A DNA stretch of 32,000 nucleotides from an uncultured Eggerthellaceae bacterium (GCA_947566075.1 CANOIM010000006.1:91930-123929); one strand, 5' to 3'; counted from the first letter of the stretch, positions 1 through 32,000 are shown. Notes: a model not told the origin generated them from the letters alone. Numbers and translations are program-made.

Positions 1-212
1 AGGTCTTCCAAGTAGACCACCTCAGCGCCGTTGTCACGCAGATGCCCCGTGAATACATCGTGGTCTTTCGCGGCCTGCTGCGCCCAGACGACATCGTCAA
101 CGAGCTGGAACTCCCGAGAATCCGGCCGAACCGCATCGAAATAAAGCTCAGGACGCGAAACGAGGATCTTCTTCACATTCCCGACTTCCGAATAAACTTT
201 GATAGAGCTCAA
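1..212 (-). CDS. arcA: Arginine deiminase, N-terminal fragment (gene runs off the left edge of the window)
   Basis: Minus-strand frame reads (TTG)SSIKVYSEVGNVKKILVSRPELYFDAVRPDSREFQLVDDVVWAQQAAKDHDVFTGHLRDNGAEVVYLED, which looks like the conserved ADI N-terminus. AGGAGG (218-223, minus) lies 6 nt upstream of a TTG start at 210-212. Absent from the ORF track because it is truncated and starts with TTG. Sits directly downstream of arcD. Confidence 0.7.
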   Translation of the reverse strand, partial: MSSIKVYSEVGNVKKILVSRPELYFDAVRPDSREFQLVDDVVWAQQAAKDHDVFTGHLRDNGAEVVYLED

Positions 213-257
213 GATCAACCTCCTTATGCGATCAAAAGCGAACGACTGCGAAAACCT

Positions 258-1691
258 TTAGACGAGCCCCATCGCCAGCATCACGATGCTCACCACGGCG
301 AAGACGGCGAGCGCGACGAGAGCGATGACCTCCTTCGTGTTGAACACCTTCTCCACACCCGCCTCCTTGCGCGCCTGGTAGAAGAAGATGACGCCGATGA
401 GGAACGGCACGGACAGCACCATGATGTAGAAGATGCCTGATACGAACATCGCATAGAGCATATAGATGCTGCCTAGGGCGCCGATGACGATGTTGCGCAC
501 GCGCCCGGGCTCCTGAGGATTCTTGACGGCTCTGACTACGTTGTAGATGGTGATCATGACCCATGTCACCAAGATCGCGGAGCTGGACAGGGAGAAGGCG
601 AAGTTGTACGCATCCTCAGTGAAGTGCATGGAGATCAAGAGCAGCTGCGCCAACAGCGTCGTGAGGAAAAGCGAGAACATGGCGGTGCCGTTCTTGTTCC
701 GCTTGCCCCAACGAGAAGGAAGCAGGTGGTCGTCCGCCAGGATCTGCGTGGATTCCGTCGGCATGATCGTATAGGACAGCCATGCCCCTGCGATAGAGAT
801 GATGATGCAAGCCTCGATGATCTGCGCAGCCACGGGACCGATGTAGAACTCGAGGATCTTCCCGATGGAAGGCTCTCCAAGAGCGATGAATTCCTCTGCG
901 CTCATCAAGCCATAGGGGATGATCGAGCAGACGAACAGGAGCAAAGTCCCCACCACAAGGCCGATGATAGTGGCGCGAGAGGCGATGGATTTGCTTTTAG
1001 CGCGATTCGACATGAGCGCCGCCGCTTCAACCCCCATGAACAACCAGATGATAGACAGCATCGAATCAGTGGCCTGGCTGAACACCGACCCGAAATCGAA
1101 TCCTTCTCCCAGGGTCATGTTGCCGGCAAAGTTGCTCCAAAAATCAGTAGTGAAGGTACCGAAGTTGAAGAATCCCACCGTCACGCAGATGAACACCACC
1201 AGAGGGATGATCTTGATGACCGTGACGATGGTGTTCACGATCATAGCGTTCTCCACGCCCTTGCTTATGAGCAGGAAAATGGCCCACATGAAAAGAGACG
1301 CGATGATGATGGCGCCCCAACTCGTCCCCGTATCTCCCAACACCGGGAAGAACGTGCCAAGCGCGATCATCATCATGGTGGCGAATGCGATGTTGCCCAC
1401 CCATCCTGAAAGCCAATACCCCCACGCGCTCATGAACTCGCCGAGGGGGCCGAAGAGCTTCTGCGCGTAGCCGAACATGCCATCGCCTTCGGGCTCCTTC
1501 TCCAGCAGATTCTGGAGCGAGAGAACGAAGAGCAACATGCCGATGAAACAGATGACCCAGGCTACGATGGCGCCACCGGGTGAAGCGACCGTTCCGAGCT
1601 GGAACGCGATGTCGTACACACCGGAACCGATCATCCCTGCCAGGATCGCTGCCGTCATCGGCAGCAAGCCGAGCTTCTTCTCCGAACCCAT
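258..1691 (-). CDS. arcD: Basic amino acid/polyamine (APA/APC family) antiporter, arginine-ornithine antiporter ArcD-like
   Basis: 477 aa and polytopic. N-terminus MGSEKKLGLLPMTAAILAGMIGSGVYD and the AWGYWLSGWVGNIAF segment resemble ArcD-type APC permeases. Strong SD GAAGGAGGAGG upstream of the ATG. Immediately followed by arcA. Confidence 0.8.
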   Translation of the reverse strand: MGSEKKLGLLPMTAAILAGMIGSGVYDIAFQLGTVASPGGAIVAWVICFIGMLLFVLSLQNLLEKEPEGDGMFGYAQKLFGPLGEFMSAWGYWLSGWVGNIAFATMMMIALGTFFPVLGDTGTSWGAIIIASLFMWAIFLLISKGVENAMIVNTIVTVIKIIPLVVFICVTVGFFNFGTFTTDFWSNFAGNMTLGEGFDFGSVFSQATDSMLSIIWLFMGVEAAALMSNRAKSKSIASRATIIGLVVGTLLLFVCSIIPYGLMSAEEFIALGEPSIGKILEFYIGPVAAQIIEACIIISIAGAWLSYTIMPTESTQILADDHLLPSRWGKRNKNGTAMFSLFLTTLLAQLLLISMHFTEDAYNFAFSLSSSAILVTWVMITIYNVVRAVKNPQEPGRVRNIVIGALGSIYMLYAMFVSGIFYIMVLSVPFLIGVIFFYQARKEAGVEKVFNTKEVIALVALAVFAVVSIVMLAMGLV

Positions 1692-1715
1692 GCTTTCCTC
1701 CTCCTTCTAACCTCG

Positions 1716-1753
1716 TAATTCGTTTTTATCCTAATTAGGGTATTTACGAATTA
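1716..1753. promoter_or_regulatory. 38-bp imperfect palindrome (TAATTCGT..CCTAATTAGG..ACGAATTA) overlapping the arc -10/+1; candidate operator
   Basis: Outer arms TAATTCGT (1716-1723) and ACGAATTA (1746-1753) are exact reverse complements. The centre CCTAATTAGG (1730-1739) is a perfect 10-bp palindrome. The right arm overlaps the predicted -10. Confidence 0.35.
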
Positions 1754-1777
1754 TTCACAAAATCCCCAGGGTGTCAA
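1749..1777 (-). promoter_or_regulatory. Predicted sigma70-type promoter of arcD-arcA (TTGACA-17-ATAATT)
   Basis: On the minus strand: TTGACA (1772-1777), a 17-nt spacer, then ATAATT (1749-1754). This gives a leader of about 50 nt to the arcD ATG. The region is AT-rich in an otherwise GC-rich window. Confidence 0.5.
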
Positions 1778-1871
1778 TAAGTGATTCGGATATTTCCAAA
1801 TCTGTCTATTCACTGATTGAACAGGGGCACCATTGGAACAAGGAGGAGTAGTACTCTCCTGGATGAAGCAT

Positions 1872-1891
1872 GATTCGTATATATACGAATC
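1872..1891. promoter_or_regulatory. 20-bp perfect palindrome GATTCGTATATATACGAATC; candidate operator in the divergent intergenic region
   Basis: Exact dyad symmetry. It shares the ATTCGT/ACGAAT half-site with the 1716-1753 palindrome. Lies 59 bp upstream of the ArsR-like CDS. Confidence 0.35.
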
Positions 1892-1949
1892 TATACTAGA
1901 AACGGTCTGCTAGAATAAGGAAAACTGCGTTTGAAGACGAAAGAACGCC

Positions 1950-3029
1950 ATGATCATCACCAATACGGCTTCTTCCAAAGAGAAGCCGCGCATCAGCATA
2001 AAGTACAGCCCTGCCATCGAGGTCCCCTCGAGCTTGCGCTGCCTTGCGCAAACGGGGTCTTTGCCTGTTTCTGCAAGCAATGACAGCAACGCCCTCGATA
2101 AGATGGATGAGAAGATCCGCGCTGAATTCGATTATCTAAGCTCGATGAGCCTTGAATGGACGCTCGTAGTTGATCTGTTCTGCCATCTTGAACAGCACAA
2201 CATCGAAAATGTGAAGAGCTTGCTTGATACCTTCCCCTCCGTAGACACTGTCGACATCGTCTACGGAATGCTTTCGGGCCTTGTGCCGAAGCGCATGATC
2301 GGGCGTTTGCTCAAAGACCCTAGCTTGGTTGCGCAACTGGAAGACAAGCCTATTGCCGAGTGCGTTGAACTTGAATTCGTCCGCAGACTCGTCTCAGATG
2401 CGCAGCGCTTCCACAAGCGGCTTTCCTCCTTTTTGAGATGGTATTGGGAGCATGTTTTCGAAGAGATATGGCTAAAGATCGGGACTGAAGAGATCTCCTC
2501 GGTCCGCGTTGAGAATGATCTTCTAGCATCCCTGGGCACTGAGGGCTATTTGGAGACGTGCCACCCGGGACTGAAAGTGGTTGACAGGACGCTCACCGTG
2601 ATCGATGCCCCCCGGTTCTCTTGGCCGTTGCAAGAGATGAAAGCGGTTGATGTGTTCGTGAGCGCGTTCGTTGGTCCCCTTTTGATGGCCAATCAGTTCG
2701 GAGATACGCTCACTATCTTCAAGAACGTGCCCATCAGCGATCGGAAGACCAAAGAGGCCGACCTCCAAGAGCTTGCCGAATTCCTCAAAGCCATCGGCAG
2801 CTCCACCAAATTCCGCATCCTTGAGAAACTATATCAGTCACCGAAGACCACCAAGGAGCTTGCAGAGGCGCTTGATATGGCGCCAAGCTCCATATCAGAG
2901 CACTTGAAAGCGCTCCGCGCCGTTGAGCTGCTCTATCCACAACGCGTGAAGAACTCCGTCTACAACCGGTTCCTGTATGAGAATTACCAAGCCTTCGCAT
3001 CAAGGCTGCTGACCTATTTCGATCAGTAG
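1950..3029 (+). CDS. ArsR/SmtB-type winged-HTH regulator with a large (about 270 aa) uncharacterised N-terminal domain
   Basis: C-terminal segment LAEFLKAIGSSTKFRILEKLYQSPKTTKELAEALDMAPSSISEHLKALRAVELL is a typical ArsR HTH. The N-terminal 270 aa have no motif I recognise; the architecture resembles DUF5937+ArsR proteins, from memory. Confidence 0.6.
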   Translation: MIITNTASSKEKPRISIKYSPAIEVPSSLRCLAQTGSLPVSASNDSNALDKMDEKIRAEFDYLSSMSLEWTLVVDLFCHLEQHNIENVKSLLDTFPSVDTVDIVYGMLSGLVPKRMIGRLLKDPSLVAQLEDKPIAECVELEFVRRLVSDAQRFHKRLSSFLRWYWEHVFEEIWLKIGTEEISSVRVENDLLASLGTEGYLETCHPGLKVVDRTLTVIDAPRFSWPLQEMKAVDVFVSAFVGPLLMANQFGDTLTIFKNVPISDRKTKEADLQELAEFLKAIGSSTKFRILEKLYQSPKTTKELAEALDMAPSSISEHLKALRAVELLYPQRVKNSVYNRFLYENYQAFASRLLTYFDQ

Positions 3030-3069
3030 CGCCGCACTTCTTTCGCCTATATGCCTACCTCTTCATCAC

Positions 3070-3097
3070 CCGGCTCTCTTATCCAAGAGTGAGCCGG
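3070..3097. terminator. Hairpin between convergent genes (ArsR-like and fic)
   Basis: CCGGCTC..GAGCCGG outer stem with an inner CTCTT/AAGAG pairing. Located between two stop codons. No clear U-tract. Confidence 0.3.
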
Positions 3098-3101
3098 AGG
3101 T

Positions 3102-3713
3102 CTACAGACTACCCGTCTTGTAGGCCTCATAGCCCTCATAGGCGTAGCTGGCATCGATACCCTTCATGAAGGTCTCGCGGTCATTGACCTTGTTCGTCAG
3201 CGCCTCTTGGAGCAAGACCCTTATCTCAGTGTCTTTGATGGGGCTGCGCTCCATGGCAAGCAGATAGTCCTGCTTATCAACCTGCTGCCAATCAACCACC
3301 TTGCCAAGCTGGCTTTTTAAGATATGGTCGAGCCAGATCCTCATGCTGCGGCCGTTGCCCTCTCGGAACGGATGCGCGACGTTCATCTCCACGTATTTCC
3401 GGATGATATCCTCATAACAGCTCTGAGGCATCTTCTCCACCGAGGAGAGCGCTTCATCCAGATAGAGTGCAGAGGCGAAGCGGAAACCACCCTTCGCAAT
3501 GTCTTCCGTGCGCACCTTGCCCGCGAAATCGTACACATCCTGGAAGAGGTGCTGGTGGATGAACGCCAGCGTGGCGAAGGCACCTGGGGTCTTGTCTGTC
3601 AGCAGATCATCAGCGAAGAGCTCAGCCGCCCGGGCTTTGGTCAAACGCTCTTCGGCATCACAGAGCTCCATAGATGAGCTGATGCCAAGCTTGTTCTGCA
3701 AGACCATGTTCAC
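3102..3713 (-). CDS. fic: Class III Fic-domain protein (AMP transferase, NmFic-like) with a C-terminal autoinhibitory helix
   Basis: Canonical Fic motif HPFREGNGRSMR (H114). C-terminal S189-YAY-E193-G194 matches the inhibitory (S/T)xxxE(G/N) motif. Overall resemblance to the about 190-aa Neisseria NmFic type (YVEMN.AHPF.EGNGRS.RIWLD ... SY.YEGY). The track start at 3713 is a GTG; the ATG at 3707 has the better SD spacing (AGGAG, 9 nt). Confidence 0.85.
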   Translation of the reverse strand: MNMVLQNKLGISSSMELCDAEERLTKARAAELFADDLLTDKTPGAFATLAFIHQHLFQDVYDFAGKVRTEDIAKGGFRFASALYLDEALSSVEKMPQSCYEDIIRKYVEMNVAHPFREGNGRSMRIWLDHILKSQLGKVVDWQQVDKQDYLLAMERSPIKDTEIRVLLQEALTNKVNDRETFMKGIDASYAYEGYEAYKTGSL

Positions 3714-3733
3714 CGGCTCCTGATACAGAACGA

Positions 3734-3750
3734 GCCAGCGCGAAGCTGGC
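3734..3750 (-). terminator. Weak hairpin between tRNA-fMet and fic
   Basis: Minus strand GCCAGC-ttcgc-GCTGGC, followed by a moderately U-rich tcgttctgtatc. This may only partially terminate the tRNA transcript. Confidence 0.3.
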
Positions 3751-3761
3751 CCGTGAATGTT

Positions 3762-3838
3762 TGGTCGCGGGGGCAGGATTTGAACCTACGACCTCCGGGT
3801 TATGAGCCCGGCGAGCTACCAGACTGCTCCACCCCGCA
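3762..3838 (-). tRNA. tRNA-Met (CAU), initiator type
   Basis: 77-nt cloverleaf read by hand: TGCGGGG TG GAGC AGTCTGGTA GCTC G CCGGG CTCATAA CCCGG AGGTC GTAGG TTCAAAT CCTGC CCCCGCG A CCA. Three G:C pairs close the anticodon stem (G29-31:C39-41) and A11:U24 is present. Near-identical to E. coli tRNA-fMet. The 1:72 pair is non-Watson-Crick (U1.G72). Confidence 0.9.
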
Positions 3839-3877
3839 TCATCCAGCTTGCGGCACACGCGCCTCAAGCGATGTTCT

Positions 3878-3905
3878 ATGATACACGCATTCGACAGAAT
3901 TGCAA
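3878..3905 (-). promoter_or_regulatory. Predicted promoter for tRNA-fMet (TTGCAA-16-TATCAT)
   Basis: Minus strand TTGCAA (3900-3905), a 16-nt spacer, then TATCAT (3878-3883). About 40 nt upstream of the mature tRNA 5' end. Confidence 0.4.
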
Positions 3906-3913
3906 GGCAGGAT

Positions 3914-4393
3914 CTACTTGACGGTGACGACCGGTATGTCACACTCATGGAGCACGGCATAGCTGACGCTGCCGAGCATGGCCCGGAATGCCCCCAGTCC
4001 TCGCCTTCCCATGACGATCATGTCAACGCTATGCTCAGCAGCGTATTCGCAGATGCCATAGGCTGGCTTCGCCGCGGCATAGGCTGATACCTCTACCCCG
4101 CACTTCACCCCATCAAGCATGCCATCCACATCCTCATGCATGTTCTTGACGGTCTCTTCCTTCGCGTTCTCTAGCAGTGTGTTGAACGTGTCCATATCCG
4201 TGTAGACCTGGGACATGCCAACGACCGGCTGGATGGGAGAATCCAACCCGATGCCCGCCGATCCGATGGGGATGATGGAGACGATATGCATGGTGGCGTT
4301 CGCATCGTCACCGATCATATCCTTGGCCACGACCAGCGCCTCATGGGCCGGTTCGCTGCCGTCATACGCTACCATGATGTTCTTGTATAGCAT
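3914..4393 (-). CDS. Universal stress protein (UspA family)
   Basis: 159 aa. MLYKNIMVAYDGSEPAHEAL at the N-terminus and MIVMGRRGLGAFRAMLGSVS..V...DIPVV at the C-terminus are typical Usp ATP-binding motifs. Confidence 0.85.
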   Translation of the reverse strand: MLYKNIMVAYDGSEPAHEALVVAKDMIGDDANATMHIVSIIPIGSAGIGLDSPIQPVVGMSQVYTDMDTFNTLLENAKEETVKNMHEDVDGMLDGVKCGVEVSAYAAAKPAYGICEYAAEHSVDMIVMGRRGLGAFRAMLGSVSYAVLHECDIPVVTVK

Positions 4394-4473
4394 GATGCCT
4401 CCTTGAACGCGCGGACCACCGCAAGTATATCCGAAGGCATGTGCCCCACTGAGTCCCTTGAGGAAGGCGTTGC

Positions 4474-5271
4474 ATGAAGGTCATAGATTGTCACTGTCAT
4501 ATCTACCCAGAAAAGATAGCAGCGAAGGCCGTGGATGGCGTGGGGCGGTTCTATGCCATTGACATGGACGCCCCTGACGGGACCGCCGAGGGCCTGCTCA
4601 AGGCATGCGCAGGGTCTCCCATCAGCCATTTCGTAGTGCACTCCGTTGCCACCCGCCCAGAACAGGTGCAGTCCATCAATGATTTCATCGCTGACACTTG
4701 TGATGCCTATCCGGAATTCACCGGCTTCATGACGCTTCACCAAGACTTCGAAGACCCTGGAGCTGAGATAGAGCGCGCTTGCGCCCGGGGGCTCAAGGGG
4801 ATCAAGCTGCACCCGGATACCCAACGGGTGAACATGGACGACCCGCGGCTCATGACCATCTATGAGATAGCAGAGGGGCGCCTGCCCATCATCATGCACT
4901 GCGGGGATTATCGGTACGACTTCTCCCATCCGCGCCGGATGCGCAACGTGCTCAGAGCCTTCCCGGGCCTGGTGGTGGATGCCGCTCACTTCGGCGGCTG
5001 GTCCATCTATGACCTGGCGCTTGAGTACCTAGAGGATGAGAACTGCTACTTGGATATGTCAAGCTCAATGGCGCTTTTGGGCCTGCGTCGCACCGCAGAG
5101 CTCTGCCGCCTCTACGGATGCGACCGCATCCTCTTCGGAAGCGATTTCCCCATGTGGCTTCCCACCCAGGAGCTGGATCTGTTCCTGAGCGCGGGTTTCT
5201 CCGATGAAGAACTGGAGTTGATGCTGCACGGGAATGCTGAGCGGTTCTTGAGCGGAACTCAGCCCAAGTGA
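4474..5271 (+). CDS. Metal-dependent amidohydrolase (TIM-barrel, amidohydrolase-2-like)
   Basis: 265 aa. N-terminal MKVIDCHCHIYP (HxH metal motif), and later GIKLHP, MHCG and FGSDFP motifs. SD GAGGAAGG upstream. Confidence 0.7.
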   Translation: MKVIDCHCHIYPEKIAAKAVDGVGRFYAIDMDAPDGTAEGLLKACAGSPISHFVVHSVATRPEQVQSINDFIADTCDAYPEFTGFMTLHQDFEDPGAEIERACARGLKGIKLHPDTQRVNMDDPRLMTIYEIAEGRLPIIMHCGDYRYDFSHPRRMRNVLRAFPGLVVDAAHFGGWSIYDLALEYLEDENCYLDMSSSMALLGLRRTAELCRLYGCDRILFGSDFPMWLPTQELDLFLSAGFSDEELELMLHGNAERFLSGTQPK

Positions 5272-5789
5272 AGGGCTGAGCGAACCGCATTCGCCGCCTC
5301 TGTGATGGAAAGCCCGTTGATATCCACCGTCACATCGGCGAAGCGCTCATAGAGCGGCACACGCTCAGCGTAGAGCGCCTCCAGGCTCATGGCCCCTTCC
5401 TGGCGCATGACCACGCCACGCTCGGTGAAGTCAGAGAGCCGCTCCTCCAATTCCGGTAGGTCCACCTGCAGATACACGATCACGCCCTCTTCGGAGAGAT
5501 GGCCGATAGCCTCATGGGAATAGACGGCGCTCCCGCCGGTGGAGATGACGGTATGCTGGAAATCAAGGCTCTTCAGCACTTCGTTCTCAACTTGGATGAA
5601 CCCAGCTGGGCCCAGAGCGTCTATCAGGCGTTGGAGCGTCTTGTCGCAACGCTGCTGTATCACCAGGTCAACATCCACGAAATCGTAGTTCAGGATCTTC
5701 GCCAATACGATGCCGATGGTGGACTTGCCTGATCCCGGCATGCCGATCAGCACGATATTGCCCTCACATCCCAGCTCTTTCGGATCCAT
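5259..5789 (-). CDS. aroK: Shikimate kinase
   Basis: 176 aa. Walker A GMPGSGKSTIG, and the DxD and GGG(S)xV motifs typical of AroK. The 3' end overlaps the convergent amidohydrolase by 13 nt. Confidence 0.85.
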   Translation of the reverse strand: MDPKELGCEGNIVLIGMPGSGKSTIGIVLAKILNYDFVDVDLVIQQRCDKTLQRLIDALGPAGFIQVENEVLKSLDFQHTVISTGGSAVYSHEAIGHLSEEGVIVYLQVDLPELEERLSDFTERGVVMRQEGAMSLEALYAERVPLYERFADVTVDINGLSITEAANAVRSALHLG

Positions 5790-5858
5790 CTGCTTCCTTT
5801 CGATCAGCGGATGCTGTCTTGCATCCGTCTTCGCTCAAATCTAGCCCCTCTGGGAGCA

Positions 5859-6794
5859 TCAGTCTATGGCTGTGGCATCTTCTGTGATGGCTTCGTCAAC
5901 TTCCTCAGGCGGCTTCTTCAGAGGGAATGCTTCGCTCAAGATCACAGCCAAGAAGATCAGCACGAAACCCAGTCCCAAAGACAGGGTGAGCTGCTCGCCA
6001 TAGAGCAGGACGCTGGACAGCACGCCGAAGACGGATTCCAAGGAGAGCAGGATGGCCGCCTGGGAAGGCGGCACCTTCGCCACCGCAGCATTCTGGAAGC
6101 CCAACCCGATGCAAGAGGCGAAGATCACCAGGTAAGCCATGTTGAAGAGGAACTCAGGGGTGAGCGCCTCCATGTCAGGGGGTAGCTCGGTCAGCGCGCC
6201 AACGCCAACGCCCAGGATGCCTCCTACGGCGAACTGCACCACGGTGAGGGCCATGATGTCTGCGCGCTTCGCCACCAGGGCCGTGGCCACGATATGGGCG
6301 GCGAAGAGGACGCTGCAGACGAGCGTCATGCCGTCGCCGAAGCCGATGGAGAGGTCATCCCCTGAAAGCGAGACGAAGCCCACCCCCACCACGCAGAGCA
6401 CCGCAGCAGACAGGTTGAAGATGGTGGGACGACGCTTCGCCACCGCCCAGAACAGAAAGGGCACGATCACGCAGTAGACCGCTGTCAGGAAGGCATTCTT
6501 TCCCGGCGTGGTGAACTTGAGCCCAATGGTCTGCGTCCAATAGGCCGCGAAGAGCAGCACGCCCAAGAGCGCGCCACCCGTGAGAAGCGGCCGCCCGAAG
6601 CTGGCACGCAGGCGCTTCCAGAAGACCACCCCCAGAACAACGGTGGTGAGGAGGAAACGGATCCCTATGAGCCAGGAAGGCTCCATCACACCCACGGCAT
6701 CCTTCATGACCACGAAGGAAAGGCCCCAGATCATGGTGGCCACGACGATCATCAACTTGTACGCTGCCTGAGGAAGGCCCTTGCGCTCAGTCAC
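5859..6794 (-). CDS. EamA/DMT-superfamily transporter
   Basis: 311 aa, about 10 TM segments with a two-fold EamA-like repeat (IWGLSFVVMK...). GTG start 3 nt after the upstream stop codon. Confidence 0.75.
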   Translation of the reverse strand: MTERKGLPQAAYKLMIVVATMIWGLSFVVMKDAVGVMEPSWLIGIRFLLTTVVLGVVFWKRLRASFGRPLLTGGALLGVLLFAAYWTQTIGLKFTTPGKNAFLTAVYCVIVPFLFWAVAKRRPTIFNLSAAVLCVVGVGFVSLSGDDLSIGFGDGMTLVCSVLFAAHIVATALVAKRADIMALTVVQFAVGGILGVGVGALTELPPDMEALTPEFLFNMAYLVIFASCIGLGFQNAAVAKVPPSQAAILLSLESVFGVLSSVLLYGEQLTLSLGLGFVLIFLAVILSEAFPLKKPPEEVDEAITEDATAID

Positions 6795-6797
6795 CGG

Positions 6798-8615
6798 CTA
6801 GCCCCACTCATCAAGCTTCCGCGCAAGCTGGATGGCGAAAGCGGGAGACGGTTTACCCCCGCGCCCGATGCGGGGATCCAGCCAGAAGGAGGCAGACGCC
6901 CCGGAGCCAACCTGAGGATCATAGGGAGCAGCCCCCTGATAGCCCAGTTCCAGAAGATAGGGAGCCATGGCTTCCGTGGGAGGCTGGCCTTCCTCTTCCA
7001 GCCTATCCAACCAAGCCAGAGCCGATGCCTCCACGTGCGCCCCCCGCGGGGTGCGCCTCCGCAGATAATTGCCGATGATCAAGCATGTCAGCCCTGCAAC
7101 CAGAAGCGATGCCCCACGGATGAACGAGCCGCCCAGCACGCCGAAGAAGAAGGCGGCAACGCAGAGGATGCCCCCCGCGATCATGACGCCCTTCTGGATG
7201 CGGGCGCTCTGCTCATCGAAGAAGCCTGCTTCCTGCACCGTTTCGTCCAATACCTTTGACCAGTCATGCATCTCTTGGCGGTATCGCTGTACATCGGCCT
7301 GGGCAGCTTGCCGGATGTCAGCCAGGGTGACGCTCATGTACCCTTCGCCCCATCGGTCGAACAGGAGCCGAAAGAGCTCTTGGTCAGCCCGGGACCGGAT
7401 CAAGTCCTTCGCCTTCGCGCCTCCCTTGATGCGCACCTCTTCATAGCCGCGCCCCAAGGGGCCCGAAGGTGCCCCTTCGCCACGTTCGACATCTATCAAA
7501 AGGGCACCCCGAGAAACCAGCTGCATGAGACAAGCAACAAGATCCACCGTGGATCCATGTCCTCCTCTCAGCAACCTGCCCACGACGGGGGCCTCATAGG
7601 CTTCGAAGAGCTCATCTGAGGTGGAGCTGTGGCTCTGATCAGGCTTCGGTTCACGACCGAAGAGGAGATAGAGCACCCCGGCGGCCACGATGGCGGCGAT
7701 CCCTATCCCCACGAAGACCAGGTCTACGCTGAAGGAATTGGTCAGCCACGCAGACCAGGTATCGGTCCACGCCTCCTCTTCCGCCTTCGCATCATCCAAA
7801 CGCGTGCCACTGTAGGCTTGGCGCGCCTTGAGCGGCAGATTGGTGACCCAAGAGACAGGGAAGAGCACATGGGCCTGGGCATATTGCCCCGGCCGCACTT
7901 CGGGCACCCGATACGCCACGGTGCCGTCTGCCTTCACATCCACTGAGCCTGATGCCCCATGGCCCCAGGCATGCACGTTCTGGCCTGCCACGGCCTCCAT
8001 GCCCTCAGGCAGGGGAAGACGCACGGTCACGTTCACGCCCGTCACGCGGGCGGCATCATCAGCGGGAACGTAATCCCAGTAGAGCTCTGCCACATCATCG
8101 AAGGCGCGGATATCATTGGTGATGGTGAAGTCATAGTCGAACACGATGCGACCAGACATTGGTGCGAAGAAGAGGTACAGCCCCCCGTCACGGGCATCTA
8201 TGGCGAACGAATCCGACTTCGGCAGGCCAGAGAACGGAACCGGCCCGTTGCCGTTGTCCGCCTTCGCTTCCAAAGCGGAGACCTTGGCGCTGACCCCCGC
8301 GGTGCTCTCATAGGCTTCGCGCATATCCGGCGAGAAGGCGCATTCGGACAGAGCGGTCCAATCCCCATCTATGCCCCCTTGCACGGTGGCATGGGCATAG
8401 CGAATGGATGATACCGTGACTCGAGAATCCGCTTGCATGGCGCTCAGAGGCAGCAAGACCATGGAGTGCTCCTCTTCGAAGAGGAAGGTGCGCTGCTCTA
8501 CCACGCGCAAAGCACCATCGGTCTCAACCTGAGCCGTGGCCTTGAGAGCGTCAACTTCAAGGGTGGCGAAAGCCGAAGCAGGGAACAAAAGGCAGAGCGC
8601 CACAGAGATGAGCAA
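6798..8615 (-). CDS. DUF2207-like membrane protein (signal peptide, extracellular beta-rich domain, TM segments, cytoplasmic region)
   Basis: 605 aa. N-terminal signal-like MLISVALCLLFPASAFA (TTG start). The architecture and segments such as YWDYVP and TLADI resemble the DUF2207 family, from memory; not verified. Confidence 0.6.
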   Translation of the reverse strand: MLISVALCLLFPASAFATLEVDALKATAQVETDGALRVVEQRTFLFEEEHSMVLLPLSAMQADSRVTVSSIRYAHATVQGGIDGDWTALSECAFSPDMREAYESTAGVSAKVSALEAKADNGNGPVPFSGLPKSDSFAIDARDGGLYLFFAPMSGRIVFDYDFTITNDIRAFDDVAELYWDYVPADDAARVTGVNVTVRLPLPEGMEAVAGQNVHAWGHGASGSVDVKADGTVAYRVPEVRPGQYAQAHVLFPVSWVTNLPLKARQAYSGTRLDDAKAEEEAWTDTWSAWLTNSFSVDLVFVGIGIAAIVAAGVLYLLFGREPKPDQSHSSTSDELFEAYEAPVVGRLLRGGHGSTVDLVACLMQLVSRGALLIDVERGEGAPSGPLGRGYEEVRIKGGAKAKDLIRSRADQELFRLLFDRWGEGYMSVTLADIRQAAQADVQRYRQEMHDWSKVLDETVQEAGFFDEQSARIQKGVMIAGGILCVAAFFFGVLGGSFIRGASLLVAGLTCLIIGNYLRRRTPRGAHVEASALAWLDRLEEEGQPPTEAMAPYLLELGYQGAAPYDPQVGSGASASFWLDPRIGRGGKPSPAFAIQLARKLDEWG

Positions 8616-8710
8616 TGCAGCCCCGGCGCGCAGGCATCCTCCCCTTGGCTTGTTCCATGCTTCCAGCAGCGTTATCTCCCTGTTCCGCCATGCTTTCCAA
8701 GCATCAGATT

Positions 8711-8743
8711 ATATTGCAGGACACCTGCATATACCCTGCATAT
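8711..8743. promoter_or_regulatory. Three copies of a 9-mer (CCTGCATAT): one inverted, two direct 11 bp apart
   Basis: ATATTGCAGG (8711-8720, inverted with 1 extra base), CCTGCATAT (8724-8732) and CCTGCATAT (8735-8743). They lie between the minus-strand TATAAT (8708-8713) upstream of the DUF2207-like gene and the tRNA-Ser -35. Confidence 0.3.
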
Positions 8744-8756
8744 TCTACGATCGCGT

Positions 8757-8786
8757 TTGACACCGTTGTCATGGCTCAGGTATGAT
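8757..8786 (+). promoter_or_regulatory. Predicted promoter for tRNA-Ser(GCU) (TTGACA-18-TATGAT)
   Basis: TTGACA 8757-8762, an 18-nt spacer, TATGAT 8781-8786. The tRNA starts 20 nt downstream. Confidence 0.5.
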
Positions 8787-8806
8787 TGGCAACTGCTCAA
8801 TGGCGC

Positions 8807-8897
8807 GGAGGAGTGACCGAGAGGCCGAAGGTGCTCGCCTGCTAAGTGAGTATGCCCCAAAAGGGCATCTAGGGTTCGAATCCCTACTCCTCCGCCA
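8807..8897 (+). tRNA. tRNA-Ser (GCU)
   Basis: 91 nt. Acceptor GGAGGAG/CTCCTCC, anticodon loop CTGCTAA, long variable arm (TATGCCCCAAAAGGGCATC), T-loop GGTTCGAATCC, encoded CCA. Confidence 0.92.
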
Positions 8898-8964
8898 CAA
8901 AAACAAGAAAAGCCCTGTGGGGCTTTTTGTTTTTGTGTACGACGGAGCGGGTGAGGCGAACGCT
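8882..8964 (+). repeat. Direct repeat copy 1 (83 bp): last 16 nt of tRNA-Ser(GCU), its terminator and 28 nt beyond
   Basis: Exact match to 9087-9169 (offset 205 bp), checked base by base. Similarity continues imperfectly for about 8 more nt. Confidence 0.9.
8908..8936. terminator. Bidirectional intrinsic terminator after tRNA-Ser(GCU)
   Basis: AAAAGCCC-tgtg-GGGCTTTT stem-loop, flanked by an A-run upstream and TTTTTGTTTTTG downstream. Confidence 0.75.
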
Positions 8965-9086
8965 ATGGGTTCGATTCGGGGTGTACGATCCTCACACCAC
9001 GAACCGCGAGGGTCAAGGTGCCACGAAGTGGCCGGAGCAAAGAATTGCCGAAGGCCATTGTTTGCGAAGACTTGACGCGAGCGACC

Positions 9087-9169
9087 CCCTACTCCTCCGC
9101 CACAAAAACAAGAAAAGCCCTGTGGGGCTTTTTGTTTTTGTGTACGACGGAGCGGGTGAGGCGAACGCT
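9087..9169 (+). repeat. Direct repeat copy 2 (83 bp): orphan tRNA-Ser 3' fragment plus a duplicated terminator
   Basis: Identical to 8882-8964. No upstream tRNA body could be folded. Ends 11 nt before the vapC stop codon. Confidence 0.9.
9113..9141. terminator. Duplicated bidirectional terminator (can serve vapC on the minus strand)
   Basis: Same hairpin as 8908-8936. On the minus strand it is followed by a U-run and lies about 40 nt downstream of the vapC stop. Confidence 0.6.
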
Positions 9170-9179
9170 GCGGGTTCAC

Positions 9180-9590
9180 TCAGAATTCGTCGTCTATCTC
9201 GATGCAATTCACGCGGGCTTCCCGACACACCTGCTGCAGAGAACGGTCCAAGGTGAAGAGCGTGGCCGCCTTCCTTCGCGCTAGCACCAGATAGAACATA
9301 TCGTAGGACGAATGCTGATACTGCACGGATGCGTCCAAAGCTTCCTGCCACAGGTCCAAACCATCATAGAATTCGTCTACGAACGACAAGCAAGCCTGCC
9401 CGAAGGTGATGGCTTCTTCCTGAGCGAGGAATCCCCCATTCACTCGCTTCTCGATCACGTGGACCACTTCTTCGCAATAGACCGAGGGCGCAAGGATGCG
9501 CTCGTTGGTTTGGATCAGAGACTTGAGTGCTTCTCCCTCTTCTGTGTGGGCCATCATGGCGATGACCGCGTTGCAATCCAAGACGATCAT
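9180..9590 (-). CDS. vapC: PIN-domain toxin VapC
   Basis: 136 aa. The acidic quartet is placed as in PIN domains (D5, E40/E41, D97, D115). ATGA start/stop overlap with the upstream antitoxin. Confidence 0.85.
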   Translation of the reverse strand: MIVLDCNAVIAMMAHTEEGEALKSLIQTNERILAPSVYCEEVVHVIEKRVNGGFLAQEEAITFGQACLSFVDEFYDGLDLWQEALDASVQYQHSSYDMFYLVLARRKAATLFTLDRSLQQVCREARVNCIEIDDEF

Positions 9591-9958
9591 GAAGCTACCT
9601 CTTCTCTCTTCGGCGATCCGATAGACGCTAGGATCCTGTTGGTCCGCTCTTCCCTGCCTTCGTGGATCGTCTTGATGATGTCGTCAGAGGTGGGCACAGG
9701 TCCTCTCCAGGGAAGCTCTTCCATCTTCTTGAACACCTCTTGCCTACGCCGGAGCCGCTCCTCCTTCTCAGCCTGCGTTTCGAATTGGATGATGGGCGCT
9801 GTGAAGACGCTCTTACGTCCCGGATCCTTCCGATTCTGGAGCATTTCCTCTATAGCGACGATGGTCTGCTGGGCGATGCTGCGATGTTCGCTTTCAGCGC
9901 AGGCTTTGAGATCCTCATAGAGGTCTTCTGGAAGATCCCGGACTTGCAATGCAGGCAT
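9587..9958 (-). CDS. vapB: Ribbon-helix-helix (FitA/Arc-like) antitoxin VapB
   Basis: 123 aa starting MPALQVRDLPEDLYEDLKACAESEHRSIAQQTIVAIEEML, a typical RHH N-terminus. AGGAGG (9963-9968, minus) sits upstream of the ATG at 9958. The 255-aa track ORF (to 10354) is an over-extension. Confidence 0.75.
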   Translation of the reverse strand: MPALQVRDLPEDLYEDLKACAESEHRSIAQQTIVAIEEMLQNRKDPGRKSVFTAPIIQFETQAEKEERLRRRQEVFKKMEELPWRGPVPTSDDIIKTIHEGREERTNRILASIGSPKREEVAS

Positions 9959-9990
9959 GAGGCCTCCTTTCAAGCGTTGATCAGCCTTTA

Positions 9991-10016
9991 GATGCATTAT
10001 GCATGCATTATACATC
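9991..10016. promoter_or_regulatory. 26-bp near-palindrome containing a minus-strand TATAAT; candidate vapBC promoter/operator
   Basis: GATGCATTATGCATGCATTATACATC is self-complementary at 22/26 positions. The minus strand reads GATGTATAATGCATGCATAATGCATC, with TATAAT at 10007-10012. About 40 nt upstream of the vapB ATG. Confidence 0.4.
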
Positions 10017-10149
10017 AAAGGAAGAGAAAAGAGCGTCCTCCCCGAAGGGGAAAGAGGGCGGTATAATCCGAAAGCACTGCTGGATAAGGCAAGGTTGACC
10101 GTCTTGCAGGACGGTTTGGACAGGATCCAAGAGAGGGGTTGCAAAGAGG

Positions 10150-12528
10150 TTGAAGCCGTCTGTTTCGAAAGGATCCTTCGCTGACGGCGCAGAGGACTTC
10201 TTGTTGGAGCCCAATATCCCCCTCTTGAACCCCGAGCGAAGACCCGCAACCTCAAGCAGGCCCGCTCCTGACCACCACTCCGAGGATCACCCTCGGGGCA
10301 AGCACGCCACTCCTGAACCGGATGAACCGGAAGCAGGAGAGAGGCAGAGCGCATCCCACCCGATGCCTTCCCCGCCCGAAGAGACAGCAGTACGCCCCAA
10401 GCCGAAGAAGCAACCAGATAAGCGGGCGAAACCGAAGAAGGGCGTGCGCTACATCCCGGCTCTGGACGGCCTGCGCGCTCTTGCGGTGCTGGCCGTGATC
10501 GCCTACCACACGGGGCTTCCCGGGTGCGAAGGCGGCCTCATGGGCGTAACGGTATTCTTCGTGATATCGGGTTACATCGTCACCAAGATCCTCTTGGTGG
10601 AATTCGCGCGCACGGGCCGCATCAGCTTCAAAGACTTCTACATACGACGCATCAAGCGGCTGCTCCCCGCCATCCTCCTGGTGATCGTGGCCACAGGCGC
10701 CCTCTGCACCCTCTTCAACCACCCCCTGCTCACCAAGATGCGCCCTGAAATCCTGCCCTCCCTGTTCTTCGTCAACAACTGGTGGCAGATACTGAATGAC
10801 GCATCCTATTTCGAGAACATCGGGCTGCCCTCTCCGTTGACGCACTTCTGGTCCCTGGCCATAGAGGAGCAGTTCTATCTGGTATTGCCCGCCACGCTGT
10901 TCTGCGTGCTCAAGTTCGGCGGAAAGCTCAGGCACCGCAGGAACCTCTCGCTGTTCTTCCTGATCTTGGCGGCCCTCTCCGCCCTTGAGATGACCTTACT
11001 CTATGATCCCACCCAAGATCCCACCCGAGTGTACTACGGCACTGATACCCGGGCATTTTCCCTGCTCATGGGAGCCTTCGTCGCCGTGCTCACCACCGGC
11101 GCCAAAGACAAGCTGCCCCAGGCGTTCCGAGAAGCCTGCGCCATCGTCGGCGCTGTTGGCGTGATCATCTGCCTGGGAGTCATGGGGGGCGAAGATCCCT
11201 TCACCTACCAGGGCGGCATGGTGATCTGCTCTGCTCTGACCGCCATCCTCATCTACGGGACCCTCTGGAAGGACAGCGGCTTCATAGCGAAGGTGCTCTC
11301 GCTCAAACCCTTCATCTGGGTTGGCAAGCGGTCCTACGGCCTGTACCTCTGGCATTACCCGCTCGTCCTGCTCTTCACCCCCGCCAACGGCAGCTTCGGC
11401 CTTGATGGACTCCTCATGGTAGTGGCAATCCTCTGCACATTCATCTGCGCTGAGCTGTCCTACCGGTTCATCGAGAACCCCATCCGCTATGGCATCGCCA
11501 AGAGCAAAGAGGCCCAGGGCAAGCATGCCCCCACTGAAGGCAAACCCGTTCTGCCAGCACTGGCAGCAACGGCTCCCGCTGGCTCCGCCGAGGAGTTGCC
11601 CATCGTAGAGGGCCTTTTCGATCCAGCCACCGCACAGAAGGATTCAGCCTCTGAAGAAGCGGCTCAGGAGGGGGTCTGGGCGAAGGTCGCGAAGGTCATC
11701 CCCATCAAACCCGCTGCCGGAGCCATCACCGCCATCCTCGCCGTGGTCTGCATCGGCGGCATCATCCTGGTGCCGAATACCTCTGCCTTGAGCAGCGAAG
11801 GCGCTGCCATCATCATCCGCAACTCCATGGCGGGAGAGCCCCTGACAGGCGTAGTGAAGCTGGCCAGCGGAGATGAGGAAGTGCCTACCCTGACCCTGGA
11901 AGGCGAAGAGGAGCCAGAAGAGGAGAAGCCGGTCTACGATATCCTGATGATCGGCGATTCCGTCTCCCTGCGCGCTGTCCCCTATTTCGAAGAGCGCTTC
12001 CCCTTGGGCCATATCGATGCCCTGAAAAACAGGCGCATCGAACAAGGCATCGAAGTCTATGAGCAGTATGCCGCTGACGGGCAGGTGGGAGACACCGTCA
12101 TCTTCGCCCTGGGCACCAACGGCCGCCTCACCGAAGAGGAGCTGCACAAAGCTGTTGAAGCCGTAGGGCCAGATAAGCAGATCTACTTCGTGACCATCCG
12201 CAGCAGCGATGCTGACCTCACCCAAGAGAACAACCAAGCCCTTCAGGCCGTGCGCGATGCCTACGATAACGTCCATCTGATCGATTGGAATTCGCTCACG
12301 GAGATGCACGGGGACTACTTCGATGGCGACGGAACGCACCTGACCGCAGAGGCCGCGAAGATCTACGTGCAGTTCATCGCTGATGTGCTGCAATACCCCA
12401 GCGCTGAGGAGGTCCTCGCCCGTCAAGAGGCTGAACAAGACGGCAATGGACAAAAAGCTGAAGGCGAAGGCACCCAGAGCGAACAGGGCGCTCAGAGCAC
12501 TAGCAGCGACGCGCAGGCTGCCAGCTAG
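10150..12528 (+). CDS. Acyltransferase-3 (OafA/OatA-like O-acetyltransferase) fused to a C-terminal SGNH/GDSL-like domain
   Basis: 792 aa. IPALDGLRALAVLAVIAYH and about 10 TM segments are typical of acyltransferase family 3. The C-terminal ILMIGDSVS...GTNG...DGTHLT block is SGNH-like. The first about 95 aa are Pro/Glu/Lys-rich and the true start is uncertain. Confidence 0.8.
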   Translation: MKPSVSKGSFADGAEDFLLEPNIPLLNPERRPATSSRPAPDHHSEDHPRGKHATPEPDEPEAGERQSASHPMPSPPEETAVRPKPKKQPDKRAKPKKGVRYIPALDGLRALAVLAVIAYHTGLPGCEGGLMGVTVFFVISGYIVTKILLVEFARTGRISFKDFYIRRIKRLLPAILLVIVATGALCTLFNHPLLTKMRPEILPSLFFVNNWWQILNDASYFENIGLPSPLTHFWSLAIEEQFYLVLPATLFCVLKFGGKLRHRRNLSLFFLILAALSALEMTLLYDPTQDPTRVYYGTDTRAFSLLMGAFVAVLTTGAKDKLPQAFREACAIVGAVGVIICLGVMGGEDPFTYQGGMVICSALTAILIYGTLWKDSGFIAKVLSLKPFIWVGKRSYGLYLWHYPLVLLFTPANGSFGLDGLLMVVAILCTFICAELSYRFIENPIRYGIAKSKEAQGKHAPTEGKPVLPALAATAPAGSAEELPIVEGLFDPATAQKDSASEEAAQEGVWAKVAKVIPIKPAAGAITAILAVVCIGGIILVPNTSALSSEGAAIIIRNSMAGEPLTGVVKLASGDEEVPTLTLEGEEEPEEEKPVYDILMIGDSVSLRAVPYFEERFPLGHIDALKNRRIEQGIEVYEQYAADGQVGDTVIFALGTNGRLTEEELHKAVEAVGPDKQIYFVTIRSSDADLTQENNQALQAVRDAYDNVHLIDWNSLTEMHGDYFDGDGTHLTAEAAKIYVQFIADVLQYPSAEEVLARQEAEQDGNGQKAEGEGTQSEQGAQSTSSDAQAAS

Positions 12529-12541
12529 CCGCTAGCCCGTG

Positions 12542-12964
12542 CTACTTCTTGGGGCGGAACCTGCCCACGATGTCATAGATCCACCAGAATGCATCTGAGC
12601 GCTTGACCGGAGAGCCTCCATCAGGTGTTGCCTTCGCCGTAGGCGCGAACCGGTAATGAGGATGGTTCTTCTTGAAGCGCCACCGGCAGAGAAGCGTGAT
12701 GGCAAGCCCCAAGACCCCCACCCCAGCAAAGCTGACCGCCAGTTCCAACACAGGCTGGTTCCCATCAATGGCAGCATAGATGCTTGCCAAGACGAAGAAG
12801 ATGGCCAATGCAGAGCATAGGATGGTGAATACCCGGATCAGCACTTCCTTCGCCCGAGTGGGGGATGAGCGCCAAGAAACGACGAAGTAGATGATGAGGG
12901 CGAGCAGCACCAAGGCGATCAACAGCGGTACGCTACGCGAGAGCCTTGCCACCAGATTGATCAC
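12542..12964 (-). CDS. Hypothetical small membrane protein (3-4 TM)
   Basis: In-frame GTG at 12964 preceded by AAGGAG (5-nt spacer). 140 aa with hydrophobic segments. The longer track ORF (to 13276) would overlap ispE by about 260 nt. Confidence 0.45.
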   Translation of the reverse strand: MINLVARLSRSVPLLIALVLLALIIYFVVSWRSSPTRAKEVLIRVFTILCSALAIFFVLASIYAAIDGNQPVLELAVSFAGVGVLGLAITLLCRWRFKKNHPHYRFAPTAKATPDGGSPVKRSDAFWWIYDIVGRFRPKK

Positions 12965-13014
12965 ATGTGCTCCTTCATCCCTTACCTGATCCGATACCCC
13001 AACGCTGGATGCGC

Positions 13015-14094
13015 TCAGACCACCTGAGCCCGCAGCTTCGAGAACGAAGTCGTTCGCGCCCAAAGCCCTTCCCGCTGAGCGGCCGCCGCCACCTGAGACG
13101 CTTCCGCAAATGACCCTACCTCTGCGAAGAAGGCAGAGCCGCTCCCACTCATGAGCACCCGATCCGCCTGGATGCCTCTTTGGGATGCAAGCCATTCTCT
13201 CACGTTCGCCAGATCTGGGCAGACCTGCTCCGCAGCCTTTGTCAGGTTGTTGACAAGCGGCACATCTCCGGCGCACTGCGCCGCCCTTGTTCGGGCGAGC
13301 AAGCTCTCCGTTGGAAGCTGCGGATCTTGATCGAAAGCCCTATAGGCGGCGGCTGTGGCAACACCGAAGGAGGGCTTCACCACTACGAGAGGGGTGTTCG
13401 CAGGAGCCAAGCTTCGCACGAAGCGCTCCCCTATCCCCTCGAAGAGCGCACAGCCACCCTTGAGGAAAAAGGGAACATCAGCCCCGAGGCCCCTGGCCAC
13501 CTCTTGGAGGAGCTCCTCATCATGTATCTCCCAGAGCTTCGCCAAGCACGCCAACACCGCAGCCGCATCGGAGGAACCACCTCCCAGCCCTGCCTGGGCT
13601 GGTACATGCTTCTCCAGATGGATGCGCACCTGCTGAGACCCTGTGCGGCCGAGCGCCCGAGCCAGCTGGTCCGCCGCCTTGAAGCAGAGATTATCCTCAG
13701 CCCGCAGCTCCAAGGGGTCACCGGATGCGAAGAGGCTGTTCGTCTTGTCGACCAGGTCAACGGACACGAGCATCCGGTCATCGGGTCCGCCAAAAGCCAG
13801 CTTTGGGGAGCCCGCCTTGATGGCCGCAGCCCCGTCATCTGCCTCAGAGCCGCTCAGGGGCAGAGCATTCACGTAGACCGTGTCATGGATGGATAAGGCA
13901 TGCATCACCGTTACCACCTGGTGCAGCCCGTCCCTCCGGTGCTCTCCTACCCCTAGGAACAGATTCACCTTCGCAGGCGCCACCGCCCGCACGACCCCAG
14001 GACCTAAGAAATCCGCTGCCCGGAACTGGGCATTGGCCGCCTCCGCCAAGATATCCGTCTCAACTGACCGATTCAGCTGGTCATTCCTGCTCAT
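13015..14094 (-). CDS. ispE: 4-diphosphocytidyl-2-C-methyl-D-erythritol kinase
   Basis: APAKVNLFLGVGEHRRDGLHQVVTVMHAL and GLGGGSSDAAA (GHMP kinase motif). The ATG at 14094 forms an ATGA overlap with the tadA stop, so it is preferred over the track start at 14136. Confidence 0.85.
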   Translation of the reverse strand: MSRNDQLNRSVETDILAEAANAQFRAADFLGPGVVRAVAPAKVNLFLGVGEHRRDGLHQVVTVMHALSIHDTVYVNALPLSGSEADDGAAAIKAGSPKLAFGGPDDRMLVSVDLVDKTNSLFASGDPLELRAEDNLCFKAADQLARALGRTGSQQVRIHLEKHVPAQAGLGGGSSDAAAVLACLAKLWEIHDEELLQEVARGLGADVPFFLKGGCALFEGIGERFVRSLAPANTPLVVVKPSFGVATAAAYRAFDQDPQLPTESLLARTRAAQCAGDVPLVNNLTKAAEQVCPDLANVREWLASQRGIQADRVLMSGSGSAFFAEVGSFAEASQVAAAAQREGLWARTTSFSKLRAQVV

Positions 14095-14597
14095 CTTCGC
14101 CTCTTCCTGAAGAAATCCCTCAACAGCTGGGCGCACTCTTGTTCCATCACACCGCTACGCACCTCGAAGCTATGGTTCAGGCGGTCATCGCAATGCACCT
14201 GATACAGGCTACCTAAAGCCCCCGCCTTCGGATCAGGTGCCCCATAGACGCACCGGGCTATGCGCGCCTGATGCATGAGCCCCGCGCACATGAGGCAGGG
14301 CTCCAAGGTGACATAGACCGTGCAATCCACGAGCCGCCAAGCGTCCAGCTCCCGGGCGGCAGCCAGCATGGCTGCGAATTCCGCATGGGCGGACGGGTCA
14401 CGCTTGGCTTCCCGCTCATTGTGGGCCCGAGCGAGGATGCGCGGTTCTGTGGTCAGCTGCCGCGTGGCTCGGTCAAAGCCCTGGTGCACCACCACCGCAC
14501 CTATGGGCACCTCCCCTGCAGCCCCTGCAGCCCGCGCCTCTTCCATGGCCATAGCCATGAACTGCTCGTCATCCGGTGGAAAGAAGGTATCTGTCAT
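14091..14597 (-). CDS. tadA: tRNA-specific adenosine(34) deaminase
   Basis: 168 aa. CDA-fold zinc motifs HAEF..(H-A-E) and TLEPCLMCAG (PCxxC). Confidence 0.9.
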   Translation of the reverse strand: MTDTFFPPDDEQFMAMAMEEARAAGAAGEVPIGAVVVHQGFDRATRQLTTEPRILARAHNEREAKRDPSAHAEFAAMLAAARELDAWRLVDCTVYVTLEPCLMCAGLMHQARIARCVYGAPDPKAGALGSLYQVHCDDRLNHSFEVRSGVMEQECAQLLRDFFRKRRR

Positions 14598-14641
14598 GAC
14601 ACGACCGAGAAATATGCTATGCTGACGGACAGCTGAACTGC

Positions 14642-14729
14642 GGAGGAATGGCCGAGTGGTTGAAGGCGGCAGTCTTGAAAACTGTTGTGCCGAGAGGTAC
14701 CGTGGGTTCGAATCCTACTTCCTCCGCCA
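14642..14729 (+). tRNA. tRNA-Ser (UGA)
   Basis: 88 nt. Acceptor GGAGGAA/TTCCTCC, anticodon loop CTTGAAA, long variable arm, GGTTCGAATCC T-loop, encoded CCA. Confidence 0.92.
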
Positions 14730-14765
14730 GCTTATCATCATTCCCGGGCTGCACATCCCTCTCCG

Positions 14766-15005
14766 CTACATCAGATCGTTGATGTCGAATTCCACACCGT
14801 CACGCTCACACTGGAGCTGCTTGCGCAAGCGCATGCACACGCTTGCGATGCCTCCCTCAGGCTTGAGGTAGTTGCTCTTGAAGCCGCAGTTGCCATAGCC
14901 GCTGCAGGAACGGCATTTTATCTGATCCAGGGAGAACCCATCCAGCACCTCATCAGTGAGGATACGCAGGCTCTTCGCCACTGGTCTCTTCGGTGCATCG
15001 CTCAA
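14766..15005 (-). CDS. Small Cys-rich hypothetical protein (79 aa)
   Basis: TTG start preceded by a strong SD, AAGGAGG (5-nt spacer). Contains C31-x2-C34-x5-C40 plus C57 and C66. Co-oriented 76 nt downstream of citrate synthase. I do not recognise the family. Confidence 0.5.
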
Positions 15006-15080
15006 CAGGTCCTCCTTAGGGTCATCCGCGTTCGCGCCCCGTCTTCCCCATCTTACCCTGCGCCCAGGCCCCTTCGCAAG

Positions 15081-16541
15081 CTAGCGCTCATCCATCGGCA
15101 CATAGCGTGCGGTGCCGGTCTTGGTGTTCTTGTAGGCTGGACGGATGATGCGCTTGCCTGAGACGATCTCTTCGAAGCGATGGGCCGCCCAACCCGCCAT
15201 GCGAGCGCAGGCGAACAGCGGCGTATAGAGGTCTTCCGGGATGCCCATCATGGAATAGACGAAGCCCGAATACATATCCACATTGGCGCAGAGCGTCTTG
15301 GAGACGCCGCGTTCCTCGGCCACGATCTGGGGAGCGATGCGCTCGATGGTCTGAAGCAGCTGGAATTCAGGTTCGAATTCGGTGTCGGAAGCCAGCTGGC
15401 TGGCGAAGCGCTTGCAGACCACCGCCCGCGGATCCGAGAGCGTGTACACCGCATGGCCCATGCCATAGACCAGGCCCGTCTTGTCATAGGCCTCTTTGCG
15501 CACTACGCGCCTGAGGTAATCCCCCACCGCCCCCTCGTCAGACCATTGGCTGACGGGCACGTTCTCCTTGAGGTCATTCTGCATGGCCCGCACCTTATGG
15601 TTGGCGCCGCCATGACGGTAGCCCTTGAGCGCCCCGATGGCCGCCGCATAGGCCGAATAGGCATCCGTATCTGCAGAGCTCAGGACGCGCATGGTGAAGG
15701 TGGAGTTGTTGCCGCCGCCATGCTCTGCATGCAAGCAGAGCATCACATCCAGCATGGCCGCCTCTTCGGGGGTATAGCCCCTATCAGGGCGCAGCATGGA
15801 CAGGATGGTCTCGGCAGTGGTCTCGCCCTCTTGGAAACGGTGCATGATCATGGATTCATGGAAGAACCGCGCCCGCTTGCTGTAATAGGACAGCACCATG
15901 ATACGCGGCAGACGGCTGATGAGGGAAAGGGCCGTATGGATCTCATGCTTCGGCGTGCGCTCTTCGGCGTGGTCATCATAGGCATAGAGCTGCAGAACGC
16001 TGCGGGAGAGCACGTTCATGATAGAGGGAGCCGCCTCGCGCATGAGCATGGAGGCGGTGAACCCATCGGGTAGTTCCCGATGCGCATCTATGACGGAGAC
16101 GAAGCGTGCTAGGTCATCAACGGTGGGCAGCTGGCCCATCAGAAGCAGATAGGTCAGCTCCTCGAAGCGATACCGGCGGCTGACGGAGGTATCCCCCAGG
16201 AGGTCATAGAGGTCATAGCCACGCAAGCGAAGAGAACCCTCATCGGGCACCTTGACGCCGTCTTCCATGCGGTAGCCATGGACGTTGGAGATGTTCGTGA
16301 TGCCCGCCAGCACCCCTGAGCCATCCGCGTTGCGCAGGCCGCGCTTGACATCATGGTCCTTGTAGAGCTGGGCAGGTATCTCATTGACATTGGCGAAGGT
16401 CTCATACAGGTCAACCTTCCCCACCTCATCTTCGCTGATGCGGACGGTCTCTGCCGTACCAACCTTAAGCGCGCCTTCATCAGTGCGGATCAGGTCTGTG
16501 GCTATCTCTTGGGGCATGGGAGCTCCTTGCTCTTCGTTCAA
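15081..16541 (-). CDS. gltA: Citrate synthase (citrate/2-methylcitrate synthase family)
   Basis: 486 aa. Family signatures include LHAEHGGGNNSTF, GALKGYRHGGANHKV, YGMGHAVY and ARMAGWAAH. Confidence 0.9.
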   Translation of the reverse strand: MNEEQGAPMPQEIATDLIRTDEGALKVGTAETVRISEDEVGKVDLYETFANVNEIPAQLYKDHDVKRGLRNADGSGVLAGITNISNVHGYRMEDGVKVPDEGSLRLRGYDLYDLLGDTSVSRRYRFEELTYLLLMGQLPTVDDLARFVSVIDAHRELPDGFTASMLMREAAPSIMNVLSRSVLQLYAYDDHAEERTPKHEIHTALSLISRLPRIMVLSYYSKRARFFHESMIMHRFQEGETTAETILSMLRPDRGYTPEEAAMLDVMLCLHAEHGGGNNSTFTMRVLSSADTDAYSAYAAAIGALKGYRHGGANHKVRAMQNDLKENVPVSQWSDEGAVGDYLRRVVRKEAYDKTGLVYGMGHAVYTLSDPRAVVCKRFASQLASDTEFEPEFQLLQTIERIAPQIVAEERGVSKTLCANVDMYSGFVYSMMGIPEDLYTPLFACARMAGWAAHRFEEIVSGKRIIRPAYKNTKTGTARYVPMDER

Positions 16542-16606
16542 GTGGGATATTCTACCGCGAATGGGTCCTGCTCAGCACCGATTTCCCGCTGTTCTTGAAA
16601 AACAGG

Positions 16607-16635
16607 TTGACACGCTCCGGCAGCTTTGCGAGAAT
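16607..16635 (+). promoter_or_regulatory. Predicted promoter for tRNA-Arg (TTGACA-17-GAGAAT)
   Basis: TTGACA 16607-16612, a 17-nt spacer, GAGAAT 16630-16635. The tRNA starts 21 nt downstream. Confidence 0.45.
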
Positions 16636-16656
16636 GCATATCGCTGATTTGGACGT

Positions 16657-16733
16657 GCGCCATTACCTCAGCTGGATAGAGGAGCTGACTACGAATCAGA
16701 CCGTCGGGGGTTCGAATCCCTCATGGCGCACCA
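16657..16733 (+). tRNA. tRNA-Arg (ACG)
   Basis: 77 nt. Acceptor GCGCCAT/ATGGCGC, anticodon loop CTACGAA, GGTTCGAATCC T-loop, encoded CCA. Resembles E. coli argQ-type tRNA. A34 is the TadA substrate. Confidence 0.92.
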
Positions 16734-16769
16734 CTACGCCCGAGCAATAGCATTGCTCGGGCGTAGTGG
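16731..16769. terminator. 18-bp perfect stem / 3-nt loop hairpin beginning at the CCA end of tRNA-Arg
   Basis: CCACTACGCCCGAGCAAT-agc-ATTGCTCGGGCGTAGTGG. No U-tract follows, so it is a terminator or a processing hairpin. Confidence 0.5.
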
Positions 16770-16916
16770 TCTAAGGCGGCATCACTGCAACCCCATGAAA
16801 GGAACGTACTTGAAGGTTCGAAAACCGAAACCTCACAGTATGTGACATCTGACCTTGCTTGTAGCTTGTCTTTAGGCACGGTCAGATGGCCACCGTGACA
16901 TTAAGGACAGCTGCTC

Positions 16917-18278
16917 ATGCTCTATCTCTCCGAAATGCTGGGCAAGCCCGTCGTGGACGCGTCCGGCGAGAAGATCGGTACGATCTCTGACCTGGCCATA
17001 TCCACAGGCGAGGTCTTCCCGCGTATAACGAGCCTCGCGTTCAAGGGCCCCGGACGCGTACCCTTCATGATCTCTTGGCGCAAATACGTTGACGCCTTCG
17101 ATGATGATGGCATCACCCTGGCGGTGGATGCGCCGGACATCCGCTTCAGCTATCTTCAGCCTGATGAGGTGCTCTTAGCCCGAGACCTGATGAACCGGCA
17201 GATCGTGGACACCCAGGGCCTGAAGGTGGTCCGGGTGAATGACCTGAAGCTCTCCCAATCAGGCACCCAGCTTCGCCTCTTAGGGGCCGAAACGGGCATC
17301 CGCGGCATCCTGCGCGGCTTGCACCCCCTGATCGAACGAGCGGCGGTGAAAGCTGCAAAGCTCTTCAAGCGTGATATGGATGAGCAGATCATCGCCTGGA
17401 ACTACATGGACCTCCTGGACCGAGACCTCTCAGAAGTGCAGCTCTCCGTCACCCACAAGCGCCTAGATGAGCTGCATCCTGCAGACGTGGCAGACATCCT
17501 AGAGCAGCTTGACCCGAAGCAGCGGGCCAGCGTCTTCGAGCACCTTGACGAGGCCCAGGCCTCAGAAGCGGTCTCGGAGATGATGGATGAGGTACAGGCG
17601 GAATTCCTGGATGACTTGGATGATGCCACCGCCGCTCAGCTCATCGGCAACATGGACCCTGATGACGCAGCCGATATCGTCCGTGACCTTCCCTATGAGA
17701 AGGCCGAGACGCTGTTGCACCTCATGGGCGTGGAAGATGCTGCTGAGGTCATCCGCCTTCTGGGCTACAAGGATGGCACTGCGGGCGGGATGATGACCAC
17801 CCAGTACGTCTCCGTGCCGAAGAGCTCTACCGTCCGCGAGACCATCGAGGTGCTTCGCGGGCTGGATGAAGACCATCCCACGGTGCATTACGTCTACGCC
17901 ACTGATAGCCAAGGCCGATTGGCAGGCGTGTTGTCCATGCGCACCCTCGTCCTCAGCGCCGATGACACCTGCATCGGTGACATCATGTACGATGACGTCA
18001 TCTCCGTGACCCCGGATGTGGAAGAAGATGACGTGGTAGCAGACATCTTCAAGTATGACATCCCTGCTATGCCTGTGGTGGATGAGCACGGGCATATCCT
18101 GGGGATCGTCACCACCGAAGACGCCTGGGATGCCCTCGAAGAGGATGCGGCCAGCGAAAAGCGGCAGATGAGCGTCCTCAAGGTCATCGGCATCACCCTT
18201 GGATGCGTGCTGATCCTCTTCGTCTACACCGTCTTCCTCATGCAGATCCTCCGTCAGACCGGCATCCCCGCCTTCTAG
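16917..18278 (+). CDS. PRC-barrel + MgtE N-domain + CBS-pair protein with a single C-terminal TM helix (MgtE cytosolic sensor without the channel domain)
   Basis: 453 aa.
- The N-terminus (MLGKPVVDASGEKIGTISDL) is PRC-barrel-like.
- LHPADVADILEQLDPKQRASVFEHL...MDPDDAADIVRDLP is a typical MgtE_N domain.
- AGGMMTTQYVSVPKSSTV...PAMPVVDEHGHILGIVTTED is a CBS pair.
- The protein ends after one hydrophobic helix (VLKVIGITLGCVLILFVYTVFLMQIL). Confidence 0.8.
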   Translation: MLYLSEMLGKPVVDASGEKIGTISDLAISTGEVFPRITSLAFKGPGRVPFMISWRKYVDAFDDDGITLAVDAPDIRFSYLQPDEVLLARDLMNRQIVDTQGLKVVRVNDLKLSQSGTQLRLLGAETGIRGILRGLHPLIERAAVKAAKLFKRDMDEQIIAWNYMDLLDRDLSEVQLSVTHKRLDELHPADVADILEQLDPKQRASVFEHLDEAQASEAVSEMMDEVQAEFLDDLDDATAAQLIGNMDPDDAADIVRDLPYEKAETLLHLMGVEDAAEVIRLLGYKDGTAGGMMTTQYVSVPKSSTVRETIEVLRGLDEDHPTVHYVYATDSQGRLAGVLSMRTLVLSADDTCIGDIMYDDVISVTPDVEEDDVVADIFKYDIPAMPVVDEHGHILGIVTTEDAWDALEEDAASEKRQMSVLKVIGITLGCVLILFVYTVFLMQILRQTGIPAF

Positions 18279-18285
18279 GTGAGCC

Positions 18286-19548
18286 ATGCAAGCCCCTGCC
18301 ACTGAGACTGCCCCCAAGGCCCCCCGTCCTAAGGCGCTCTTGGTGCTGGCTGCCATGGGCCCGGGCATCATCACCGCCATGGCCGGGAATGATGCTGGTG
18401 GCATATCCACCTATTCCACCGCAGGGGCCAACTTCGGGTTCGCCACCCTCTGGGTCATTCCTCTCATGTGCATCATGCTGACCCTGGTAGAGCTCACAGC
18501 GGCGAAGATGGGAGCCGTCACCGGCAAGGGCTTCGCCGCCCTCATCCGTGAGCGCTTCGGCATCCGCCTGACCGCCCTGGCCATGGCAGCCCTCCTGATC
18601 GGCAACATCGCCACCGTCTTCTCGGAATTCGCAGGGATAGCCTCCGGCATGGAGATGTTCGGGGTGTCCCGCTACCTTTCCGTGCCTGTTGCAGCTGTGG
18701 TGGTGTGGGTGCTCATCGTGGGCGGTTCCTACAAGCGAGTGCAGAACGTCTTCATGGCCCTTTCCCTGGTGTTCCTCACCTATGTGGTGGCTGCATTCAT
18801 GGCTGAACCCAACTGGGAAGAGGCCGCCATCGCCACGTTCGTGCCCAGCTTGGAGGGCAGTTCGGCCTATATCGCGGTGGTCATAGCCATGATCGGGACC
18901 ACCATCGCTCCTTGGATGATGTTCTTCAATCAGTCGAACGTGGTAGAGAAGGGCATGGAGCCCTCAGAGCTGCCCCTGCAGAAGGTAGATGTCGTATCGG
19001 GCACCATAGCAGCTTGTCTAGTGGCCTGGTTCATCATCGTGACCACAGGGTCTGTGCTCTTCCCCCAGGGCATCCAGATCAACAGCGCAGCCGATGCAGC
19101 AGCTGCTCTTGAACCCTTCGCAGGCCACTACGCCAAGGCTCTCTTCGCCCTGGGGCTCATCTCGGCATCCTTTCTGGCTGCCTGCGTGCTGCCTTTGACC
19201 ACCGCTTTCGTCATCTGCGAGGCCTTCGGTTGGGAAGCGGGCGTGTCATTCAAATGGAATGAGGCGCCGCTGTTCAAGGGCATCATCACGGCAGTCATCC
19301 TGCTGGGAGCCGTAGTGGTGCTGATCCCGAACCTGGACCTGTTGGCCATGATGCTCACCTCTCAGTTCGTGAACGGGGTCATCCTGCCCATCCTGCTAGC
19401 GTTCATGGCCCTCATAGCATCGAACGCTCGGATCATGGGTGCCTACCGCTTGGGCAAGGTGGGACAAGCCTTGATGTGGGCATTGGTGGGCGTGGTGACC
19501 ATCCTCACCCTAGGGTTATTCGGCATGCAGCTTCTGGGGATAGCCTGA
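18286..19548 (+). CDS. NRAMP/SLC11-family transporter with NRMT-type (Mg2+-transporter-like) metal-site substitutions
   Basis: 420 aa, about 11 TM. TM1 GPGIITAMAGNDAGGIS has DAGG in place of DPGN. TM6 IGTTIAPWMMF has T..A-P-W in place of A..M-P-H. Starts 7 nt after the upstream stop. Confidence 0.8.
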   Translation: MQAPATETAPKAPRPKALLVLAAMGPGIITAMAGNDAGGISTYSTAGANFGFATLWVIPLMCIMLTLVELTAAKMGAVTGKGFAALIRERFGIRLTALAMAALLIGNIATVFSEFAGIASGMEMFGVSRYLSVPVAAVVVWVLIVGGSYKRVQNVFMALSLVFLTYVVAAFMAEPNWEEAAIATFVPSLEGSSAYIAVVIAMIGTTIAPWMMFFNQSNVVEKGMEPSELPLQKVDVVSGTIAACLVAWFIIVTTGSVLFPQGIQINSAADAAAALEPFAGHYAKALFALGLISASFLAACVLPLTTAFVICEAFGWEAGVSFKWNEAPLFKGIITAVILLGAVVVLIPNLDLLAMMLTSQFVNGVILPILLAFMALIASNARIMGAYRLGKVGQALMWALVGVVTILTLGLFGMQLLGIA

Positions 19549-19567
19549 ACCCCAAGAGTACCTGAGG

Positions 19568-20266
19568 TCAGGAGATGAAGAGCTTCCATTCTATGGAAGC
19601 CGCTGGAGATATTGATTCGATGTGCGAGATATCTGGCACCGCAGCAACGAAGGGGATGTTAGCCGCTGCGATGGCAGGGAACGGATGGGGTGCGAAGGGG
19701 ATCTTCATGGTGCTGTCAGGCAGAGGGATGCTCCTGCCTATCTCTGAGAGCACGTCATGGAAGAGGTCATCAGCACTTGCCTTCTCTTCAAGGCGACGGC
19801 TTTCCTGGGCCAAGCGATCAGCTAGGTACCGGTCTATGTTCTCTTGATCCTTCGCGCATTTCACCAGCATATCTATGGTGATGCTGTCCAAATAGGCGTC
19901 ATAGCTTTCGAAAGCCAGCTCCAAGGTCTTGTGGATGCCCTCTACGATGGGCGGATCATCAGAATTGGAGGTATCTACCACATCATCTGCAGGAGCCATG
20001 CTCTTGGTCTTCGCCCCATCACCGATAGCGTTGATGATCTCAAGGAAGGTGATCCGAGAGGCATCTTTCGCCAGCAAGTAACCGCCGGTCTTGCCTGCTT
20101 TGGCATCAACGATACGGGCATTGCGCAAGAGCTGGAAGAGCTGGATCAGATAATCCCGAGGAACAGCGATCTCCTCAGAGATCTTCTTAGAGGAAACGGT
20201 GCCCCCCTCCATGGCAAGATAGATGACAGCCCGAAGCGCGTAATCCACTGATGCTTTCAACTGCAT
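19568..20266 (-). CDS. Rrf2-family transcriptional regulator with an about 90-aa C-terminal extension
   Basis: N-terminus MQLKASVDYALRAVIYLAMEGGTVSSKKISEEIAVPRDYLIQLFQLLRNARIVDAKAGKTGGYLL is a canonical Rrf2 wHTH. The ATG at 20266 has GGAGG 5 nt upstream; the track start at 20278 is a TTG. The three-Cys Fe-S ligand cluster is absent. Confidence 0.8.
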   Translation of the reverse strand: MQLKASVDYALRAVIYLAMEGGTVSSKKISEEIAVPRDYLIQLFQLLRNARIVDAKAGKTGGYLLAKDASRITFLEIINAIGDGAKTKSMAPADDVVDTSNSDDPPIVEGIHKTLELAFESYDAYLDSITIDMLVKCAKDQENIDRYLADRLAQESRRLEEKASADDLFHDVLSEIGRSIPLPDSTMKIPFAPHPFPAIAAANIPFVAAVPDISHIESISPAASIEWKLFIS

Positions 20267-20487
20267 GACTGCCTCCAAACAGCGCTTAGGGAACCACCCA
20301 CTATCTATCCTGCGAAGCTATCTCCACATCGCTAATATATCTACCCAGCGATCAAAGTGGGACCCTCTTTGGGATAACCGTTGCCGAGCCGTCAAAAAAC
20401 AGCCTTTGACCTGCAGTTATATATGATTTCCGGTGTTATAGATGATGCTAAGGATGAGCTTTAGAAAGCTTGAGGGGTTGAGATGAG

Positions 20488-20519
20488 AAGAGGGCCACCG
20501 CCGAAGCCGTGGCCCTCTT
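20488..20519 (-). terminator. Hairpin downstream of nhaC
   Basis: AAGAGGGCCAC-N10-GTGGCCCTCTT (11-bp stem), 24 nt beyond the nhaC stop. Poor U-tract. Confidence 0.4.
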
Positions 20520-20542
20520 GATGACAGCTATCAACCTTGGGT

Positions 20543-22273
20543 TCATTCAGCTGTGGCTTGGGCACCCTTCCCTTGAGCAGCCTTCTTCAAAGAGAGCTTA
20601 TGCAGAACGAAGGTGGCTATGATCACCAGCACGATGCCCAGGCCCAGAGATATCCAGGGAGACTTCGTGAAGCCCGCCACCACATAGCCCACGAAGCAGC
20701 AGACCATGACCGTGGTGGCATAGGGGATCTGAGTGGCTACGTGACGCAGATGGTTGCACTTCGCACCCGCAGAAGACAGGATGGTGGTGTCAGAGATGGG
20801 CGAGATATGGTCACCATAGACAGCACCTGCCAGGGTTGCCCCCACTGCTACCAGGAAGAGCGGGTCAGATGCATCGAAGACGCCGATGACGATAGGCAGG
20901 ATGAGCGCAACGGTACCCCAGGACGTACCCATGGCGAAGCCGATGAATGCAGCCACCACGAAGATGACCGCGGGCAGGAAATCAAGCCCCACGCCCAGGT
21001 TATTCAAGAAGCCGGATACGAATTCGCCCGTGCCCAGAAGATAGCGGCACACACCGCCCAAACTCCAAGCCAGCACCAAGATCATGATGGCTCCCACCAT
21101 GGAACGCACGCCTTCGCTCATGGCATCCATGAAACCGCCCAGGGTGCAGAGCTTGCGCGGCAGGAACTGGACAGCTGCCCACACGAGCGCCACGCAAGCG
21201 CCGATGCACAGGCCCATGACCGGGTTCTCTCCCACAGCCGTGGCGAAATCGACCCCTTCGAAGAAGCCGCCGCAGTAGAGCATCCCCAGGATAGAGAAGA
21301 CGATGAGCACGATGATGGGCATAACCAGATCCAGCACCTTGCCCTTGTCTGAGATATCCAGGCCCTTGTACTCTTCGATGGCCCCCACCGCTGCTTCGTC
21401 GATGTCAGCCCGTTCGGTGACCTTCGGGGGAAGGTCAACGTCCAGGGCCGCCTTCAGGCTTGCCTTCTCGGAGACATTGCCGCCCCCGTTCGCATCCAAG
21501 AGCGCTTGAGCCCGAGCAGCCTCCTCTTCCAGCGCCTCTTCGACCAGAGCATCCTCAGCGGGCACCTTGTTATGCTCAGCAGCCAGCTGGGCAGCCTCCA
21601 TGGTGCCGAAATCCCAGTTGGTGATGAGCATGAAGAACACGAAGAAGATGGTGAGCAGCGCATAGAAGTTATAGGGGATGGAGGCCACGAAGGTGGCGAA
21701 CCCGTCTTCGCCCAGGTATCCGCCCACCGCCACGGCCCAGGAGGAGACCGGCGCGATGATGCAGACCGGGGCCGCCGTAGAGTCTATGATCCAGGCCAGC
21801 TTCTCATGGCTGATATGGAAGCGGTCTGTGACCGGACGCATGACGGCACCCATGGTCAGGCAGTTGAAGTAGTCATCCACAAAGATGATGATCCCCAAGA
21901 TAGCCGTGAGGATCTGAGCCATCTTCGCGTTCTTGATGTGCTGAGACACCCATTCGGCATAGGCACGGGAGCCGCCGGACACGGCGATGACCACCGTGAG
22001 CGCCCCCAAGAGCGCAAGGAATAGGAGCAATGACCCGTTCCCTGCTATCTGTTCCGCCATCATCTGCGGCACCATGGTGAACGAGGCGATGAGCTGCTCA
22101 CCACCGACACCGTTCAACGTGAACTGGTAGATGATCATGCCCACGAACACGCCCACGGTCAGCGAGGAGTACACCTCCTTCGTGATCAGCGCCAGCGCCA
22201 AGGCCAGCAGGGGCGGCACGATGGACCATGCGCCGCTTGAGATGAGCTCGAAGCCTTCCATTTCGCCTTTCAA
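20543..22273 (-). CDS. nhaC: Na+/H+ antiporter NhaC-family protein
   Basis: 576 aa and polytopic. The N-terminus (GAWSIVPPLLALALALITKEV) is typical of the NhaC family. An acidic insert of about 80 aa (residues about 235-315) is present. The track start is a TTG; the ATG at 22261 (MEGFELI...) is equally plausible. Confidence 0.8.
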   Translation of the reverse strand: MKGEMEGFELISSGAWSIVPPLLALALALITKEVYSSLTVGVFVGMIIYQFTLNGVGGEQLIASFTMVPQMMAEQIAGNGSLLLFLALLGALTVVIAVSGGSRAYAEWVSQHIKNAKMAQILTAILGIIIFVDDYFNCLTMGAVMRPVTDRFHISHEKLAWIIDSTAAPVCIIAPVSSWAVAVGGYLGEDGFATFVASIPYNFYALLTIFFVFFMLITNWDFGTMEAAQLAAEHNKVPAEDALVEEALEEEAARAQALLDANGGGNVSEKASLKAALDVDLPPKVTERADIDEAAVGAIEEYKGLDISDKGKVLDLVMPIIVLIVFSILGMLYCGGFFEGVDFATAVGENPVMGLCIGACVALVWAAVQFLPRKLCTLGGFMDAMSEGVRSMVGAIMILVLAWSLGGVCRYLLGTGEFVSGFLNNLGVGLDFLPAVIFVVAAFIGFAMGTSWGTVALILPIVIGVFDASDPLFLVAVGATLAGAVYGDHISPISDTTILSSAGAKCNHLRHVATQIPYATTVMVCCFVGYVVAGFTKSPWISLGLGIVLVIIATFVLHKLSLKKAAQGKGAQATAE

Positions 22274-22390
22274 CTCCCCTCGTCATCTGCAGATCCAGGT
22301 ATAGATGGGAATACTTTAGTCCAACGGGGCGAAGGCAACCGCGGGATACGGGGAATATTAGGCGGCTGAACACCGGATGAGCTGAAGGGC

Positions 22391-23047
22391 TCAGGCTGGG
22401 GCGCCTACCTGTTGACGTTGGGCAAGAGGCGCCAGCACGTTCGCGCAACCTGCCGCGAGGACGATCTTGATCAGATCCGGGATGATGAAGGGCAGAACGC
22501 ACGCAGCCAAGGCGGCCTCAAGGGTTACATCTGTCATCACCATGAACCACGCCACGCCGAACCCATAGGAGATGAGCGTGAAGAGGATACCGGAGACCAC
22601 GTACATGCCTGAAGAGGCCAAGGTCTGCTTGACCCGGACGAGAGCAGAGCCACCCTTCGCCAGCGGGTCCTTCTGCGGGGCATCCTTCACCCATCCGGCC
22701 CTGCGAGCCAAGAAGAGCACCGCGCAGGCCACAGGCACTGCCACTAGATAACCGAACAGGAAGCCTCCCGTGGGACCGAGCAACGCCCCCAGACCACCTC
22801 GCATCCCTGAGAACACAGGCACGCCCAACGCGCCCAAGAGCACATACCCATATACCGAAGCGGTGGCCACCGAGGGGCGGAGCACGCAGATAGCCAGGGG
22901 TATGGCGAACATCTGGAGGGTAACGGGGATGGGTCCGATAGGTACGGTGACCCAAGCGCTCACAGCGATCAGCGCTATGAAGAGCCCGATGAATACGACG
23001 TCTTTGGTACGAGAGCGTGATGCCCTCATCTTGCGGGAACCTGCCAT
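22391..23047 (-). CDS. bioY: Biotin transporter BioY (ECF S-component)
   Basis: 218 aa, 6 TM. WVTVPIGPIPVTLQMFAIPLA is the BioY signature region. Adjacent to birA. Confidence 0.85.
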   Translation of the reverse strand: MAGSRKMRASRSRTKDVVFIGLFIALIAVSAWVTVPIGPIPVTLQMFAIPLAICVLRPSVATASVYGYVLLGALGVPVFSGMRGGLGALLGPTGGFLFGYLVAVPVACAVLFLARRAGWVKDAPQKDPLAKGGSALVRVKQTLASSGMYVVSGILFTLISYGFGVAWFMVMTDVTLEAALAACVLPFIIPDLIKIVLAAGCANVLAPLAQRQQVGAPA

Positions 23048-23064
23048 CTTCTCACCTTCTTCTT

Positions 23065-23838
23065 TTACGAGATACCAATGACGTGGGCTTCTCCTGAGAC
23101 AATAGGAACAACGCTTCCGTCATCAGTGCGGATCATCATGCGCCCTGCTTCGTCTACGTGGAGGAATGCCCCTTCGATGGTCCCCTGCCCTGCTTGGATG
23201 GATACTCTTCGACCGGACATGACATTGTGTTCGTTGTATTCGGAAAGGAAATGCAGGAAGGGCTGATCGAGCCACGAATTATAGAGGATTCCTAGCTCTG
23301 TCAAGAGCACATCGCCCACTTTTTCTACCGACGGACATCCTCCTGGGCATTCTAACCCAGCCAGATAGGCTTCCGTGCCTGGTTGGGAACGGGAGGGAGG
23401 CATCACGTTGATGCCGATGCCCAGGCACAAGCCCTCTGCCGTTCCTTCCAAGGACATCCCCGAGAGCTTTCGGTACCCCTCTCCCGCTTCCACGACAACG
23501 TCATTAGGCCATTTGAGCTTCAGAGCGCAGGCTGCTTCCGGGGCAAGGAAGCCCACAGCTGTCCTGCGCACCGCTATGCCGCAGACCAGGCTCAGCGTAG
23601 GGAGCTTGGCTGTCAGATCAGTTAGGTTGATGGCTTGGTGAGCGCCAGGTCGCAAGAGCACTGAGAGGTACAGCCCTCCCTTCGGGCTGGACCAAACGTG
23701 GCCTCGTCGGCCATAGCCTCCCGTCTGGGTCTCAGCCATGACCACGGTGCCTTCAGGGGCACCTTCGGCGATAAGGCTCTTGATGTGATCATTGGTGGAA
23801 CCCACCTCACCGAGACGGGTGATCTGGAACGGGATCAC
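23065..23838 (-). CDS. birA: Biotin--[acetyl-CoA-carboxylase] ligase (class I, no HTH domain)
   Basis: 257 aa. QTGGYGRRGHVWSSPKGGLYLS (GRGRxGRxW-type motif) and KWPNDV. ATGA-type overlap with the folP/folK stop. Confidence 0.85.
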   Translation of the reverse strand: MIPFQITRLGEVGSTNDHIKSLIAEGAPEGTVVMAETQTGGYGRRGHVWSSPKGGLYLSVLLRPGAHQAINLTDLTAKLPTLSLVCGIAVRRTAVGFLAPEAACALKLKWPNDVVVEAGEGYRKLSGMSLEGTAEGLCLGIGINVMPPSRSQPGTEAYLAGLECPGGCPSVEKVGDVLLTELGILYNSWLDQPFLHFLSEYNEHNVMSGRRVSIQAGQGTIEGAFLHVDEAGRMMIRTDDGSVVPIVSGEAHVIGIS

Positions 23839-25154
23839 AGCCGCTCCGCAGCGCCCACGCGCTTCGCCTCGGGCAGCTCTGTGATAGGCCTGCCATCTGC
23901 CAGGATATGCCCCGGAAGGATGGCCTCGATGGGCTTGACGACGAAGTCCCGTTCCGTAGCCCGGGGGTGTGGGAGCGCAAGGTCTTCGGTGGCGTAGGCA
24001 TACATCTGATAGTCAACGATGTCTATATCCAGGGTGCGCGGGCCATTCGGCTCCTTGCGAACACGGCCCAGCATATCTTCGATGGCATGGAGGCATTCCA
24101 GGAGCTCCCGTGGGGGCAGCCCGGTGCGCAACAGCACGGCAGTGTTCACGAAATCATCCTGATCTTCCTTATAGGCTGCCTTGCTCCTATAGAAGGGCGC
24201 TGCATCAATGAGGAGGGAATCAGGGAGCTGACAGAGCTTCCCTATCCCCAGGTTGATCTGAGCCTGCTTGGCCTCGTCCTCCTCCCCACGCTCAGCCACC
24301 AGGGCCACGTTGGAACCCAGGCTGAGGATGACGTAGGGACGGAGCTCCTTCAGCGCCTCCATGGTTGTGGGAACGTTGTGGGTACGGATGATGGAAGCCC
24401 CCAGCTCTGCCGCCAAGAGGGCTTCGGCTGCCGAGGCTTCATCCCGCTTCGCTATGTCTTGAGCATCCAGCTTGTAGGTGCGGGTGATGAAGCTCTTCCG
24501 TGACACGGCGCACATGACCGGATAGCCCAAGTGCCTGACTTCGTGGAGGTTGCGCAGGAGCTCTACGGTCTGTGAGGGGGTCTTGCCGAAGCCGGGACCC
24601 GGATCCACGCAGATCCTGTCCCGCGCTATGCCCGCTTCCTCTAGGAGAGCAGCCTGCTGACCAAGGAAGGCGCAGACCTCTGTCACCACGTCCCCATACT
24701 GAGGATCATCCTGCATGGTCTTCGGATCCCCCTGCATATGCATGACCACGAGCCCTGCATCCGTCATGCGGACCGCTTCCACCATGGCAGGATCTTGGAA
24801 GCCGGAAACGTCGTTCACGATGGAAGCGCCTGTCGCCAGAGCACGCGTGGCCACTGCGGCATGGCGCGTATCCACAGACACGCACGCCCCTTCGGCAGCC
24901 AGAGCGCTGATCACTCCCTCGATGCGGGCCCATTCCTCTTCCGCACCCACCGGTTCAGCTCCCGGGCGCGTGGACTCCCCGCCTACATCGATGATCTCAG
25001 CCCCCGCCTCTAACATGGCGCGGGCTTGAGCAAGGGCGGCCTGGGTGTCAGAAGCCAGGCCATCCCCTGAGAAGGAATCCGGCGTCATATTCACGATGCC
25101 CATCACATGAGGGCACCTGCAATCGAATTCGAACGAGCGGCACTTCCAGAACAC
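23835..25154 (-). CDS. folP: Bifunctional dihydropteroate synthase / 6-hydroxymethyl-dihydropterin pyrophosphokinase (FolP-FolK fusion)
   Basis: 439 aa. The N-terminal part (PHVMGIVNMTPDSFSGDG...DVGGESTRPGA...SVDT...DPGPGFGK) is DHPS. The C-terminal about 160 aa (YVILSLGSNV...RTLDIDIV...LPHPRATERDFVVKP) are HPPK. The GTG start at 25154 aligns with the E. coli FolP N-terminus and overlaps the ftsH stop by 1 nt. Confidence 0.85.
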   Translation of the reverse strand: MFWKCRSFEFDCRCPHVMGIVNMTPDSFSGDGLASDTQAALAQARAMLEAGAEIIDVGGESTRPGAEPVGAEEEWARIEGVISALAAEGACVSVDTRHAAVATRALATGASIVNDVSGFQDPAMVEAVRMTDAGLVVMHMQGDPKTMQDDPQYGDVVTEVCAFLGQQAALLEEAGIARDRICVDPGPGFGKTPSQTVELLRNLHEVRHLGYPVMCAVSRKSFITRTYKLDAQDIAKRDEASAAEALLAAELGASIIRTHNVPTTMEALKELRPYVILSLGSNVALVAERGEEDEAKQAQINLGIGKLCQLPDSLLIDAAPFYRSKAAYKEDQDDFVNTAVLLRTGLPPRELLECLHAIEDMLGRVRKEPNGPRTLDIDIVDYQMYAYATEDLALPHPRATERDFVVKPIEAILPGHILADGRPITELPEAKRVGAAERL

Positions 25155-27703
25155 TAGCGCTTGTCCTTCTTGGTGCCATAGGGATCATCGTAAGGGTCAT
25201 CCAGGTGCGGGATGTTCACATAGGGAGACTTCATCATGATGTCTTCCCGACGGATCTCCTCATCCACCTGCTCCTGAGTGGGCTCATCCGAGGTGTCAGC
25301 ATCCTCAGCGGGCTTCCGATAGGGGCCATTCGGGTCTTGATCCCCCGGTTCCACCCGCTCATCGCGCCAATGGGGATCAGCCAACGCCTCACCAGCATCT
25401 GGATCCGCCTCAGCGCTGTCTGCGGGAGCCTCAAGGGCCGGATCAGAGCCGATAGGCTCATCGGCATGGAGGGGCTTGTCAGGTTTCACAGGCTGGGAAG
25501 GATCAACAGCATCATACCTATGGGGCGGGTCTGGCATCACTGCCTTCGCAGGATCACCGCCTTCAGGAGACGCAGCCGCCCCGTCTTGCGGAGCATCTTC
25601 CACCAGCTCTGGATGCTCGGCGGCATCCTTCGCGCGGGCTTCGGCCTCCTCCTGCTCATGCTTGGCGATGATCTCATGTTCGTGGGCCAAGTATTCCGGC
25701 CACTGGTTATCCAGGAGCGCCTGGCACGCTTCGCCTTCCACGGTCTCCCGTTCCAGCAGCACGCTGGCCATGAGATCCATCTGGTCTGCATGGGCGGTCA
25801 GGATATCGTAGGCCTTATCGTGGGCCTCCTTCATGATGAGCGACACCTCATCATCTATCTTGCGCGCTGTCTCTTCCGAATAGTCTTGGGTGTTCCCGTA
25901 ATCACGCCCCAGGAAGACCTCGTGGTTGGGCTGGCCGAACACCTGAGTGCCCAACGGGCTCATGCCGTACTGGGTGACCATGGCCCGAGCCATCTTGGAG
26001 GCGCGTTCCAGGTCATTGGAGGCACCGGTGGTGATGTCATCGCAGAAGATCTCCTCAGCCACGCGGCCGCCCATGAACACGGCCAATTCCGCCTTCATCT
26101 CTGAGACCGTGTTGAGCACCTTGTCCTCATCAGGGATGGACAGGGTGTAACCCAGCGCCCGCCCACGCGAGATGATGCTGATCTTGTGCACCGGGTCAGC
26201 GTGGTCAAGCAGATGGCCCACCAAAGCGTGGCCGCTCTCGTGGTAGGCGATGATGTGCTTGGTCTGCTCGTTCATCACGCGCCCCTTGCGCTCAGGGCCT
26301 GCTATCACGCGCTCTAAGGATTCGTTCACCTCGCGCATGGTGATGATCTTCTTGGACTTGCGCGCCGTGAGCAACGCAGATTCGTTCATGAGGTTTGCCA
26401 GGTCAGCACCGGTGAAGCCCGGGGTGATCTTGGCGATGGCCTCCAGGTCAACGTCAGAGCCCAGGGGCTTATCCTTGGAGTGCACTTCCAAGATGCGCTG
26501 ACGGCCCTTGACGTCTGGCGTATCCACCACGATCTGCCTGTCGAAGCGGCCTGGGCGCAGCAATGCCGGATCCAGGACATCAGCCCGGTTCGTAGCCGCT
26601 ATCAGCACCACGGATTCTGTGGCGTCAAAGCCGTCCATCTCCACCAGCAGCTGGTTCAGAGTTTGCTCACGCTCATCATGGCCGCCGCCCAGGCCCGTGC
26701 CCCTCTGACGACCCACCGCATCTATCTCGTCGATGAAGATGATGGAAGGCGCCGCTTCCTTCGCGTCCTTGAACAGGTCACGCACGCGGCTAGCACCCAC
26801 GCCCACGAACATCTCCACGAAATCAGAACCGGAGATGCTGAAGAAGGGCACCCCTGCCTCACCGGCCACAGCCCGCGCCAGAAGCGTCTTGCCGGTGCCC
26901 GGAGGGCCCACCAGCAAACACCCGCGGGGGATCTTCGCCCCGATGGCCTGGTATTTCTCCGGGTTCGCCAGGAAGTCCTTGACCTCCTGCATCTCCTCCA
27001 CGGCCTCATCCACACCCGCCACATCTGAGAACTTGACATCCGGCCGCTCTTCCACGGTCTTCTTCGCCTTGTTCTTTCCGAAGCTCATCTGGGAATTGCT
27101 GGCCTTCTGCATCTGATTGAAGAAGAAGATCAGCAGCACCGCTATGAGCACGAAGGGCAGAAGCGATACGAGGATGGACGTCCAAGCCGAGGGCAACGTG
27201 ATCTCATACTGCACGTTGGGATGGCTGGCCAACAGCTCACCCAAGGAATCCGCACCCACGTACACGCTGCTGTAGGCCCGTTCCGTTCCCAGCTTGAGCG
27301 TTTCCAGCGTGCGGGTGGAGATGCCCCCTAAGCGGTTGCCATCCTTGTCCGCCTCCTGGGCCATGAGCGCGTTCATGGCATCGAAGCCCTCATTGAAGGC
27401 ATCTACCATGGAGGCACCTGGCGTGGCCGCCGGGTAGTACTTGCCGTTCACCGTGTAATCGTTGGCGGCATAGACGACGCTGGTCACCCGGTCTTGTTCT
27501 ACCGCGCGAACGAATTCGCCCGTGTCCAGCGTATCCGTGACCGTTGACTGGCTCATGCTCAGGAACTGGCTTCCCAAGAAGAGCCCCACCAGGCAGAGGG
27601 CTATCACCCAGATGATGATGTTGCGCGGATTCTTGTAGGGCTGGCTTTGCTTGCCCTGCTTCGGATCCGATGGCGTGCTTGGCTTGTCTGGCATTCGATC
27701 CAC
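25154..27703 (-). CDS. ftsH: ATP-dependent zinc metalloprotease FtsH with a long acidic/Pro-rich C-terminal tail
   Basis: Walker A GPPGTGKT, Walker [12 protein letters not shown] region and HESGHAL zinc motif. The track start at 27703 is a GTG. The ATG at 27694 has AAGGTGG, overlapping the hpt stop, at good spacing. Confidence 0.95.
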
Positions 27704-27705
27704 CT

Positions 27706-28278
27706 TTATCTATAGATCTCCGGTTTGAGCGAGCCGATATAGCTCAGGTTCCGGTACTGTTCGGCATAGTCAAGGCCATAGCCCACGACGAACTCATCCG
27801 GGCATTCGAAGCCCAGGTAAGCGCAATCCACCTCTTCTACACGAGGGATGTCCTTGCGCAACATAGCGGCCACCTGGATGGAGAGCGGCCCCCGGGAGAG
27901 CAGGCTCTTGCGCAGGTAGCTCAGCGTGAGCCCTGAATCGATGATGTCCTCAGCGATGATCAGGTGCTTCCCCTGGATGCTACCCGAAAGATCCTTCGTG
28001 ATGCGCACTTCCCCTGAGCTCTTCGTGGAAGCGCCGTAGGAGGAAACGGACATGTAGTCCATCTCCAAGGGCAAGTCCACCGCCCGGGCCAGATCAGCCA
28101 TGAAGATGGCTGCGCCCCGGAGGACGCACATCATGACCACTTCCTGGCCTTGAGCCACCAGGGGCGCATAATCTTCCGTGATGGCCTGGCCTAGCTCACG
28201 CACCCGCGCAGATATCTGCTCAGGAGAGAAGAGGACCTCTTGGATATCGGTGTGCACTTGCCATTCCTTGCTACGCAT
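27706..28278 (-). CDS. hpt: Hypoxanthine phosphoribosyltransferase
   Basis: 190 aa. PRPP-binding motif LIIAEDIIDSGLTL. Classical position between tilS and ftsH. Confidence 0.9.
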   Translation of the reverse strand: MRSKEWQVHTDIQEVLFSPEQISARVRELGQAITEDYAPLVAQGQEVVMMCVLRGAAIFMADLARAVDLPLEMDYMSVSSYGASTKSSGEVRITKDLSGSIQGKHLIIAEDIIDSGLTLSYLRKSLLSRGPLSIQVAAMLRKDIPRVEEVDCAYLGFECPDEFVVGYGLDYAEQYRNLSYIGSLKPEIYR

Positions 28279-28387
28279 TCTTCGTCCCCGTCAGTGTACC
28301 ATTCGCACCTTCCAGGACAGAGGATGCGTCAGGGGATGGTCATTTTCTACATATGGGCATGCGCCTGCAAGCGCAACGGCCCAGGGC

Positions 28388-29038
28388 TCAACCCTGCAGT
28401 TCAGGGTATTCAGCCAGCAAACGCTCTACCGGCAGGCCCACGATGGTATCGAACGCGCCCGCGTAGCCTTCGATGAGCGCCCGGCCCTCCCCCTGGATGG
28501 CATAAGCCCCCGCCTTGTCGTAGGATTCGCCCTTGCGCAGGTAGTCCGCTATCTCCTCTTCCGTCAGCGGCTTGAAGGTGACCGAGGAGGCATCGGCGAA
28601 GGTGCGATAGGCTAAAGACACCTCCCCATCAGCGCCCACCAGCAGCATCCACAAGGAAACGCCCGTGATCACCTGATGGGTGCACCCCGAAAGCTCGCGC
28701 AGCATACGCTTGGCATCCTCCAGGTTCCGGGGCTTGCCGAAGATCTCAGACCCCTTCACTACCATGGTATCGGCCCCCAGAACGGCGAACATGCCCGCTT
28801 CGCCCGAAGCCAGGAGCTCCTGCACGGCAGCTCCCGCCTTCTTCTCAGCCAGCTTCTTGGCCGCCTCGGCCGGGATCATGAGGTCATCGGCCCCTAGAGA
28901 CTCGTCCACCGGCTCTGAGAGCACGAGCACCCGCACGGCCACGCCCGCCTCTTCCAGCAGCTGCTTGCGGCGCGGGCTGGCGCTGGCCAAGACCACCTGG
29001 GGCTTCGCCGTTTCGCGGGCGTTCGTCTCGTTCGACAT
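28388..29038 (-). CDS. maf: Maf-like nucleoside triphosphate pyrophosphatase (septum formation protein Maf)
   Basis: 216 aa. VVLASASPRRKQLLEEAG and KAGAYAIQG motifs. The start abuts the tilS stop with no gap. Confidence 0.85.
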   Translation of the reverse strand: MSNETNARETAKPQVVLASASPRRKQLLEEAGVAVRVLVLSEPVDESLGADDLMIPAEAAKKLAEKKAGAAVQELLASGEAGMFAVLGADTMVVKGSEIFGKPRNLEDAKRMLRELSGCTHQVITGVSLWMLLVGADGEVSLAYRTFADASSVTFKPLTEEEIADYLRKGESYDKAGAYAIQGEGRALIEGYAGAFDTIVGLPVERLLAEYPELQG

Positions 29039-30148
29039 TCAGACCTTCTTCCTGCGAGCCCGGAACTCGCTCATGGGTTCGATGCGCACACCCGTCTTAT
29101 TCGCGCTGACTGCGATGTTCCCCTGGATGTTGTCCACATGGCCGCTCACGGGGCTGCCACCGGCGAAGGCTTCCAAGACCCGCTCTACGCTGCGGGCATC
29201 GATGCGCTCTTCAGGCCCCAGCATGGCCTTGAGCACCTTGTGGACGCAACGGCGCTGCAAGGGCCTTGGCTGGTGGCCGAAAGCGGGTTCCAGCAGCCAA
29301 CCGCGCTCTGGGGTGCCCTCTATGAGCAGGATGGCATCATGGTTGAGCACATCATCTGCCAAAGCGTCCAGCATGTCGTCTTCATCAGCGATGAGGTTCA
29401 TGGACCGCACCAGGTTGTCCGTAGCGCGCACGTCCCATTCGCGCGTCTTGGGCACGATGGACTGGCGCACGTAGGCTCGGAACCGGTCCGTATGGGCATT
29501 GGTGGCATCTTCGCGCCAGAGACTGCCCCGCTCATCCCGGATGACCGGTGCGTCTTCCGCTTCAGCCCGTTCGCGAATGAAGGAGCGCAAGTCAGCCCGG
29601 GTGCAATCCAACAGCGGCCGCACCACATTGCCGTTTTTGTAGAGCATGCTGCGGAAGCCGCCCGGCCCCGTGCCCACGATAGAGCGCATATAGAAGCTCT
29701 CTACCCGGTCATCGGCCGTATGGGCGGTGAGGATGCGCCCCTCTGAGAGGGGAACGGCCTCGTGCATGCATACCGAAGAGAGCGCCTCCTTGGCAGCCTG
29801 GTAGCGCTCCCGCCTCCCCTGGGCCTCCACGTTCTCATGGGCTAACTGCGCCTCCCGCGCCACGTCCACTTCGCAGCAGAAGAACGGGAAGCTCAGCGCC
29901 TCAGCCAATTGGCGGCAGAACTCAGCATCCCCTTCGGCATCCTTGCCCCGCAGCAGGTGATTCACATGGAGCAACGCCACCGGCCCCACATCCCCGCTTC
30001 GACGCAGCTCATGCATGACGTAGGCCAAGGCGGTGGAATCAGAGCCGCCCGATACCATGAGCAAGCAGGCTGAATCAGGCCCGAAGAGGTCTCGGGTCTG
30101 GGCCGTCTTGCGGGCGGCATCTACGATATGTCCGGTGCGCTTCGTCAT
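29039..30148 (-). CDS. tilS: tRNA(Ile)-lysidine synthase
   Basis: 369 aa. PP-loop LLMVSGGSDSTAL and the TAHTADD motif. Confidence 0.85.
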   Translation of the reverse strand: MTKRTGHIVDAARKTAQTRDLFGPDSACLLMVSGGSDSTALAYVMHELRRSGDVGPVALLHVNHLLRGKDAEGDAEFCRQLAEALSFPFFCCEVDVAREAQLAHENVEAQGRRERYQAAKEALSSVCMHEAVPLSEGRILTAHTADDRVESFYMRSIVGTGPGGFRSMLYKNGNVVRPLLDCTRADLRSFIRERAEAEDAPVIRDERGSLWREDATNAHTDRFRAYVRQSIVPKTREWDVRATDNLVRSMNLIADEDDMLDALADDVLNHDAILLIEGTPERGWLLEPAFGHQPRPLQRRCVHKVLKAMLGPEERIDARSVERVLEAFAGGSPVSGHVDNIQGNIAVSANKTGVRIEPMSEFRARRKKV

Positions 30149-30192
30149 GGTGTAATCTTCGCTATGGGAACTGTACCAGATAAGGAGCAGTC

Positions 30193-31200
30193 ATGGCACC
30201 GAACCGCAAACCTCGCATCCTCTATGTGGCGAAGATCCTCTTCCAGGAGACGGACCCGGATCACGGGCTCTCCCTGCCCCAGATCCAGGAGCGCCTGGAA
30301 GGGTACGGGGTGGCTTCGGAACGGAAGGCCCTCTATCGTGATCTGGAGCATTTGCGCACCTTCGGGCTGGATATCCAAAGGCTCCCTACGCGCCCGGTGA
30401 GCTACGCTCTGGCGAAGCGGTCATTCACCCCTGGGCAGATGGCGCTCCTGCTTGATGCCGTGCGCACCTCGCGCACCCTGACGGAGGCAAATGCCCAGGA
30501 CCTGACCGAGAAGCTGCACCAGCTGCAATCCATCCACCAAGCGGATGCCTCCCGGGCTCAAGTGCACGTCTCAGGCCGGGTGGGCACCCAGAACGCCGCC
30601 GTGCTGGATACGCTCTCCGTTATCCGCCAAGCTTTGGCGGAGAAGAGGGATATCTCCTTCGAATACCTGCGCTATGACTGCAAGTTGGATCTGGTGAAGG
30701 TGGCAGCCGAAGATGGTCAGGAGCGCCTGAAGACCCCGCTCTTCCTCCTCTATGCCGATGACAAGTACTATCTGCTCACCTTCGATGAGTATGCCCCGGA
30801 TCACATCCGGAGCTATCGCGTGGACCGCATGGCGAACGTCATGATCCGGGATGAGTCTGATGCTACCCATAAGCCGGATGCCGCTTTCGATATCAGCCGC
30901 TACGAACGTGAGCGCCTGGGGATGTACAACCTGAAACCGGTGCCCATCAAACTGTTCGTACCCAAAGAGCTGATCGGCCAGATGGTGGACATCTTCGGGC
31001 TAGAGGGAACCTCTTCGGTGCCCACGGGCCCCACAGAAGAGGCGGCCTTCGTGCATGTGACCGCTTCTCCCAGCCCCGTGCTCTTCAGCCAGATAGCCCA
31101 GTTCGGAGGGAAGGTGCGCATCCTCAGCCCCCAGCGCGTGGTGGATGCCTATGAAGCGCACCTGGAAGCCTGCCTGAGCGAAGGGACAACGGGGACGTAG
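30193..31200 (+). CDS. HTH-WYL-WCX transcriptional regulator
   Basis: 335 aa. N-terminal wHTH (ILYVAKILFQETDPDHGLSLPQIQERLE...SERKALYRDLEHLRTFGLDI). Central WYL-like SH3 beta-barrel region (ISFEYLRYD...KYYLLTFDEYAPDHIRSYRVDRM). C-terminal extension. SD AAGGAG upstream. Confidence 0.8.
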   Translation: MAPNRKPRILYVAKILFQETDPDHGLSLPQIQERLEGYGVASERKALYRDLEHLRTFGLDIQRLPTRPVSYALAKRSFTPGQMALLLDAVRTSRTLTEANAQDLTEKLHQLQSIHQADASRAQVHVSGRVGTQNAAVLDTLSVIRQALAEKRDISFEYLRYDCKLDLVKVAAEDGQERLKTPLFLLYADDKYYLLTFDEYAPDHIRSYRVDRMANVMIRDESDATHKPDAAFDISRYERERLGMYNLKPVPIKLFVPKELIGQMVDIFGLEGTSSVPTGPTEEAAFVHVTASPSPVLFSQIAQFGGKVRILSPQRVVDAYEAHLEACLSEGTTGT

Positions 31201-31290
31201 GCCATTGTCCCCGTTTCCGATGGTGGTACTTGAGTAGTGAGCCTTTTGAGACAACGGGGACAATGGCCTACGTCCCCGTTGTCCCTTCGC
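31178..31290. repeat. 38-bp perfect inverted repeat (arms 31178-31215 and 31253-31290, 37-nt spacer) filling a convergent intergenic gap; probable bidirectional terminator or a palindromic element
   Basis: The arms were verified base by base as exact reverse complements. Each arm also holds its own 8-bp hairpin (ACGGGGAC-N10-GTCCCCGT). The left arm covers the last 23 nt of the WYL CDS. The right arm ends 4 nt before the ABC permease stop. Confidence 0.85.
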
Positions 31291-31294
31291 CGGG

Positions 31295-32000
31295 CTATTC
31301 GCTGCGGAGAGCTTCTACCGGGTCTTTCCGGCTGGCGCTTGATGCCGGGATGAGGCCCGCGATGAACGACAGGAACACGCTGATGAGGACCAGGATGAGC
31401 CCGGCCATCCAGGGCAGGCTGGCCACATTCGGCACGTCGAAGAGCGCATAGACGATAGCGCTGGCAGGAATGCAACAGAGCGCCGTGATACCCACGCCCA
31501 ACACGCCGGATATCAACCCCTCGATCACCGTTTCCGCGTTGAAGATCTGAGAGATGTTCCCCTTGCTGGCCCCGATGGCCCGCAGGATGCCTATCTCCTT
31601 CTTGCGCTCAAGCACGCTGATGTAGGTGATGACGCCGATCATGATAGAGCTCACGATGAGGCTGATGGACACGAAGGCGATCAGCACGTAAGAGATCATA
31701 TCTATGATGGTGGTGACCGAGCTCATGAGCGCGCCTACGATATCCGTATAGGTGATGGCCTTGGATTCCTGACCCGTGGAGTTCATCTCATCGTTATAGG
31801 CATCCAGGATATCTATGATCCCCTGCTTGGCCTCGAAATCCTTGGCGAAGATATCTATCTCGTAGGGCTTCTCTAGCTGAGCGTAGTCCAGCTTAGCCAG
31901 GTTGTTATCGAAGGAGGCCTCTTCAGGAGCCATCATGGACATGATGAGCTCAGTCAGCTCATCCTCGGTCATGTCGAACCGGAATGCGTTCTTGAAGGCC
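31295..32000 (-). CDS. ABC transporter permease, FtsX/MacB-type, C-terminal part (gene continues beyond the window end)
   Basis: ERKKEIGILRAIGASKGNISQIFNAETVIEGLISGVLGVGI is the FtsX-domain signature. The frame stays open upstream of the track Met (31972) to the window edge (..AFKNAFRFDMTEDE..). Confidence 0.8.
   Translation of the reverse strand, partial: AFKNAFRFDMTEDELTELIMSMMAPEEASFDNNLAKLDYAQLEKPYEIDIFAKDFEAKQGIIDILDAYNDEMNSTGQESKAITYTDIVGALMSSVTTIIDMISYVLIAFVSISLIVSSIMIGVITYISVLERKKEIGILRAIGASKGNISQIFNAETVIEGLISGVLGVGITALCCIPASAIVYALFDVPNVASLPWMAGLILVLISVFLSFIAGLIPASSASRKDPVEALRSE

Follow-up and report, generated by a model that had tools for sequence, protein, structure and literature searches.

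A pore-less MgtE-like protein encoded with an NRMT-type transporter in an Eggerthellaceae operon: a candidate separate Mg2+ sensor

Results

We analyzed 32,000 nucleotides from an uncultured Eggerthellaceae bacterium (GCA_947566075.1, CANOIM010000006.1:91930-123929), hereafter called the window, in which two adjacent genes lie on the plus strand. ORF 1 (16917-18278, +) encodes a pore-less MgtE-like protein of 453 aa, here called the partner, and was characterized by domain searches, homologue clusters and Ka/Ks. ORF 2 (18286..19548, +) encodes an NRMT-type NRAMP-related Mg2+ transporter of 420 aa, recognized by PF01566 and PDB 7QIA. The TAG stop codon of ORF 1 is at 18276-18278 and ORF 2 begins 7 nt later, at 18286, which agrees with the gene and the spacing described in an earlier note on this DNA. 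A tRNA-Arg(ACG) gene (16657..16733, +; Rfam tRNA, 57 bits, and ARAGORN) lies directly upstream of the operon and is followed immediately by a perfect hairpin in the predicted fold (16734-16766, +). Several relatives likewise have a tRNA gene ahead of the operon.

The N-terminus of ORF 1 is a PRC-barrel domain at aa 2-66 (16920..17114, +; PF05239, 1.3e-11), scored at 44.8 bits against a Pfam cut-off of 21.2. A second PRC-barrel-like repeat, diverged and interrupted by a helical insertion, was recognized with hhalign at aa ~85-170 (17169..17426, +); compared as family sub-profiles, it matched the profile of the first repeat with a probability of 93.9 % and an E of 1.6e-7. By itself this repeat had no Pfam match, and it is the profile-profile comparison that suggests a tandem PRC arrangement with a PRC-barrel-like second repeat. 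D98 and D109 of that repeat occupy family-invariant columns. The MgtE N domain follows at aa 186-286 (17472..17774, +; PF03448, 1.8e-28), and the CBS pair at aa ~292-410 (17790..18146, +; PF00571 in two stretches, 4.2e-14). The MgtE module is highly acidic, with 57 Asp+Glu and 15 Lys+Arg in aa 171-415. The sole hydropathy peak of ORF 1 is a single C-terminal TM helix, or tail anchor, at aa ~423-445 (18183..18251, +), which is also kept in Eggerthellaceae relatives with a Ka/Ks of ~0.3. An AF2 model, for which the input was limited to sequences 75-97 % identical to ORF 1, predicted a continuous helix at 400-448 with pLDDT of ~84-88 across the TM part; mean pLDDT was 63.8 and residues 76-181 were below 50, which is too poor for reasoning about interfaces.

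No Pfam match to the MgtE pore (PF01769) was found in ORF 1. The TIGR00400 mgtE model was covered only at positions 15-258 of 450, and its 171 bits fell short of the required 232.75. When all frames of the window were searched by tblastn with 23 MgtE TM domains, no remnant of a pore was detected (best E = 0.22). Taken together with the single TM helix, these data indicate that ORF 1 is not an MgtE transporter. The earlier note had read ORF 1 as the cytosolic module of MgtE (a PRC-like N-terminus, an N domain and a CBS pair) without its channel and with one hydrophobic segment, and both the domain searches and the hydropathy profile bore this out. Relatives of ORF 1 are labelled 'magnesium transporter' in public records; on the pore-less relatives this label is wrong, which matters for genome annotation. 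The single TM helix was considered as a homologue of MgtE TM1; the alignment was poor and not convincing, so that 'remnant of TM1' remains conjecture.

More than 100 clusters of ~450-aa proteins, 75-100 % identical to ORF 1, were found in Eggerthellaceae/Adlercreutzia, and the architecture and length of ORF 1 recurred on contigs of independent assemblies. In comparisons with two relatives, Ka/Ks was 0.04-0.07 for ORF 1 and 0.046 for ORF 2, indicating strong purifying selection on ORF 1; chance reading frames are thereby rejected. The most constrained stretch of ORF 1 was aa 1-170 (Ka/Ks 0.02-0.04). An origin in a mobile element was rejected, as there was no megablast match in a plasmid collection and the flanks are housekeeping genes.

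MgtE of Thermus thermophilus (TtMgtE) aligned to the N domain and CBS pair of ORF 1 over ~250 residues (E 2.2e-38), and the MgtE residues named in PMC5882242 were used to map Mg2+ sites onto ORF 1. Ligands are present for Mg4 (D249/D402), Mg5 (D381/D405), Mg6 (D253) and Mg7 (E217), of which D249, D253 and E217 lie in the N domain and D381, D402 and D405 in the CBS pair. Across the partner family, acidic residues are found at the Mg4, Mg6 and Mg7 positions in 88-100 % of sequences, and the Mg5 positions are less conserved (D381 37 % acidic, mostly Asn; D405 73 %). The Mg2/Mg3 ligands, which couple the sensor to the pore in MgtE, are only partly retained, as S413/E414. At the ATP site of TtMgtE, Tyr170 (Y325) and Arg187 (R342) are kept and Val207 is conservatively replaced by Ile362, and D188, N203 and F227 correspond to T343, Y358 and I382. 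The position of the ATP-stacking Phe227, Ile in ORF 1, is mostly Leu in the family. Judged from the Mg4-Mg7 ligands and the low Ka/Ks, the Mg2+ sensor of ORF 1 has probably been retained.

NRMTs form a fourth class of bacterial Mg2+ importers. The Nramp family PF01566 matched ORF 2 at 3.9e-83 over model positions 1-356 of 357, which gives it the NRAMP/SLC11 fold. ORF 2 was 76 % identical to the Eggerthella lenta transporter EleNRMT (PDB 7QIA) over 410 aa (E 1.8e-198), with a bit score of 663 compared to ≤84 for any MntH/DMT structure, and it fell below the cut-off of the MntH model NF001923 (116 vs 430). The TM1 metal-site motif is D36-A-G-G39 (18391..18402, +; D55...G58 in EleNRMT), with the site Asp kept and Asn changed to Gly. 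Aligned to EleNRMT, the TM6 motif is G204-T205-T-I-A208-P-W210 (18895..18915, +; T224, A227 and W229 in EleNRMT), with T205 in place of Ala and A208 in place of the soft-metal Met. Both motifs had been reported beforehand and were located at exactly these coordinates. The proton-pathway histidines on alpha-6b are lost (W210, N215), identically to EleNRMT, and E114 (alpha-3) and Q360 (alpha-10) are kept, as in EleNRMT. By sequence, ORF 2 belongs to the NRMT clade, as the earlier note had supposed; it has every NRMT site residue and is closely orthologous to EleNRMT. Transport of Mg2+ and Mn2+ by EleNRMT is uncoupled (PMC8806188), and from the 76 % identity we infer that ORF 2 likewise takes up Mg2+ (and Mn2+) with no coupling to protons.

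Gene neighborhoods were compared from both sides. In 39 of 44 loci (89 %), the partner was directly followed by an NRMT-type gene in the same orientation, the loci being non-redundant genomic ones with room for a downstream gene, from many phyla and one archaeon. Among 74 metagenomic NRMT loci found through the transporter alone, the partner preceded the NRMT in 71 (96 %). The pairing of partner and NRMT is near-universal, and the conserved neighborhood that the earlier note had wished to see checked was found. Four of the 44 partner loci (L046, L047, L073 and L081) lacked an adjacent NRMT. Every linked NRAMP carried NRMT-type motifs. The junction between the two genes is 7 nt here and 4 nt in an E. 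lenta-type locus, and by ORF calls the genes overlap by 4 nt in 12 loci. ORF 1 and ORF 2 form a conserved operon, probably with translational coupling, as judged from these junctions and neighborhoods. Possible partner-NRMT gene fusions in L058, L059 and L062 were judged by frame arithmetic on the ORF coordinates and rejected; the long ORFs look like over-extended calls or tandem NRMT copies, and no such fusion was seen among the loci surveyed.

The partner family takes several forms, ranging from proteins with a pore that lacks ion-binding residues, through proteins with a single TM helix, to soluble proteins, which are the majority. PRC-MgtE proteins of ~600 aa (for example, P0221 and P0144) have a PRC-PRC-MgtE_N-CBS module 35-64 % identical to ORF 1 and also hold an MgtE-fold 5-TM domain (profile E 9e-36 vs the TtMgtE TM domain). 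The presence of this domain makes a pore-bearing ancestor plausible. Only 1 of the 22 ~600-aa proteins examined, P0221, kept the TM2 GNxGxQ motif and the TM5 Asp. Another protein, P0127, joins the PRC-MgtE_N-CBS module and an MgtA-type Mg2+ P-type ATPase (TIGR01524, 1120 bits) in one chain; this fusion is rare, being represented by one 90 % cluster on two contigs.

Between the tRNA gene and ORF 1 is a conserved leader block (16805..16842, +) that folds into a predicted hairpin, H1, as determined by conservation and RNAalifold. Its core, TGAAGGTTCGAAAACCGAAACCTCACAG, is at 16811-16838. Across all Eggerthellaceae-type loci the block varies little or not at all; it occurs as one copy per operon and lies ~100-190 nt upstream of the partner ATG. 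RNAalifold showed compensatory changes at two basal pairs of H1. Two more stems are predicted 3' of the block. For 9 of 11 distinct leaders, the MFE structure is stem P2 (16846-16853 with 16881-16888, +), although its arm sequences differ. Stem P3 (16877-16882 with 16892-16897, +) has covarying arms, and its pairing survives two-sided changes, being CACGGU/ACCGUG here and GCAGUC/GACUGC, GCAGCC/GGCUGC or GUAGUC/GGCUAC elsewhere. The arms of P2 and P3 overlap by 1-4 nt, and the stems are predicted to be mutually exclusive. A ribosome binding site, AAGGA (16903-16907, +), is 3' of the leader stems. No M-box or other known riboswitch was found upstream of ORF 1 in the window at the Rfam gathering score or at E≤10, and the leader block matched no Rfam family at E≤10. 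In one relative (L013), the pair is directly preceded by an M-box riboswitch (128 bits); the M-box was absent from the 24 other loci scanned. Transcription or translation of the Eggerthellaceae pair is probably under the control of this conserved structured leader instead of the M-box that some relatives have.

Discussion

The pairing described here is not new, having been published by Shin et al. in 2014 (PLoS Genet 10:e1004429, PMC4072509). These authors described 'mgtE-nramp operons', found the neighbor present for most NrmT genes, reported an M-box upstream of the pair in other taxa (in many members, though not in every one), and suggested that the partner acts in cytoplasmic feedback regulation or as a chaperone. 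The novelty that the earlier note had implied for the pairing is, therefore, lost. In the open-access literature, we found nothing relevant on the partner or on PRC+MgtE proteins beyond Shin 2014 and Ramanadane 2022.

The EleNRMT work (PMC8806188) describes NRMTs as uncoupled uniporters that themselves have no regulatory domain, which raises the question of how Mg2+ overload through them is avoided; a partner gene that is almost always present is the natural candidate. On balance we lean toward reading the locus as a two-gene Mg2+-uptake operon under leader control, in which a pore-less, membrane-tethered sensor acts as a brake on the NRMT. ORF 1 would dimerize through its CBS pairs, as MgtE does, and once cytosolic Mg2+ is sufficient, Mg2+ would bind at the retained N/CBS interface sites. 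The clamped protein, held at the membrane by its TM tail, would then touch the cytoplasmic face of the NRMT and inhibit transport, with the strongly conserved PRC barrels as the best candidates for the docking surface. ORF 1 would thereby supply an otherwise unregulated, membrane-potential-driven uniporter with negative feedback, which in MgtE and CorA is provided in cis.

Regulation of the NRMT by the partner, as the earlier note had proposed, is plausible. Synteny in both directions, the Mg4-Mg7 ligands, the M-box at L013 and the MgtA fusion support this part of the proposal. Against it, co-expression of Acp2976 with Acp2977 of A. capsulatum in B. subtilis did not further improve Mg2+ rescue (PMC4072509). 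The A. capsulatum transporter in that test behaved mainly as a Mn2+ importer (PMC4072509). A rescue assay would, however, miss negative regulation. Near-obligate synteny together with near-abutting or overlapping genes points to functional linkage, and the M-box and the use of the same module in an MgtA-type ATPase point to Mg2+. The partial retention of the Mg2/Mg3 ligands, the change of Phe227 to Ile, the loci without an NRMT and the derivation of the MgtA fusion from a single cluster count against the brake.

It could be that the partner and the NRMT never touch, and that the partner is an independent Mg2+-responsive protein, acting for example in PRC signalling elsewhere and co-transcribed with the NRMT on account of their common role in Mg2+ homeostasis. 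In unrelated systems, such as RimM and the H subunit of the photosynthetic reaction centre, PRC barrels mediate protein interactions. The solubility of most partners and the 4 of 44 loci that have no adjacent NRMT would also fit this reading. However, co-regulation alone would not usually give synteny of 89 % and 96 % that spans phyla and reaches an archaeon, with genes that overlap or nearly abut. The module is also covalently fused to another Mg2+ importer, and the membrane-tethered and pseudo-pore forms place it at the membrane. We regard this explanation as quite unlikely. Alternatively, the partner could be a positive factor for the NRMT, serving as a metal chaperone, a local Mg2+/Mn2+ buffer, or an assembly/stability subunit. 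Its acidic module is suggestive of such a role, the chaperone alternative was listed by Shin et al. 2014 (PMC4072509), and tight gene coupling fits a stoichiometric complex of either sign. However, NRMTs of C. acetobutylicum transport without the partner in vivo, in B. subtilis (PMC4072509), and EleNRMT does so in vitro (PMC8806188), and the partner is, therefore, not required for activity. Co-expression also brought no gain in rescue (PMC4072509), and the conserved positions coincide exactly with the residues responsible for Mg2+-dependent closing in MgtE. We regard a positive role as unlikely.

That ORF 1 is what is left of a full-length MgtE gene in decay (a pseudogene), or a fragment from mis-assembly, is suggested by its ~600-aa relatives with their 5-TM domain. 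It is refuted by the low Ka/Ks, by the same architecture and length in >100 clusters and independent assemblies, by the absence of pore-like sequence from every frame of the window, and by the start of the next gene just past the ORF 1 stop. The earlier note had named a frameshifted downstream pore as a finding that would make ORF 1 a pseudogene remnant, and tblastn returned only noise. We give it a negligible probability.

The brake reading can be widened, and here we are more tentative, since the wider proposal seems to us a real possibility that falls somewhat short of probable. PRC-PRC-MgtE_N-CBS proteins would be detachable, trans-acting Mg2+-gating subunits that dock onto importers unrelated to MgtE, the NRMT and occasionally MgtA, and close them at high cytosolic Mg2+. 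The family would preserve the path from a full PRC-MgtE, through a pore without ion-binding residues, to the single TM tail of ORF 1 and finally to soluble proteins, and the Eggerthellaceae operon would be under a previously undescribed two-stem leader RNA. If true, this would be the first instance in which the sensor domain of a channel has been turned into a separate regulatory subunit for a LeuT-fold secondary transporter.

Compared to the operons of Shin et al. 2014 (Ca_c0685 of C. acetobutylicum and Acp2976-Acp2977 of A. capsulatum), the feedback-regulation hypothesis is the same; the M-box is absent here, and the partner, encoded by one gene, has a TM anchor at its C-terminus. In the text of Shin et al. 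2014, 'PRC' occurs 0 times, and the tandem PRC N-terminus, the TM-tailed and degenerate-pore forms, the MgtA fusion and the conserved structured 5' leader of Eggerthellaceae do not appear. MgtE of T. thermophilus (PDB 2YVX, 2YVY) has the N domain, the CBS pair and the acidic Mg4-Mg7 ligands in common with ORF 1. In contrast, ORF 1 lacks the 5-TM pore, D432 and a plug helix of normal length, keeps the Mg2/Mg3 ligands only in part, and has an additional N-terminal tandem PRC-barrel of ~170 aa. The ~600-aa PRC-MgtE proteins (P0221, P0144) share the module with ORF 1, and the 5-TM domain is theirs only. EleNRMT (PDB 7QIA/7QIC/7QJI/7QJJ; Ramanadane et al. 2022, eLife 11:e74589) comes from a different species, Eggerthella lenta, and has binding-site and alpha-6b residues identical to those of ORF 2. 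That study concerned the transporter alone, and 'operon' and 'CBS' are not in its text (PMC8806188). Two loci with an NRMT 97 % identical to EleNRMT (L085, L087) have the same upstream partner, of 450 aa with a TM tail, and the same leader block. With a structurally tractable transporter and its partner in these native-type operons, the sensor question is directly testable.

Results

A Pfam search placed a PRC domain (aa 2-66), an MgtE_N domain (aa 186-286), and two CBS stretches in the 453-aa ORF 1 (16917-18278, +), and gave no match to PF01769, the MgtE pore family. The alignment of the NCBI mgtE model to ORF 1 ended at model position 258 of 450 with a score below the cut-off, and a hydropathy scan detected one hydrophobic segment only, at approximately aa 423-445. 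The earlier note, whose positions for both ORFs were confirmed, had described just such a protein, with PRC, MgtE_N, and paired CBS domains, ending in a single hydrophobic helix with the pore missing.

The cytosolic domain of Thermus thermophilus MgtE (TtMgtE) could be aligned with ORF 1 across about 250 residues (E = 2e-38), and the Mg2+ sites listed by Maruyama et al. 2018 (PMC5882242) were mapped onto ORF 1. Acidic ligands were kept for Mg4 (D249 and D402), Mg5 (D381 and D405), Mg6 (D253), and Mg7 (E217). In a diverse family alignment (n = 60), the Mg4, Mg6, and Mg7 positions were 88-100% acidic, and conservation was lower at the Mg5 positions (37% and 73%). The plug/pore-coupling sites Mg2 and Mg3 were only partially retained in ORF 1, and the TtMgtE ATP-binding residues (PMC5529423) were only partly conserved, the stacking Phe being replaced by Ile. 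Pfam gave no match for aa ~85-170; there hhalign (93.9%, E 1.6e-7) revealed another PRC-barrel-like repeat, diverged in sequence and carrying a helical insertion. This repeat holds family-invariant residues and was the most strongly constrained part of ORF 1 (Ka/Ks 0.02-0.04). AlphaFold2, run with a shallow alignment, predicted that the end of CBS2 and the TM segment form one unbroken helix, and its model was too poor across this second repeat.

ORF 2 (18286-19548, +) is a full-length Nramp-family protein that starts 7 nt past the ORF 1 stop, and the altered motifs reported for it were confirmed: D36-A-G-G39 (18391-18402) and G-T205-T-I-A208-P-W (18895-18915). Among all PDB sequences its best match was EleNRMT, the NRAMP-related Mg2+ transporter (NRMT) of Eggerthella lenta (7QIA and related entries, E = 1.8e-198), compared to at most 84 bits for canonical MntH/DMT structures. 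Identity to the EleNRMT construct was 76% over 410 residues. The residues assigned to the Mg2+ site and to the loss of proton coupling in EleNRMT (D55, G58, T224, Q379, E133, and the Trp/Asn replacing two alpha-6b histidines; PMC8806188) all have identical counterparts in ORF 2. On these sequence grounds ORF 2 is an NRMT, as had been claimed, and by inference from PMC8806188 it would be an uncoupled Mg2+/Mn2+ importer.

To survey the pair from the side of the partner (the ORF 1-type protein), one genome per species was scanned with a pattern; this yielded 80 loci, 48 of them non-redundant and 44 of those with downstream room. The 48 loci came from Coriobacteriia, Chloroflexota, Nitrospirota, Acidobacteriota, Deltaproteobacteria, Saccharimonadales, Clostridia, and one Methanobacteriaceae archaeon. 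An NRAMP gene lay immediately downstream on the same strand in 39 of 44 loci and was adjacent but convergent in one (L065). All linked NRAMPs had NRMT-type motifs; none had DPGN or Met/His. No adjacent NRMT was present in four loci (L046, L047, L073, L081), whose partners were two 5-TM forms followed by a ~200-aa gene and two soluble forms. From the transporter side, the partner was upstream on the same strand in 71 of 74 metagenomic NRMT loci with upstream sequence; these were drawn from the best 80 of 583 matches to ORF 2, and the figure is therefore valid for ORF 2's part of the NRMT clade. The pairing reported in the earlier note is thus conserved in both directions. The gene junction was 7 nt in the window and 4 nt in the E. 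lenta-type locus, and by our own ORF calls the two genes overlapped by 4 nt in a dozen loci. At loci L085 and L087 the NRMT shares 97% identity with the PDB construct and sits beside the same 450-aa TM-tailed partner; the native operon of the structurally studied EleNRMT therefore includes an ORF 1-type partner. The archaeal pair (L069, a Methanobacteriaceae MAG) consisted of a 423-aa soluble partner and a DAGG/GTTIAPW transporter, and two loci (L059, L062) apparently had two tandem NRMT genes behind one partner.

When 1.84 billion representatives were searched exhaustively, 969 relatives were returned at E <= 1e-30, among which the whole PRC-PRC-MgtE_N-CBS module occurred in several architectures. 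The majority were soluble (~405-450 aa). A single-TM-tailed form, mainly from Eggerthellaceae, includes ORF 1; others were a ~600-aa form with 4-6 predicted TM helices, a ~750-aa form with the same module, and one example (cluster P0127, 1314 aa) in which a PRC-MgtE_N-CBS module is fused N-terminally to an Mg2+ P-type ATPase of the MgtA type (TIGR01524, 1120 bits vs a cut-off of 611). In the ~600-aa class the additional domain was the MgtE TM domain (profile vs TtMgtE, E = 9e-36). PF01769 matched 15 of 22 members, and in our alignment only 1 of 22 retained both the TM2 GNxGxQ and, in TM5, the Asp that corresponds to the pore ion-binding residue D432. Pfam, including PF01769, did not recognize the TM domain of the Coriobacteriia forms nearest ORF 1 (53-64% identical). 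Partner homologues of ~600-640 aa with an MgtE-fold 5-TM domain (P0122-P0141; L011, L013, L014-L044) look like pseudo-channels, because GNxGxQ and the TM5 Asp are missing, yet they still precede NRMT-type genes, in Collinsella (L014-L044) and at L011 and L013. This arrangement points to stepwise reduction, in which ORF 1 would be the one-helix stage; the direction of change is conjectural, as is any homology between the remaining helix and TM1. Public records call several pore-less or pseudo-pore proteins (P0060, P0064, P0122, and others) "magnesium transporter," probably an over-annotation since ORF 1-type proteins fail the pore test.

All Eggerthellaceae-type loci had an invariant ~45-nt block 100-190 nt 5' of the partner ATG, with the core TGAAGGTTCGAAAACCGAAACCTCACAG at 16811-16838 in the window. 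It belongs to a structured 5' leader (16790-16907; also in L001-L009 and L085-L095, with L094 on the minus strand at ~700-900). RNAalifold and single-sequence folds predicted a hairpin within the block whose basal pairs show compensatory changes, a stem P2 of 8-10 bp whose sequence varies between species with compensatory changes, and a stem P3 of 6 bp in which both arms vary, again with compensatory changes. P2 and P3 share nucleotides and so are mutually exclusive. No Rfam family matched the leader, and Rfam found no M-box in the window; at L013 a 128-bit M-box lies directly upstream of the pair. The leader is specific to Eggerthellaceae partner-NRMT operons, at the position of L013's M-box, and, with 11 distinct sequences only, looks like a dedicated cis-regulatory RNA and a candidate new one. 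Locus L094 (1-3407) had two divergent paralogous partner genes, each with its own leader block, and a tRNA between them. A perfect stem-loop of ~15 bp (16734-16766) directly 3' of tRNA-Arg(ACG) and 5' of the leader lacks a T-run and may thus be a processing site or atypical terminator. Convergent with the operon is an Rrf2-family regulator (19568-20278, -; 236 aa, Pfam domain 8-140) with an unusually long C-terminal extension; its place beside the pair is conserved in the nearest relatives (L001, L002, L004).

Discussion

Shin et al. 2014 (PMC4072509) named these "mgtE-nramp operons," many under M-box control, whereas the window operon has none, and raised, as speculation, "cytoplasmic feedback regulation of transport" or a function as chaperone. 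The interpretation in the earlier note therefore stands as to the module and the operon and falls as to its implied novelty; that the partner regulates NRMT restates a hypothesis already in print. The 2022 eLife paper on EleNRMT (PMC8806188) did not discuss the neighbor gene, and no later literature on the NRMT partner was found in the searchable library. Compared with the 2014 account, the range of architectures seems to be an addition.

That ORF 1 is a pseudogene is ruled out for practical purposes by purifying selection (Ka/Ks 0.04-0.07, equal to the transporter's), by more than 100 clusters of ~450-aa homologues, and by the absence of an MgtE pore remnant anywhere in the window. A positive or chaperone role for the partner is unlikely in our judgment. 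Co-expression of Acidobacterium capsulatum Acp2976 and Acp2977 did not improve rescue further (Shin et al. 2014, PMC4072509), a negative result that does not discriminate between partner roles since a brake would go unseen in a rescue assay. Ranked behind that role is a partner that is merely co-regulated with NRMT and independent of it in function; the MgtA fusion, being rare (one cluster on two contigs from Logan assemblies), lends weak support to direct action on transporters.

We lean somewhat toward a partner that acts as a brake: the ORF 1 module would still close on Mg2+, associate with NRMT at the membrane, and inhibit it when Mg2+ is replete. Partner function is directly testable with EleNRMT, which, together with the architecture and leader RNA observations, is the interest of the system. 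The argument for a brake is that an uncoupled, membrane-potential-driven divalent-cation uniporter needs one. MgtE and CorA carry theirs in cis, whereas the proposed brake on NRMT would be a separate partner protein.
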